NCBI GenBank assembly: GCA_019058245.1
Contig: JAHPZJ010000019.1
Span: 46,697-110,696, forward strand
Source: Promethearchaeota archaeon
GTDB lineage: Archaea; Asgardarchaeota; Lokiarchaeia; Sigyniarchaeales; SOKP01
Direction: 5' to 3'
DNA length: 64,000 nt
A model generated the notes under the pieces. It made no database searches. It saw only the letters and a program-made list of their open reading frames with translations, and was not told the origin of the DNA. The translations under genes were made by a program, and so were the position numbers. Each line of letters begins with the position of its first letter. The first letter of the stretch is position 1. Below, one piece after another: positions 1 through 64,000 of the stretch.

Positions 1-562
1 TTACCTCTCCCGTATCAGGATTAGTCCATTGAACTTGTTTCTCAAACTCACCAGTTTCTTTATTCTTAACCCATCCACACTCTTTTAAAGCATGATCTAA
101 AACACCAACTTCAAAACACCAAAAGTCTATATCATCTGTAAAGCGTTTTCTTCTCCAATCTCTTGAAGTATATTTTCCTAAATATAATTTTAAAGTACCT
201 CGAACTATAGCTTTCTTTCCTTCTTTTAATGCTTTTTTAGCACTATCACAATATGGATTAAGTGAATCTTCGGAACACGTGATAATATGATTTAAAACTT
301 TCCTAGCTTCACCTGCAACGATATCACAAGGAATATTCCCATCCGAAGGATACATTCTAGATCCTCCATCTAAGTATTTTTTAAATAACTTTAATTCATC
401 TTCAGGTATCTTATACCAAGGATTATTAAACATTAACTTACTGAACACATAGTGAGTGAAACCATTTTCATCTAATCTTGTTTTTTCTGGTAAGGGTGAG
501 ACATCTCTTAGATTATCTCCTTTTTGCTGAGTATCAGCTTTAATATCCCAAATTGATGTCAT
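1..562 (-). CDS. Partial CDS running off the window start; putative nucleotidyltransferase-fold protein
   Basis: Manually translated open frame from ATG at 562 (MTSIWDIKAD...), with no stop before position 1. Contains IVRGTLKLYLG...RKRFTDDIDFW, resembling the G-x-A/L...R-x-T-x-D-x-D NTase motif. Absent from the ORF track. Confidence 0.6.
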   Translation of the reverse strand, partial: MTSIWDIKADTQQKGDNLRDVSPLPEKTRLDENGFTHYVFSKLMFNNPWYKIPEDELKLFKKYLDGGSRMYPSDGNIPCDIVAGEARKVLNHIITCSEDSLNPYCDSAKKALKEGKKAIVRGTLKLYLGKYTSRDWRRKRFTDDIDFWCFEVGVLDHALKECGWVKNKETGEFEKQVQWTNPDTGEV

Positions 563-648
563 ACGAGATATTATATTGAATGTTGCTTTTAAAAATTATT
601 AATTTAAAATATAAAATTTATTTTAAATCTAAACCCTATTGATAATAT

Positions 649-1332
649 ATGAACAGTTTTTTTCGCATATTTACTCTCACTCCTTGGGATTCGCTTAATT
701 TAAAAACTCTAACTGAAGTAAAATTATATTCATTGAAAAACATATTTAAAACCTTTCCCGTAATTGAACCTGAGTTTTTCGATGATCTCCTTTCAAATCT
801 GTACAAATTTGATCATTACTCCTTGATTGAAAGCATCAAACGAATTGTTGGTCCTGAGAATGAGGATTATGATATAGAACCATGGAATTTTATATGGGGA
901 ATGGATAATGAAAGAAGAATCTTTCAATTTTTATTTCAAAGAGTTAAAAATGAAATTAAAGGATCTCAAGCAACATTAGTAGCATTAGCTCCTCCAGAAT
1001 TAGGAACATTATTTGCTCAATATAAAAAAGAAGCACTCCATAGGACTTTATCTCTTCTAAATAATCCAAAAAACATGAAATTTTTGCTAGTTTTATCACC
1101 TAAAGGAAAATCTGTTGCCGAAAAGCAGCAATTGCTTCATATAAGTAAGAAAGAATTAGAAAAATTTAAATTTAAAGAAAAGCTCAAACAAATGCCAAAT
1201 ATTAAAGGAGAGTGGGTTGTAACTCGTTCCCCAAGGTGTTCCAACTGCGGAAAAGAATTTCCAGAGATAAAGGCTTTGAACGTGTGGTCTTTTAAATTTA
1301 AATGTCCATATTGCGGACATCAGAATAAATAA
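649..1332 (+). CDS. Hypothetical protein with C-terminal zinc ribbon
   Basis: 227-aa ORF; CSNCG...CPYCG at the C-terminus. Confidence 0.7.
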   Translation: MNSFFRIFTLTPWDSLNLKTLTEVKLYSLKNIFKTFPVIEPEFFDDLLSNLYKFDHYSLIESIKRIVGPENEDYDIEPWNFIWGMDNERRIFQFLFQRVKNEIKGSQATLVALAPPELGTLFAQYKKEALHRTLSLLNNPKNMKFLLVLSPKGKSVAEKQQLLHISKKELEKFKFKEKLKQMPNIKGEWVVTRSPRCSNCGKEFPEIKALNVWSFKFKCPYCGHQNK

Positions 1333-1430
1333 AAATACTTATTTTTCAGATAAAAAATTAAAAATAATTTTTATTGAATCGTACGATATATAATTTATTA
1401 AAAAAAAATATAATTGGAGCTAAATTAGAA

Positions 1431-2966
1431 ATGTTTGTAGCTGCTTTAGATTTAGGAACAACCGGATGTAGAACTTTTATTTTTGATTTAGCAGGTACGA
1501 TTATTGCTAGTGATTATCAAGAATGGCGGAGTTTTTATCCATCACCCTCATTTGTTGAACAAGATGCCAATGCGTGGTGGGAATCTATTAAAACAACAAT
1601 TGAAAAGGCAATAAAAAAAAGTGGAATTGATAAAACTGAGATTGTAAGTCTTTCGGTAACAAATCAGAGGGAAACAATTGTTCCTGTAGATAAAGATGGT
1701 AATCCGCTTCATAATGCTTTAGTATGGCAGGATAGAAGGACAGTAAATCAGGTGGAATATATTAAAGCTAAAATTGGGATTGATAAGATTTATAAAACAA
1801 CAGGATTAACAATTGATCCATATTTTTCAGCCACAAAAATACTTTGGTTTAAAGATAAGAAACCTGAAATCTATCAAAAAACTCATAAATTCTTACTTGT
1901 CTCGGATTTCATTATTTATAAATTAACAGGGAAATTCTGTACAGATTACTCAAATGCCTCAAGAACAATGCTATTTGATATTAATAACTTAAAATATTCT
2001 GAAGAAATTGCATCGGAAATGGAGATAGACTTAGATAAAATGCCAGACACATTTGAAAGCGGAGTTGATATTGGAGAAATTGTTACCGAAGAAACTTTAT
2101 TTGATAAAAAAACATTAGTAGTAACTGGTGCAGGAGATCAACAATCAGCCGCTTTGGGAGTAGGAGTAGTATCTCCCGGTGAAATTAAATGCACAACTGG
2201 AACTGGTAGTTTTATTCTAGCTTATTTAAAACAACCCAAATTTGATCCCGAGAAACGTGTCTTATGTAGTTGTCATGCAGTTCCTGGTGCATGGATTCAA
2301 GAAGCTAGTATTTTTACGACTGGAGCAGTACTTAGATGGTTTCGAGATGAATTAGGACTAGCAGAGTGTCAAGCTGCTCAAGAAGGCCAAGATCCTTATG
2401 AAATAATTTCCTCTGAGGCAGAAAATTCGTCAATTGGAGCAAATGGAATACTTCTCATACCCCATTTCGTTGGAGCTGGAGCTCCTCATTGGAATCCGTT
2501 TGCAAAAGGCTTAGTGTTTGGTTTATCTTTAGGCCATGAAAGAAAAGATCTATATAGGGCAGTACTCGAGGGTGTAGCCTATGAAATTAGAAAAAACATC
2601 GAAGTTTTTAAAAATCTAGGGATTGAACCAAAAGAATTAATGTTAACAGGGGGAGGATCTCGATCTGATTTTTGGAATCAGATTTATGCTGATGTACTCG
2701 GTATTACATGTGTTCGAAATATCATAGAAGAATCAACTTCATTAGGTGCTGCGATTTTAGCTGCATCGGGAGCTGGGCTTTTTCCAGATATTGCAAAAGC
2801 CGCTGAAAATTTATGTAAAGTCGATAAAAAGTGGCTTCCTAATGATAATCGACATAAACAATATGAGAAATTCTATAATTTGTCTTATGAAATTTATAAT
2901 ATCTTGAATAGTAAAAGTATATACAAGAAATTCAATGATCTTACTTTACCTAAAGACTCTGAATAA
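1431..2966 (+). CDS. FGGY-family carbohydrate kinase (xylulokinase/glycerol kinase-like)
   Basis: ALDLGTTGCR, TNQRET, WQDRR, GAGDQQ, TGTG, GGGSRS motifs. ATG at 1431 preferred over the TTG at 1374. Confidence 0.9.
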   Translation: MFVAALDLGTTGCRTFIFDLAGTIIASDYQEWRSFYPSPSFVEQDANAWWESIKTTIEKAIKKSGIDKTEIVSLSVTNQRETIVPVDKDGNPLHNALVWQDRRTVNQVEYIKAKIGIDKIYKTTGLTIDPYFSATKILWFKDKKPEIYQKTHKFLLVSDFIIYKLTGKFCTDYSNASRTMLFDINNLKYSEEIASEMEIDLDKMPDTFESGVDIGEIVTEETLFDKKTLVVTGAGDQQSAALGVGVVSPGEIKCTTGTGSFILAYLKQPKFDPEKRVLCSCHAVPGAWIQEASIFTTGAVLRWFRDELGLAECQAAQEGQDPYEIISSEAENSSIGANGILLIPHFVGAGAPHWNPFAKGLVFGLSLGHERKDLYRAVLEGVAYEIRKNIEVFKNLGIEPKELMLTGGGSRSDFWNQIYADVLGITCVRNIIEESTSLGAAILAASGAGLFPDIAKAAENLCKVDKKWLPNDNRHKQYEKFYNLSYEIYNILNSKSIYKKFNDLTLPKDSE

Positions 2967-3134
2967 AAATTAGAATTTATATCATAATACTCAATTTTAT
3001 ATATTTTAAATGTTATTTTTTCTATAATCAAAATTACTCGGTATTATATAGAGCAAATTTCTTTTTATAATGCTGAAACCAGTTGAGTAGAAAAAGAAAT
3101 AGTACAAATCGACACTATAAAAAAAAAATAAAAT

Positions 3135-3752
3135 GTGAAAAAAATGGAAAATAATTCTACAAGTATTGTAAAAGAGTATAGTAAAAACCAAAGAATAGTA
3201 GCTTTAGTATTTTATATCCTAATTGTTAGTGCGAGTTTAATTACTATTTTAGGAGTTATATGGACTCTAGCGGACATATTTATCGGAACTACTGGTAAAT
3301 TTGAGCAATTTATATCTCTAAACTTAGGATATCAAATAGCTATTATTGGTGGACTTTTGGCAGGATTATTTTTTATATTAATTTTCTTTTTTGGGTTATT
3401 TAAAAGAACTTCGAAATCATTGATTAATTTTATTTATAAAAAAAGAGAGCTTGAGGAAAAATACAAAAATCGTATTGATGTCAAAATTGCGGTAGCAGGA
3501 TTATTAGTAAGTCTAATAGGTATCATAATTGGTTTAATATTTGCAATTATTCTTGAGATTTTGAGTTTTTCCACTGGAGAATCTTCCAGCCTTCTAACTA
3601 TTTTTGGTAGTACAGGACCTTGGGTTTTATTCATTGGTGCGGGAATATTTTTATGTATTGGGATTGCTCTTTTTATGATTTACTTCTGGAAGAATGGAAA
3701 ATTTACTATTTTGAGACTTATTGGAGCTATTGAGAAGGAAAGTAAAGATTGA
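3135..3752 (+). CDS. Membrane protein (about 4 TM helices)
   Basis: Four hydrophobic segments; alternative ATG at 3144. Confidence 0.75.
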   Translation: MKKMENNSTSIVKEYSKNQRIVALVFYILIVSASLITILGVIWTLADIFIGTTGKFEQFISLNLGYQIAIIGGLLAGLFFILIFFFGLFKRTSKSLINFIYKKRELEEKYKNRIDVKIAVAGLLVSLIGIIIGLIFAIILEILSFSTGESSSLLTIFGSTGPWVLFIGAGIFLCIGIALFMIYFWKNGKFTILRLIGAIEKESKD

Positions 3753-3898
3753 GTGCCAAAAAAAGCTAGATAAGAAAAATATCCATTAATTATAATTAAA
3801 TCAGAAATTTTTTGCTCTTATATTTTTTTTATTTTATATTATCATCAAATTAATTTAATGTAAAAATTTACTCAATTTATCTATGCCGATTTGATTTT

Positions 3899-5425
3899 AT
3901 GGCAATTAAAGTTGGAACTGTATTTAATTACTTACAATTACCTAATGTATCTAAATTTGCATTTGTTATTAATAAAAGACAAGATGGTACCCTTATACAA
4001 AAAGGATTATTTGTCTATACAAATTCGAGTGAAGGATTCTTAATTGGAACGATTGAAGAGATTGTCTTATTGAATGAGTATTTTGCTGATGCTCTTACAA
4101 TCAAAGCGTTTAACAATAATAATAATCCTAACATCCTTAAAGGTCTTTTTCCCAGTGATGATTTTGAATTTGCAATTGCGATAGTGAAATGCCTAGGGCT
4201 GATAATATTTAAGGATAAAGACAATCAAGAAATTGTAAGAGTTCAACGAATGAGTTATCCTGCGAGTCCAGGAAAAGAAGTATATATGGTAGAGGAAGAA
4301 GTTCTTAATAAGTTCTTAGGATTCGATAGTAAAGCTGGTTTAAATTTAGGACGAGTGAAGGTAACAAATTCTGAAGCACTAGTCAATATGAATAGATTGC
4401 TAAATAAGCATTTTGCTATTCTTTCAATCTCAGGAGGTGGTAAGAGTTACCTTACATCAGTACTTATCGAAGAATTACTGATAAGAAATAAGGATTTTGG
4501 AACACCTTCCATAATTTTATTTGATGTACATGGAGAATATTTGTATTTAAAAGATATTCCTAAGTTTAAAGACAGAGTGAAAATTCAAGATATCTCATAC
4601 TTTCAAATAGGAGTACCTAAATTATCCGCCTATTCTTTCAAAAAATATCAAGAACAAATTTCATCAGTTCAATTAAGAGAACTCTCTAAATATATAAAAA
4701 AATTGAGGAAAGAAAAACAAAAGAAAAATCAATATTCTTTAACTGATATAATTAAAGTTGTTGAAGAAGAAACTGATGGAAACAAGAGTACAAAACAAGC
4801 ATTAATAGGGTGGCTCTCAGAATTGGAACGATTGACTCTCTTTGGATCTCAGGAGAATCCTTCATTAGATAAAGTAGTGAATAATCAAGAAATCACTATT
4901 TTTAACTTTCAGAAAGAAGTGAGTATTAGAAAAAAGCAAATTATTGTTGATTATATTTGCAACCGTCTATTTAATCTCCGAAGAAATGACAATATAGCCC
5001 CATTTTTGCTCGTTGTAGAAGAGGCTCATCAATTCTGCCCAGAGGCAGCCCATTCCAAAGCCATCTCCAAACCTATTATAGAAATGCTTGCTCGAGAGGG
5101 AAGAAAATTTATGGCATGCTTATGTTTAATTAGTCAGAGACCAAAAAAGTTGAGTACAACTGCATTATCTCAATGCAATTCAAAATTAGTATTAAGTATT
5201 AAAAATCCATATGATTTAAAACATCTAATGGATAGTTCAGAAGCGATAACTAAAGAATACGCTAATATAATTTCAAGCTTGGGCGTTGGAGAAATGTTGT
5301 TGATGGGAAATGCAGTAAATTATCCTGTGTTCATTGATGTGAGAAAGAGAAAATTTAAATTAAGGGATGAAGCGAAATCTTTAGCCCAATTCTGTTTAGA
5401 TTGGCAAAAAAAAGAATTAATATAA
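3899..5425 (+). CDS. herA: HerA/FtsK-family ATPase (HAS-barrel + DUF87)
   Basis: HFAILSISGGGKS Walker A, FDVHGEY, VVEEAH Walker B, AREGRKF arginine finger, SQRP. Confidence 0.85.
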   Translation: MAIKVGTVFNYLQLPNVSKFAFVINKRQDGTLIQKGLFVYTNSSEGFLIGTIEEIVLLNEYFADALTIKAFNNNNNPNILKGLFPSDDFEFAIAIVKCLGLIIFKDKDNQEIVRVQRMSYPASPGKEVYMVEEEVLNKFLGFDSKAGLNLGRVKVTNSEALVNMNRLLNKHFAILSISGGGKSYLTSVLIEELLIRNKDFGTPSIILFDVHGEYLYLKDIPKFKDRVKIQDISYFQIGVPKLSAYSFKKYQEQISSVQLRELSKYIKKLRKEKQKKNQYSLTDIIKVVEEETDGNKSTKQALIGWLSELERLTLFGSQENPSLDKVVNNQEITIFNFQKEVSIRKKQIIVDYICNRLFNLRRNDNIAPFLLVVEEAHQFCPEAAHSKAISKPIIEMLAREGRKFMACLCLISQRPKKLSTTALSQCNSKLVLSIKNPYDLKHLMDSSEAITKEYANIISSLGVGEMLLMGNAVNYPVFIDVRKRKFKLRDEAKSLAQFCLDWQKKELI

Positions 5426-5656
5426 ATCTGTAACTAAACCTTCTCTTAGAGCTTGATTATTTTTATTAAGAACAATCATGTTCTTGTTTTTTGAAACACG
5501 AAATACATTAATTATTGCCATACTCTCCAACTTCATAAATAATTCTTCTAAAATTAATGAATTTACAAAAGGAAATTCTTTTTTGAGAAGTTCCTCCAAT
5601 CTTTTATCCAATATTTCTCCTTTATTTTTGATTAAAATATCGATTATAGAATTCAT
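5417..5656 (-). CDS. Small putative winged-helix protein downstream of cdc48
   Basis: 79 aa; helical part followed by LMKLE-like segment (FMKLESMAIINV) and a beta-hairpin wing; same strand as cdc48. Confidence 0.6.
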   Translation of the reverse strand: MNSIIDILIKNKGEILDKRLEELLKKEFPFVNSLILEELFMKLESMAIINVFRVSKNKNMIVLNKNNQALREGLVTDLY

Positions 5657-5774
5657 TACTGGTTTTTGATTCCAACGATGAGATTCGATTTTATGTCACC
5701 TATTATAATACATATAAAAATAGAATACAATAATGAAGAATATCTTTTTTCTAATTAATTTTTGCTATTTTATT

Positions 5775-8006
5775 TTATACAAATAATCTATCTTCTTTAG
5801 ATTCTTCAATTCTTCGACTCTTAAGTTTATCACCAAATTCCTCATACCATTGGATTACTTCTTTAGTTAAAGTGGGATTCAATGATTTTCTTGCTTCATT
5901 AAAATGCTCTAATGATACTACTCTCGCCCTTATATTTTCTCTTAAAGCAATCATAGCCGCCTCTCGACACCAAGTTTCAATATCTGCCCCAGAAAAACCC
6001 TGAATTGTATCATTTAACTCTTCTAAATTTATGTTACTTGCCAAAGGCATTTCTTTTGTAAATATTTTTAAAATTTCAAGTCTTCCTTTTTCTTCCGGTA
6101 CAGGGACCAATAATATCCGATCAATTCTACCAGGTCTTATTAATGCGGGATCTAAGATATCGGGACGATTTGTTGCCGCGATTACAACAATATCTTTCAT
6201 AATTTCTAAACCGTCTAACTCTGTTAAAAATTGAGATAACACTTTTTCTGTTACTCCGGAATCAGATGTATGTCTGCCTCTACTTGGAGCAATCGAATCA
6301 AATTCATCAAAAAAGATAATACAAGGAGATGCCATTTTTGCTTTGCGAAATACTTCTCTTATTGCTTTTTCAGATTCACCGACCCATTTTGATAAGAGTT
6401 CTGGCCCTTTAATTGATATAAAATTTGCTTTACTTTCAGTTGCTACAGCTCTTGCTAATAGTGTTTTACCACAACCAGGAGGACCATAAAGTAGAATTCC
6501 TTTTGGAGGAGTAATTCCCATACGACTAAAGATATTTGGATGTGATATTGGCCATTCAACTGCTTCTATTAACTTTTGTTTTAAGTCATCAAGTCCACCC
6601 ACTCTTTCCCATGGAACATTAGGAACTTCCACAAAGACTTCTCTTATTCCAGAAGGTAAAACTTCTTTTAACGCTTCTTCAAAATCATCTTTGGTCACTT
6701 CAATTTGTTCCAATAATTCTGGGTCAATTATTTCTGATTCCAAGTCAATTTTAGGTAAATAACGTCGTAAAGCAGACATGGCAGCTTCTCGACACACGGC
6801 AGAAATATCAGCCCCTACAAAACCATGAGTTATTTGAGAAAATTCTTTCAATGATATTTTCTTATCAAGGGGCATGTTTCGAGTATGAATCTGAAATATT
6901 TCTCTTCTGCCTTTTTCATTTGGTACTTTTATTTCTATTTCACGATCAAATCTTCCAGGACGTCTTAAAGCTTCATCTAAGCTATTAGGTCTATTGGTTG
7001 CCCCAATTACAATTACTTTACCCCTCCCATGCAATCCATCCATTAATGCTAATAATTGAGCAACAACTCTCCGTTCAACTTCTCCAGTTACAGTTTCTCT
7101 TTTTGGGGCAATAGCATCAATCTCATCTATAAATATAATAGCAGGACTTTTTTCTTCTGCTTCAATGAAAATTTTTCTCAATTTTTTTTCTGATTCTCCA
7201 TAAAACTTACTCATAATTTCTGGACCATTTATTGAAATGAAATGTGCTTCACTTTCATTTGCTACAGCTTTTGCTAATAGAGTCTTCCCACATCCAGGTG
7301 GACCTCTTAATAGAACTCCTTTTGGAGGGTCAATGCCTAAACGTTTAAATAGAGAAGGATGTCTAAGTGGTAATTCTACCATTTCTCTTACTCTCTGAAT
7401 CTCTTTATCTAATCCACCAACATCTTCATATGAGATGTATTTAATCCCTGTATCGACCTCCTCTGTGATCCTTTCGCTAATATTGAGTAAGGTGTCTGGT
7501 TTTATGATACAAACCCCACTAGGTCTTATATTTATTACTTTAAATGTTATTTCTCGACTAATGCCAATTGATATGAAGATAAAATCATCAAGCGTTACTG
7601 GATAATTATTTAATTTTCTTTTTACAAAACTTTCAAATCTAGGATTATTTTTAATAGGAAAATTTGACGGCGCCAATACGATATTTTGAGCGACTACAGC
7701 ATTCACTTTTCTTATTTCAATAGTATCATCGATTCTAGTTCCTGTATTTTTTTGCAGTCTAGAATCCACTCGTACAATCCCTAATCCATTATCTTGTGGA
7801 TAACTTGGCCATGCAATCCCAGCACTCTCTTTTTTACCATTGACTGCAATAACATCCCCAGTCTGAATTTTAAGCTTTTCCATTGTTTTAGGATCAATTC
7901 TAACAATATTACGCCCAATGTCTCTTTTTTTAGCCTTTTGTACTCTTAAATTCACACTAGGGCTATCATCATCCTTATCCTTCTCAGTATTACCTTTCGA
8001 TGACAT
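5775..8006 (-). CDS. cdc48: CDC48/VCP/p97 AAA+ ATPase
   Basis: N-domain plus two AAA modules (GPPGCGKT twice, IDEID/FDEFD, RRPGRFD/IRPGRID). Confidence 0.97.
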
Positions 8007-8101
8007 AATAAATTGACTCTAATTTTATTATTTTAGTATACTATTAAGTAATCTTAATTTCGTAAAAATTTTTCCTTTTTTTTTTATAAGATATCATAAC
8101 T

Positions 8102-9151
8102 TTATTTAATAAAATCATCCAAGGAGACTTGAACTTTAACATCATTTATTTTTCTAAGTCTATCTAATGCATTATTAACTCTTTGTTTTGAAAAATTATG
8201 TTCTTCTATAAGTAATTCTTCCAATTTTTCAAACTCGACTTTCTTTGGTTTTGGAACCTTGTAATCTTTTTTTACATCTGGTTGAAGAAAAATTTTTCTG
8301 ATTTGAGCTATTATTTCTGAATCTATAAAGATCTCCTTTTCCCCAACTTTTATTTCGCTTTTTAATATATTTTCTATAGAATCATATTTTTTAATTAACT
8401 CTAATGCAGTTTTTTGACCAATGCCTTTAATACCTGGAAAAAAATCGGTTCCAATTAATATTCCCATATCGATCAATTGCTCCCGAGAAATTCCGAGATT
8501 ACTCAAAAATTTAGCTAAAGAAACATATTCAATATCTAAAGTAACTGTTGTATCTTTTACCTTTTTACTTCGACTTATAGCAAAATTTCGAATCAACCGT
8601 TCTCCGCCAAATAATAATGTATCATAATCTTGAGAAGCACAAGCCCAAGCATCACCATTCTCAACTAAATATGCTGATTGGGCTTCTCCTTCCGAACTAG
8701 CTTGAATAATAGGAATTCCCATATAATCTATCAATTTCTTGCTTTCCTCTATCATCCCTGTGTCAAGTTTAGAAGTTAACTGAGCATATTTTTTAGCTTC
8801 TTTAAAATCTTCAGCATCCTGGGCGGTAATCATTTTTTGTTTAGCTTCTTCTTTAATCCTTTTCCTCTCTCTTACAGTTTCTAATTTCAGTTCGGAGGAA
8901 ATTCCATCGAAGACATAAATGGGATTAATATTATTCTCTAAGAAATTAATTGATCTGTAAAAAAGACCAGAAAGATGTGATGTAATATTTCCCTGATAAT
9001 CCTTTAAAGGGGTTCCATCTCTCTGTCTTATTATTGCTAGAAATTGATAAATGGTGTTAAACGCATCGATTGCTATTTTTTTTTTAAAGAGATTTTCAAA
9101 TGTAATGACTCTTTTAACTTCATTTACCAATTCGTTTATCTTTACGCCCAT
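8102..9151 (-). CDS. fen: Flap endonuclease 1
   Basis: MGV start at 9151, IDAFNTIYQFL, SEGEAQ, SQDYD, GTDF; C-terminal PIP box QVSLDDF. Confidence 0.96.
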   Translation of the reverse strand: MGVKINELVNEVKRVITFENLFKKKIAIDAFNTIYQFLAIIRQRDGTPLKDYQGNITSHLSGLFYRSINFLENNINPIYVFDGISSELKLETVRERKRIKEEAKQKMITAQDAEDFKEAKKYAQLTSKLDTGMIEESKKLIDYMGIPIIQASSEGEAQSAYLVENGDAWACASQDYDTLLFGGERLIRNFAISRSKKVKDTTVTLDIEYVSLAKFLSNLGISREQLIDMGILIGTDFFPGIKGIGQKTALELIKKYDSIENILKSEIKVGEKEIFIDSEIIAQIRKIFLQPDVKKDYKVPKPKKVEFEKLEELLIEEHNFSKQRVNNALDRLRKINDVKVQVSLDDFIK

Positions 9152-9230
9152 ATCTAATTTATTCCCTGTTTTCTTCTTCTTCAATAAATAATTATTTAAC
9201 TACTTATATAATTTCCACAAATATATCATC

Positions 9231-9767
9231 CTATTTTTTTGGTCGTCTTTTTAATTTTGATCCACAAATTTCACATAATCGATTTAAATCTTCGACATTA
9301 TGAATTTTCCCACATTGTGGGCAATAAACCTGCCAGGTTATCTTAGATTCAATCCCTTCTTTATATAAAGGTAAAAAAGGAACACTTAATTCAGAGCACA
9401 CATTTTCAATAGAATAATCATTAGAAAACATGGTAACTTTTCTATTGAATTTTCGAGTTAATTCTAAAGTCAACGCTATTAATTCTTTATCAGCTTTCGA
9501 AAGAGCCTTAAAATCTCCTGTTTTTTTTGATACAATAATTATCTTTTCTATATATTTATTTTCAGGATGTTTAACCCTTAGCTTATTAGTTTCAATCGCA
9601 GCATTGATTTTATTTAATATATTTCTATTTTTTTCTCTATATCTATGATCTCTTATTTCATCAATTATAGAAGGTGTAGTATAAGCAATTCCTTTAAATA
9701 AACTAAAATCTATTCCAGTTAGAAAAATATTAGCGTCAAGAATATAAATATCATCTTTTTTTTTCAT
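9231..9767 (-). CDS. nob1: Nob1-family PIN endonuclease with zinc ribbon
   Basis: ILDANIF, TGD..LS.AD, SNDYSIENV, CPQC...CEICGS. Confidence 0.9.
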   Translation of the reverse strand: MKKKDDIYILDANIFLTGIDFSLFKGIAYTTPSIIDEIRDHRYREKNRNILNKINAAIETNKLRVKHPENKYIEKIIIVSKKTGDFKALSKADKELIALTLELTRKFNRKVTMFSNDYSIENVCSELSVPFLPLYKEGIESKITWQVYCPQCGKIHNVEDLNRLCEICGSKLKRRPKK

Positions 9768-9827
9768 ATCACTATTCTTAGGTGATGTAATTTGGGAAAG
9801 GTTATTAAAAAATTAAATTTTGTAAAA

Positions 9828-10727
9828 TTACAATTCAGGAGAATCATCAATAGGTACTCTTCTTATTGTACTAATAATTTTCTTTCTCAATCGAGTATAA
9901 TAACTTCCTTCAAACCGAATAAATTTATTTTGAGATTTTGCTTTACATATTTTAATTTTAGTATTAGGAGCAATTCTTTTAATGATTTGTTGACCATCTA
10001 TAACAATTTTACCATCTAATCTGGGCCTCAAAATTCGAATCTCGATTTCAGATTCAAGAGGTACTATTATTGGTTTTAAACCCGATCCTGCATAACTGTT
10101 TAGTGGCGTGATTTGCATAGAATCCATAGTGGGATTTATAATCGCCCCACCTGCACTTAAATTATATGCTGTGGATCCTGTAGGAGTAGATATAATTATT
10201 CCATCTAAATAACTACGATTTAAAAATATTCCATCAATTCTAATAGACATTTGCATAACTTTAGAGCTTTTTGAAGATACAATTAGTATTTCATTTAAAG
10301 CATTAGTTAACTTAATATCACCAGAATCCTTCACGATATAGGCTGCTATTTTTGAACATACTTCTATTGAATATTCTCCGTTTAATACCCTAGATAAGTC
10401 TTTGAAGATTAATCTTCCAGTAGATTCATCCAAGAATCCGATAGAACCAACATTTACACCTAGAATTGGCGGAGGGTCTTGTTGAGATAAACTACTTGCC
10501 ACTCTTAAAATTGAACCGTCTCCTCCAACAATTACTATGAATTTTATTTTCTCTGCCGTCATTTCTCCTAAATCCATACCATTATGAGGTAGAATCTTTG
10601 GAGCAATTCTAGTTTCAAGATATACTACTTCCCCTTTTTGAACTAAGTACTCAAATATCCTTCTCGTTAATTTAATAGCTCTTTCTGAATCCAACCTACA
10701 AGCTAAAGCAATTGGTTTTTTCTCCAT
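9828..10727 (-). CDS. nadK: NAD(+) kinase
   Basis: GGDGS, GVNVGSIGFL, LNE, DGIIISTPTGSTAYNLSAGG. Confidence 0.95.
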   Translation of the reverse strand: MEKKPIALACRLDSERAIKLTRRIFEYLVQKGEVVYLETRIAPKILPHNGMDLGEMTAEKIKFIVIVGGDGSILRVASSLSQQDPPPILGVNVGSIGFLDESTGRLIFKDLSRVLNGEYSIEVCSKIAAYIVKDSGDIKLTNALNEILIVSSKSSKVMQMSIRIDGIFLNRSYLDGIIISTPTGSTAYNLSAGGAIINPTMDSMQITPLNSYAGSGLKPIIVPLESEIEIRILRPRLDGKIVIDGQQIIKRIAPNTKIKICKAKSQNKFIRFEGSYYTRLRKKIISTIRRVPIDDSPEL

Positions 10728-10803
10728 AGCCCTTGAACATTCTTTTTAAGTACTTCAAAAAAAAAATTGGATAATTTAATTTATGAAAAGATTTAAAACT
10801 AAA

Positions 10804-11232
10804 TTAATTACTGAAAACTCTATTTATAAGGGTTTTTCCTGCCATTTGCCAATATTCTACTTGAGTTGTTGAGATCTTACTAGGCTCTTCTTGAAGCACC
10901 TTTAATTTTTTTTTAAGATCCTCATCCTGTGGCCAATCAACATCAAATGATTCATATGATTCCAAATCCATAATATTGATGGATGCATCCTCAATAAAAT
11001 TAATTTGGGCATTTCCTTTTATAATTTCAGGAGTATCAACGACATGTCCCGATGGAATAGTAAGACTCCTTTTGTTGTTATCGAACATTCCAACACATAC
11101 GACTCTTACTTTAGCGTGACCATGTTTCCCGCTTTTTGAACGCTCAGTACTCTTAATGATACATGGCTCTTCATCAACCATAATGTATTGTCCTGCTTTT
11201 AACTTTTGAATCTCAGTTCTTCTTATTGAAAT
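10804..11232 (-). CDS. eif5a: Translation factor aIF5A/eIF5A; start probably ATT at 11232
   Basis: Hypusine motif KSGKHGHAK. The frame extends upstream of the ATG at 11181 with the conserved N-terminus (I)SIRRTEIQKLKAGQYI, up to a TAA at 11245-11247. Confidence 0.92.
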   Translation of the reverse strand: MSIRRTEIQKLKAGQYIMVDEEPCIIKSTERSKSGKHGHAKVRVVCVGMFDNNKRSLTIPSGHVVDTPEIIKGNAQINFIEDASINIMDLESYESFDVDWPQDEDLKKKLKVLQEEPSKISTTQVEYWQMAGKTLINRVFSN

Positions 11233-11239
11233 GATTTTA

Positions 11240-11244
11240 CACCT
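11240..11244 (-). promoter_or_regulatory. Shine-Dalgarno-like AGGTG upstream of the aIF5A ATT codon
   Basis: Minus strand reads AAAGGTGTAAAATC-ATT; 7-nt spacer. Confidence 0.55.
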
Positions 11245-11706
11245 TTAATATGATATACTATTAATAAGCTTTAATTTTCTATATTATTGTTTTATCATAA
11301 ATTTTTCTATTGTTTATATCTATTAATAAGAAGAAGGTCTTATTATTATTAAAAGATCTTTAAAAACCTGCTAAATAGTTCTTCTTTACGTTCAAAAAAT
11401 AGGAAACTCAATGTTTAACGATGTCTATTCAGGCGGGTTTCAAAAATATTCTCTTCAATTATTAATTGCTTCATATCTTTAAAATTATCATTAACTTTCA
11501 GAACATTAGAAGGTCTTTTAGTTTGTTTTTAATTCTACTCAATCATTGACTTTTTTTTATAAAATAAATTTTAACTTCTTAGAGTTAAGACTAAACTGCT
11601 TATCTTTTTTAAGATTTAAATTCACTATTGACAGAATAGTTTTTAAAAAATATTCAATTATAATTATAGATTTTTTAAAAAATATATAAAAATAGGTAAA
11701 TGGTAT

Positions 11707-12612
11707 ATGGCAGATGATATTGAAATAAAAGATGAAAAGATTTTCGGAGGTTGGAGAGCACCTGAAAATCTAATAAGAGAAGCAACTACGTCAATTCACG
11801 ATGATAATGTAGCTAAAAGTGTTGGTATGCGTGGCGGAACGATACAAGGAACTTTACATTTAAGTATGTTTGCTCCATTGGCCCTAAAATTATTTGGTGA
11901 ACGCTGGTTTGAGCAAGGAACTGTTAGTATGTATTACACATATGCAACAGTCGACAAGGAAGAAGTGAGAGCAATTATTGAATTACCTCCAGGTACAAAT
12001 GAAGAAATGTTGCCTATTTCAACTAAAGATGAGCAATTTAAAGCATGGGCAGAATTGAAAAATGGACAACAGATAATGACTGGTACAATATCAATAGGCT
12101 CACCTAAGGAACCGTCATATTTACAAGCTATAGAATTAAAAAATAGTAAACCAGAGGAATTACGTATTTTAGCTGGATATAAAGTTGGGGAGGAATTACC
12201 TTCTAAAGAGATCTTACTCACACAAGAAGAAGCCAATAGTGGAGTAAAAAGAATTACAGACCAATTGGATTATTATACAAATAAAGATAAAGCTCCTTGG
12301 AAAAGTACAATTTTTTATCCTACAGTATTGTTCGAAGTAATGGCATTGGGTTATGGGGAAACTAGTACTGAGGAATTTAATGCAGTTCCATTCTATGGAG
12401 CAACTGAACTGAGGTATATAAATGGACCAGCATTTATTGGTGTTCCGTATATTGCTAAAGGGAAATATGTTTGTATTGGTGTTTCTGCAAAAACAGAATA
12501 CTTTTGGCTCGATTCTACATTAGAAGAAAAAGAAACAGGAAAACTAGTAGCTTCAATGCGCCACTTGAATCGTTTCATGAAAGCAGGATCACCACACTAT
12601 AAAGATCAGTAG
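11707..12612 (+). CDS. Putative double hotdog-fold (MaoC-like dehydratase) protein
   Basis: SIHDDNVAKSVGMRGGTIQG resembles the hydratase-2 motif (NPIH.D...A...G....IAHG); a second hotdog-like half follows. Confidence 0.6.
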   Translation: MADDIEIKDEKIFGGWRAPENLIREATTSIHDDNVAKSVGMRGGTIQGTLHLSMFAPLALKLFGERWFEQGTVSMYYTYATVDKEEVRAIIELPPGTNEEMLPISTKDEQFKAWAELKNGQQIMTGTISIGSPKEPSYLQAIELKNSKPEELRILAGYKVGEELPSKEILLTQEEANSGVKRITDQLDYYTNKDKAPWKSTIFYPTVLFEVMALGYGETSTEEFNAVPFYGATELRYINGPAFIGVPYIAKGKYVCIGVSAKTEYFWLDSTLEEKETGKLVASMRHLNRFMKAGSPHYKDQ

Positions 12613-12818
12613 TTATTCGTGAGGTTTCAAACTAATCTATTTTTTTATTCAACTTTTTGATATTTTAAGATAAAATTCAAATTTGAGAGAGAAAAGTTAA
12701 AAAAAATTTGTGAAAAAAGTAACTTTTTGGTGTCTTTGCTTCACAGTCCAAAGAATTTAATCAAATGATGAAAGTTTTATTTAATTTCCAATTCAATTAT
12801 CATAAAAGGTGAACTTTT

Positions 12819-13898
12819 TTGACGTTAAAAACTAATATTACCGAAATGTTTGGAATTAAGCACCCAATCGCAAATGCTGCAATGGGTCCTTACAGAACAA
12901 ACGAGATGGCTATAGCAGTCGCAGATGCGGGTGCTCTAGGGATGATTTCACACACAAACCAATCTATGGATGGTAGGGAAGAAACTGCATTAGCAGCAAT
13001 GAAAAAAAATCTTGATTATGTTGTAGAACATACAGATGGGATTTTTGGGTTTAATATAAGGACTTCGAGATTAACAACAGATTGTGACAAATTAATTTCA
13101 GAAACCGCAAAGCATATAATGGCGAATCCTAAATTAAAAGAACAATGTCTCTATGCCCTTACTAGTGCGGGTTCGGCAACAAGAATGGCCCAGAATCCAG
13201 ATTTCAAGAAATTGAGGGAAATCTCACAGGTTAAGCACTTCCATGTTGCCCCTGCACTCTGGTTGGCAGAAAAATGTGTGAACGCGGGATGTGACGGGCT
13301 TGTAGTAACTGGGTTTGAAGGTGGTGGACATCAATCATATGAAAAAGTTGGAGGATTAGTATTATTGCAGCAAGTACAACAAAAATACCCAGATATTCCA
13401 AAAATCGCATGTGGTGGATTTGCTACTGGTAATGGTCTTGCTGCAGCCCTAGCTATTGGGGCAGGGGGCATTTCCATGGGATCGAGATTTATTGCATCAA
13501 TTGAGAGTGAATTCCATGAAAAATACAAGAATGTCGTTCCCCCTGCAAAAGCTCAAGATACTGTTGTGAGAACAGGTTCTTTGGGAACCATCAGACTCTG
13601 GAAGAACAAATTTGCAATGGCAAAAGGATTAGTAAAGAGTAAAGAAGAAAAAATGGCTGAAGAAAAAGCTAAGGAGGAACATAGAACTGAAATTTCAAAA
13701 GAAGAACTTATGGAAGAATTAAGAAAAGATACAATTGCCCAATATGCGGTTTATGAGGGTGATATGGATAATGGGTATATATTATTAGGGCAGAGTATAG
13801 GTATTGTAAACCAAATAGACAGTATTCCCGATATTATCGAAACTGTTGTTAAAGACGCAGAAAAAGCACTAAAAAAAGCTGTAACGTATGTAGAATAA
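12819..13898 (+). CDS. Nitronate monooxygenase/FabK-type flavin oxidoreductase
   Basis: GIKHPIANAAMG, TGFEGGGH, ACGGF..G.G, MGSRF, GQSIG. Confidence 0.88.
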   Translation: MTLKTNITEMFGIKHPIANAAMGPYRTNEMAIAVADAGALGMISHTNQSMDGREETALAAMKKNLDYVVEHTDGIFGFNIRTSRLTTDCDKLISETAKHIMANPKLKEQCLYALTSAGSATRMAQNPDFKKLREISQVKHFHVAPALWLAEKCVNAGCDGLVVTGFEGGGHQSYEKVGGLVLLQQVQQKYPDIPKIACGGFATGNGLAAALAIGAGGISMGSRFIASIESEFHEKYKNVVPPAKAQDTVVRTGSLGTIRLWKNKFAMAKGLVKSKEEKMAEEKAKEEHRTEISKEELMEELRKDTIAQYAVYEGDMDNGYILLGQSIGIVNQIDSIPDIIETVVKDAEKALKKAVTYVE

Positions 13899-13989
13899 CT
13901 CTACTTTTTGTTATTAATCAAATCTTTTTTTTTATACATAATTTTGAATTCTATATTTTGATTGGGTTATTTCAATAGAAATTTTAAGA

Positions 13990-14013
13990 AAATCAGAATC
14001 TGAATTTACTTTT
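13990..14013 (+). repeat. Direct repeat, copy 1
   Basis: AAATCAGAATCTGAATTTACTTTT; 22/24 identical to 19534-19557. Confidence 0.65.
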
Positions 14014-14355
14014 CCATCCAAATTTCACAGAAAATTGGGACAAAATTTAAAAAAGTACTAATCTTGTATCTCTTTTTATTATTTGATAATAGATCGTGGA
14101 GTATCTCTGAAGCCACACACTTCCAGCACTTTTTGAGAATCCACTAATGGCAATTACCACCGTTGACTTAAAATCGAAAATTTTAGAAAGACTGAAAGAA
14201 AAATACGTTGAAAAATAAAAAACCCTTCACCAATAATAATATCTAACTTTTTAGTAAAATCTATGACTTAAAAATTATTAATGAATTCTATTTATATTGT
14301 AAATTTTTATCTTATATTAGAAATTACTGTAAAAATTAAATTTGGGAAAGTATTC

Positions 14356-14796
14356 ATGAGCTTTAGAATTGAAAGTAAAGAACAATTTGTCGAATTATGG
14401 ACTAATATTTACAATACCGAAGGTAAACCTGATTGGTCTCATATCCTCCCATATTATGACAATAAGATATATTTTCGCGATTCTATTCAAGAAATTCGAG
14501 GTATAAAAGAATTTAAAGCTATGACTGTACGATTAGTTAAGCGATCTAAAAATTTAAGAATGAAAATAGTCAATATTCTTTTTGAAGGGAATATCATTTT
14601 TTTTGAATGGGAGATGGGATTAAGTTTTAAGAAAACTCCTGATTCGAAGGTATTAGGGGCAAGTCGCCTGATATTGAATGATAATGGAAAAATAATCTCC
14701 CAAAGGGATTATTACGATCTCTGGGGGGATATTTTCGATAATATTCCATTTTTAGGTAAAGGATATCGAAAGTTCATGAGGAAAATGTTCGGGTGA
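14356..14796 (+). CDS. NTF2/SnoaL-like protein
   Basis: YF.DSIQ.I.G..EF, FEWEM, GKI..QRDYYD; ATG at 14356 preferred. Confidence 0.8.
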   Translation: MSFRIESKEQFVELWTNIYNTEGKPDWSHILPYYDNKIYFRDSIQEIRGIKEFKAMTVRLVKRSKNLRMKIVNILFEGNIIFFEWEMGLSFKKTPDSKVLGASRLILNDNGKIISQRDYYDLWGDIFDNIPFLGKGYRKFMRKMFG

Positions 14797-15731
14797 ATCA
14801 CTTGAATAAATATTTAACACAATACAGGATATCAAATATTAAGGCAATGCTTCGCAATAATAAGGCAGAGCCATTGGAATGTCAAGATGATTTTAATGGA
14901 CATTTAGTGGCTATAACTGGCGCCACATCTGGAATTGGATATGTAACTGCACGAGAATATGCTTCACACGGAGCTAATCTGTTAGTGATTAATCGAAATG
15001 AAGAAAAAACGCTTAATCTGTGTGAAGAAATTAATCGAGATTTTGGTGTAGAATGTGATTTCATGCTTGCGGATTTTACGCACATTTCCGAGGTGAAGAA
15101 AGTTGGCGAAGAACTCGCAAATTCCGATTTGAATATTGATGTGTTCATTCATAACGCAGGTGTCTATTTAACCGAGAGAACGATCTCTGACGATAGTCTT
15201 GAGATGGTTTTTCAAGTGGATCATCTCGGTTCCTTTATTATAAATTACATTTTAAAGGATAAACTTAAAGCCCAGCAAAAATGCAGGATTATATTAGTAA
15301 ATTCTGAGGGTCACCGTTTTGCTATTCTTGGTTTGAAATTAGATGATCTCAACTGGGAGAAGCGCCGCTATTCGGGACTCAAAAGCTATGGATCAGCAAA
15401 AACTGCCCAACTTCTGACAATGATCAAATTTAATGATTTCTTCCAAAATAGTGGCGTGACGATTAACGCAATGCATCCTGGTAATGTAAAAACCACTATG
15501 GGAGAAAATAGTACTGGATTATTCCAGAGGGTTTTCATCGAACCCTCCTACAGATCGCCAATGATATCCGCTAAATCCTTATATTATCTTGGAGTTTCGA
15601 AGGATATTGAGGGCGTGAGTGGTAAGTTTTTCAACCTCACTTACGAAGAGGAGCCCGCACCTCCTGTCTTGGACCGAGAAGTCGCAAAAAAGATGTGGGA
15701 TTTAAGTATAAAATTAGGCAGATTAGCATGA
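14793..15731 (+). CDS. Short-chain dehydrogenase/reductase (retinol dehydrogenase-like)
   Basis: TGATSGIG, HNAG, YGSAK (YxxxK), MHPG.V.T; GTGA overlap with the upstream gene. Confidence 0.9.
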   Translation: MNHLNKYLTQYRISNIKAMLRNNKAEPLECQDDFNGHLVAITGATSGIGYVTAREYASHGANLLVINRNEEKTLNLCEEINRDFGVECDFMLADFTHISEVKKVGEELANSDLNIDVFIHNAGVYLTERTISDDSLEMVFQVDHLGSFIINYILKDKLKAQQKCRIILVNSEGHRFAILGLKLDDLNWEKRRYSGLKSYGSAKTAQLLTMIKFNDFFQNSGVTINAMHPGNVKTTMGENSTGLFQRVFIEPSYRSPMISAKSLYYLGVSKDIEGVSGKFFNLTYEEEPAPPVLDREVAKKMWDLSIKLGRLA

Positions 15732-17329
15732 CGACTACAAGCCATGAAGTTATCATTGTAGGAGCAGGGATGGCAGGGTTAACCGCTGCAGCCTATTTAT
15801 CAAGGGCAGGACATGATGTTCTTTTAATTGAAAAGAACGAGAATTGTGGTGGCCTACTAAATTCAATCCAAAAAGATGGTTTTGTTTTTGATACTGGTCC
15901 GAGGTCAATTGAAAACTCGGGAGCCGTGCGACCCTTGTTAAATGACCTTGGAATTTCACTTGAACTCCTTAAAAGTCCAGTTTCGATTGGAATTGAGAAT
16001 GAAATTTTACACTACACGTCAAACGAAAGTATATATGAGTATCAGTCCCTATTAGAAAAGCTGTATCCCGATAACAAAGAGGAGATTGCCGCAATTTTCT
16101 TGTTAATCGAAAAAATCTTGAAAGACATGGCCATTCTAAACGAGATTGATAATCCGATTTTCAGAGACATGAAAAACGATATAGGTTATCTTGTTAAGGA
16201 ACTTCTTCCGTATCTTGGCAAGTTCCTTCTTGTTATTCGCCGGATAAATCGAAGGAAGGATCCGGTTGAAGACACACTAAAAAAAATGACTTCAAACCAA
16301 TCACTTATCAATATTATGACGCAACATTTCTTCAAGAGTACGCCTACTTTTTTTGCCCTAGGATATTTTCATACTTACCTTGACTATTTTTATCCGAAGG
16401 GGGGTACGGGAAAAATTCCAGAAGGCGTCATGCAAAAAATCATTGACTGGGGAGGATCAATTTTATATGGTACAGAAATACACGAGATCATTCCTTCTGA
16501 AAACAAGTTAACTGATATCGATGGAAACACGTTTAACTATGAAAAACTTATTTGGTGTGCGGATTTGAAATCTTTATATCGATTTCTTAAATTCCATGAT
16601 TTAGAGGAAAAAGTTTCTCACAAGATATCAATTCAAAAAGATAAATTACTATCGAATCGAGGCGGAGATTCAGTCTTTTCTTTATTCCTAGGGATAGATG
16701 AACCTCTCGACAAATTTCAATCGATTTCGAACGGTCATTTTTTTTATACTCCATTAAAAAAAGGTTTAGGCGAATCAACTTGGACTAAATTAAGAACAAT
16801 TATTAAGAATTTCGAAAAAACTCCCAAAGAAGCCATTATACATTGGTTGGACGGGTATTGTCAACTGAATACATATGAGATTTCCATTCCAGGGCTTAGA
16901 GATCCCACCTTAGCTCCAAAAGGAAAGACTGGATTAATTGTGAGCATTCTCTTTGAATATGATCTCATGAAAAAAGTCCAAGAGGGAGGATGGTATGAAG
17001 AATTCAAAAAAGAAGTCGAAAATCGTATTTTAGAGATTTTATCAAAATCCATATACCCTAAAATCAAGGATAAGATTCTCTTTCGTTTCTCCTTAACACC
17101 CGTCAGCATTTCAAACAGAGTAGGAAGTTCTGAAGGAGCAATAACTGGTTGGACGTTTGAAAATCCCATCCCTGTGGTTCAAAATATTCTTAAAATGACT
17201 AAATCTGTAAAAACTCCTATTCCAAATATACTCCAAGCTGGTCAATGGGTATATAGTCCTTCTGGAATACCCATTGCGATCCTTACAGGATTGGCAGCAG
17301 CTAAGAAGATAATGAAAAATAATAAATGA
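15728..17329 (+). CDS. Phytoene desaturase-like FAD-dependent oxidoreductase
   Basis: GAGMAGL...EK...GG, FDTGP, YPKGG, DPTLAPKGK, AGQW; ATGA overlap at 15728. Confidence 0.88.
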   Translation: MTTTSHEVIIVGAGMAGLTAAAYLSRAGHDVLLIEKNENCGGLLNSIQKDGFVFDTGPRSIENSGAVRPLLNDLGISLELLKSPVSIGIENEILHYTSNESIYEYQSLLEKLYPDNKEEIAAIFLLIEKILKDMAILNEIDNPIFRDMKNDIGYLVKELLPYLGKFLLVIRRINRRKDPVEDTLKKMTSNQSLINIMTQHFFKSTPTFFALGYFHTYLDYFYPKGGTGKIPEGVMQKIIDWGGSILYGTEIHEIIPSENKLTDIDGNTFNYEKLIWCADLKSLYRFLKFHDLEEKVSHKISIQKDKLLSNRGGDSVFSLFLGIDEPLDKFQSISNGHFFYTPLKKGLGESTWTKLRTIIKNFEKTPKEAIIHWLDGYCQLNTYEISIPGLRDPTLAPKGKTGLIVSILFEYDLMKKVQEGGWYEEFKKEVENRILEILSKSIYPKIKDKILFRFSLTPVSISNRVGSSEGAITGWTFENPIPVVQNILKMTKSVKTPIPNILQAGQWVYSPSGIPIAILTGLAAAKKIMKNNK

Positions 17330-17361
17330 GGTTTTAACCCAAACTTATAGATAGAGTCTTC

Positions 17362-18366
17362 TTAGAAAATTAGCAACAATACAATTATACTGATAAGTAC
17401 TAGGTAAGAAATTAAGACCATTCGATAAATAGGTTTTTTTATATCATCACCTGACATGGCTTTAAATCCTGTTCTGCTAAGGAAAGACTTTATTTGAAGA
17501 TCTAAGTCCTTTTGATTTTTAACCGCATACTTTTGCAGATCCTGCTTAATAATGAAGTGCTGACTATAAGGAAAAATAATAGCGTTTACTGGCTTATTAG
17601 GATCAATAATATTACCAAGATACGTGTTTGCTTTGATTGAAACATGTTCTAAAGGTATGTTTATCGCTTCTTTCACCATATCTATGTCAAAAATCAGGCT
17701 GAAAGGCTCTGAAAAATCACTTTTTATCTCACCACCATAATCGACATTAAGATTTCCTTCAATCCAGAGAGATTCATCCAATTCCCTTGAATCACCTTTT
17801 TCTAAGTCAACCGATACAATGAATTCTTTATTGTTGGTGCGATTCTTAATATCAACCAGTAACTTCCCAAAATATGTGGTTGTATACAAGGCTGGATCAC
17901 AAGTGTATCCACAAAATCCATTCTTTGGGTCATAGCTGTTAGTATTCGTTTCATAATCACAAATGATCCAAGATAACAGCCCGGTTTCTTTGTTGCGAGC
18001 AATAATATAAAACTCGACTCTCATGCCTATAAATCCCGATGTTCGAGTGCTAAATACGCTTGCAATTGCCAAGGGAAACTTTGAATCGTTCTTAAAAAGT
18101 GAGGTTTCTGCTAGTTCATATCCATTGGGGAGCATCTCTTGTGCTGCTGAAGTATTTGTTATCTTAAAAGAGATAAATAAACTATAGGGATCTACTATGA
18201 ATCCCATATAAGGAACTTTTTTCTTGCCACTCTGTGCAAATTTATGTTGTGTTTTTTTAGGAAGAGATTTACTGAAACTGCTCAAAAAACTAATGGCAGT
18301 TACATCTTGAGGCTTTACAAGAGATTCTATCTTTTTTATAAAATTCCTTTTTTCTTCTTGGTTCAT
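17362..18366 (-). CDS. Acetoacetate decarboxylase-like fold protein with C-terminal TM anchor (paralog 1)
   Basis: 334 aa; QEMLPNGYEL and GMRVEFYIIA pattern; hydrophobic C-terminal tail. Confidence 0.6.
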   Translation of the reverse strand: MNQEEKRNFIKKIESLVKPQDVTAISFLSSFSKSLPKKTQHKFAQSGKKKVPYMGFIVDPYSLFISFKITNTSAAQEMLPNGYELAETSLFKNDSKFPLAIASVFSTRTSGFIGMRVEFYIIARNKETGLLSWIICDYETNTNSYDPKNGFCGYTCDPALYTTTYFGKLLVDIKNRTNNKEFIVSVDLEKGDSRELDESLWIEGNLNVDYGGEIKSDFSEPFSLIFDIDMVKEAINIPLEHVSIKANTYLGNIIDPNKPVNAIIFPYSQHFIIKQDLQKYAVKNQKDLDLQIKSFLSRTGFKAMSGDDIKKPIYRMVLISYLVLISIIVLLLIF

Positions 18367-18392
18367 TTACATAATCCTTGTTTTTTTTTAAA

Positions 18393-19397
18393 TTATAGAT
18401 TAATTATCAATAAAATAATTAGGGAAATAAAGATTATCATAAATAAAGAGATTCCCATTAATAACATTATCTTTATACTTCTTGTTGAGAAGGTTTTCAT
18501 TTCTTTCATATTTGCAATTTTATTATAATTCTCGATCATGTCATTGATATTTTTGATATAGGTACGACAGCCTGGACTGTCGGCAATATAATGCTGAGCG
18601 AAGGGGAAACACAACGCCTTGCATAGTTCCGGCTCGGCTAAATCTGGGAAAAGTGTATTAAACTCTATGTGAATATCCTCAATAGGAATTTCTAAAGCTT
18701 TTTCAACTTCAGCAGGATCAAATATTACGGCAAGTGTATCATCTTTATTATCTGAAAATTTTTTACCGTGACCAATCGATGTATTTCCTATTACCCAAAG
18801 GGGTTGATCAAGGCTGCGGATTTTTCCATTGGTAATATTACCCGTTAAGATTATCTGTCGGTCAGTTGTGTCTTCTTTAAAATCCAGTAGTATTTCTCCC
18901 TTTGAGCTAGTCGTATATATAGCATTTTTACTATTTCTATCTGCAACTCCTACTGAAGGGAGAGCAATTATTGTATTGCTCAGAATATCGATAAAAATCC
19001 AGGATATAAGACCGGTTTCTTTATCTTCCGCAACGAGATATACTTCTAGCCTAGAACCCCAAAAAGTACTTGCTCGAGTATTGAAAACTCCCATTCCTAA
19101 ATAGTGATCTGGTTCTTCATCAGCAAAAATTCTGGTCTTTTTCAACTCATAGCGTTCTGATAATAATTTTTTTGCTTTTTCGATATTTTTAAGCTTAAAG
19201 AATAAAAACATACTATAAGGTTCAATTACAAAACCCATGTAGGGAGTCTTTTTTGAAGTCTTAATTAATAGCTTTTTAAAAAGGGAGCGAGGCAAAAGCC
19301 GTTTGAATGTTTGGAAGAAATACAAAAAGCTAACTTCCTTTGGATCAATTAAGCTTTCCACATTTCTGATAAATTTTTCATCATCTATAATTTTCAT
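18393..19397 (-). CDS. Acetoacetate decarboxylase-like fold protein with C-terminal TM anchor (paralog 2)
   Basis: 334 aa; shares PYMGF...PYS.F, TR.S.F.G.R.E.Y, ETGL.SWI and FP..QH with paralog 1. Confidence 0.6.
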   Translation of the reverse strand: MKIIDDEKFIRNVESLIDPKEVSFLYFFQTFKRLLPRSLFKKLLIKTSKKTPYMGFVIEPYSMFLFFKLKNIEKAKKLLSERYELKKTRIFADEEPDHYLGMGVFNTRASTFWGSRLEVYLVAEDKETGLISWIFIDILSNTIIALPSVGVADRNSKNAIYTTSSKGEILLDFKEDTTDRQIILTGNITNGKIRSLDQPLWVIGNTSIGHGKKFSDNKDDTLAVIFDPAEVEKALEIPIEDIHIEFNTLFPDLAEPELCKALCFPFAQHYIADSPGCRTYIKNINDMIENYNKIANMKEMKTFSTRSIKIMLLMGISLFMIIFISLIILLIINL

Positions 19398-19533
19398 ATT
19401 TTATAAAACCTTCAAAAAAAAAAATAATTCCCTATATTAAAGTATTTATCAAATTTTATATTAATGATAATAATTATTGATGGAGGAAGAAAAATATTAT
19501 TTTAATAAACTCAATTTTTTCACTTAATTTGTG

Positions 19534-19557
19534 AAATCAGAAACAGAATTTACTTTT
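19534..19557 (+). repeat. Direct repeat, copy 2
   Basis: AAATCAGAAACAGAATTTACTTTT; 22/24 identical to 13990-14013. Confidence 0.65.
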
Positions 19558-19607
19558 TTAATCCTAATCCATTTGAGATTAAGAAAAAATTTGAAAAAAT
19601 CGAAATT

Positions 19608-20171
19608 TTAGTATCTTGATCTTTCTCTACCTATTGTAGAATGACCACCATGCCCTGGATATATTTTAAACTCATCCGAAATATTGTTATAATTTAAAAT
19701 TTTTTTAATACTAGCTATTAAATTATCATAATTTGTAAGCTGCCATGGTATTCTACCACGCAATAGTGTATCTCCGGTAAAGATAAGCTTATTTTTATAA
19801 TCTATCAACATTATATCACTGTTAGTGTGGCCTGGAGTTTCAATTACATGAAGAGACTCTATTCCAATTTCAATCACATCATTTTCCTTAATAAAATGAA
19901 TATTTTCAGCTTTTCTTATCCCAAAACTATTGATTAATAGCGGAATATTAAAATAATCCATGATATCAAACGCACATTGAATATGGTCATGGTGTGGATG
20001 AGTACCTATTAAATAAACTGGTATATAGCCTTCTCTATTAATTACGCTTATAATATTATGTGAATCAATTCCAGGATCAATAATCCCAACTTCTTTTGTA
20101 TTATCATCACCATAAAGATAACAATTAGTTCTAAATCTACCACTCACTATCAATCGGTTTAAAATAATCAT
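19608..20171 (-). CDS. Metallo-beta-lactamase-fold hydrolase (glyoxalase II-like)
   Basis: TNCY, IDPG, THPHHDH, TPGHT, FTGD, PGHG. Confidence 0.92.
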   Translation of the reverse strand: MIILNRLIVSGRFRTNCYLYGDDNTKEVGIIDPGIDSHNIISVINREGYIPVYLIGTHPHHDHIQCAFDIMDYFNIPLLINSFGIRKAENIHFIKENDVIEIGIESLHVIETPGHTNSDIMLIDYKNKLIFTGDTLLRGRIPWQLTNYDNLIASIKKILNYNNISDEFKIYPGHGGHSTIGRERSRY

Positions 20172-20479
20172 TAATCACTGATTTAATCGATATTTATAAT
20201 TTAAAAAAACTCTACTCAATACAAATAGTTTTTTCGAAATTAAAAATTATTAAAAATTTTACTTATTTTCAACCATGATATATTACCTTGATACTAAATT
20301 TAATATCTCATTTCTCCTAGTAGACAATTTCTAATACACCTTAGTTTATTCTTTCTCATCCAAAATTTTTTAATTTTGAGATTTCTTTTAATGTATATTA
20401 GATTATAATTATTGAAAAAAAAATATTGATTTTAGAGAATTTATTCAAGTACACTAAAAAATTTTAAAACTGGGAAGTA

Positions 20480-21853
20480 ATGGTATTAGAGAAATTAGGT
20501 AGATCACTTGACACGGCAATAAGAAAGCTTAGAAGACTTCCATCAGTAGATAAAGCCGCGATTGATGGACTTATTCAAGAATTGCAGAGATCCTTACTAA
20601 GTTCAGACGTAAAAGTGGAATTAGTGTTCGAGATGACAGAAAATATTCGAAAAGAAGCTATGAATACTAAACTCCAGAAGGCAAGACGTAGAGATTTTAT
20701 TATTAAATTAGTACACGATGAGCTTATTAAACTATTAGGTGGGAAACCTGCTCCTATAAGAATAAAACCAGGGAAAAAGAATATTATTTTACTTGTTGGG
20801 ATTCAAGGTTCAGGAAAAACTACTACAATTGCAAAGATAGCAAAATACTACAAAAGCAAAGGTTATAAGGTTGGAGCATTAACAACTGATACATGGCGAC
20901 CTGGAGCTTATGAACAATTAGTGCAATTATCAGAACAAGTAGGTATAAAGTGTTATGGAAATCCTAATGAAAAAAATGCTATTAAAATTGCAATTCAAGA
21001 GACTAAAAAGGCAATAAATGAAGGGAATGATATTATTATTACAGATACTGCCGGGAGACATAAAGAAGAAAAAGAATTAATGAAAGAAATGGCTATTCTT
21101 GAACAAAAATTAAAACCAAATGAAATCATCTTAGTAATTGATGGCACACTTGGGCAACAGGCATATAATCAAGCAGAAGCATTTGCCCAGACAACTAAGG
21201 TAGGTTCTATTATTGTAACTAAATTAGACGGGACTGCTAAAGGAGGTGGTGCTTTATCGGCATGCTCTGCTGCGAACGTTGGTATACGTTTTATTGGTAC
21301 TGGGGAAAAAATAGATGATTTTGAGGAATTTGAACCCTCTAAATTTGTAGGAACTCTACTTGGAATTCCTGATATTGAATCATTAGTTCAAAAAGTACAA
21401 GAAGCTGAAGTTGATATTGAACCCGAAATGGTTAAAAGGATGATGCATGGTAAATTTACTTTAGATGATTTATATCTCCAATTAAAGAGTATAAAAAAAG
21501 TAGGTAAATTTAAGCAGATATTAGCTATGATGGGTGGTGGGAACATTCCAGATGCATTGAAAGAAGATGCAGAAGCAAACCTCGCAAAGTGGGAGGTAGT
21601 TTTAAGTTCTATGACACAAGAAGAGAAAAATGAACCAAAAATTATAAAAAAAACCAGGAAAAGAAGAATAGCAATTGGTTCAGGTGTTGAGTATTCAATT
21701 ATAAATAAAATGCTTGATCAATATAATCAGATGAAGAAATTTATGAAAAGATTTCTTCAAATGCAAAAAAAGGGAAAGGGCATGCCGGGAATGCCAGGAT
21801 TACCTGGTGGAAAAGCTGGAGCTGATTTTATGAAAAAATTAGGTAAATTTTAG
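20480..21853 (+). CDS. srp54: Signal recognition particle protein SRP54
   Basis: GIQGSGKTTT, DTWRPGA, DTAGRH, TKLDGTAKGGGALS, Met-rich M domain. Confidence 0.97.
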   Translation: MVLEKLGRSLDTAIRKLRRLPSVDKAAIDGLIQELQRSLLSSDVKVELVFEMTENIRKEAMNTKLQKARRRDFIIKLVHDELIKLLGGKPAPIRIKPGKKNIILLVGIQGSGKTTTIAKIAKYYKSKGYKVGALTTDTWRPGAYEQLVQLSEQVGIKCYGNPNEKNAIKIAIQETKKAINEGNDIIITDTAGRHKEEKELMKEMAILEQKLKPNEIILVIDGTLGQQAYNQAEAFAQTTKVGSIIVTKLDGTAKGGGALSACSAANVGIRFIGTGEKIDDFEEFEPSKFVGTLLGIPDIESLVQKVQEAEVDIEPEMVKRMMHGKFTLDDLYLQLKSIKKVGKFKQILAMMGGGNIPDALKEDAEANLAKWEVVLSSMTQEEKNEPKIIKKTRKRRIAIGSGVEYSIINKMLDQYNQMKKFMKRFLQMQKKGKGMPGMPGLPGGKAGADFMKKLGKF

Positions 21854-21878
21854 AAAATTATCTTTACTAAAAATATAT

Positions 21879-22541
21879 TTGATTAGATTGGTAAACTTCT
21901 TAATTTTACAAGAAAAAATAATTGACTATAATAAAAAAACCATAGATAAAGGTCTTACACCTCAAAAAGTTTATGAAATATGTTCTTGTCTTAGAGAAGC
22001 TTTCTGCTTATCTTATTCTATAAGAAAGAACAATTCTTTATATTTATATTTTCAAAAGGAACATGTTTTAATAAAGTTTGAAGGAAAAGAATTACGATAT
22101 TTAGGTCCTGATGAGAGATCTCAAGCTTTGCTATTAGAGAAGGTTTTAAGGAAAGTAAAAAGTGAAAGTAATACTAAAAATGATTCATGGTTAAAATCAA
22201 CGCCTGGAATTTTTATTAAAAAATTTTTGAATGATTTTTCTTTTATGGCTTTTTATAAATCAATAGCAATCGGAACCAGCTTTTTAATAATAAATAACAC
22301 TCAAATTGAAGAAGATATAGTAGATGATTTAATTTTAAATAAACAGATTTTTGATATTAAAGACGATGATTTTTTCATCATTCCAACTTATACCATAACG
22401 CAAGAAATTTCTAATATTATTGAATTATTCAAAAAATCAAAAAATACAAAACTTTTATCTTTTTCAAAAATTAAAGATGTGGAAGATATAATTTTATATA
22501 TTAATTTTAAAAAAGATCAACAAATAAGACTCGAAAAATAA
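21879..22541 (+). CDS. TrmY-like (tRNA pseudouridine-54 N1-methyltransferase) protein with degenerate C-terminal SPOUT knot
   Basis: AFCLSYSIRK, FEGKELRYLGPDERS and STPGIF match the TrmY N-terminal half; no GDH or LH.xHC motifs. Confidence 0.7.
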   Translation: MIRLVNFLILQEKIIDYNKKTIDKGLTPQKVYEICSCLREAFCLSYSIRKNNSLYLYFQKEHVLIKFEGKELRYLGPDERSQALLLEKVLRKVKSESNTKNDSWLKSTPGIFIKKFLNDFSFMAFYKSIAIGTSFLIINNTQIEEDIVDDLILNKQIFDIKDDDFFIIPTYTITQEISNIIELFKKSKNTKLLSFSKIKDVEDIILYINFKKDQQIRLEK

Positions 22542-22549
22542 AAGTAAGA

Positions 22550-23941
22550 ATGATCCTAAAGAACGCAAAAATTTATTCTGATGGCTTTCTAAAAAAGGGA
22601 GCTTTGCTTCTCAATGAAGGGATTATAAGTAAAATTAAATTTAATGCTCAGGAAAACGATTTAAGAGAGTTAGCCAAAAAAAATCCCGATAAAAAAGAAT
22701 TAGATTGTCAAAATAAATTAATATTACCAGGTATAATTGATATTCATTCTCATTTACGAGATATGGAACAGAGTGATAAAGAAACTTTTACAACAGGTAC
22801 TCAAGCAGCTGCATTTGCGGGAATTACAACTGTTTTTAACATGCCAAATACAAAGCCTCCAGCAATATCTGCAAAACAAATAAGAAAGTGGTTGGAAAAA
22901 GCGGAAAGAAATATTTTTATTAATGTAGGTTTTATATCAGGGATTCCAAAAGGATTTAATTACGATGAAATTTTAAAAATTATTGAGTTAGGAGTAATAG
23001 GATTTAAAATATATCCGCTTAACTCTTTGAATGGGATTGACTGGACTGATTCATTAAATATTCAAAAACTTCTTAATATCTCTTATAAATTTCAAATTCC
23101 AATATTCATCCATCCTGATTGGCCACTCTCTGAAGGGAAAAGAGCAGATCTCTATCAAGAATTCATGCTCAAAAGATATCCTTTTTTAGAATATCATAAT
23201 AAATTATTTCCGGTTTATACAGAAGCTAAGTATGTTAATTTTATTCTCGAAAATTATTATAAACTAATTACTGATAATAATCTTGATCCTGAAAATTATC
23301 CAATTATTCATTTTTGCCATGTAAGCTGTAAAGAGAGTTATTTGCCAATACAAAGAGCTATACAAATGAATTCTAAATTGAAAATTACGTTTGAAATAAC
23401 ACCTCACCACTTACTTTTATCAAATGAACTTAAATTAAATAATCCATATATTGGTAAAGTCCTACCTCCTCTACGAGATAAAGAAAATTCTTCATACTTA
23501 TTTAATGAATTAAAGGAGGGCAAAGTAAATATTATAGCAACTGATCATGCTCCCCATACTAAAGAAGAAAAGCAAAATGAATTCGATGCGTTATCGGGAT
23601 TTCCTGGTTTTGAAACGTATCCACTAGTGATTCTTGAGAAAGTATTTAAGTACCGGCTTTCAATTGAAAATTTCATTAAAGCAGCGTCAGAAAATCCTGC
23701 TATAGTTTTTAAATTGAAAAATAAAGGATTTATTAAGGAAGGCTATGATGCTGATTTATTTATCGTTGATAAAGTTCCTGATTATAAAATAAATCCCCAG
23801 ATTTTTAAAACTAAAGCCAAATTTTCTCCTTTTGAGGATTTTGTCACCTCTGTTAAAATTTGGAAAGTATTTTTAAGAGGTATTGAAATTAATAATGATG
23901 TTTCTGCTCCAAACGGAAACATTATTAGAAGAATTCTATAA
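22550..23941 (+). CDS. pyrC: Dihydroorotase
   Basis: PGIIDIHSHLRD, MPNTKP, CHVS, EITPHHL, PPLR, ATDHAPH. Confidence 0.88.
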   Translation: MILKNAKIYSDGFLKKGALLLNEGIISKIKFNAQENDLRELAKKNPDKKELDCQNKLILPGIIDIHSHLRDMEQSDKETFTTGTQAAAFAGITTVFNMPNTKPPAISAKQIRKWLEKAERNIFINVGFISGIPKGFNYDEILKIIELGVIGFKIYPLNSLNGIDWTDSLNIQKLLNISYKFQIPIFIHPDWPLSEGKRADLYQEFMLKRYPFLEYHNKLFPVYTEAKYVNFILENYYKLITDNNLDPENYPIIHFCHVSCKESYLPIQRAIQMNSKLKITFEITPHHLLLSNELKLNNPYIGKVLPPLRDKENSSYLFNELKEGKVNIIATDHAPHTKEEKQNEFDALSGFPGFETYPLVILEKVFKYRLSIENFIKAASENPAIVFKLKNKGFIKEGYDADLFIVDKVPDYKINPQIFKTKAKFSPFEDFVTSVKIWKVFLRGIEINNDVSAPNGNIIRRIL

Positions 23942-24000
23942 AATATAAATGTATGAAGGGTATAATTATACATAAGTCATGTGATTTTTAAAGTATTAAA

Positions 24001-24633
24001 ATGTCTGATGAAGAAAAATTTAGCTTAGAAAAGGGGATAATTTTAGTCAGATTCGCTAGAGAGAATATCGAATTTTTTTTAAAAAATAATCGAAAGATTC
24101 CTGTTCCAGATCGTATTAAAGAAGAATTTGCAGATAACTATGGTGCTTTTGTCACATTAAATAAATATAATGTTAGTGGAAACCCATTGAGAGGGTGTAT
24201 AGGTTATATTGAACCAACATATTCTTTATATGATGTTATACATAGAGTATCAATAAGCGCAGCTATTGAAGATCCACGATTTCTTTCAGTTACTATAGAA
24301 GAAATGGATAATATAGTTATTGAATTATCAATTTTAACACCCCCTAAACTTATAGAAGTTAATGATCCGAAAGATTATATCAATAAAATAGTTATTGGAA
24401 GAGATGGTCTTATTGCAGAGCGAGGAATGCGACGGGGATTGCTTTTACCGCAAGTACCGATAGATCAGGGCAGAAATTGGGATGTTGAAACGTTTATTTC
24501 TCATACATGTTCAAAAGCGTGGTTAGATAGCAATGCTTGGAAAAAAAAAGATACAAAAATATACTCATTTCAAGCTATTCTATTCGAAGAGGAAAAACCA
24601 CGGGGAGATGTGATTAGAAAGTATCTCATGTAA
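24001..24633 (+). CDS. AMMECR1/TIGR00296 family protein
   Basis: GAFVTL, LRGCIG, DPRF, GLLLPQV. Confidence 0.93.
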   Translation: MSDEEKFSLEKGIILVRFARENIEFFLKNNRKIPVPDRIKEEFADNYGAFVTLNKYNVSGNPLRGCIGYIEPTYSLYDVIHRVSISAAIEDPRFLSVTIEEMDNIVIELSILTPPKLIEVNDPKDYINKIVIGRDGLIAERGMRRGLLLPQVPIDQGRNWDVETFISHTCSKAWLDSNAWKKKDTKIYSFQAILFEEEKPRGDVIRKYLM

Positions 24634-24743
24634 AAGAGATAGTACTTTTCATATTAGAATGTGAAAATAATTAGATTGATTTATAAATATTAAAAAACCC
24701 AAGACACGTGATTTATTATTTTCTGCCCTTGGATTCAAAAAAA

Positions 24744-25478
24744 TTACATAATTTTATTCTTTAACGCATATAATGCACTTCTGGTTGATTCTTTAGCTTG
24801 TTGCTCTGTGACCATACCGATTGTTACTGCACATATATTATGATTAGAAATATATTTATATGCTGTTTCTGGTTCAATCTTTCCTGCTGCTAATGTTTTC
24901 ATCGCAATAAAATGAAAACTTTTATTCTTGTCAACTATTTCTTCCAATTCTTCAGCATTTCCCATTAACATTCCAATCGAATTAAATGGAATTAAAAAAG
25001 TTTTAACATTTAAAGAATTTTCTATACAATATTTCAATGTAGGAATTGGATCATGCGTTGCGACACCTGAAATTATTCCATTACTAGTGATTTGGTCCAA
25101 AAGTTTTACCAAATCTCCTCCCCTAACGTCAGAAACCATCCCATGCACAAAAATTAATTTAGCGCCTATTTTTACTAAAGTATCAATGCCTGAATTCTTA
25201 TCTGGATAAGTAGAACCTGTTATAACATAATCACTATGCATTTCACTCATTGTTTTTGCTGCTTCAACAATCTTTCCAATTGGTATTACCTCAATACCTC
25301 TGGCCCCTTCAATATAACTGGCTTCTAATATCTCTAATATCGCTTTTGGATTGTTTAAAAATTTCCTTTGCCATTCGATTGCTTTATATCCGAATTGACC
25401 TGCTCCTATAAATGGAGAAGTTCCTGTGGAAATAAGAGGGATATTTACATCATCAATTTTACAAAAAATGTTAAACAC
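24744..25478 (-). CDS. Conserved archaeal TIM-barrel protein, aldo/keto reductase-like
   Basis: GTSPFIGAGQFG, ATH.P, AMKTLAAG, IGM. Confidence 0.7.
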   Translation of the reverse strand: MFNIFCKIDDVNIPLISTGTSPFIGAGQFGYKAIEWQRKFLNNPKAILEILEASYIEGARGIEVIPIGKIVEAAKTMSEMHSDYVITGSTYPDKNSGIDTLVKIGAKLIFVHGMVSDVRGGDLVKLLDQITSNGIISGVATHDPIPTLKYCIENSLNVKTFLIPFNSIGMLMGNAEELEEIVDKNKSFHFIAMKTLAAGKIEPETAYKYISNHNICAVTIGMVTEQQAKESTRSALYALKNKIM

Positions 25479-25651
25479 TTCTTTTAATTATAAAATAAAT
25501 ATAGTTCAGTTTGTTCTATATTTTTAATATGGGAATTATTGAATTTTAATTAAGTTCACATAAAATATAATCTTCAAAAATCATATTAAATCAAAAAAAT
25601 TATTATTCTTAAAAAGCATTTGAAATTCACTTTTGATTTCTATTCAGTGAA

Positions 25652-25657
25652 GAGGAG
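25652..25657 (+). promoter_or_regulatory. Shine-Dalgarno-like GAGGAG before the ATA codon at 25664
   Basis: GAGGAG-ATTAGA-ATA; 6-nt spacer. Confidence 0.55.
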
Positions 25658-25663
25658 ATTAGA

Positions 25664-27742
25664 ATACAATCTATAAATGGCATTATTTGTAATGCATTAG
25701 GATTTTATAATAAAAATTTAAAAATAATCGAAACATTAAATTCTCTTCTTTTTCGTCATATAATCACGAACCAAGCAAATTCTCTTATTCTTTTTGGAAA
25801 TATAAATGAAAGTAATTCAATTTCTATAACAGAAAAAATAAAACTTATCGATTTGATTTTAAATATCACCCCGAATAAAATCCCTATTATTATTGGTGTC
25901 TATGGTAATCATGCTGATGATGTTTTAGAACAAATAGAGTATTTAGGAAAGAAATTTGAAGTTCTAAATTTTATGATTTCTCCACCCTTTTCTGAAAAAA
26001 AACCAAAAGAAATTATAGATTCTTACTTTGAAAATATTCTAAGTTCAATAAATGTTAAAAATCAGATTTATTTAATTAATAATCCGCTCCAATTTGCTGG
26101 AAATGAAATCGAACCAGATTTATTAAAAAACTTAATGGAATATGAGAATTTGAAGGGATTAAATGATTCCTTTTATAATATCAAAAACTGTAAATCGTAC
26201 ATTCAATATTTAAATAACCAATTTTCAGTTTTTTGTGGAATGGAGGAAAATGCTCAAAGTTTTTTGCAACTTGTTCCGGTTAATCAAAGAAAATTCTGTG
26301 GGATAGTCTCTAATATCAGTAATTTAGTCAATATGAGTTCAAAATTATATAATTATGCGTTAGAAGATAATATCTTAGATTTGTTGCAATTGCAAGAACA
26401 AATTAATGATATGCGAAAAATGATTTATGAAATTAAAACAGATACGGATGAAGAATTAATTGGATTAAAATACGCATTTCTATATTTATATAGAGACGTT
26501 ATTTTAGAAACAGATAAAGATATAAAGTTAATTTCTGAAGAAATTCGTAATCAAATTAACCCAATTAGTAAGGAAAAAATCGAGGCTATCGTTAATTCCT
26601 TATTAAATAACAAACATATTTATCGATTATATCATGTTGGCAAAGGAGATTTTTATCAATTCGATGAAATCATAAAAACTTTTTCTAATTTTGAAGTTTT
26701 AGTTAAACAAGGTAAAGTGAAAAAAATCAAAGAACCTTATGTTTCTGATATCAATACCCTTAATAGAGTAAATTTTGAAAATAATCAATTAGTTTTTAGA
26801 TTTCGCACCGGTCAATTAAAATCAGTTGAAAATTTAATCAAGGAAAAACTCTTATATCCTTTTTTAGATAAGACTTTAAATCCTGATGATTTTGAGTTAA
26901 GAAATAAAGTGAAAGAAATCATCAATACAAAGACAGGTTCATATATCTTCAATAAAGATAAACCTCCAATAATTCCTGTTTGTAATTTACTTTACTATGA
27001 TGAAACTCAAGAAATAATTCCCTATCTTTTCTCAGTAGAAGAGTATATTCGAGGAAAACCTTTATCTCAACTAATCAATCAATATACTAGCGAAGGAAAA
27101 AATTTAAACACAACTAAATTTCTGAATTTATTCAGTACATTGGGAGAACATCTTGGAAACTTACATAAAATAAAATTTGATACGTTTTATAATAAAATTA
27201 TCAATATCGGAAAAACTAAAGATGTATCATACGGTGAATTATTTGAAACTGAATTAGAACAAAAAATACGTGAAGCTACAAAAAATCAATTAGATTTTTC
27301 TGATGAAATAAGGAAATATTATCAAGATAATAAGGTTTTAATTGAAGATGAAAATGAGTTTGTAATTTTACATAATAATTTTCAAAGTGAAAACATTATT
27401 GTAAAAGAAGAATCAGGGATGATAAACATTAAAGGTTTTGTAGGTTTTGATTATTGGAATATTGGTAATAGAGCTCAAGAATTTATCAAAATTGATTATT
27501 GGCTCTCAAAATTTTTGAATTTCCCTTCATTTTATAATGCTTTTTATAATGCATATTCTAAATATCATAAAGTAAATAGTGATTTTAAGAAAAAAATAGA
27601 ATTATTCAAATTAATCTGGTTATTAGATAAATATAATTTAGAATATGATTTAATAAAAAGGTCAGATCAGAAAGAACTTCTCAAAACGCTAAAATTATCA
27701 TTAGAAAGCAATATAGATGAAATGAAAGTCATAATTCGATAA
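25664..27742 (+). CDS. DapA-like TIM barrel fused to an APH/choline kinase-like domain; both appear catalytically degenerate. Probable ATA start at 25664.
   Basis: The frame is open 63 codons upstream of the TTG at 25853 and encodes a DapA-like N-terminus (IQSINGII...LILFGNINE...ITEKIKLI). The C-half contains EEYIRG, LGNLH and LHNNFQSENIIV. Confidence 0.75.
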   Translation: MQSINGIICNALGFYNKNLKIIETLNSLLFRHIITNQANSLILFGNINESNSISITEKIKLIDLILNITPNKIPIIIGVYGNHADDVLEQIEYLGKKFEVLNFMISPPFSEKKPKEIIDSYFENILSSINVKNQIYLINNPLQFAGNEIEPDLLKNLMEYENLKGLNDSFYNIKNCKSYIQYLNNQFSVFCGMEENAQSFLQLVPVNQRKFCGIVSNISNLVNMSSKLYNYALEDNILDLLQLQEQINDMRKMIYEIKTDTDEELIGLKYAFLYLYRDVILETDKDIKLISEEIRNQINPISKEKIEAIVNSLLNNKHIYRLYHVGKGDFYQFDEIIKTFSNFEVLVKQGKVKKIKEPYVSDINTLNRVNFENNQLVFRFRTGQLKSVENLIKEKLLYPFLDKTLNPDDFELRNKVKEIINTKTGSYIFNKDKPPIIPVCNLLYYDETQEIIPYLFSVEEYIRGKPLSQLINQYTSEGKNLNTTKFLNLFSTLGEHLGNLHKIKFDTFYNKIINIGKTKDVSYGELFETELEQKIREATKNQLDFSDEIRKYYQDNKVLIEDENEFVILHNNFQSENIIVKEESGMINIKGFVGFDYWNIGNRAQEFIKIDYWLSKFLNFPSFYNAFYNAYSKYHKVNSDFKKKIELFKLIWLLDKYNLEYDLIKRSDQKELLKTLKLSLESNIDEMKVIIR

Positions 27743-27806
27743 TGTAATAAATTCTTTTAAATAACTAATATATAAATTTTTAAAGGTAGAGTTATATCAT
27801 TTTGGT

Positions 27807-28571
27807 ATGAGTTATTCACCATTCGAATTTCGAGTATTTCCCATCTTTATCTATTATATTTCTCTATCAATATTTGGAATTATAGTATCTATTAAAATGT
27901 ATAACAAATGGAGAGAACGAAATGTACCACCTCCACTTTTTCTTACTCTGGTTTTTTCTTTCCTTACATCAGCCTTAATTATACTTTCAATAGGATTAGC
28001 TGAGGCTGTTATTACTGGTTTTTATAAAGAAATCTATAGGATATCCCTCCCATTAGCGTATAGTATGGTTGTTTTTGCAGACATTTTCTTATTTATTTTT
28101 GCTAGTTATATGATAAATAAGGGAAAAAGAGCTTTTCCTATAATAATAATTGTTGGGATAATACTGATTATTATTCTCTTTCTTCCTTGGAATTGGTGGG
28201 GTGTTCCTCGAGAGGATTATGAAGGGAAACTTAATATAAGATTGTATTCTACTGGAGGGCTTGTAGTTTTTTCATTTTTAATATATGGGTATATTGCTTT
28301 AATATCCCAAAAAGTAAAACGTAACGTCGATGATGAAATCATGCGTACTGGATTGAGATTATTGTTTTATTCAATGATAAGTTTAATTTTTTTGTTTTTA
28401 ATGCTAATTATGGATACATTGATGATTATATTTTTTAACCATCCTGGATATTCTGGATTCACTTATATTGCTTGGATTTTTGGTTTAATTTTTATTGTAC
28501 TTTCTTATTTATCGTTAATTATGCCTGATTGGTTAGTTAAAAGAATTAAAAAAAAATATGGTTATAGCTAG
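27807..28571 (+). CDS. 7TM integral membrane protein
   Basis: Seven hydrophobic segments; C-terminal LIMPDWL followed by a basic tail. Confidence 0.75.
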   Translation: MSYSPFEFRVFPIFIYYISLSIFGIIVSIKMYNKWRERNVPPPLFLTLVFSFLTSALIILSIGLAEAVITGFYKEIYRISLPLAYSMVVFADIFLFIFASYMINKGKRAFPIIIIVGIILIIILFLPWNWWGVPREDYEGKLNIRLYSTGGLVVFSFLIYGYIALISQKVKRNVDDEIMRTGLRLLFYSMISLIFLFLMLIMDTLMIIFFNHPGYSGFTYIAWIFGLIFIVLSYLSLIMPDWLVKRIKKKYGYS

Positions 28572-28757
28572 TAAAAATACTTTTTTTAATAATATAGAGA
28601 AAAAAATATAGGGAAATACAAAATTAAGTGGTTTTAAGATAAATAGTTGGATTTTATGTACTTCCCATAAATTTATAGCATATTTTCTTCAGTAAATTTA
28701 AAATTCAATTTGAAAATAAACAGTTACTTCACTTCAAGAATTACTTTTCTTTTCCAA

Positions 28758-29144
28758 TTAAGGAAGTAATGCAATAACTTCTATTTCAATATCAATATCC
28801 TTAAGGGGGGATAGTGCTTGAATAGTTACTCTTGCAGGTTCTTGACCTTCTAAAAAGTACTTTCGATAAATTTCATTCATTTGATCAAATTCATTTATAT
28901 CCTTCATATATACAACAACTTTTAGGATATCATTCATTGTTGCTCCAGAAGATTCTAGTAAGAACTTGATATTCTCCAAAGATTGCCTTGTCTGTTCAAC
29001 AATATTACCACTAAGAATCTTATCTGTCTTTAGATCTATCGAAAGTTGACTTGTAAGAAATAATAAATTACCTGCTTTTACAACATGGTTAAATGGAGAT
29101 TGAGTTTTTTTAATTCCATTGATTTTTACAATTTCTTTTTTCAT
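28758..29144 (-). CDS. ridA: RidA/YjgF family enamine-imine deaminase
   Basis: PFNHVVKAG, NIKFLLE, MNEIY..YF, PARVTI, IEIEVIA. Confidence 0.92.
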   Translation of the reverse strand: MKKEIVKINGIKKTQSPFNHVVKAGNLLFLTSQLSIDLKTDKILSGNIVEQTRQSLENIKFLLESSGATMNDILKVVVYMKDINEFDQMNEIYRKYFLEGQEPARVTIQALSPLKDIDIEIEVIALLP

Positions 29145-29282
29145 ATTTGAATCACTATAATTTATTCTAATTTCTCTATTAATACAGATAGGGACTTCAA
29201 ATTTCTTTTGAAGATAAATTACTTATTAATAATCATTACTATCCAAAAATTTTTAAGTTTAAATTCAGATTCAAATTCAGTC

Positions 29283-30206
29283 ATGTCGCATTATATTAGA
29301 GAACTAGAATTCGCAATTGATATAGTTGAAAAAGCATCAAGAATAACTGAATGGTTTAGAAGAAAAGGATTCGAATCTTTTTTAAAATCTGACCAGTCTC
29401 CAGTAACTTTAGCAGATCTGGCTTCTCAAATTTATGTTATTTCGCAGTTAAAAGAATATTTTCCAGAGGATGGGATAATAGCAGAAGAAGAGAATATTGA
29501 ATTCGTAAATATTGAAGCTGAAACTCTGATTAATAAATGTTTCAATGAATTAAATTTAAAAAAATTAACAAATCTAAAAAATTTTGTAAGATTTCGAGGT
29601 AAACCTTCTGAACGTCAATGGACAATTGATCCTATTGATGGTACAATTGGATATCAAAAGGGATTGTCTTATGCTATAGGTCTTGGTTTTATGATAAAAT
29701 CAATCCCAAAAGTGTGTGCTATTGCGATACCAAATTATAATAATTACCCATTAGCTATATTTGTTGCTGAAGAAGGTCAAGGATCTCGGGCTTTATATAA
29801 TAACAAGAATTTTAATCCAATCAGAGTAAATCAAAATGAAAAAATAGATAATATTCGATTATGTCATTCATTACATTATGATCAACCTTGGGTTCTCAAT
29901 TTTGCTAAAAAAATTGGGATAAAGAACTACATTCAAATTGACAGCATGGCAAAATTTTGCATGGTAGCCGATGGTACCGCCGATTTATATATTAAACCTC
30001 TAGATCCAGATAAATCTTTTAGTTGGGATTTTATGCCTGGAGATTTACTGGTGAGGGAAGCAGGTGGTAGTGTAACAGACTTGAATGGTGAACGATTAAA
30101 ATTTAACGAAAGAAAATGTTTATGGACAAAACCGGGAATTATTGCTTCAAATGGAATGCTTCAAAAGAAAATACTGGAATTAATTAAAATAAATCCCTCT
30201 AATTAA
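29283..30206 (+). CDS. Inositol monophosphatase family; 3'(2'),5'-bisphosphate nucleotidase (Hal2/CysQ-like)
   Basis: KSDQSPVTLADLASQ, AEE, WTIDPIDGT, DSMAKF, WD..PG..LVREAGG; ATG at 29283. Confidence 0.88.
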   Translation: MSHYIRELEFAIDIVEKASRITEWFRRKGFESFLKSDQSPVTLADLASQIYVISQLKEYFPEDGIIAEEENIEFVNIEAETLINKCFNELNLKKLTNLKNFVRFRGKPSERQWTIDPIDGTIGYQKGLSYAIGLGFMIKSIPKVCAIAIPNYNNYPLAIFVAEEGQGSRALYNNKNFNPIRVNQNEKIDNIRLCHSLHYDQPWVLNFAKKIGIKNYIQIDSMAKFCMVADGTADLYIKPLDPDKSFSWDFMPGDLLVREAGGSVTDLNGERLKFNERKCLWTKPGIIASNGMLQKKILELIKINPSN

Positions 30207-30216
30207 TTATATTGAT

Positions 30217-31305
30217 TCATGTGTATGCAAAAGGTAATAAACTTATTTGTCTAACTTTTTGATTTTTTTCTAAATTTGATAATTTGATCCCTACTAATCG
30301 TACTTTTCTTTTTTTATCAGAGAATTCTTTGAATAATTCCAAGATAATCTTTAAAACATATTTTTCATCTTGAATATGAAACGGCAATGTTCTCGAACGA
30401 GTATAAGTTATAAAACCTTCAAATCTAATTTTTAAGGTAATTGTTTTATATGTAATATGATGCTTTAATATTGATTTATGAATTCTTGTATTAATATCTT
30501 CAAACTTCGATAAAATTTCATTAAAGTCATCTGTATCTGAGAGAAATGTTCTTTCTGCGCTGATAGATTTCCTCTCTTCATAAAATTCTTTAACTTTACG
30601 ATGGTCTAAACCATTTGCGACATTCCAAATCCATTTTCCATGTTTTCCAAATAATTTTATCATCGTGGGTAAAGGTGTTTTTATAATATCCCCGATTTTT
30701 CTAATTCCCTTTTTAACATAATATACTTTAGTTTTTTTACCAATACCCGGAATACGGGTAATATCCTTTTCTTTTAGAAAGTCAAATATTTTCTCGGGTT
30801 TTACAATTGTAATCCCATTAGGTTTATTTTCATCAGAAGCAATTTTAGCCAAGGATTTTGTTGGAGCAATACCAATTGAAATTGTAATGCCAATCTTTTT
30901 AAAAACTTCTTTTTGGATGTTATTTGCAATTTCATAAGCCTTTTCAAAATTAAGAGTAATCTCTGTTAATTCTAAATATGCTTCATCTGTTCCAACTTTT
31001 TGAAAGTTAGAACTATATCTCTCTAATAGTTCCATTACCTCATTAGATACTTTATGATATTTATTACCATTGGGTTTTAAGTAAACCCCATGAGGACATT
31101 TTCTATATGCCAAGGATATAGGCATAGCAGAATGTAAACCATACTTTCTAGCTTCGTAATTACAGGTTGCTATAACACCTCTTCCTTTACCTTCTTTTGG
31201 ATCTGCTCCTATTATAACAGGTTTACCTTTCAACTGTGGATTATCTCTTATTTCCACTGCCGCAAAAAAGCAATCAAGATCGCAGTGTAAAATAATACGA
31301 CTCAT
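30217..31305 (-). CDS. dinB: Y-family DNA polymerase IV (DinB/Dpo4)
   Basis: HCDLDCFFAAVE, YEARKYG, TDEAY, AKIASD..KPNG; PIP-like QISLLPF. Confidence 0.95.
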   Translation of the reverse strand: MSRIILHCDLDCFFAAVEIRDNPQLKGKPVIIGADPKEGKGRGVIATCNYEARKYGLHSAMPISLAYRKCPHGVYLKPNGNKYHKVSNEVMELLERYSSNFQKVGTDEAYLELTEITLNFEKAYEIANNIQKEVFKKIGITISIGIAPTKSLAKIASDENKPNGITIVKPEKIFDFLKEKDITRIPGIGKKTKVYYVKKGIRKIGDIIKTPLPTMIKLFGKHGKWIWNVANGLDHRKVKEFYEERKSISAERTFLSDTDDFNEILSKFEDINTRIHKSILKHHITYKTITLKIRFEGFITYTRSRTLPFHIQDEKYVLKIILELFKEFSDKKRKVRLVGIKLSNLEKNQKVRQISLLPFAYT

Positions 31306-31542
31306 AATTTAAGGATATGAAGATAAAAAAAATAATAATCAAAATCAAATATATTATTTCAATGAAGACTATAGAGTAAAAGAGTTATGCTATATTAAAA
31401 AATGAAAGAGAATATGGAATTATTGAATTTTTTTTCTCTTAGCTTTTAAGCATTTAAAGCAAATTTTCTTAAATAGAAATATTTATTATTTATTTTTATA
31501 ATTAAACTAATAAGAATTAAATTTAATCTTAAATGATAGAGT

Positions 31543-34500
31543 ATGTCTGATATCGAACTTTTAGAGGAATATAAAGGTGTATTTACAGATTTAATAAAAT
31601 CTGGAAAAAAATATACTTATTTAGTGGGGGCAGGTATTTCAATGGATCCCCCCTCAAGTATCCCATCTGCAAGGGAAATAGTGAGAGCTATGTTAGAATT
31701 ATGTGCTCCTATGGAAGAAATTAATAATCTATTATCATTGAGAACACTTCGTTATGAAATGATGATTGAAAAGATAAAAAATAACGTAGATAAAAATCTA
31801 CATTTTTTAGATTATTTGGAACTAATTGACCAACCTAATTATATTCATTATTATTTAGCGAATGCTGTAGCAAAGAGGCAAGACTATGTTGTTACAACTA
31901 ATTTTGATTTTATGATTGAAAGAGCTCTTCAAAATATTATCCCTCCTGAAAAACAGAAAGACATCCTTCCAGTTATCACTAGGGACGATTTTGATACTAA
32001 ATATAGACCACATGACCTTTATACCGAAGGAAAATTCCCAATCTACAAAATCCATGGTTCAAAGCGAGATATTATTACGGCAAAAGATACTAAGGATTCT
32101 CTAATCACAACCATGGCCGCACTAGGTAAAGATAGAGAAGTGCAAGAGACCTTTGCTCTGGAAACTTATAAGAAACAGGCTATTTATAATTTAATGAAAG
32201 ATCAAACACTTATCGTGATGGGATATTCGGGATCTGACGATTTTGATATTGGTCCTACGTTAAAAACTATAACTTATCTTGATGAATTAATTTGGATAGA
32301 ACATAGTCAGGATGAAAAAATATTAAAAATTAATAAAAATCTCTCAGGAAAAACATTAGATTCATTCTCTCATTCAGAAAAATTACTAATTGAGATTGCT
32401 ACGCAAGCTGATTTCGATGTTTTTCTAATAAGAATTAATACAAGTAAGTTTGTAAAGGAAATTCTATGGCAGAATTTATTAAGTGAAATTTCAATTCCAA
32501 TTTTCGATAGTTTAAAAATAAAAGAAATTCCAGATTTTAAAAACTGGGTTCAGAAAGAGTTTAAAGACGTTAGCCTGTCAGAAGTAAAAAAATATATGAT
32601 TTCTTGTAGTATCTATAATGAGTTAAGTCTAAGCAATGAGTGCTATTCAAATGCAGAAAAAGGGTTAAATTTAGCTAAATTAGCAAAGGATAATGATTCA
32701 CAGACCTTTTTCCTAAATTATCTTGGCACTCATAATCTTAAAAAGGGAGCCCTTGAAGAAGCTGAGAATTATTTTAGAGAATCATTAAAATTATCGGAAG
32801 AATTAGAGAATCCATTGAAAAAAGCTATTGCATTGTCTAATCTTGGACATTTAATAATGAAAAAAAATGAACTAAGACTAAATTTCAATTCTAAAGAAGC
32901 TCGTGAGATAACGCTTGAAGCATTACAACTTTTTGATAAAGAAAAAGATAGCATAGGAAAACTGGCATGTCTTAATAACCTTGCTGAGGTATATCTATGG
33001 GAAGGATCCTTTCTAGAAGCTATGCAAGATTTAATGAATGCTCTTACATTGGTAATGGATATAGGAAACTTAGAGATTAAAGCAACAATTTCGAATAACA
33101 TTGGTTGGATTACAAGTAGAGTATTATTAGAAGATAGTCTAAAAGTTTCTATGGAAAAAATTAATGATGCATTAAATATTAGAGATCAAATTGGAGATAA
33201 AAGCGGATTGGCAAATTGCTTGCGAAATATTGGAGATTTGAATTTTAACTTTCATAATTACAATCAAGCACTTGAATATTACATAAAAGAATTAGAGTTA
33301 AGAAACTCATTAGGCGAAGTAAAAGAAAAAGTAGCAGCTCTTATATCAATTGGTTGGGTTTATTATAGAATGAGAAACCTTAATGAAGCTTCAAAGTCAT
33401 TTCAAAAAGCATTAGAGATTAATAGGAAATTAAATGATAAACTCCATATTGCCTATAATGCTTCTGCATTAGGATATATTTCATATTTACAAGGTGAGTT
33501 AAACACTTCTATTGATTTTTTTAGAGAATCTCAACAAATCTATTCGGATTTAAAAATTGAAGCAAAATTAAAAGAAATTCAATTGTATATAGATTTCCTA
33601 GAATTAAGAACTTCTGAAGTCCAAAAAGACACTTTAATTAACCTTTTACCCCCCGCTATTAAGGATCTCGAAGATATAAGGGAACAACAAAAGGTTTTAG
33701 AAACAGATGTTTGTAAAAAAAGAGGTCCGATTGATATATTAAACCAATCTCTTTATCTTATTTATCATGGAATACTGCATGCATTAAAAGATGACCTTCA
33801 AAAAGCTAAGGAAAAGATTGAGGGCGGGTTATATTCCGCGTATATTTCCGGAAACATGGAAGAGGTTTTTCCTTTATATAAAGGAATAATTGATTCTGGT
33901 CTATTAATAAGACCTTTAAATCTTGAACGAACGAGGTTTGATTATGTTTATCGGGATGATAATATAATATCCCCAGAAGAAGCTGAATGGCTCCATAGTA
34001 GTTATTCGAGGAAAAAATTAACTGTAGCCCATGATTTATTCGAAGAGGCTTACAATGATTCTCAACTCGGCAATAATCAAATTGCAATAGAAAAATTTGA
34101 AAAAGCCAGAGAAATCTACGAAGAATTCGATGAAATTGAGTTTATAAACACCATTGATAATTATATCACTACCATAAAAATGATATCAGGAGAATTTGAT
34201 AATTCTGTTGAAAGTTTGGATCAACACCTATTTAAACAAGTGAAATCAACCATTGATATTGGTAATAAACAAGCTACTGAGGGAGACCTGGTAGGACTAA
34301 AGCATAACGTAAAAATTGCCTCTCAAATGAAAGATAGATTAGAAAATTTAAGACATAAAGATGATACATATAATCAGCTTTATAATATGCTTGGAGATTT
34401 TATAAATAATAATGAAGCAAAAGTGGCTGATGTCAACGAGGAGGATATTTCATATAAGGGAACACATGAATTTACTAAAGTTGCTGATGATCTAGTTAGA

Positions 34501-37038
34501 CAAGAAGCTATAAGAAAAGATAAAGCTCGGGAGCTATTTGAATCAATCGGGATTGGTGATAATGAAGATGCTGGAATTGATCTAACTACTATGGGCACGA
34601 TTATAGACGATAGAGAGAAATTTATTCATGAACATTCAGAAGAATGGTTGATAACACTGAATAAATTAATAGCTATGGCAGATTTGGCTGGATCGATGGG
34701 AAAAATGAAAGATAAAGTTGAAACAATGATATTCATTGGTAAATATTTCCAAAGTGCAGATGAATTAGAAGCGGCCTTATCTAAATACCAAGAATGTCTA
34801 AAAAATGCTTTAACAATTGGGCATCAAGAATTTCAAGCAAAAAGCTTAATCCGTATGGGCGATGTACTGTTTAATCAAGGAAAATATGAAGACTCTCTTG
34901 ATAATTGTGAAAAATCATTAAGAATCTTTGAAGAACTTAAAAAAGAAGAAGAAAAAATCGAACCTCTTAATCTAATTGGAAGGATATATGCTCAGAGAGG
35001 TGATTTAGAAAGGGCTTTCAAACGATTAAATGAGGCTATAGAAATCGATACTAATGAAAAGGAAATAATTGCTTATAAGGCTGATTCTTATGGACGTTTA
35101 GGGGAATTACATAAACAACAAAATAATTTTCTCGAAGCTTATGATAATTTCTTTGAGGCATTATATATTTATGAAGAATTAGAAGGAAAAGAGCAAATGT
35201 TAGCACCTCTTCACTATAATCTGGGTCTTTTAGATAAAAGTATTAACGATGTGGAAAAAGCACTTACTAATTTTGAAGATGCATTGTCTATATATCAAGA
35301 AATTAACTTTCTTGATTATGTACCAAAGTTACAAGAAGAAATTAATATTTTAAAAGCAAGACTCTCTAATCCAGAAACCAAGGGAGAAGATAAAGCTAAA
35401 CTTGCATTAAAATGCGCAAAATTATATTTATATGATGATGCTTTGGTAGCCTCTAATGAAGCAATCGAGATTTTTACTTCGATAGGAAAATTGCCAGAAA
35501 AAGCACAGATGCTTCAACTTTCGGGAGAACTTAATGATGCCTTAGGAGAGATTGAAGAGGCTAAATATCTCTTTAATGAAGCTCTAATAGCTTATAATGA
35601 AATTGGTAATCATGAAAAGATCGAACAAGTAAAAGACTTTTTAAATAAAATAAACGAAGCAATAGCAGATCCTGAATATATGATTCAATATCTTAATAAA
35701 AAGGTAGAATCTCTCCTTAATGACGGTAAAGAATCTGAAGCACTTTTAAAATATAGTTCTCTGCTGAATTTTTATGATCAAATACAAGACGTAATCGGGA
35801 AGGCAACCTGCTTCCGAAACATAGCAGATATTCATTACAACAGACAAGAAGTAACTGAAGCTATGGATAATTACCTGAAATGTATAGAAATATTTGAGAA
35901 GAATAATGAGAATTCGGAAATTGTACCTCCACTACAAAAAATGGGTTATATTTATGAGCAACAATTCGAATATGAAAAGGCTCTGGAGTATTTCCAAAAA
36001 ACTCTGAATATTACCCAAACTACAGAAAATCAGTTTGGTATAGGAATAGCTTTAATAGATATAGCAAGGATATTACAAACCCAAAAGAAGTTGGATAAAG
36101 CTTTAGATTTTTATAAGCAATCCTTGGAGATTTTCGAACAATTGGATAATAATAACAATATCGCTTATATTTTCAAAATGATAGGCTTAGTTTATGATGA
36201 ACAAGGAAAGTTTGATAAAGCATTAGATGTATTGGAACAAGCACGCGCTTTATATGAAGAGTTAAATAATAAGGATGCGCTTGGGGGAGTATATAATTCG
36301 TTGGCAAATATTTATGAAAGTTTGGGGAAGTTAGATGATGCTCTAAAATATTATAATAACGCCTTGGAAATCTCAGAAGAAGTCAATGACATTTCAGGAA
36401 AAGCAGCATACTTATTTAATATAGGCCTTATCTATAGTTCAAAAGAAGAATATACCATAGCATCAGAACATTATGATGAAGCAATGGTCATTGCTGAAGA
36501 ACTTAATCTCCCACAATATAAGGCACCATTCTTACTTGGGATGGGATTAATTGATAAAAAATTAGGGAACTTAGATACTGCTCTGCAAAAATTCAATAAA
36601 AGTCTTGAAATTAACGAACGAATTGGATATTCCGAGGGAATTATAGAATCTTTAAATAATATTGGAAATATCTTTTTGAGAAAAGGAAACCTAAATTCTG
36701 CTGAAGAATCATTCACAAGAGCGTTTCAATTAGCTGAAAAAATAGATAGCATCAAGAAGAAAGCATATTGTCGTAGTGCTATGGGAGATCTATATCGTTA
36801 TCAAAACGATATACATAAAGCGTTAGACATGTACAAAGATGCATTAGAAGTTTTCGAACAATTGGAAATTAAGGAAGAAATTGCGTATAACCTCAAAAAA
36901 CTCGGAAAAACTTATTTCAAACTAGGTGATAAAACTAAGTATATAGAAGTTATGCAAAAAGCAAGTGATTTATACGCAGAAATAGGATTAGAGAAAAAAG
37001 TAAAACATATCCAACAAGAGTTAAATTCTAATTCTTAA
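31543..37038 (+). CDS. SIR2-like (NADase-type) domain fused to extensive TPR repeats, 1831 aa
   Basis: LVGAGIS, VTTNFD, IYKIHGS and MGYSGSDDFDI in the first ~250 aa; many ~40-aa TPR units follow. Confidence 0.9.
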   Translation: MSDIELLEEYKGVFTDLIKSGKKYTYLVGAGISMDPPSSIPSAREIVRAMLELCAPMEEINNLLSLRTLRYEMMIEKIKNNVDKNLHFLDYLELIDQPNYIHYYLANAVAKRQDYVVTTNFDFMIERALQNIIPPEKQKDILPVITRDDFDTKYRPHDLYTEGKFPIYKIHGSKRDIITAKDTKDSLITTMAALGKDREVQETFALETYKKQAIYNLMKDQTLIVMGYSGSDDFDIGPTLKTITYLDELIWIEHSQDEKILKINKNLSGKTLDSFSHSEKLLIEIATQADFDVFLIRINTSKFVKEILWQNLLSEISIPIFDSLKIKEIPDFKNWVQKEFKDVSLSEVKKYMISCSIYNELSLSNECYSNAEKGLNLAKLAKDNDSQTFFLNYLGTHNLKKGALEEAENYFRESLKLSEELENPLKKAIALSNLGHLIMKKNELRLNFNSKEAREITLEALQLFDKEKDSIGKLACLNNLAEVYLWEGSFLEAMQDLMNALTLVMDIGNLEIKATISNNIGWITSRVLLEDSLKVSMEKINDALNIRDQIGDKSGLANCLRNIGDLNFNFHNYNQALEYYIKELELRNSLGEVKEKVAALISIGWVYYRMRNLNEASKSFQKALEINRKLNDKLHIAYNASALGYISYLQGELNTSIDFFRESQQIYSDLKIEAKLKEIQLYIDFLELRTSEVQKDTLINLLPPAIKDLEDIREQQKVLETDVCKKRGPIDILNQSLYLIYHGILHALKDDLQKAKEKIEGGLYSAYISGNMEEVFPLYKGIIDSGLLIRPLNLERTRFDYVYRDDNIISPEEAEWLHSSYSRKKLTVAHDLFEEAYNDSQLGNNQIAIEKFEKAREIYEEFDEIEFINTIDNYITTIKMISGEFDNSVESLDQHLFKQVKSTIDIGNKQATEGDLVGLKHNVKIASQMKDRLENLRHKDDTYNQLYNMLGDFINNNEAKVADVNEEDISYKGTHEFTKVADDLVRQEAIRKDKARELFESIGIGDNEDAGIDLTTMGTIIDDREKFIHEHSEEWLITLNKLIAMADLAGSMGKMKDKVETMIFIGKYFQSADELEAALSKYQECLKNALTIGHQEFQAKSLIRMGDVLFNQGKYEDSLDNCEKSLRIFEELKKEEEKIEPLNLIGRIYAQRGDLERAFKRLNEAIEIDTNEKEIIAYKADSYGRLGELHKQQNNFLEAYDNFFEALYIYEELEGKEQMLAPLHYNLGLLDKSINDVEKALTNFEDALSIYQEINFLDYVPKLQEEINILKARLSNPETKGEDKAKLALKCAKLYLYDDALVASNEAIEIFTSIGKLPEKAQMLQLSGELNDALGEIEEAKYLFNEALIAYNEIGNHEKIEQVKDFLNKINEAIADPEYMIQYLNKKVESLLNDGKESEALLKYSSLLNFYDQIQDVIGKATCFRNIADIHYNRQEVTEAMDNYLKCIEIFEKNNENSEIVPPLQKMGYIYEQQFEYEKALEYFQKTLNITQTTENQFGIGIALIDIARILQTQKKLDKALDFYKQSLEIFEQLDNNNNIAYIFKMIGLVYDEQGKFDKALDVLEQARALYEELNNKDALGGVYNSLANIYESLGKLDDALKYYNNALEISEEVNDISGKAAYLFNIGLIYSSKEEYTIASEHYDEAMVIAEELNLPQYKAPFLLGMGLIDKKLGNLDTALQKFNKSLEINERIGYSEGIIESLNNIGNIFLRKGNLNSAEESFTRAFQLAEKIDSIKKKAYCRSAMGDLYRYQNDIHKALDMYKDALEVFEQLEIKEEIAYNLKKLGKTYFKLGDKTKYIEVMQKASDLYAEIGLEKKVKHIQQELNSNS

Positions 37039-37122
37039 TAGTCTCTTTTTTTACAGTTTAATTTCTGTAATTATAGCAAGAAAATTCATAAAAAATTTAA
37101 CAACACCTTTATTTTACTTCTT

Positions 37123-37809
37123 ATGGCAATAAACAAAGAAGATCAACTTCGAATAGACGTTGTTAGAGGAGCAAAAGCAGTTTTTACAAAAGGATTAGTA
37201 GAAGCTGGAGAAGGAAATGTGAGTGTGAGACATGGAAAGAAAGAAGAATTATTCATCACACCTTCATTTAATCAATATGAAACACTTAAAAAAGATGAAA
37301 TTGTTCATTTAAATTTTGAAGGAACCTCCATAAGTGCGGGGAAATTACCTTCAACGGAAGCAAAAATGCATATTGAGATCTATAAAACAAGACCGAAAGT
37401 ACAATCAATAATTCACACACATTCACCTTTTGCTACCATGCTCTCAATCGTAAGAAAAAGTATCCCAGTTATAATGGAAGAAATGTATATCTTTTTAGGT
37501 GGATCTGTCGATGTTTCGGAATTTGGAGAAGCTCATACTTTAGAAATTGGTGAAGCTGCATTAAAAGCTCTAGATACAAAAAATGCAGCTCTATTAGCGA
37601 ATCATGGGGTTATTGTTTGTGGAAAATCATTAGACCATGCAATTAAATTTGCCGAGTTAGTAGAGAAGCTTGCTAAGATGTATTGGGGGTCTTTACAAAT
37701 TGGAACTCCCTATGTAATTTCTGAGAAACAACTTGAACCATTTGAAAAACTCTACGAAAGTATGTTTGCAAACTATCCTCGACATTTGCGAAAAAGAATA
37801 GAAAAATAA
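37123..37809 (+). CDS. Class II aldolase/adducin family (fuculose-1-phosphate aldolase-like)
   Basis: GNVSVR, ITPS, PSTE..MH, HTHS, LANHG. Confidence 0.92.
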   Translation: MAINKEDQLRIDVVRGAKAVFTKGLVEAGEGNVSVRHGKKEELFITPSFNQYETLKKDEIVHLNFEGTSISAGKLPSTEAKMHIEIYKTRPKVQSIIHTHSPFATMLSIVRKSIPVIMEEMYIFLGGSVDVSEFGEAHTLEIGEAALKALDTKNAALLANHGVIVCGKSLDHAIKFAELVEKLAKMYWGSLQIGTPYVISEKQLEPFEKLYESMFANYPRHLRKRIEK

Positions 37810-37831
37810 CATTCCGGTAAAGTTGATATTT

Positions 37832-38662
37832 ATGCAATTAGGTATTAGTACGTTAGGTCATATTTCTGAAATGGGATTAAATGGTAAATATAAAAATCTT
37901 TTTGACCTACATCTTAAAGCTTCAGAAGAATGCCTTAATTTTGTAGAAAAATCTGGAATTAATGTAATAGAATTAATTATTGAATCTCCAGTTATAGCTA
38001 ATCGTGAAAATAAACAAAAGTTTATTGACCTTGTAAATTCCTATTCTTTAGAAAAGCAGGTACATGGTCCTTTTATCGACATGAATTTATGTTCTCTTAA
38101 TAAATATATTTCTAAGGCTTCGATAGAATCTTACCTTGAAGCCATAAAATTATGTGATGATATCGACAGCAAAATGATAACTATCCATCCTGGATCTGCG
38201 GATTTTGTAGTGCCTTCAATTAGAGAATTTAATAAAACAAAATTGAAATCTGCAATCCATCAATTATTTGGTACTAAAACAAATGAGAATTTAATGATTT
38301 GTTTAGAAAATATGCCTCAAAATTACCATATCATGACCGATAACAAGAATATTGAAGAAGTCCTCAATATTATTGATCATAAAAATCTTTTCCTTACCTA
38401 TGATACTAGTCATTTTTACACTTGTGATGGTGACGTGCAGCAGCTTTGGATGATATTTCAAAAAATAATAAAAAATATTCATATTGTTGATAATAACTCT
38501 AAATTAATTGATACCCATCCGCCATTAGGAACAGGAAAGGTTGATTTTAAAAAAATCTTTGATATAATTTCAGAATATAATTATAATGGATCGTTAATTC
38601 TTGAATTATCCAATGCAAAATCATTAAATCAAAGTATTAATTTTATTAACAAGTTTTTATAA
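37832..38662 (+). CDS. Sugar phosphate isomerase/epimerase (xylose isomerase-like TIM barrel)
   Basis: HGPF.D.NL, IHPG, LENM, DTSH, HI.DN, H.PLG.G..DF, E. Confidence 0.85.
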   Translation: MQLGISTLGHISEMGLNGKYKNLFDLHLKASEECLNFVEKSGINVIELIIESPVIANRENKQKFIDLVNSYSLEKQVHGPFIDMNLCSLNKYISKASIESYLEAIKLCDDIDSKMITIHPGSADFVVPSIREFNKTKLKSAIHQLFGTKTNENLMICLENMPQNYHIMTDNKNIEEVLNIIDHKNLFLTYDTSHFYTCDGDVQQLWMIFQKIIKNIHIVDNNSKLIDTHPPLGTGKVDFKKIFDIISEYNYNGSLILELSNAKSLNQSINFINKFL

Positions 38663-38706
38663 ATACTTAATAATTGTAAGAAAAATTACTATTTTATAGA
38701 TTTAAG

Positions 38707-39099
38707 ATGCCAATAATATCCTTACAAATAAGTGATGATTTGTTAGAAAGATTTGAAAATGTACGAAATGTTAGTGGATTTAGTTCTAAAAGCGAAGCAT
38801 TAAGAGATTCAATAGTCACCTTCATAGAAAGACATGAAAAATTTGAAAATCTTGAAGGATATAAGTTAATGACAGTTAATTTAGTTTATCCTTTTAAAGA
38901 AATTATTATTGATCAAATAACCGAATTATATTCCCAATACCATCAAATAATTAAAACAATTACAGATTGGCGTATAGCAGAAAAAAAGATTGAATTGCTC
39001 TTGTTAGTAGGTGAATTTGGGATTATTAAAGATCTATATAAAGAATTAGCCAAAATAAAGGATGTTTTATGTTCAATTCGAGAAATTGTCATTGATTAA
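38707..39099 (+). CDS. NikR-like ribbon-helix-helix regulator lacking Ni ligands
   Basis: IISLQISDDLLERF...SKSEALRD N-terminus; ACT-like C-domain without the His/Cys ligands. Confidence 0.75.
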   Translation: MPIISLQISDDLLERFENVRNVSGFSSKSEALRDSIVTFIERHEKFENLEGYKLMTVNLVYPFKEIIIDQITELYSQYHQIIKTITDWRIAEKKIELLLLVGEFGIIKDLYKELAKIKDVLCSIREIVID

Positions 39100-39108
39100 A
39101 AATTGGCC

Positions 39109-39963
39109 TTAGTCAAAACGAAGTGAAAAATCAACGCTTTCTGAAGGAAATTGAGTCAATTTTCCTGTGCTTATTACATCAGGTTCTGAAAGTAAATAAT
39201 CTACAATGTTATCTTGAGTTATACCTCCAGAAATTTCAATTATTACTTTATCTCTCAGATTATTTTTTTTTAGTAAATTGATTACATCTTCTACTTGATC
39301 TGGTCCCATATTATCTAACATAATGATGTCTGCTCCATTTCTGGCAGCTGTCAGGACATCTTCGACTTTTTCTATTTCTATTTCAATTTTTTTCGAAAAA
39401 CTCTTCTTTTTTTTACATTCATCCAACAATTTCACTATGTCTCCACTGAAATATCTTAGATGAGTATCTTTTAATAGAATCATATCATCCAATGAAAACC
39501 TGTGAACATCTGCTAATCCAATTTCAGCAGCTTTTTTATCAAAAATGCGAATTCCGGGAGTTGTTTTACGTGTACAGGCAATTTTAACATTTTTTCCAGA
39601 CTCTTTAATTAATTTAACATATTTTCTAGCAGTAGTTGTAATAGCACTCATATGTACAATTAAATTTAGTCCTGTTCTCTCCCCTAATAAAATATTTCTT
39701 GCATTACCTATTAATTCTACAACGATATCTCCATTATTAACCCCATCTCCATCTTTCTTTTTAAAAGAAGTGGAAACGTTTAAAATGTCATATAATATTT
39801 TCAATTCATTTAATCCAGAAACAAACCCTCTACTCTTAGCAAATATTTTAGCCGAAGCATTAGCATTCTCAGGAATCACTTTAGAACTAATATCGATAAA
39901 CCTACAATCTTCCTGTAAAAATTCCTTTATTTTTTGTTCAATTATAATTCTATTATAACTCAT
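39109..39963 (-). CDS. nadC: Nicotinate-nucleotide diphosphorylase (carboxylating)
   Basis: ER..LN, TRKTTPG, HRF.L.D..L.KD.H, IEIE, MLDN, SGGI. Confidence 0.95.
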   Translation of the reverse strand: MSYNRIIIEQKIKEFLQEDCRFIDISSKVIPENANASAKIFAKSRGFVSGLNELKILYDILNVSTSFKKKDGDGVNNGDIVVELIGNARNILLGERTGLNLIVHMSAITTTARKYVKLIKESGKNVKIACTRKTTPGIRIFDKKAAEIGLADVHRFSLDDMILLKDTHLRYFSGDIVKLLDECKKKKSFSKKIEIEIEKVEDVLTAARNGADIIMLDNMGPDQVEDVINLLKKNNLRDKVIIEISGGITQDNIVDYLLSEPDVISTGKLTQFPSESVDFSLRFD

Positions 39964-40018
39964 CTTTCGCACATTTTTCTATAGTATTATTATTATAGTA
40001 TAAAAATTAATTAAAATT

Positions 40019-40657
40019 ATGGTAGGAAAAGAATTATTATTTATTAAAAACAATGAGATAGAACTGGAAGCTGAATACTTTCATTCAAATGGAAGTATAA
40101 ATCTTCCAGTAGTTTTAATTTGCCACCCACATCCCCAATATGGTGGAAATATGTATAATAATGTCGTATCAGGCGTGTTTAATTACATAATAAAACATGA
40201 AATTTCATGTCTAAGATTTAACTTTAGAGGTGTAGGAAAATCGACTGGACACCACTCTGGAGGATCAGGAGAATTGGATGACGTAAAAGCTTGTATTGAT
40301 TTTTTAGTAAATATGAAAAACCATGAAAGAATAATGATATGTGGATACTCTTATGGAGCCGCGATTGGATGCTCTGCAATTAATTATTCAGAAAAAATTA
40401 TTGGATATGTTTCTATATCATTTCCTTGGGATATTATGGGTATTCAATATAAAGAATTATCTCAATCAAGTAAGCCAAAATTGTTCATTCAAGGTAATCA
40501 AGATAATGTAGCTGTTTATGAGAGATTTCAAGAAAACTTTGATTCTTATTTAGATCCAAAAACAAGTAAAATTATAGATGGAGCAGATCACTTTTATATA
40601 GGTTATGAATCACAGATTTCTGAAGAGGTGTTAGCATTTTATAACAGTTTAATTTAA
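40019..40657 (+). CDS. Alpha/beta hydrolase
   Basis: CHPHPQYGGNM, FNFRGVG.S, GYSYG, G..D, ADHF. Confidence 0.92.
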   Translation: MVGKELLFIKNNEIELEAEYFHSNGSINLPVVLICHPHPQYGGNMYNNVVSGVFNYIIKHEISCLRFNFRGVGKSTGHHSGGSGELDDVKACIDFLVNMKNHERIMICGYSYGAAIGCSAINYSEKIIGYVSISFPWDIMGIQYKELSQSSKPKLFIQGNQDNVAVYERFQENFDSYLDPKTSKIIDGADHFYIGYESQISEEVLAFYNSLI

Positions 40658-41691
40658 AAAAAGTTTAATAAAACCTTGCCGAATTGATTACCACTATTTA
40701 AATATGTTTCTGCTTCTCCTGTTTGATTAAAAGGAAAAATTTTATCAATAATTGGATTTAGTTTTCTTTCAAATACTAATTTCATTACTTCTCGAAATTC
40801 TCCTTGGGTTCCCATGGATGTTCCTTTTATTTCTAGATGCTTCCAAAAAAGATTTGCTATATTTAGTTTTGTAAATGGTCCTGTAGTAGCACCGCAAGTA
40901 ATTAATTGACCACCAGGTCTTAATAAACGAATACTATTTTGGAAAGTTGCTTTTCCAATACTATCAATAACAATATCTATACCATGTCTCTCAGTTAATT
41001 CTTTGTAGACATATTTCGTATAATCTTTCATTTCATTGTAATTTAAAACATGATCCGCCCCTATATCTATTGCTTTTGCAATTTTTTCAGGTGTACTAGT
41101 TGTTGCTATAACTTTTGCTCCAAAATATTTGGCAATTTGAATTGCAGCTGTAGAAATACCTCCTCCAGCTCCATGTATGAAAACATAATCTCCTTGCTTC
41201 ACATTAGCTTGCGTCTTCAACATTCTATAAGCAGTCAAAAAAGTTAAAGGTGCTGCAGCTGCTTTATCTAAGGGAAACATTTTAGGTACTTTTAGAACAT
41301 TAATTTCAGGTATTTTAAAATATTCTGCAAATGTTCCCCATCCGTGTTCTCCTATGATTGAAAAATTTTTACAAAATACTTGTCTTCCAGATAAGCAGAA
41401 TTCGCATTTTCCACAAGATATTCCAGGATTTATAGTAACTTCCTCACCAACATCTATAGTAGTTACTTGAGATCCAACTTCCTTCACTATTCCACTCCCA
41501 TCAGCTCCAATCACATGAGGTTTCTTTATGTTTAATCCTGGCCATCCATTAATTACAAATATATCTAAATGATTCAATGCTGCAAACCGAGTCTCTATTA
41601 ATACTTCATTAGGACTTATACTCAAATCATCTACTTCACCAATAGAGATCTCATCTATTTTACCATGTTTAGAAAAATATGCTGCTTTCAT
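40654..41691 (-). CDS. Zinc-binding (MDR) alcohol dehydrogenase/quinone reductase family
   Basis: LNHLD, G.DGSG, CGKCEFC..G....C, GAGGG, GKVLL. Confidence 0.92.
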   Translation of the reverse strand: MKAAYFSKHGKIDEISIGEVDDLSISPNEVLIETRFAALNHLDIFVINGWPGLNIKKPHVIGADGSGIVKEVGSQVTTIDVGEEVTINPGISCGKCEFCLSGRQVFCKNFSIIGEHGWGTFAEYFKIPEINVLKVPKMFPLDKAAAAPLTFLTAYRMLKTQANVKQGDYVFIHGAGGGISTAAIQIAKYFGAKVIATTSTPEKIAKAIDIGADHVLNYNEMKDYTKYVYKELTERHGIDIVIDSIGKATFQNSIRLLRPGGQLITCGATTGPFTKLNIANLFWKHLEIKGTSMGTQGEFREVMKLVFERKLNPIIDKIFPFNQTGEAETYLNSGNQFGKVLLNFF

Positions 41692-41791
41692 CTTAAGTAC
41701 TACATTTTATTTATCCTTTTGAATCTGTTGTTTATATTTTAAAATGAAACTAGGATAAATTAACAAAAAATAAAGATTATAAGAAAAAAGA

Positions 41792-42190
41792 TTATAAACT
41801 TGAGAGTTTTTCTAAATCATCTTGAGAGTTTTCAACAGCCCAATCAAGGAGTTGATCAAAATATCTTTCTACATCATCGGTTTCAGGTGATTTCGACAGA
41901 ATAGCTAAAATAAATTGATTCTTATCATCAGGCATGATAATATTCCTCATCATGATAAAATCCTCTTTGTACTTTATCTTCATACTCATTATCTCAGAAA
42001 GATCTAGCTCCTCGGCTGCTTTATATGCAGAATCACTCAATAACGATCCCATAGCTGCTACAACACGTTCATCAATCTTTTCTTCTTTTTGAGATGCTAA
42101 AACAAGTCCAGTTGAGGTAGCGAAAAGTGACGCTCGAAAATTTCCATTTTCATTAAGTTCTTTAAGTACTAGATCAAGTCTACTTACCAA
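41792..42190 (-). CDS. Roadblock/LC7 domain protein
   Basis: L..L......SLFATSTGLVLAS...ERVVAAMGS.L pattern; 132 aa. Confidence 0.85.
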   Translation of the reverse strand: MVSRLDLVLKELNENGNFRASLFATSTGLVLASQKEEKIDERVVAAMGSLLSDSAYKAAEELDLSEIMSMKIKYKEDFIMMRNIIMPDDKNQFILAILSKSPETDDVERYFDQLLDWAVENSQDDLEKLSSL

Positions 42191-42446
42191 ATCTTAACAC
42201 TCTCAATTATGATTATTCAATGATAACTTAAATTAGACTATAGATTTTTTTTTTTAATATGTTCTTTATCTAAAATGCTTACATAAAATTTCCTTGTAAG
42301 AATAATATGAGTAAATTAATATTTAAAATTATTCAAATGGAACTTTGAATCATATTTTCTAATTTTCGTTTAAAAATTTAATATTTTTTATAATGAGGTA
42401 TTATTTAGAATCAAATTTAATTATCGGAGTGGTATATTCTAAATTA

Positions 42447-42962
42447 TTATTTAAGATTGATAATGAAAGTTGATAAAATATCATTCTCATCAATAGTTAA
42501 AGTAATTACGCTTGGTCTAGCGATAGGTTTCATAAACCCAGGTCTTTCAAGAGGGGCTTTTGGTTTTGTGGGGGAACCAGGATTTAAAAGAAGAACGTTA
42601 AAAGCGGTACCTTTTATTAAAGGTTGATGAGTATGTCCAAAAATTAGAATTTGTAAACCATGTTGTTTTGTGAACTCTTCAAGATTATCTGGTAAAATAT
42701 GGATTACTCCAATATTATACCTTCCTATTGTAAACTTTGTGAAAATTTTTAATTCCTTAATATTATCCAGATTTCCTTGTACACATCTAGTTGCCGCTAT
42801 ACTTTGTAGTTCTTTTAGAAAAAATTCCTCACATACATCACCAGCATGAACAATTTCATCAACATCTTTAAAAACTTTTCTAAGTTGATAGAATAAGGAA
42901 GAAATCTCATCTTTAGAGGAATCATTAGTAATATGCGTGTCAGATAATATCCCCAACTTCAT
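42447..42962 (-). CDS. YfcE/MJ0936-family metallophosphoesterase (Vps29-like fold)
   Basis: SDTH, HAGD, GNLD, FGHTH, LNPGS. Confidence 0.9.
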   Translation of the reverse strand: MKLGILSDTHITNDSSKDEISSLFYQLRKVFKDVDEIVHAGDVCEEFFLKELQSIAATRCVQGNLDNIKELKIFTKFTIGRYNIGVIHILPDNLEEFTKQHGLQILIFGHTHQPLIKGTAFNVLLLNPGSPTKPKAPLERPGFMKPIARPSVITLTIDENDILSTFIINLK

Positions 42963-42976
42963 TAGAATAACACACT

Positions 42977-44038
42977 CTATATTGCTATAATAAAACTCAT
43001 TATAAAAATCAAGAAACTCACAATAATATCAAAAAATATCCGAAAACTCGTGTCACCTATCGTAATCTCGTCTTCCTCATCGCGTTTGAAATAGGATTTA
43101 AGCATACTCAAACCGATGGATACACTTTCTTTGATTTGGGAAAACTGCCAGATAAAAAATATACACCCTATCAATAGTAATGGAATATAAAGATAAAGAG
43201 TTAACACTGAAAAATCTATTTCATTGTTAAAACACCAAATGGCATGAGCTGAGATTATGTTATTTAATGAATGGGCGATAATTACAGGGAAAATCCACTT
43301 TTTTCTTAATACAAATAAAGAAAGGATTATTCCAATAAAAAAAGCTTGTAAAAACCAAATTAATGGAAACCAAATCGGATATAATCTACTTACAGGATCG
43401 AGGAAATAAGCAAAATGACGTAATCCAAAATAGAGAGATGATATCATTACAGCGGATATACTAAAAAAATGTTCACTTCCCCTTTTAGTTATCAGGCCCC
43501 TAGTAATAGTCTCTTCTGACATTGCTACAGAAAATTGAATAATAATTACAGAAACTAAAAATATAATGTAAGATGTTCCTGATGTTAAATAAACATCTGT
43601 ATTCGGACGTGTATAAGATTGGTATTCAAGCATCTCTGGTATTAGTAAGTAACCAAAAAAATCAAATGGTAAAAAAATCAGAAAGAAAATTAATAATCCG
43701 TATAAAATTTGATACTTATAATTCTTTCTGGTCATTTTATATAATTTTAAGTGTCCCTTTGCAGGAGAAAGGCTATCCTCTAAAATAACCTCTTTTTTTT
43801 GAGGAGGTTCAAATACTCTATTAGAGATTATTAAAATAAGTGGTACTCCAATAAATACAAAAATAGCTTTTAAACTATAAATCAATATACCATAAAGTGG
43901 AGAATCTGATTTTACTACTAATGGAATTAAAAAAGTAGGTAATAAAAAAACTAAAATTAGAAGAAAGCCTAAAGCAACTTCTTGCAAGAAAAACCGCATT
44001 CTCTTAAAAGCAATTACTTTCTTACTATTTTGGTACAT
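42977..44038 (-). CDS. CPBP/CAAX-type (Rce1-like) intramembrane protease
   Basis: Multiple TM helices; EE...RG, FG..H and H...N motifs. Confidence 0.88.
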   Translation of the reverse strand: MYQNSKKVIAFKRMRFFLQEVALGFLLILVFLLPTFLIPLVVKSDSPLYGILIYSLKAIFVFIGVPLILIISNRVFEPPQKKEVILEDSLSPAKGHLKLYKMTRKNYKYQILYGLLIFFLIFLPFDFFGYLLIPEMLEYQSYTRPNTDVYLTSGTSYIIFLVSVIIIQFSVAMSEETITRGLITKRGSEHFFSISAVMISSLYFGLRHFAYFLDPVSRLYPIWFPLIWFLQAFFIGIILSLFVLRKKWIFPVIIAHSLNNIISAHAIWCFNNEIDFSVLTLYLYIPLLLIGCIFFIWQFSQIKESVSIGLSMLKSYFKRDEEDEITIGDTSFRIFFDIIVSFLIFIMSFIIAI

Positions 44039-44109
44039 TTATTATCACTTTTATAATTTGAATAAAAAATTATTGAATCAAAAAATTATAAATTTTGTTA
44101 TTTACTAAT

Positions 44110-45063
44110 TTAAAGACTGAAATCTATCTCATCCTCGGTAGGAATACCACTTCTAGCCCCTAATTCTTGAATACAACTTCCTGCAATGTAGTTCCCAATT
44201 TTTACATTGATTTTCAGATCTTCAAAATTAAAACTAAGATTTTTATTAAAACCGTATATAAATCCCGCGGAAAATGCATCTCCTGCTCCAGTTGTATCAA
44301 TTATTTTTTCTACTTTGATGGGTTCAATTAATTCAGCTCTTTTTGAATTTATCAGCCAAGCTCCTTTTTTTCCCGTAGTTATGATAATAATTCTAATCCC
44401 TAATTTGAATAGACTTGATACTTTTTCATTAATTAAATGTCTCTTTAATTTATTATCTACTACTTGAAAGAGATAAAGAAATTCTCTTTCTGAAATAATC
44501 AATATATCGATATCACTTAATAATCCTTGTATCTTACTATAACCTTGTTCAATAACCAACATTCCCGGATTTAAGATTATTGGAATTTTATGTTCTTTTG
44601 CAATTTTAGCGGCTTTCACAAAAGGTGCCAAATTCTGTAAACTACTTAAAAATATTATTTTTGCTTTTAGAATTTCTTCAGAATTTATATCATTTGAAGA
44701 AAGCAAATTTGCTGCTCCGCTATATGCATAAATTCTTCGATCTCCACTTCTATCTATAGCAACATATGCCAGTCCTGTTGCTTGTTCTCGTGAGTACTTA
44801 ATTAAAGTTGTATTAAGTGAAATTTCTTCGAAATCCTTAATGATCTTATTTCCAAATTCATCTTTATATCCTATCTTTCCTATAAATGCTGTTTTTAATC
44901 CTATTAACTTGCAAGCATAAGCTGTATTTGCGGCAGCTCCACCAGACATTATCTGCAAATTTGGTACGAAAATCTCATCATCTTCTATTGGATGCCTTTC
45001 GATTTTAGCGACAATGTCAATAAGAGCGGCACCAATACATATTACATCAAAATCTTTTTCCAT
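44110..45063 (-). CDS. PfkB family carbohydrate/nucleoside kinase
   Basis: GGAAANTA, DTTGAGDAF. Confidence 0.93.
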   Translation of the reverse strand: MEKDFDVICIGAALIDIVAKIERHPIEDDEIFVPNLQIMSGGAAANTAYACKLIGLKTAFIGKIGYKDEFGNKIIKDFEEISLNTTLIKYSREQATGLAYVAIDRSGDRRIYAYSGAANLLSSNDINSEEILKAKIIFLSSLQNLAPFVKAAKIAKEHKIPIILNPGMLVIEQGYSKIQGLLSDIDILIISEREFLYLFQVVDNKLKRHLINEKVSSLFKLGIRIIIITTGKKGAWLINSKRAELIEPIKVEKIIDTTGAGDAFSAGFIYGFNKNLSFNFEDLKINVKIGNYIAGSCIQELGARSGIPTEDEIDFSL

Positions 45064-45075
45064 TAAATAATCTCC

Positions 45076-46260
45076 TTAATCGTAAGTAAAAGAACCAACT
45101 TCTGATTTAAGCTCTAACACATTTTTACCCTTTATTGGAGACTGTTCGCAATATCCAATTATCTTTGAATCAATACGATAATTTTTGGCGATTTTTATAA
45201 TTTCTAAGGAGATAGATTCATCACATAATATTTCCATCCTATGTCCCATATTAAAAACACTGTACATTTCCTTCCATTGAGTTTCAGATGATTTTTGAAT
45301 CAATTTAAATATTTTTGGAATACTGAATAAATTATTCTTTACATATTTTATCCCTTTTCCAAATTTTAGGATTTTAGCTTGACCTCCCCCAGTATTATGA
45401 ATGATGCCATGAATATCATTTCTATAATCTCTTAGGATATCATTTATAACTGGAGCATATGTTCTTGTTGGTGATAATAATGCTTTTCCAATAGTTAAAC
45501 CAAGCTCATCAATCATATCTGTTAATTTATATTTACCAAAAAAAACAAAATTCTCATCGAGATTTTGATCATAACATTCTGGATATTTTTTATAATATTC
45601 ATGTGAAAGTATGCCATGCCTTGCTAATGTTAATCCATTACTCCCAATTCCACTATTATACTCATCTTCATAGGATGCTTTTCCAGAACTAGCTAGACCA
45701 ATTAAAATATCTGTAGATTTAATATTACTGGCATCGATCACATCTTTTCTTTTCAATCTAGTAAATACAGATGCTAATATAGATATACTTTTAACTAAAT
45801 CTCCAATATCTTCAGTTTCACCCCCACAAGTGAGTATTTTTAAGCCATATTTCGAAAATTTTTTGCTAAATGACTCGTACTCATTAATAATAGTGGATAA
45901 TATTTCACCAGAAATAATATTCGCATTTCTCATTATGGTATTAGATAAAAAGAGATCCCCTGTTGCTCCAACACATAATAGATCGTCTATATTCATCGCA
46001 ATGGTATCATGAACAATCCCCTTAAATACACTTATATCTCCCGTTTCTTTATAGTACATATATGCTAAACTTGATTTTGTTCCTGCCCCATCTTCATGAA
46101 ACACCGAACAATAATCCTTATTTCCTGCTATATCTTCAACTATTTTACAAAATGCTCCTGGGAATAACCCTTTATTTATAGATTTTATAGCTAAATGAAC
46201 ATCTTCCTTTTTAGAGGAGACACCTAATTTTTTGTATATATTATTATTATTTTCAGCCAT
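45076..46260 (-). CDS. purM: Phosphoribosylformylglycinamidine cyclo-ligase (AIR synthase)
   Basis: GVSSKKEDV, DGAGTK, MNIDD, GGET, SNGLTLARH, HNTGGG, FNMG. Confidence 0.92.
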   Translation of the reverse strand: MAENNNNIYKKLGVSSKKEDVHLAIKSINKGLFPGAFCKIVEDIAGNKDYCSVFHEDGAGTKSSLAYMYYKETGDISVFKGIVHDTIAMNIDDLLCVGATGDLFLSNTIMRNANIISGEILSTIINEYESFSKKFSKYGLKILTCGGETEDIGDLVKSISILASVFTRLKRKDVIDASNIKSTDILIGLASSGKASYEDEYNSGIGSNGLTLARHGILSHEYYKKYPECYDQNLDENFVFFGKYKLTDMIDELGLTIGKALLSPTRTYAPVINDILRDYRNDIHGIIHNTGGGQAKILKFGKGIKYVKNNLFSIPKIFKLIQKSSETQWKEMYSVFNMGHRMEILCDESISLEIIKIAKNYRIDSKIIGYCEQSPIKGKNVLELKSEVGSFTYD

Positions 46261-46271
46261 TGTATTAAAAT

Positions 46272-47630
46272 TCAGACTTTATATTTATTTTTTAGGAACT
46301 TTACTAAATTCTCTACTTGTTCAACAGCTTGACCAATATATTGATATGGATCAAAAATATCATCTAATTCTGCTTTAGTAAATTTTTCTTTAATTTGATT
46401 GTTTTTAATTAAAATATCTTTCAAGTATAAATCTTTAGTTCTAGCTTCTATTGAGGCTTTACGTAAGATTTCATGCCCTTCTTGTCTTCCAATGCCCTTC
46501 TTTACTAGTTGAACCATAAATTTTTCACTAAGACATGCTCCTTTAGTGAGATTTAGATTTTCCTCAATTTTTTTTTCATTGAATTCAAGACCTATTAAAT
46601 TTTCATTTAATTGTCTAATCATATAATCTAATAGTATGAAATTTTCAGCAAAAACTACTCTCTCAGAAGCAGAGTTTGTTAAGTCTCTTTCATCTTCCAA
46701 AACAATATTATCTAAAGCCACTAATACGTTAGATTTTAGAATTCTAGCTAAACTACATATCCGTTCTGATTTATGAGGATTCCTTTTATGGGGCATTGTT
46801 GAGCTTCCCACTTGCTCTTTTTTAAAGGGTTCAAATATTTCCGCAATTTCATTTCTCTGAAGAATTCTATTTTCTCTAGCAATTTTAGCTAATGTTTGAC
46901 CAATTATTGACGTTAAAAAGACAACTTCAGCATGTCTATCTCTCTGGATAATTTGATTTGCTATAAAAACAGGATTTAAATCAAGTTTATTCATTACCCT
47001 TTTTTGAATTTCTATACCTTTTTCTTCAAAGCTGGCCATTGTCCCTACAGCACCAGACATTTTACCATAAGATATTCGATTAATAATTTCAGAAATACGA
47101 TCTAAATGTCTGCTTATTTCATAAGCCCATACTCCAAATCTCATTCCGTAAGTAGTAGGAATTGCATGTTGACCATGTGTTCTTCCTATACATACTAAAA
47201 TCTTTTTCTCCTCAGTAATTCTTATGAGATTTCTTAATAGATCTAATAAAGCTATTCTTATGTAAATTAAAGCTTCTTTAAGTTGTAAAGCAATCGCAGT
47301 ATCTTCAATATCATAACTGGTTGCACCAAGATGAATATATTTACCAGCATCTCCTTCACATTGCTCTGCTAATGCTTTAACCATTGCCATTAAATCATGA
47401 TGTATTTCTTTATCAATTTCCTTTACTCTCTCTAATTTTATATGAAATAAGTTTGCTTTTTTCTTTATTTCTTTAGCAGCATCATGAGGAATATTGTTTA
47501 ATTCTGCATGAACTTGCGCCAAAACAGCCTCTACCTTTAACCAATTCTCCAATTTTTTTTCTTCTGTGAAAATTTTTGCGATTTCCGTTCGATACCTTGT
47601 TTCTATTGGATGTATAAATTTATGATCCAT
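46272..47630 (-). CDS. purB: Adenylosuccinate lyase
   Basis: HD.MA, HLGATS.D, GRTHGQHA, GSSTMPHKRNP. Confidence 0.96.
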   Translation of the reverse strand: MDHKFIHPIETRYRTEIAKIFTEEKKLENWLKVEAVLAQVHAELNNIPHDAAKEIKKKANLFHIKLERVKEIDKEIHHDLMAMVKALAEQCEGDAGKYIHLGATSYDIEDTAIALQLKEALIYIRIALLDLLRNLIRITEEKKILVCIGRTHGQHAIPTTYGMRFGVWAYEISRHLDRISEIINRISYGKMSGAVGTMASFEEKGIEIQKRVMNKLDLNPVFIANQIIQRDRHAEVVFLTSIIGQTLAKIARENRILQRNEIAEIFEPFKKEQVGSSTMPHKRNPHKSERICSLARILKSNVLVALDNIVLEDERDLTNSASERVVFAENFILLDYMIRQLNENLIGLEFNEKKIEENLNLTKGACLSEKFMVQLVKKGIGRQEGHEILRKASIEARTKDLYLKDILIKNNQIKEKFTKAELDDIFDPYQYIGQAVEQVENLVKFLKNKYKV

Positions 47631-47788
47631 ATTTCTTCCCTTTTTTTATTTTATCCTAATTAAAATAATGATTCGTCCCAAAATATATCTTATTTTATTG
47701 AAGATATTAATCTTAAAATATTTCAATAAAAAAATCAGAAAATTTTAAAGCTGTGAGAGTTAAATTGTTTTGTTCAATTTAAAGCAAT

Positions 47789-47986
47789 ATGAATAATACT
47801 CAGAAATATTTTTTCTTTCGCTGTTATAATTGTGGAGAATGGTATTATTCGAAGAAAATTATTAAATCAAAAAAATGTTGGAAATGCAACCATTCATTTT
47901 TATTCAAAAATTCAACTAAGTTTGCTCGAATCTGCTCACTTAAAGATGCTATCTTAATAGTCAAGAAATTAAAGATTATAGATTAA
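47789..47986 (+). CDS. Small zinc-ribbon protein (DUF1922-like)
   Basis: FFRCYNCG...KKCWKC. Confidence 0.7.
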   Translation: MNNTQKYFFFRCYNCGEWYYSKKIIKSKKCWKCNHSFLFKNSTKFARICSLKDAILIVKKLKIID

Positions 47987-48134
47987 AACTAACTTTTAAT
48001 ACTAATCATTCAAATTAAGAATATATTTAAAAAAGAAAGATATTTAAGCAATTCTTCTCTTTTTTTGATGATAAATAGTTAATAGAAATACCCAAACTAC
48101 TTGATAATTATATTCTAACCTTTAAACGGGAAAA

Positions 48135-49586
48135 ATGGAAATTTCAGACGAATTAAAAGCAATTGATGAATCCTTAGTTAAGCAGTTAAATCAGATAGCA
48201 AAAGAAAAAATTGAATATTGGGATATAAGAGCTGAAATAAATAAGGGAACAAGTATAGATTTTACTGATCAAAAAAGCAAAGCAATATCCTCTTTTGAAG
48301 TTATTGACTGTGGAATTCGAACTTTTAAAAATGGAGGTTGGGGATTTTCAGTTTTAAAGGATTTGAATAGAGAATCTATTAAATTAGGATTTCAAAAAGC
48401 CATTAAATTAGCTTGCCTTTCAGAATCACTTAGCAAACTAAAATTTAAAATTAATCCAACTGATCCAATAATAGAGAAGTTTAAGAATAATCAAAAGAAG
48501 AAGTTGGAAGAGATCGATATAGAAGATAAAATCAATCTTGTTAAAGAACATGAAAAAATAGCTTCAGATTATTCTTCATATGTGAAAAATACTCATACAA
48601 TTTATCTTGATGGGCATTCTCAATACTTATTTCTAAACTCTTTTGGGAGTAATGTTTTTCAGGATTTATCATTTCTACGTTTATTTTGTATGGTTTTTAC
48701 ACAAAAAAATGGTATAGTTGAGAATTCATTGAATTCTGTTGCTGGAATTGGTGGATATGAAATTGTTGAGACAGAAAAAGCTATAAATTTAAGTACAAAA
48801 TCTGCTGAAGAGGCAGTGGCTTTATTAAATGCAAAATCTCCAATTGGCGGTAAATTTACCATTATTGCAGATTCTAAACTAACTGGAACTATAATTCATG
48901 AGGCTTTTGGACATGCATGTGAAGCCGATCACGTGTTAAATAATGAAAGTATATTAAAAGATATGATAGGTGAAACTGTTGCATCAGAAGAAGTAAATAT
49001 AATTGATGACCCAACTATGGGTCAAGGAAGTCAATTTAATTTACCATATGAGTTATTTGGTAGTTATTTTATAGATGATGAGGGAATTCCTTCACAAAAA
49101 ACTATAATTATTGAAAATGGAATTCTAAAAAATTATATTCATAGTTTAGAGACGTCGTCTAGAATGAATGTTTCTCCAAATGGTCATGGCAGAGCGTCTA
49201 GTAGTTCTGATAGACCACAAGTACGTATGGGATTTACTTTTTTAGAGCCAAAAGACTGGAATTTAGATGAAATATTCGAAGATACAAAGAATGGAATTCT
49301 TTGTGAAGATTTTAAATATGGATATACTGATCCTACTACGGGAAATTTTCAATTTAAATGCAAATTTTCTTTTAGAATCCAGAATGGGGAAAAAAAGGAG
49401 ATTATGAGGGATGTTTCTCTAAGTGGGATGATTCTCGAAGCATTAAATAAAATTTCCGCTATTGGAGATCAAAAATCTTTTAATTACTCAGTTGGTATAT
49501 GTGGAAAAGGCGGACAAGGTGTTAGAGTATGTGATGGAGCGCCTTATATACGACTCGAAGATGTAACAATCGGAGGGCAAGATTAA
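48135..49586 (+). CDS. tldD: TldD metalloprotease
   Basis: HEAFGHACEAD, DDEG, CGKGGQ. Confidence 0.93.
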   Translation: MEISDELKAIDESLVKQLNQIAKEKIEYWDIRAEINKGTSIDFTDQKSKAISSFEVIDCGIRTFKNGGWGFSVLKDLNRESIKLGFQKAIKLACLSESLSKLKFKINPTDPIIEKFKNNQKKKLEEIDIEDKINLVKEHEKIASDYSSYVKNTHTIYLDGHSQYLFLNSFGSNVFQDLSFLRLFCMVFTQKNGIVENSLNSVAGIGGYEIVETEKAINLSTKSAEEAVALLNAKSPIGGKFTIIADSKLTGTIIHEAFGHACEADHVLNNESILKDMIGETVASEEVNIIDDPTMGQGSQFNLPYELFGSYFIDDEGIPSQKTIIIENGILKNYIHSLETSSRMNVSPNGHGRASSSSDRPQVRMGFTFLEPKDWNLDEIFEDTKNGILCEDFKYGYTDPTTGNFQFKCKFSFRIQNGEKKEIMRDVSLSGMILEALNKISAIGDQKSFNYSVGICGKGGQGVRVCDGAPYIRLEDVTIGGQD

Positions 49587-50960
49587 ATGGATAATTCTGA
49601 CGTTTATACATTAGCTAAATTTTGTTTGAATCTAATTGAACATAAAAATTCAGAGATAAAATGTACAGATCTTTTCTTTGAGAAAAGTAAATATATTAAT
49701 ATTGAAATTGAAGAAAATTCAATTAAAAATAATGAAATCGGAGAAGATAATGGTGTTTCAATTAGAGTAATTAATAAAAATGGCGCACTCGGGTTTGCTT
49801 ATACAAATGTGCTAAATAGAAAGGCTATCGAAAAGATGTGTAATAATGCCATTAAAATGATGAAAGTTGGTACTCCTGATTCTGATTTTAGAGATTTACC
49901 AAGAGTATTTAATAATTATCCTGTTGTTAAGGATTTATTTGATAAAAATTTAAAATATTTGGAAATTGAAGAATCTCTAAATTATGTTGATGCTTTAATT
50001 AAAATTTGTGCTGATGACGAAATGGCAATTTCCCAATCAGGGAATTTTGCTGCAGACTACTCAAAAACATATATTTTTAATTCTAATGGATTAAATGCTC
50101 TAAAAAAAGATACCAGTTGTCTAATATCTTCGAACATTATTGTTAAGGATAAGTTAAGTAATGATACTTCTTCTGGATATGAAAGACAAGTTGAAAGAAG
50201 TCTTAAAAAGATTGATTCTACAAAAGTAGCAAATTTAGCTCTAGAAGATGCTAAGCGAAATCTTAATAGAAAAAAAATAAAAAGTATGAAAATACCACTA
50301 CTCTTAACACCAAAAGGTACAATTAGTTTAATATTACGGCCAATCGCTGCTGCTGTGAATGCAGAAACTTTTCAATATAAACGGGGATTCCTTGTAGGTA
50401 AAAGAGGCCAAATGATAGGTTCAAAATTTTTAAATATCGAAGATAATGGGCTCATTGATGGTGCTCCAGGATCTCAAATATTTGATGATGAGGGAGTGCC
50501 ATGCAAGAACAAAAAAATCATAGAAATGGGAAAGTTTCTTAAATCAGGCTTATTATATAATAGTTATACAGCCGGGAAGGATGGAGTTGAAAGCTCGGGA
50601 AATGCTTCTAGAAGTTCATATTCTTCAATCCCTTCGATTGGAATAACTAATTTTATTATGAAATCAGGAAATATACCATATGAAGAAATAATAAAAGATA
50701 TCAAGGAAGGTATTATGTTAGATTATACAGGAGATTCTGTAAATTTATCGACAGGTGATTTTAGTGGCTTAATATTACGTGGAAATTTGATTAACAATGG
50801 AGAAATTAGTCATCCATTGAATGAAACAATGATTGGTATAAACGTAATGGATTTATTTAAAAAGATTGATGCCGTTTCAAAAGAACATAAGGTTTATGGA
50901 GCATTTCAAGCCCCCTATGTAAGAATAAGCTCTGCTAATATCATAGGGGGAGCAGATTAA
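49587..50960 (+). CDS. pmbA: TldE/PmbA non-catalytic partner
   Basis: FDDEG, GNA.R, TGDFS; no HExxH; directly follows tldD. Confidence 0.9.
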   Translation: MDNSDVYTLAKFCLNLIEHKNSEIKCTDLFFEKSKYINIEIEENSIKNNEIGEDNGVSIRVINKNGALGFAYTNVLNRKAIEKMCNNAIKMMKVGTPDSDFRDLPRVFNNYPVVKDLFDKNLKYLEIEESLNYVDALIKICADDEMAISQSGNFAADYSKTYIFNSNGLNALKKDTSCLISSNIIVKDKLSNDTSSGYERQVERSLKKIDSTKVANLALEDAKRNLNRKKIKSMKIPLLLTPKGTISLILRPIAAAVNAETFQYKRGFLVGKRGQMIGSKFLNIEDNGLIDGAPGSQIFDDEGVPCKNKKIIEMGKFLKSGLLYNSYTAGKDGVESSGNASRSSYSSIPSIGITNFIMKSGNIPYEEIIKDIKEGIMLDYTGDSVNLSTGDFSGLILRGNLINNGEISHPLNETMIGINVMDLFKKIDAVSKEHKVYGAFQAPYVRISSANIIGGAD

Positions 50961-51475
50961 TTAATTATATTTACCCATAGAAATAAATTATTATAAAATA
51001 CTTCACTTTTATCTTTAATTTCCCATAATTCAATAATAATCCTTTGATTAGATCCTGCTTCTGAGAAAGAAATGTTATATTCCCCATAAAACCTTTCGAC
51101 ATTTGGTTCCAAAGTAAAATTTCCTATTGTAAGAAATAGAGATCCATTTGAGGGAAATGGGCCTACTAATGTATTATTATTACCTTTCAGAATCTGGAAT
51201 CTAAATGCAAATTCCCTATCTAAATAATTCCCAACAGATAAATAAAAAGTAATAGTTTCATTAATAGATGCTTCAGTAGTGAATTCTTCTGCTCTTTGAT
51301 CTTCATTTAAAATACCAAATGTAACATATCCCGGTTCGGGTGTTAAAACATAATAGACAATAAATCCTGAGACAATAATAATACCAAAGATAAGACTAAT
51401 TTTAAGTAATTTCTCAAAAATTTTATTACTATCTGTGATATCTTTTTTTCCATTTTCTTTTTTCATTTCATTCAT
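50957..51475 (-). CDS. DUF1616-like membrane-anchored protein
   Basis: Single TM helix followed by FGILN...AEEF and a beta-rich domain ending in L.LWVN. Confidence 0.7.
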   Translation of the reverse strand: MNEMKKENGKKDITDSNKIFEKLLKISLIFGIIIVSGFIVYYVLTPEPGYVTFGILNEDQRAEEFTTEASINETITFYLSVGNYLDREFAFRFQILKGNNNTLVGPFPSNGSLFLTIGNFTLEPNVERFYGEYNISFSEAGSNQRIIIELWEIKDKSEVFYNNLFLWVNIIN

Positions 51476-52550
51476 TATCTTTAAACCAAGCAATAGTCTT
51501 TTTTAATCCTTCTTCTAGAGATGTTGATGGCTCCCAATTTAGAATTTCTTTTGCCTTTCTTAAATCAGCGCACCTGTATAAAGGATCATCAATAGGTAAA
51601 GGTTTAAAAACTATTTTTGAATTGGAATTAGTTAAATCTTTTATAACTTTCGCTAACTCTATGATAGTATATTCCTTATTATTGCCTAAGTTAATTACTT
51701 CTCCAATTGCTTTCTCTTCATGTACCATTTTAAGTAATCCCTCAATTTCATCTACAACATAAATAAATGATCTAGTCTGAGATCCATCTCCAAATACCGT
51801 TATATCTTCATCATTTAAAGCTTGATGTATAAAGTTAGGAACAACTCTTCCGAATTCTGGACCATATCGTATTCTTGGACCAGAGGTATTAAAAATCCGC
51901 ACAATTTTCGCTTTCATTTTATGTTGGAGTTCATAAGCCTTAATAAAAGCCTCCCCTGCTCTCTTAGATTCATCATAACAACTACGAGGTCCAACAGGGT
52001 TTACGTTTCCAAAATAACTTTCAGGAGTTGGAATAACTTCTTTTGGTGGATTCCCATAGACTTCGGAAGTGCTTGTATAAAAGAAAATTGCATTATGGAA
52101 TTTTGCAATTCCTAGGGTATTTAATGTTCCTAATGTATTACTTCTAAGAATTGAGATTGGCTCTTGCTTAAATTCAAATGGAGACGCTCTACTAGCCATA
52201 TGCATTACAATATCAATTTTCTTAATATCAGCGATACATATGCCCAAGGGATGAAATGAAAAACCAAAGTAAATAGGATAAGAGATATCGTGATTAATGA
52301 AGCGAAAATTATCTTTTTTCATGAGGTGGCTTATATTTTCAGGACGACCTGAAGATAAGTTATCTAAACATATGCAATACGCACCTTGAGTAATCAAAAC
52401 GTCACATATCCAAGATCCAAGAAAACCAGCTCCTCCAGTGACCAAAATAGTTTTGCCTTCAAATGAAATATTCTCTTTCTCAAGTCTTCTTATTATTTCT
52501 TGAATATCATCGTTTATCTTATAATTCAATTTTTTTACCTTCTTACACAT
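51468..52550 (-). CDS. UDP-glucuronate decarboxylase-like NAD-dependent epimerase/dehydratase
   Basis: TGGAGFLGS, STSEVYG, GPRSCYDESKR, RIFNT.GPR, GDGSQTRSF. Confidence 0.92.
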   Translation of the reverse strand: MCKKVKKLNYKINDDIQEIIRRLEKENISFEGKTILVTGGAGFLGSWICDVLITQGAYCICLDNLSSGRPENISHLMKKDNFRFINHDISYPIYFGFSFHPLGICIADIKKIDIVMHMASRASPFEFKQEPISILRSNTLGTLNTLGIAKFHNAIFFYTSTSEVYGNPPKEVIPTPESYFGNVNPVGPRSCYDESKRAGEAFIKAYELQHKMKAKIVRIFNTSGPRIRYGPEFGRVVPNFIHQALNDEDITVFGDGSQTRSFIYVVDEIEGLLKMVHEEKAIGEVINLGNNKEYTIIELAKVIKDLTNSNSKIVFKPLPIDDPLYRCADLRKAKEILNWEPSTSLEEGLKKTIAWFKDNE

Positions 52551-52704
52551 TAATATACTTGTTTTTATTTATTTTAGTAAATAAATTTTTCTTTAAGAGA
52601 AAAGCAGATCTTTAAAATCTAATTTTGCTCACAAATCTTAATTATACGATTTGAAAAAGCAAACAAGTTAATAAAATTATAATTCTAATTGTAAACAAGA
52701 ATGT

Positions 52705-53289
52705 TTAAGAGTTTTTCGCACCACAATATTGACAAAATTTTAATTCTAGTGGATACATCTTTCCACAATTAGGGCATTTCTTTAAAGAAGTCTTAAGGAT
52801 TTCTCTTCCTAACATTTCAAAAGCCGTTTCCACATTTTCACCAGTTTTTGAAGAAGTACCAAGCATTTCGCCAGTAAATTTATATTTTTCAAAGATTTTT
52901 AAAGCCTCTTCTCTTTTTACTTTTCTTTTTAAATCAATTTTCGCCTCAATTAATATTTTTGTTTTAGGTGGATTAGGAACGGAGGAAATTACATTTATCC
53001 AGTCGTGAAGATCATTTAGAGATTCTTCATTTGTTATATCATACAGTATTAAAGCGCCAGAAGCGCCAGACACATAAGAAGGGAAGAGGAGACGGAACTT
53101 TTTTTCTCCAGCAAAGTCCCAGATGTTTAAGAGTATTTCCGTATCATCAACGATTAGTTTTTTAGTTTCAAAATCGACACCGATTGTAGATAATGTAGAT
53201 TTTTCGAATTTCCCTGTAGCAAAACGGCGAAGTAAACTAGTTTTTCCAACATTTTTAGCCCCTGCAACAACTACTTTGAATTTTATCAT
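52705..53289 (-). CDS. Rab-like small GTPase with C-terminal zinc ribbon
   Basis: GAKNVGKT, STIGVDF, WDFAGE, AKID, TSSK; CPNC...CQYC. Confidence 0.92.
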   Translation of the reverse strand: MIKFKVVVAGAKNVGKTSLLRRFATGKFEKSTLSTIGVDFETKKLIVDDTEILLNIWDFAGEKKFRLLFPSYVSGASGALILYDITNEESLNDLHDWINVISSVPNPPKTKILIEAKIDLKRKVKREEALKIFEKYKFTGEMLGTSSKTGENVETAFEMLGREILKTSLKKCPNCGKMYPLELKFCQYCGAKNS

Positions 53290-53425
53290 TACTCTCTTTG
53301 CTCAGCTTTTTTTTTAACTAGTTTCTTTACTCAATAAAAAGCACTATTACTTTAAATTATTATTGAAGTAATTAAAAATATTTTTTATGGTTTTTTTTAA
53401 TTTAGAGACTTATCAATACTTGAAT

Positions 53426-55771
53426 TTAGGAGCTATTTTTATATTTAAACCTGCTAATTCTATATATTTCTTGAGCAATTTTTTTTCCTATATTTTCAAT
53501 TTTTGTTAAATCAGGAATATCTGACAAAAAAATATTTTGTAAAGTCTTTAATTCTTTCAATAGACTTTTTGCTCGAAGTGTATTTACACCAGGTATTCCC
53601 GCGACGATATACTCTAATAATTGAGAAATTTCAATAGGGGCTTTATCAAATCTTAACTTTATTGTAGATTTTGTAAATGATTGTTCTTTTTTTGCAAGAT
53701 GATATAAAAATTGAGCCGTCTCGATTGAATTTTCCGTTTTATAGATTGATATACCTAAATTAACTATTATTGAAGTTAAAGCGCCATAGAGAGCATTTTC
53801 ACTGATATTTGAAACTTTAAATGGATTTCCTTCTAAGATTAAAATTGGTCGTGAAAAATTTTCTCCAAGTTCACTTAATTCACTAAATAGTCGACCATCT
53901 ATTATGGAATCATTAAAATCTTTCGCAGATTTCCTTTCAATTCCTACCCTTTCTGATATAATATAATCAGCAACTTGTAATTGCTCTAATTTCAAATTTA
54001 CTCCCATTAATGACAAAGCTCTTACTACTGGAGATGCGGTTTCACGATTATCACAAACGATTTCAAAATCACCTGCAACATCCACTTTCTTAATTGAACT
54101 TAAATCGGTAGTATTTTGCTCTATTGAATCGGTTCCTCCATGTTTCTCAGGAGATATGAAATTTAAAAGATTAGATTGCCCTATTCTCGATTGAATTTCA
54201 GAATTTTTAATTCTTTCTAAACTTACTTTCATATTTTTTTCCTTCGTTTTTTCCGCCCAATAATATCCTTCATCTCGAGTGTTCTCTGCCATCAAAACAA
54301 AAACTTTTCCTTCCTTTTTTCTACCTGTACGACCTCTACGTTGAATAGACCGTATAGCACTAGGAACAACATCATAAAAAACTACTAGATCACATTCTTC
54401 AATATCTAAACCTTCCTCAGCAACACTAGTACCTACTAATGTATTATATATTCCCTCTTTAAATTCTTTTAATAATCTTATCTGTTCTTTTTGAGTTAAA
54501 CCTTTATCTGAACCTTTTTTTGCTTGCCCTACGAACTTGTGCATTTTTATAATATCATTTTCTTTAAAAAATTTCACTATATTATTTACAGAATCTCGAA
54601 AATGACAAAAAACTAGAATCCTTGAATCTAGATTTTTATTTATTTGATTAATTAAAATTTTTTTTAGTTCTTCTATTTTTGGGTGAATTATTCCTTCAGA
54701 ATATAGATCGTAAGTTAATTTTTGTACTTTTTTAAAATCTTTGTCATTAAATAATTCTCTTAATGATTTATTTGCTGTGTTTTTCCTTATCTTTTCTTCA
54801 TTTTTTTTGAAATAATCTTTAAGAGAACTAATTCCTTGAGTTTCTATTAATTCGGTCATATGAGATAATCTGATTGCATTAGCTGTTATCTTTTTTGCAT
54901 TAAATAACTGGAACTTATGATCGTCATCTCTAGCTGCAGAAATTCTTTTGTTAATTAGATTATTTAACTTTAAAAGATCCTTTCTAGTGATTTTGGAGAT
55001 ATCGTATGAGTCTATCAGATCATTTTCCTTTAAGATTTTATAACTAGAGCGTAATTTATCCTCTAAGATTCTTTTTATTTCTAAAAATTCGCTTGGAAGC
55101 TTAATTTTTATCCATTCATTATCAACTTGATGGATGTAGGGTTTCACATCCAAATCTTTTTCTGTTCTGATTTCAATGTGATCAATGTATAGATTATCTT
55201 TAATTTCATTTATCTTACCCTCAGTTGAACCAGGACTAGCTGTAAGCCCTAATATTTGCATATTACTTACATTTTCTCGATATTTTTTAGCAATAAAGCA
55301 GTATGCATAATCACCGACAGCTCTATGACATTCATCAAAAATTATTAAAGATACATCTTTAATTGAATATAAATTTGAAATTAAATCATTTTGAAGTACT
55401 TGAGGAGTCATAAAAGCAATTCTTATACCTTTCCATAATTGTTTTCTTTTTTCAGGGATAATTGTACCAGTAAGAGTAATAAGTGATTCTTCAGGGAGTT
55501 TAGTCAATTTTAAAAAGGAATTATAGTGTTGTTCTACCAAAGGCTTTGTAGGTGCCAATAGTATCACTTTTGATTTTTCGATTTCCGTCAATCTTTGTAC
55601 GGTCAGCATAAGGGCTATTATCGTTTTTCCTAAACCTGTAGGGATGACCACTAAACAATTTCGATTCAAGCAATTAATGAAAATATTTTCCTGATAATCC
55701 CGTCGAGATATTGTATTTTCCTTAATTAATGGGTGAGACAAAAAATCTTCATTGACTTTTACAAATATCAC
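53426..55771 (-). CDS. hef: Hef helicase-nuclease (FANCM/XPF-like)
   Basis: PTGLGKT, DECH, TAS, QRRGRTGR; ERCC4 motif D.RE...ADY...ERK; C-terminal HhH2. Confidence 0.95.
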   Translation of the reverse strand: MIFVKVNEDFLSHPLIKENTISRRDYQENIFINCLNRNCLVVIPTGLGKTIIALMLTVQRLTEIEKSKVILLAPTKPLVEQHYNSFLKLTKLPEESLITLTGTIIPEKRKQLWKGIRIAFMTPQVLQNDLISNLYSIKDVSLIIFDECHRAVGDYAYCFIAKKYRENVSNMQILGLTASPGSTEGKINEIKDNLYIDHIEIRTEKDLDVKPYIHQVDNEWIKIKLPSEFLEIKRILEDKLRSSYKILKENDLIDSYDISKITRKDLLKLNNLINKRISAARDDDHKFQLFNAKKITANAIRLSHMTELIETQGISSLKDYFKKNEEKIRKNTANKSLRELFNDKDFKKVQKLTYDLYSEGIIHPKIEELKKILINQINKNLDSRILVFCHFRDSVNNIVKFFKENDIIKMHKFVGQAKKGSDKGLTQKEQIRLLKEFKEGIYNTLVGTSVAEEGLDIEECDLVVFYDVVPSAIRSIQRRGRTGRKKEGKVFVLMAENTRDEGYYWAEKTKEKNMKVSLERIKNSEIQSRIGQSNLLNFISPEKHGGTDSIEQNTTDLSSIKKVDVAGDFEIVCDNRETASPVVRALSLMGVNLKLEQLQVADYIISERVGIERKSAKDFNDSIIDGRLFSELSELGENFSRPILILEGNPFKVSNISENALYGALTSIIVNLGISIYKTENSIETAQFLYHLAKKEQSFTKSTIKLRFDKAPIEISQLLEYIVAGIPGVNTLRAKSLLKELKTLQNIFLSDIPDLTKIENIGKKIAQEIYRISRFKYKNSS

Positions 55772-55962
55772 CAGTATATATAAGAATGCTTTAACTTTTG
55801 AATATTAATTATATTGAAATATTTAAACTATCAGACTTTATAAGATCTTTAAAAAATACTAAAATTCTTAAATCGATTTACTAATAATTTAATAAATAAA
55901 ATATCATTTCAGAATAGAGTAAGATTTAATTCGTATAACTCATTTATTATAAATCAAGCTAA

Positions 55963-56066
55963 GCGCGAGTGGTCTAGTGGTATGACGACATTTATAATGT
56001 TAATAGCAGCTAAAACGTTAAACGCTCACACCGTGTAAATCAAGGGTTCAATTCCCTTCTCGCGCA
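55963..56066 (+). tRNA. tRNA-Val(CAC) with a 32-nt intron
   Basis: Acceptor stem GCGCGAG/CTCGCGC plus discriminator A; D arm GTCTAGTGGTATGAC; spliced anticodon arm ACACG-CTCACAC-CGTGT; T arm AAGGG-TTCAATT-CCCTT; CCA not encoded. Confidence 0.9.
55990..56021 (+). other. tRNA intron at non-canonical position 28/29
   Basis: Central helix GACG/CGTT, cut sites AC^A and AA^A, intron stem TTT/AAA; removal restores the anticodon stem. Confidence 0.8.
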
Positions 56067-56191
56067 TTATTTATCTTTGATTGATTTATTTCTTTGGATA
56101 CTTTAAAATTGTCTTAAAAGGCAAAAAACATAAAAGTTATATGAAATCATACATTTTAAAATTTTAAATTACTCTTTTTTTAGGTTGTATT

Positions 56192-56494
56192 ATGTCTAGT
56201 TTTTTAGAATCTCGGGATTTACGCAAACAATATAAGAAAGTTAGAAAATATGTAAAAATTGGACCAATTTTCTTAACTAGATATGAAAAAGCGAGAATTG
56301 TGGGAGCAAGGGCTCTTCAGATATCATATGGAGCACCTATTTTAGTGGATAAACCTAAAAACATGATAGATCCAATAAAAATTGCTCAATTAGAGCTCAG
56401 ATCAAGAATTCTTCCGCTAACTATAAGACGTGAATTTCCTTCGGGTGAAAATCAAGACATTCCCATAAGTAAACTAATTCTAAAAAAAGATTAA
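56192..56494 (+). CDS. rpoK: RNA polymerase subunit Rpo6/K
   Basis: [27 protein letters not shown]. Confidence 0.96.
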
Positions 56495-56601
56495 TTTCTG
56501 CAAAAATTTAAAGAGAGATTTTTCTTACTTGTATATTTTCCTTTTTAAAATCTATTTTGAAAAAAAATTACCTAGAAACTAATTCAAAATTTACACTATA
56601 A

Positions 56602-57693
56602 TTAAATTATGAAATTTCTAGCTTTAAGTAATTCAGCGGTCAAAATCGAACCTCCCGCAGCACCTCTTATGGTATTATGGCTTAATGAAACAAATTTAAA
56701 ATCGAATACATTGTCTTTCCTTAATCTTCCTATAGTTAAAGCCATTCCTTTATCATTATCTCTGTCCTTTTTAGGCTGAGGTCTATTTTCATTTTCCAAA
56801 TAAATTATAGGACGTTTTGGGGCAAAGGGTAGGCGTAATTTTTGAGGTTCTGATTTAAAATCAGACCAGATTTTGATTATTTCATCTTTATTAGGGGCTT
56901 TATCTTTAAATTTCATATGCACACTTGCCATATGACCGTCAACAACGGGAACTCTTGTACACGTAGCACTTATCTTCATAGTATCATTATTTATTATTCC
57001 ATTTTCTTCTACACTACCTAAAATTTTCAATGGTTCTTTTTCAGTCTTTTCTTCTTCTCCATCAATATAAGGAATGACATTATCAATTATGTCTAAAGAA
57101 GGAACACCTGGATATCCCGCTCCGGATATGGCTCCAAGTGTAGTAATTATTAATTTATCAATTTTATATCCTGCTTTTTCTAGAGCATAGATTGCTGTAA
57201 GATAACTTTGAAGAGTGCAATTTGGTTTAACTGCTACAAATCCTCTTGAAAATCCTCGATTTTTTTGCTGAATAGGAATTACATTCACATGGCTATGGTT
57301 TATTTCTCCAATGATCATTGGAACATCAGGAGTCCATCTGTGTGCAGAATTATTACTAATAACAGGGATTCCTTTTTTAGCATATTTTAATTCTATTTCT
57401 TTTATTTGATTCTTAGTCGGCATTTTTATAGCTGAAAATAAAAAACTAATATTCGAAGGGATAGAATCAAAATCTAGTACATCCCTCACTATTAAATTTT
57501 TCAGATCTTCAGGAATTGGAATAGGCATCTGCCATTTTGCTTTAACTGCTTCCTCATATGATTTACCTGCTGAGTTTGGAGATGCTGCAACATCAATGAT
57601 TTCAAACCAAGGATGATTTTGTAATAATTGAATATAATTTTGTCCTACTATTCCTGTAGCACCAAGAATCGAAACTTTTGATTTCTCTATCAA
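56602..57693 (-). CDS. asd: Aspartate-semialdehyde dehydrogenase
   Basis: GATGIVGQ, PNCT, SGAG.PGV, CTRVPV.DGH, HNTIRGAAG. Confidence 0.95.
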   Translation of the reverse strand: MIEKSKVSILGATGIVGQNYIQLLQNHPWFEIIDVAASPNSAGKSYEEAVKAKWQMPIPIPEDLKNLIVRDVLDFDSIPSNISFLFSAIKMPTKNQIKEIELKYAKKGIPVISNNSAHRWTPDVPMIIGEINHSHVNVIPIQQKNRGFSRGFVAVKPNCTLQSYLTAIYALEKAGYKIDKLIITTLGAISGAGYPGVPSLDIIDNVIPYIDGEEEKTEKEPLKILGSVEENGIINNDTMKISATCTRVPVVDGHMASVHMKFKDKAPNKDEIIKIWSDFKSEPQKLRLPFAPKRPIIYLENENRPQPKKDRDNDKGMALTIGRLRKDNVFDFKFVSLSHNTIRGAAGGSILTAELLKARNFII

Positions 57694-57783
57694 TTAAATC
57701 ATCTCAATATTACTTCTGTTAGGTTTACATATGAATATATAATAAAAATTCATTTTATTCGCCCTAATTATAAACTTAGTTCA

Positions 57784-58683
57784 TTAATTAATATTCAAAT
57801 CCAATAAAACTTTATCAATTCGAATTTGGTTTTGTTCTGTAGGGAACACTAAAGGTGGTCGCATATACCAATTTGAGATTCCAGCAATTTTTAATCTTGA
57901 CGCAATGTATTTTACTGGACTTGGATTTGTTTCACACGTTAATGCTTCAAAAAATGGATAGAGTTCTAAATGAATATCATTTGCCTGGTTTTGCCCACTT
58001 TTTAAACAAGCGTCAATAAATGTCACCATCCGATCTGGAATGATATTAGCCGCGACACTTATTACTCCAACTCCTCCGAGTGAGCAAATGTGAAATGTCA
58101 ATTCATCATCACCAGATATTACGTGGAAATTCGGATTGTCTCTTGTACCTAGAATGATTTCAGTTATTTGATTGATATCACCACTCGCTTCTTTAATACC
58201 GATAATATTATCAATTTTACTTAATTTAATGATAGTTATTGAATCCATATTTCGTCCAGTTCGATGAGGACTGTTATACATTATTATTGGTATATCCACT
58301 TTCTCTGCTATTGCTGTAAAATGTTTTATCAATCCTGCTTGAGTTGGTTTATTGTAATATGGTATTATTGACAAAACTGCATCTGCACCAATATCTTTAG
58401 CGTATTTAGTCAATGTAATTGCTTCTGCTGTAGAATTACTGCCCGCTCCTACGATAATAGGGACACACCCATTTGCTTGGTCTATTACTATTTCCATCAC
58501 TCTAAGGTGTTCAGAATGGGACAATGTTGGTGATTCACCAGTAGTTCCACACGGAACCAAAGCATGTGAACCTTTTTCTATTTGATAATCTACAAAATCT
58601 CTTAGAGATTCTTCATCAACTTCGAGATTTGAATCGAAAGGTGTGATTAACGCAGTTAAGATTCCTCCAAATTTGTAACTCAT
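57784..58683 (-). CDS. dapA: 4-hydroxy-tetrahydrodipicolinate synthase
   Basis: ALITPF, GTTGES, PYYNKP, MYN.P.RTG, GIKEASG; ATG at 58683. Confidence 0.95.
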   Translation of the reverse strand: MSYKFGGILTALITPFDSNLEVDEESLRDFVDYQIEKGSHALVPCGTTGESPTLSHSEHLRVMEIVIDQANGCVPIIVGAGSNSTAEAITLTKYAKDIGADAVLSIIPYYNKPTQAGLIKHFTAIAEKVDIPIIMYNSPHRTGRNMDSITIIKLSKIDNIIGIKEASGDINQITEIILGTRDNPNFHVISGDDELTFHICSLGGVGVISVAANIIPDRMVTFIDACLKSGQNQANDIHLELYPFFEALTCETNPSPVKYIASRLKIAGISNWYMRPPLVFPTEQNQIRIDKVLLDLNIN

Positions 58684-58809
58684 TTTTAAACCACTATTTT
58701 CTTTTTCATATTTCTGATATATAATCACTACATTATCTAGAATGGATTATATTTAAGTTTTATGTATTTATCATCATCCATACCAACCCAAATTGAACTA
58801 AACCAAGAT

Positions 58810-58832
58810 AGGTTAACATGTTAACTTAACCT
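58810..58832. promoter_or_regulatory. Nested palindrome upstream of dapA-asd, possible operator
   Basis: Perfect palindrome GTTAACATGTTAAC (58812-58825), overlapped by AGGTTAA...TTAACCT. Confidence 0.35.
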
Positions 58833-59194
58833 GTATTTTAATTTCAAAATAACTTATAAAATAATCCCATACAATAATTATCTCTAGTATTAAGAAGCTA
58901 TGCATTAAAGAAATGATATCAGAATTAGGAAACAACAGAGACGATTTTTGAAAGGATTATTTTATATAGCACTTGCTATAATGCTTCCCCTTCTTGGAGA
59001 ACTTATCCTTTGTTTGATTTTTCAAACGATATATTCGTCTCTTAAACATAATTATAAAATAAAAAACTCCCTTAATATTAATATTTTTTCCTAAAAATTG
59101 TCAAAATAAGGAGATTTGCACTTTTTTTTTAATAAAATACCTTAAATCAACATTAATCAAATTAATTTTGAAAAAGGATTAGTCAAGTTCAAGC

Positions 59195-59653
59195 TTATTG
59201 AACACGGTATTTTCCCCGTTCAGTTAAAAAATAAACATTTTTATCACCAACCAATTCCGATTCTATATATCCTTTAGTAATTAAATCTTCGAGAATTTCT
59301 TCTAATTCTGCTTTTTTAAACCCAGGAATACCTAAAGGAATTCTTGACTGATTAGCTATAATAGCAATTCGTTCTAAAAATAATCTTTTACCCATGAATG
59401 ATTCTAGAATCGTGATCTCATCATTTGAAAGTTTTTCAAATTGATCATGTTCTATATATTGTTCTTTTAGAGTTTGTGCAAGAGTTCTAGTTTCTGGACT
59501 TATCTCTTGCTTTTTTACTTCAACATGCTTTAGCGTAACCAAATCCTTTGCAACCTGTTGCTTTTTTTTTTTAGAAGATAATTTTAATTGATCTTCTAAA
59601 CTCTTTATTTCTTCATTCTCTTTTTCGGGGGACTCATTATTTTTATTTTCCAT
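59195..59653 (-). CDS. Hypothetical protein with C-terminal winged helix
   Basis: Charged N-terminus; LEDLITKGYIE...YFLTERG wing motif. Confidence 0.7.
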   Translation of the reverse strand: MENKNNESPEKENEEIKSLEDQLKLSSKKKKQQVAKDLVTLKHVEVKKQEISPETRTLAQTLKEQYIEHDQFEKLSNDEITILESFMGKRLFLERIAIIANQSRIPLGIPGFKKAELEEILEDLITKGYIESELVGDKNVYFLTERGKYRVQ

Positions 59654-59698
59654 AATAATACCATAAGGAATTTAATTATAAAAATTTATATTTAAGTA

Positions 59699-60265
59699 AT
59701 GAAAAAGGTCTTAGAATTAAAAAATGGAGAAACTGTAATTATACGACATTTAACCAAATCAGATGTTAATGGGGTTTGGTTTAATTTTAATGAGGTAATA
59801 GAAGAAGGACTTTATTTACCCGTATTCTTCCCGGTGAAAAGTCAATTAGAAAGAGATACCTGGTATGTTAATGTTAAAAGAGAAAAGGAGGTCTGTATAA
59901 TAGCAGAAAATCGGGCTTTAGAAAAACCTTGTAACATAATAGGACAATGTGAAATATCTAATCTCGAATGGGACGCCGCGGCTCATGTAGGAGTATTAGG
60001 TATTATTATAAGAGAAAAATATAGAAACCTCTATATAGGGAGATCTCTAATTGATTTTGCTATTCGTGAATCTAAAAAATTGAACAATAAAAAAAAAATT
60101 ATTCTCAGCAGTTTTTCAACTAACGAAAGAGCACTCCACCTTTTTAAAAAACTAGGTTTTAGAGTTGTAGGCGCAAGAAAAAAACAATTTCTAATGAATT
60201 CTCATTATATTGATGAGATTTTGATGGAACTATGGATTGATGACTATCTCAATGATCATTCTTAG
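59699..60265 (+). CDS. GNAT family acetyltransferase
   Basis: LGI.I..KYRN..IG, N.RA..LF.KLGF...G. Confidence 0.9.
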   Translation: MKKVLELKNGETVIIRHLTKSDVNGVWFNFNEVIEEGLYLPVFFPVKSQLERDTWYVNVKREKEVCIIAENRALEKPCNIIGQCEISNLEWDAAAHVGVLGIIIREKYRNLYIGRSLIDFAIRESKKLNNKKKIILSSFSTNERALHLFKKLGFRVVGARKKQFLMNSHYIDEILMELWIDDYLNDHS

Positions 60266-60332
60266 ATCTTTATATCTCGTTTAATATTATCATTTCCTTT
60301 TGAATCTTAATAGGAATCTCTGAGGTTAACAC

Positions 60333-61775
60333 TTACGGAAATTTAAATCTCTTTTTAAAATATTCCCAACTTTCTTTATCTAAAGGATTCTCATTTAAAA
60401 ATAAGAAATTAAGGTTTTTCAAGCATTTTATACTCTCATTGTTAAATTTTGATATATGATTTCGTCCTATGTATAAAATAATTAAATTATCTAAACCTTC
60501 AAAACCCTCTAATTCTTCTATACTATTATTATCCAAATATAATTCTTGTAGATTATTTAAAGTACTTAACCCTTTAATTTTTTTAATCTTATTCTTAGAC
60601 AATTCCATTTTTTTTAAGTTCACCTGATTTTCAAGGGACTCGATATCGTTTATTAAATTATTTGAGAGGTATAATCCTTTAAGCTGATGAAGATTTAATA
60701 AACCACTAATTTGAGAGATTTTATTATCATTAAGATGTAGCCACATTAAATTTTGCAGATTATTAAGACCACTTATCTTCTCAATTTTATTATTAGCAAG
60801 ATTTAATCTATTTAATTGCTCCAAACATTCTAGATTTTTAATTTCTGAAATTTGATTATAACTTAGATTTAAATGTTCTATTTTCACTAAATTTGATAGG
60901 TTATCAATTTCTCCTATTTGATTATGATTTAAAAATAATTTTTTTAAATTACATAGGGAATCCAAGCTATTAATTCTTCGAATTTTATTATATGACATAT
61001 TTAACTCTTCTAAATTAATTAAATCCTCTAAATTTTCAATTTTTTCTAATTTATTATAAGCTAAATCCAATGTTCTTAATTTTGTCAAGATTTGGATTCC
61101 CTCTATACTTTCAAGTTTATTCCGCGCTAACTGTAGATGTTCTAAATCATTCAAATCATTTAGTCCTAAAATATTTGAGATTTTATTTAAATTTGAACTC
61201 TCACAATTTAAAGAGAATATCTTTCCACCCTTCAAGGTTACATGGTATCCACATTTCTTCATATAAAAAATCTTTAAAATTAAATTAATACATATACTAA
61301 GTAAAGCTTCAGGGATAGAATTTATTGGTCTAAATTCATATATCTCTTGTAGATCTTTACTTATTTTACTACTAAATTCATTTTCAATTAAATTCTTAAG
61401 AAAATCTATTACTGTTTTTCGTGCTTTAACACTATCTAATAAATTTAGAGTTCTTACTGCAAAAAGCTGCAATTCAACATTATCATCTTTTTTCAAGATA
61501 AATTCCAATAACGGAATTAACTTCTTATTGCTCGAATATTTTTCTTTTAAAATTTGTCCAGCAATTATTCTAATTTGAAGATTTTCATCAGATAGAAATA
61601 ATTGTTCAAAAAATTTGAAATTTTTACCTTCTTCAATCGATCCCAAAATCTCTAGCGCTTGCGCTCTCAACTTCCCTTCATTTGAATCTAAAATCCAATT
61701 TTTTAAAAGATTTTTTGCTTCAGAAATACCGATCTTATTAATTCTATCTTTTATTTCTTGAGGAGAAGGTGTCAT
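60333..61775 (-). CDS. HEAT-repeat plus SDS22-type leucine-rich repeat protein
   Basis: N-terminal HEAT-like helices; about 12 tandem 22-aa LxxLxLxxNxIxxIxxL repeats. Confidence 0.9.
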   Translation of the reverse strand: MTPSPQEIKDRINKIGISEAKNLLKNWILDSNEGKLRAQALEILGSIEEGKNFKFFEQLFLSDENLQIRIIAGQILKEKYSSNKKLIPLLEFILKKDDNVELQLFAVRTLNLLDSVKARKTVIDFLKNLIENEFSSKISKDLQEIYEFRPINSIPEALLSICINLILKIFYMKKCGYHVTLKGGKIFSLNCESSNLNKISNILGLNDLNDLEHLQLARNKLESIEGIQILTKLRTLDLAYNKLEKIENLEDLINLEELNMSYNKIRRINSLDSLCNLKKLFLNHNQIGEIDNLSNLVKIEHLNLSYNQISEIKNLECLEQLNRLNLANNKIEKISGLNNLQNLMWLHLNDNKISQISGLLNLHQLKGLYLSNNLINDIESLENQVNLKKMELSKNKIKKIKGLSTLNNLQELYLDNNSIEELEGFEGLDNLIILYIGRNHISKFNNESIKCLKNLNFLFLNENPLDKESWEYFKKRFKFP

Positions 61776-61927
61776 ATCTCATTATCTATAAAGAATAATA
61801 ATATTTAAGGTTAAAATTATAAAGTGTGCATTAGCAATAGTTTTTGATCTATAAGGATTTAGTACTTAAATTAAAAAGAATTACGTCTTACAAAAAAGAA
61901 ATTTTATCATTAAGTAGGAATGATTAA

Positions 61928-63436
61928 ATGATTGAGAAACCTATAAGATCGGGTGAAGATTACAGAGAAAGCTTACAAGATAGAAATATTAAACTATATT
62001 TATTTGGGGAATTAGTAAAAAATCCAGTAGAACACCCTATCATCAAACCATCTATAAATGCAGTGGCTAAAACTTATGATTTATCAAATAGCAATGAAGA
62101 ACTTGCGACGGCTTATTCGTCGATAAGTGGGAAAAAAGTCAATCGATTTTTACACATTGCCGAAAATCCAGAGGACTTGGTATTTCAAAATAAAATGCAG
62201 AGAAGGTTGGGACAATTAACGGGAACATGTTTTCAGAGATGTGTAGGCATGGACGCTTTAAATACCCTCCATTCTATTACCTATGATATTGATGAAAAAT
62301 ATAACACATCTTATCATCAGAATTTTTTAGAATTCGTGAGAATGGCCCAAGAAAAAAATATCGTTATAGGGGGTGCCATGACGGATCCTAAAGGAGATAG
62401 AAGTAAAAAACCCCATGAACAAGAAGATGCTGATCTATATGTTCATGTAGTAGAAAGAAATGAAAATGGAGTATATGTATCTGGAGCAAAAGCACATCAA
62501 ACTGGTTGTATCAATTCCCATTGGTTAATAATAATGCCAAATACGAGACTAGATAAGGAAGATAAAGATTATGCAATTGTGGGTGCAATCCCCGTAGATG
62601 CACCGAATATTACGTTTATATATGGAAGGCAGTCAAATGATCTAAGACATTTAGAAGGCTCTCAAATAGATACTGGTAATTTTTCTTTTTCAGGTCAAGA
62701 AGCCCTAATAATATTTAACCGAGTGTTTATCCCTAATAATTTGATTTTTTTAAATGGAGAATATGAATTTGCAGGACCACTCGTTGATAGATTTACCAAT
62801 TATCATCGTCGCAGTTATGTATGTAAAACAGGATTGGGAGATGTGTTGATTGGAGCAGCAGCCACCATTGCAGACTATAACAGCGTACCGAATGCATCCC
62901 ACATAAAGGATAAACTCGTAGAAATGAATCACCTAAATGAAACCATATACGGAACGGGAATTTCCTCGTCATATCAATCCTATCAACTAAAATCTGGTGT
63001 ATGGATGTGTGATGACATCTTAGCAAATGTGTGCAAACAACATGTTACGAGATTCCCCTACGAAATTAGTCGATTAGTACAAGATATCGCTGGTGGGTTG
63101 ATGGTAACCCTACCTTCCGAAAAAGATTTTTACCATAATGAGGTAGGACCTTTGCTTTTTAAGTACTTTAAAGGGCGAAAGGATGTATTGGTAGAAAATC
63201 GGGTTAGAATTCTGAGACTTATAGAAAACATGACTCTGGGAAGAAATGCCGTAGCTTACCTAGTCGAATCAATGCACGGGGCAGGATCTCCTCAAGCTCA
63301 GAGAATCGTTCTTTTTAGAAAGATGGAATTAGAATTTAAAAAATTATTGTCGCAAAAATTAGCTGGAATCAAAATAGACGAAAAAAAGTTAAAAAATCTA
63401 CCAGATTTTTATAAAAGAGTTTTTAACGAGCTCTAA
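61928..63436 (+). CDS. abfD: 4-hydroxybutyryl-CoA dehydratase/vinylacetyl-CoA isomerase
   Basis: CFQRCVGMD, MTDPKGDRS, GAKAHQTG, H..SY.CK, ESMHGAGSPQAQ. Confidence 0.9.
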   Translation: MIEKPIRSGEDYRESLQDRNIKLYLFGELVKNPVEHPIIKPSINAVAKTYDLSNSNEELATAYSSISGKKVNRFLHIAENPEDLVFQNKMQRRLGQLTGTCFQRCVGMDALNTLHSITYDIDEKYNTSYHQNFLEFVRMAQEKNIVIGGAMTDPKGDRSKKPHEQEDADLYVHVVERNENGVYVSGAKAHQTGCINSHWLIIMPNTRLDKEDKDYAIVGAIPVDAPNITFIYGRQSNDLRHLEGSQIDTGNFSFSGQEALIIFNRVFIPNNLIFLNGEYEFAGPLVDRFTNYHRRSYVCKTGLGDVLIGAAATIADYNSVPNASHIKDKLVEMNHLNETIYGTGISSSYQSYQLKSGVWMCDDILANVCKQHVTRFPYEISRLVQDIAGGLMVTLPSEKDFYHNEVGPLLFKYFKGRKDVLVENRVRILRLIENMTLGRNAVAYLVESMHGAGSPQAQRIVLFRKMELEFKKLLSQKLAGIKIDEKKLKNLPDFYKRVFNEL

Positions 63437-63616
63437 ATAATTAAAGTAGCTAAAATGAACATTTAGATTAATACTGAAAATAGAGAATAAGGGAACAATC
63501 ACTTTAGATATCTTTTGGAATTAAATTTAAATCATGATTTATTATAAGCTAAAAATTTAAATCGATCATTTTCTTTATTATTATTCTGAAATTCAGACTA
63601 AGATGAGCTGGTAATC

Positions 63617-63739
63617 GTGCGGATAATTATTACAACTACATTTATAATACTTGATGTTGTATTTCAAGCACTGGGTGGACCTGACGAATGCCAAACAAAT
63701 GGTTTTAAAAGGTTGGATGGTCTTTTACTAACAGTATAG
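63617..63739 (+). pseudogene. Degraded N-terminal fragment of a DHFR/RibD C-terminal family gene
   Basis: GTG-started 40-aa frame MRIIITTTFIILDVVFQALGGPDECQTNGFK resembles MRKII..F.TLDGV.QAPGGP.ED..GF; GWM appears in a shifted frame. Confidence 0.6.
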
Positions 63740-63762
63740 AAATAGTTAGGTGTAATTGATAA

Positions 63763-64000
63763 ATGTTCGCTTTACAATTTAAAAAATGTGGAAATCCTGC
63801 TGATGTATTAACGCTCATTGATATTCCTAAACCAAAAATGGATGCTAATGAAGTTTTAATCAAGATGAAGTTCTGTCCAATTAATCCTTCAGATTTATAC
63901 TATATTATGGGAGAATACGGAGTACAACCTTCACTTCCGGCAATTCCTGGATTTGAAGGAATGGGTGTGATCGAATCTCTCGGTAGGAGTATTACTGACT
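63763..64000 (+). CDS. Partial MDR-family enoyl-thioester reductase-like oxidoreductase (runs off the window end)
   Basis: Manual translation MFALQFKKCGNPADVL...PINPSDL..I.G.YG..P.LPAIPGFEG.G. Confidence 0.85.
   Translation, partial: MFALQFKKCGNPADVLTLIDIPKPKMDANEVLIKMKFCPINPSDLYYIMGEYGVQPSLPAIPGFEGMGVIESLGRSITD

Follow-up and report, generated by a model that had tools for sequence, protein, structure and literature searches.

SIR2 NADases constitute a main effector of prokaryotic immunity, and FAM118B, a human relative of these enzymes, acts in innate immunity. To our knowledge, control of a SIR2 effector without a nucleotide switch is known for DSR2 only. In DSR2 of Bacillus subtilis, as well as in DSR1, an N-terminal SIR2 domain, a helical middle part and a large helical sensor are joined in one chain which lacks an NTPase. 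The passages of the DSR2 study dealing with architecture and mutants (PMC10981675) describe a constitutive tetramer that is switched through conformational change, and two residues, N133 and H171, that are required for NADase activity.

A giant protein encoded in the window analysed here, a stretch of 64,000 nucleotides from a Promethearchaeota archaeon, exhibits the same order of parts (Table 1) and the counterparts of both DSR2 residues, N120 and H171. It differs from DSR1 and DSR2 in that it is matched by no DSR profile of PADLOC and shares only 16-17% identity in the SIR2 domain. Its sensor consists of canonical TPRs and is nearly twice as long as the MID/CTD sensor of DSR2. Furthermore, unlike DSR2 the giant is archaeal, has several paralogs and is located outside defence islands. 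We class it as a DSR-like SIR2 effector without NTPase and with a putative repeat sensor.

Table 1. Features of the giant SIR2-TPR gene and of its surroundings (positions in the window)
Feature	Position	Strand	Details
Giant SIR2-TPR ORF	31543..37038	+	1,831 aa plus stop; ATG start; internal stops absent
SIR2_2 (defence-type, 'SIRim') domain	31543..32577	+	aa 1-345; PF13289 36.6 bits for this segment alone
GAGIS, glycine-rich NAD-binding loop	31627..31641	+	aa 29-33
TTNFD, candidate catalytic Asn120	31894..31908	+	aa 118-122
KIHGS, candidate catalytic His171	32047..32061	+	aa 169-173
GYSGSDDFDI, fourth conserved SIR2_2 motif	32221..32250	+	aa 227-236
TPR block 1	32578..33642	+	aa ~346-700; TPR_12 E 1.1e-27, 6 stretches
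Middle region	33643..34842	+	aa 701-1100; TPR-like and helical; neither a family match nor a P-loop
TPR block 2	34843..37035	+	aa ~1101-1831; TPR_12 E 3.5e-87, 9 stretches
DinB/Dpo4-type polymerase gene, left slot border	30217..31305	-	IMS + IMS_C domains
Class II aldolase gene, right slot border	37123..37809	+	Aldolase_II
nadC (quinolinate phosphoribosyltransferase)	39109..39972	-	TIGR00078, 273 bits vs cut-off 198

The SIR2 domain was modelled with AlphaFold2 from a 74-row alignment (pLDDT 94.9, pTM 0.93); the version built from the single sequence reached a pLDDT of only 32.7. Using VIA-align, the best structural match of the model was the Sir2 subunit of SPARSA (8y80_E; Z 22.8, rmsd 3.3, 270 aligned residues), followed by SeThsA (Z 19.4), KomC (Z 19.1), DSR2 (Z 18.9, rmsd 3.4, 245 aligned residues), Avs5 (Z 16.0 for 9jap_A and 15.7 for 9nc9_G), SIR2-HerA (Z 15.6) and FAM118B (Z 15.0). 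Foldseek ranked the structures in the same order. According to this model the domain is of the defence-NADase type, being clearly nearer to NADases (Z 18-23) than to sirtuins (Z 14); together with the invariant Asn and His described below, the predicted fold bears out what had originally been read from the motifs.

The Sir2-APAZ protein of SPARSA was the best match also in a search of solved structures with the A2 profile (E 1.4e-4), in which all four motifs were aligned: GAGIS with GAGTS, TTNFD with TTNFD, KIHGS with KIHG and GYSGSDDFDI with GYSGRDE. In KomC, TTNFD corresponds to TTNYD. A phmmer search of PDB sequences with the SIR2 domain yielded no match, and the A2 profile alone found one. 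Unlike SPARSA, the giant lacks an APAZ domain, it is flanked by DinB and aldolase genes rather than by a gene for an Argonaute, and its C-terminus consists of TPRs. ThsA of Thoeris and KomC/HAM-SIR2 share with the giant the (here predicted) SIR2 NADase fold. The giant possesses neither the SLOG or Macro ligand-binding domain of ThsA nor a ThsB (TIR) neighbour, and there is no adjacent gene for the KomC partner KomB. Avs5 (AVAST type 5, SIR2-STAND) likewise carries an N-terminal SIR2 effector in a large receptor, but the central STAND P-loop NTPase which defines the Avs proteins is absent from the giant. FAM118B/SIRanc and other eukaryotic 'SIRim' proteins belong by fold to the same SIR2 subfamily as the giant's domain, which is no nearer to FAM118B than to the bacterial enzymes. 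Parts of a preprint on these proteins (bioRxiv 10.1101/2024.09.18.613514) report eukaryotic SIRim domains fused to repeats including 'TPR-like' ones, among them fungal and animal SIRim-NACHT-TPR proteins, and tripartite forms containing NACHT or NB-ARC.

GAGIS, TTNFD and KIHGS are intact in the N-terminal SIR2-like domain, just as had originally been noted, and occur once each. PF13289 (SIR2_2) matched the whole protein with 33.6 bits (gathering cut-off 24.5 bits) and was found in all 74 relatives. G29, A30, G31 and S33 of the first motif, as well as G227, Y228, S229, G230, D232, F234 and D235 of the fourth, are invariant in 51 of 51 aligned relatives. N120 and D122, and K169, H171 and G172, are invariant among the aligned relatives of both the 74- and the 51-relative alignment, with N120 and H171 present in 74/74 and 51/51 sequences, respectively.

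Behind the SIR2 domain, TPR_12 matches in 12 stretches when the whole protein is searched (E 9.9e-108). Block 1 is also matched by TPR_1, TPR_2 and TPR_10, and block 2 by TPR_2 in 12 stretches and by TPR_MalT (E 1e-33). The predicted length of about 1450 aa of largely TPR sequence was therefore roughly right, except that the repeats form two blocks separated by a degenerate middle region of about 400 aa. This region gave no Pfam family above cut-off, and no match to it was found when 60 further genomes of this Asgard family were searched with it. No Walker A motif (G....GK[ST] or [AG]....GK[STQ]) is present in the giant protein, in accordance with the original reading, nor in any of 74 complete family ORFs. 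No NTPase family was detected in Pfam, NCBIfam and PADLOC scans of the giant, among the 25 commonest Pfam families of the 74 relatives, in six atypical relatives (Pfam), or in 45 long relatives, for which precomputed Pfam lists were used.

The giant is not unique, but one branch of a large paralogous SIR2-TPR family comprising 320 cluster representatives at E <= 1e-30; the search behind this number gave 1,699 hits. Three copies are present in the source genome. In one Asgard family, 35 of 40 sampled genomes contained between one and eight matches, and five SIR2 hits each were obtained from both Loki strains in culture, Promethearchaeum syntrophicum MK-D1 and Lokiarchaeum ossiferum. Several subfamilies can be distinguished, each fixed in length (about 600, 750, 803-812, 945-1055 and 1,708-1,890 aa). 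Among 201 sampled genomes, a frame of more than 1,500 aa was found in only one of the 40 with a match. Three orthologs (L004, L005, L006) align with the giant over residues 1 to 1831. The SIR2 module is fused to TPRs in 61 of 74 relatives and to MIT domains in 16 of 74; fusions to LRRs (P0169, P0171) and an extra DUF4062 (P0106, P0170, P0172) were observed as well. Since one module is combined with TPR, MIT, LRR or DUF4062, the family exhibits a receptor-like modularity.

Our literature search found no description of SIR2-TPR or DUF4062+SIR2+TPR proteins, and the consulted text on Asgard SIR2 and TPR proteins does not describe the family. Two Asgard defence surveys were checked, and their main text makes no mention of it; supplementary tables on defence systems (PMC11291487, PMC13700489) or on SIRim proteins (10.1101/2024.09.18.613514) may list such proteins. 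We regard the SIR2-TPR proteins as a multi-copy family, hitherto undescribed, of Loki-type Asgard archaea, the role of which may be immune or cellular. The family is abundant and concentrated in those archaea that are most closely related to eukaryotes, both cultured strains included. If it is immune, a defence family of Asgard archaea has been missed, and structural work could draw on a naturally occurring set of SIR2-repeat receptors. If its role is endogenous, this would be the first archaeal case of a defence-type SIR2 taken over for the regulation of the cell or for NAD+ homeostasis.

The giant gene lies in a slot between the DinB-type polymerase and class II aldolase genes. This slot is empty in five of five genomes of the same genus, where the two genes are about 185 bp apart, and occupied in three other MAGs. 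The giant is accessory and dispensable within the genus, and shows a presence/absence polymorphism, some lineages having it and others lacking it. Concerning a target-site duplication, comparison of the empty and filled spacers yielded only AT-rich, poorly alignable sequence. Further neighbours encode an inositol monophosphatase, RidA, AP_endonuc_2, NikR, nadC and SRP54, and a Roadblock/LC7 gene is present in the window, which supports an Asgard origin. The original observation that the gene sits among housekeeping genes rather than in a defence island applies to all three copies of the source genome. At 48 other loci, 149 neighbour ORFs showed no defence-island enrichment. Defence models were represented by Csa3 (2), Cas1, CARF, RT and a type IIG enzyme (1 each), and the neighbours were mostly ferredoxins, methyltransferases, decarboxylases and Ras-type GTPases. 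The PADLOC check suggested with the original prediction returned domain-level matches only and no system-level, DSR1, DSR2 or Avs model; at E <= 0.1 solely TPR, Aga_SIR2-PNTD (the only SIR2 match, E 2.8e-7), C3a198 and C3a156 were listed. A composite transposon was considered for the 812-aa copies L065, L076 and L078 and rejected, as the inverted 378-aa ORFs flanking them are unrelated (E 5.5).

Every region of the giant is under purifying selection (dN/dS 0.15-0.41), indicating that the gene is functional. Over the whole length, values of 0.17-0.27 were obtained in comparison with the orthologs. The middle region showed 0.16-0.26 and the TPR arrays 0.16-0.41, with no positive selection on average. 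TPR units nearly identical at the DNA level were not found in the giant, and there is no recent amplification of repeats. As judged from these sequences, the averaged selection on the arrays and their non-identical units are unlike those of fast-evolving receptors. In more distant giants the SIR2 domain is 51-58% identical, compared to 13-34% for the remainder. The dS of the giant is low in comparison with its flanks, for which recombination may be an explanation.

We infer NADase activity, ligand gating and an immune role for the giant as follows. It would act as a single-chain sensor-effector without nucleotide switch and as an accessory member of the larger paralogous family. NAD+ would be bound via the GAGIS loop and cleaved by Asn120 and His171 of the SIR2 domain, while the solenoid of about 1,450 TPR and TPR-like residues may serve as a protein-binding platform restraining SIR2 activity. 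A protein ligand bound by the repeats could then release or assemble the SIR2 domains, and the resulting NAD+ consumption would lead to growth arrest of the cell. Activation might follow the mode of DSR2, in which an existing oligomer is switched allosterically, or that of ThsA, Avs5 and KomC, which form filaments; for ThsA and KomC, the PDB titles record filament-forming activation. The originally proposed trigger, oligomerisation of SIR2 upon ligand binding, is one of two known modes, as the DSR2 tetramer switches conformationally according to the relevant passages of PMC10981675. For two copies of the giant's SIR2 domain, complex prediction gave an ipSAE of 0.00 in both control-free runs, a value that argues neither for self-association nor against it.

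The likeliest use of such a protein would be a conflict or abortive-infection-type response of Loki-type Asgard archaea against viruses or mobile elements. We favour this immune role tentatively, giving it slightly less than an even chance. It is in line with the receptor-like modularity, with the copy number of one to eight per genome, with the accessory slot and with the diverged remainder of distant giants, whereas the housekeeping contexts, the purifying selection, the subfamilies of fixed length and the lack of a PADLOC system count against it. So does a scan of viral contigs with the A2 profile, which produced 105 pattern stretches and no confirmed relative. From the original prediction, the NADase-type SIR2 domain, the lack of an NTPase and the housekeeping context hold. 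The designation as a one-gene immune receptor goes beyond the data, considering the purifying selection, the lack of repeat amplification and of defence-island enrichment, the lack of confirmed relatives on viral contigs and the stable nadB neighbour of one subfamily; the same is true for oligomerisation as the trigger.

On a broader scale, the SIR2-TPR proteins might constitute an Asgard family of pattern-recognition NADases without NTPase, in which a conserved SIR2 'warhead' is combined with interchangeable TPR, LRR or MIT sensors. The family would have given rise to several paralogous receptors in each genome. Some of these would be fixed in the chromosome, one of them wired to NAD+ de novo synthesis through nadB, and others, the giant among them, would be gained, lost or exchanged between lineages. 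We consider this possible, but rather unlikely. If it is true, archaea would possess an innate-immune repertoire which is organised like the repeat receptors of eukaryotes and switched directly by ligands.

A serious rival to the immune role is the domesticated signalling function named as fallback in the original prediction, although taken by itself it appears unlikely, too. The proteins would be endogenous NAD-linked signalling or regulatory scaffolds whose TPRs bind conserved host proteins, with the giant as a specialised paralog. The SIR2 domain would sense or consume NAD+, or ADP-ribosylate or deacylate a partner, thereby coupling cell state, stress or NAD+ supply to a response. In the source genome, each of the three paralogs has a nad gene in its vicinity, at 105 bp (nadB), 2,071 bp (nadC, downstream of the giant) and 12,141 bp (nadA), respectively (nominal chance of this proximity 1.3e-5, calculated post hoc), and the third copy is separated by 1.9 kb from a gene for a CobB-like sirtuin. 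A paralog of about 803 aa is situated directly upstream of nadB, codirectionally and at a distance of 85-130 bp, at 21 of 74 loci as well as in the source genome. The nadB genes of these loci are 70-93% identical (NF006567, 694.6 bits) and the TPRs of the linked subfamily 55-92%. The fixed subfamily lengths and these conserved TPRs indicate conserved endogenous partners, and the purifying selection on all regions, the housekeeping contexts, the missing defence enrichment and the lack of viral-contig relatives are compatible with this, too. However, the nadB block also contains unrelated genes for a low-molecular-weight phosphatase and an ADH synthase, so that plain inherited synteny is possible. 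In four other genomes, those of both cultured Loki strains among them, no nadA, nadB or nadC gene was found up to 80 kb away from any of 20 SIR2 hits, and a general link of the family to NAD biosynthesis was rejected. As nadC occupies the same place in five of five genomes without the giant, its proximity predates the giant or is independent of it, and it is doubtful whether nadC belongs to the giant's feature. Moreover, the giant is dispensable within the genus, and the solved structures nearest to its SIR2 domain are all immune NADases.

MIT domains are modules binding ESCRT-III, and their occurrence in 16 of 74 relatives, as well as the share of about 80% which repeats make up in the giant, would also fit a scaffold with a catalytically quiet SIR2 domain. 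In this case the domain would bind NAD+ or ADP-ribose or serve for assembly in a chaperone-like protein or a cytoskeleton/ESCRT adaptor. We regard this as improbable, because quiescence is hard to reconcile with the invariance of the catalytic Asn and His and of the full set of NAD-pocket motifs in 51/51 and 74/74 relatives.

Still less probable is a true sirtuin, that is, a protein deacylase brought to its substrates by the TPRs. The SIR2 fold is common to both (Z 14.4 for human SIRT3) and the catalytic His is kept, but the match is to SIR2_2, with no classical SIR2 model of Pfam listed for the giant, and the modelled fold is nearer to that of NADases. As originally noted, the cysteines of the sirtuin Zn-module (four Cys in two CxxC pairs) are missing: no CxxC is found throughout the 1,831 aa, and of 12 Cys in total C54 is the only one within aa 1-345. 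In addition, the genome encodes the separate CobB-like sirtuin.

A known Avs/STAND receptor whose middle region conceals an NTPase, which the original prediction had named as refuting its reading, can practically be dismissed: the order of effector, middle region and TPRs resembles Avs5 (9jap_A, Z 16.0), but the motif and family scans of the giant and its relatives detected no STAND domain, and the middle region is TPR-like by ESM features, which are its sole signal of this kind, its nearest ESM Atlas clusters being TPR proteins (score 0.94, feature search).

The gene studied here (the giant) is predicted to encode a SIR2 effector that cleaves NAD+, is gated by a repeat sensor of great length and works with no nucleotide switch, a reading well grounded in its anatomy. 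It consists of one uninterrupted frame that begins with ATG and comprises 1,831 codons, and its domain layout (Table) was obtained by a Pfam scan in four pieces. SIR2_2 (PF13289, cut-off 24.5 bits) exceeded its gathering score with 33.6 bits in the whole giant and 36.6 bits in aa 1-345, and the TPR families gave very strong matches (TPR_12, E 9.9e-108). The middle stretch was grouped with TPR proteins in an ESM Atlas feature search (score 0.94, 171 shared features). Further matches in NCBIfam and PADLOC were of TPR type, apart from a weak one to the pAgo-associated Aga_SIR2-PNTD (E 2.8e-7). GAGIS, TTNFD and KIHGS each occur once. ORF, motif, Pfam and neighbour checks thus confirmed the original prediction of a SIR2 domain with these motifs and a long TPR part in housekeeping surroundings.

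Sirtuin zinc-finger cysteines, a recognisable Walker A motif and a cryptic STAND domain had also been considered in that prediction, the first two as missing and the third as a possible objection. No CxxC was found across the giant, the SIR2 domain of which contains one cysteine, and the deacylase zinc module is absent from this domain. Strict and loose Walker A patterns are likewise absent from the giant, G....GK[ST] occurred in none of 74 complete family ORFs from the loci, and P-loop families were found neither in Pfam scans of relatives nor among the precomputed Pfam matches for 45 relatives (1,007-3,205 aa). The Walker A and Pfam searches therefore gave no indication of a STAND domain.

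Table. Positions of the giant, its domains and motifs, and other genes mentioned in the text
Feature	Position	Strand	Remark
Giant SIR2-TPR gene	window 31543..37038	+
SIR2 domain	aa 1-~340		Pfam
GAGIS motif	aa 29-33
TTNFD motif	aa 118-122
KIHGS motif	aa 169-173
GYSGSDDFDI, fourth motif	aa 227-236
TPR block 1	aa ~346-700		Pfam
Middle stretch	aa 701-1100		400 residues, no Pfam match reaching its cut-off
TPR block 2	aa ~1101-1831		Pfam
DHDPS/APH-type ORF	window 25853-27742	+	629 aa
DinB gene	window 30217-31305
Class II aldolase gene	window 37123-37809
nadC	window 39109-39972		2,071 bp from giant
Roadblock/LC7 gene	window 41792-42190	-
Paralog and nadB, contig 4	L085:6033-10169	-
nadB	L085:6033-7604		105 bp from contig 4 copy
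nadA	G000:C20:70430-71338		12,141 bp from third copy
CobB-like sirtuin gene	L086:6136-6897	+	1.9 kb from third copy
PINA-type ATPase gene	L086:6916-8556	-
Insertion beside DinB fragment	L006:1019-4678
IS110-family transposase gene	L026:4190-5731	+	L. ossiferum
Second L. ossiferum SIR2-like gene	G227:C1:5306020-5306514		E 2.8e-14
1,355-1,374-aa subfamily, examples	G121:C6:83612-84505; G065:C15:42640-43515

The SIR2 domain was modelled by AlphaFold2 with a 74-row alignment of relatives (pLDDT 94.9, pTM 0.93; single-sequence version only pLDDT 32.7). In Foldseek and VIA-align alike, defence NADases ranked first against this model: SPARSA Sir2-APAZ (Z 22.8, rmsd 3.3, 270 aligned), SeThsA (Z 19.4), KomC (Z 19.1), DSR2 (Z 18.9), Avs5 (Z 16.0) and SIR2-HerA (Z 15.6). 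Values for human FAM118B and the classical sirtuin SIRT3 were 15.0 and 14.4, respectively. Among PDB entries, a profile of 51 SIR2 domains matched SPARSA Sir2 (E 1.4e-4; the motifs GAGxS, TTNFD, KIHG and GYSGxD all aligned) and KomC (E 0.029). N120 and H171 are invariant in two alignments of relatives (74/74 and 51/51); their DSR2 counterparts N133 and H171 are needed for NADase activity, according to the accessible part of PMC10981675. Given the fold ranking, the aligned motifs and the two invariant residues, the domain has all the features that a catalytically active, NAD+-cleaving SIR2 domain in the 'SIRim' subfamily should show, and such activity is predicted.

DSR2 parallels the predicted design of the giant in joining a SIR2 effector and a large sensor in one chain with no nucleotide switch. 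As described in the same part of PMC10981675, DSR2 (N-terminal Sir2, MID and CTD sensor) is constitutively tetrameric, and a phage tail-tube monomer switches it. Activation of the giant could similarly proceed by allostery within a pre-formed oligomer, or else by filament formation as indicated for ThsA, Avs5, KomC and FAM118B by their PDB titles. SIR2 effectors with repeats lacking an NTPase are already known as DSR1 and DSR2; the giant, however, fails their profile test and has canonical TPRs.

In an exhaustive HMMER search with aa 1-345, thresholds of E <= 1e-3, 1e-10 and 1e-30 gave 1,699, 753 and 320 matching cluster representatives, respectively, the alignments spanning the full 345-residue module in proteins of 263 to 3,154 aa. 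SIR2_2 was present in 74/74 relatives scanned with Pfam, TPR_12 in 61 and MIT in 16. Atypical relatives have an internal SIR2 module, an extra DUF4062 or LRRs. DUF4062 stands N-terminally ahead of TPR-SIR2-TPR in P0106, P0170 and P0172, and in P0169 and P0171 the SIR2 module is accompanied by LRR repeats; the precomputed Pfam matches of P0169 include EF-G domain IV and C-terminal families. Scanning a single genome for each species yielded 342 relatives. The best 80 of these, including those of Promethearchaeum syntrophicum MK-D1 and Lokiarchaeum ossiferum, all came from records titled Asgard archaea or 'uncultured archaeon', except one 'Nanopelagicaceae' record nested within an archaeal clade.

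Among 201 genomes sampled from the phylum, 40 had a SIR2-module match (E <= 1e-10): 35 of 40 in the window's own family, 3/3 in another family of its order and 1/10 in one further family; the remaining families had no match at this threshold. Matched genomes have 1 to 8 matches each, and the window's genome has three copies (the giant, 819 aa on contig 4 and 827 aa on contig 20). Lengths cluster at about 600, 750, 803-812, 945-1055 and 1,708-1,890 aa. In a quick maximum-likelihood tree of the module (77 rows, SH-aLRT support only), the seven giants formed one group (support 90, under the star threshold), a nadB-linked ~803-aa group was recovered with support 94, and several further well-supported groups were each of fixed length. 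An extra subfamily with frames of 1,355-1,374 aa was seen in 13 genomes of a neighbouring genus, its SIR2 module being 33-39% identical to the query.

We could not find this Asgard-concentrated paralogous family in the literature searched, and it is apparently undescribed there. Searches for 'SIR2-TPR' and for DUF4062+SIR2+TPR proteins retrieved nothing, and a paper combining Asgard, SIR2 and TPR does not describe the family in its accessible part. Neither 'SIR2' nor 'TPR' occurs in the main text of two surveys of Asgard defence, PMC11291487 and PMC13700489, the supplements of which may list such genes. Public annotations read 'tetratricopeptide repeat protein', 'SIR2 family protein' or 'hypothetical protein'.

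Five genomes of the same genus (95-100% complete) have the DinB and aldolase genes as adjacent, divergently oriented genes with about 185 bp between them. In the window the 5.8-kb giant gene stands between them, as it does in three other MAGs. Because this slot is empty in some genomes and filled in others, the giant gene is accessory within its genus. No other genome of the 201 contains a frame >1,500 aa, the middle region (aa 701-1100), used as the query, was not found in 60 other genomes of the window's family, and no target-site signature was visible at the slot. G+C of the giant (0.30-0.31) is comparable to its flanks. One ortholog locus (L006) carries an insertion of about 3.4 kb that separates the DinB gene from the inositol monophosphatase gene, adjoining a duplicated DinB 3'-end fragment (aa 302-362, 80% identical).

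The three close orthologs are 65-99% identical to the giant per 100-residue window over the whole protein; the only indels are a 59-residue insertion within TPR block 1 (L006) and a 5-residue insertion plus 1-residue deletion (L005). In three distant giants the SIR2 module is 51-58% identical and the remainder down to 13-34%. By NG86, dN/dS was 0.15-0.41 across SIR2, TPR1, middle and TPR2 in three of three ortholog comparisons, similar to the flanks (DinB 0.12-0.16, aldolase 0.08-0.25). Purifying selection maintains the whole 1,831-residue protein, with none of its regions singled out as diversifying. Near-identical units, tandem or dispersed, were not found in the DNA of the TPR arrays. In each comparison dS of the giant was below that of DinB and aldolase (0.07 vs 0.22, 0.09 vs 0.20-0.32, 0.53 vs 0.82-1.03; 0.3-0.65 times), which could reflect gene exchange between lineages or codon constraint.

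Neighbours of the giant encode a DinB-type polymerase, inositol monophosphatase, RidA, class II aldolase, AP_endonuc_2, NikR, NadC, SRP54, AMMECR1 and Roadblock/LC7. The latter is a small protein slightly below the Pfam cut-off (E 1.9e-4); small proteins of this kind are reported as typical of Asgard archaea. A nearby ORF shows an unusual pairing of DHDPS-family (aa 4-193) and APH-type phosphotransferase (aa 374-568) segments. Around 48 non-nadB loci, the commonest Pfams in the 149 ORFs lying at most two genes away were ferredoxins, methyltransferases, decarboxylases and Ras/Arf GTPases. Defence-specific PADLOC matches were few (Csa3 2; Cas1, CARF, RT and a type IIG enzyme 1 each), and those to mad2 (6) and pVip (3) equalled in number the generic methyltransferase and radical-SAM domains. 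A Csa3-like regulator adjoins the giant of locus L007, and an IS110-family transposase gene the 1,760-aa L. ossiferum giant. About 6 kb downstream of the SIR2 start of the latter lies another SIR2-like gene, more distantly related (882-aa frame). The scan of viral contigs confirmed no relative.

A conflict or immune role of the giant is a serious possibility, which we put forward tentatively; it agrees with the SIR2 subtype, a domain shuffling resembling that of receptors, the varying number of copies and the fact that the gene is accessory. Alternatively, the giant might serve endogenous NAD-linked signalling, which seems somewhat less likely; purifying selection, old and diverged repeats, the housekeeping surroundings and a conserved paralog linked to nadB speak for it.

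In 21/74 loci nadB (L-aspartate oxidase) directly follows this ~803-aa paralog and has the same orientation; the arrangement is shared by L085 (the window's genome), L011-L033 and L064. The nadB assignment scored 694.6 bits with NF006567 (cut-off 629) and 566 bits with TIGR00551 (cut-off 452.75). A low-molecular-weight phosphatase gene precedes the paralog and ADH synthase follows beyond nadB. Identities are 55-92% in the TPR part and 70-93% in nadB. In the window's genome the ~803-819-aa paralog is separated from nadB by a 105-bp gap, and the three scattered genes for de novo synthesis of NAD each lie 0.1-12 kb from one of the three copies (nominal chance 1.3e-5, post hoc). As a general pattern this proximity failed to replicate: 0/20 SIR2 matches in four further genomes, two of them from the cultured strains, had nadA, nadB or nadC at a distance of 80 kb or less, and the position of nadC is unchanged in 5/5 genomes without the giant. 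Just upstream of the third copy (contig 20), genes for a CobB-like classical sirtuin (201 bits, under equivalog cut-offs) and a PINA-type Holliday-junction ATPase were observed.
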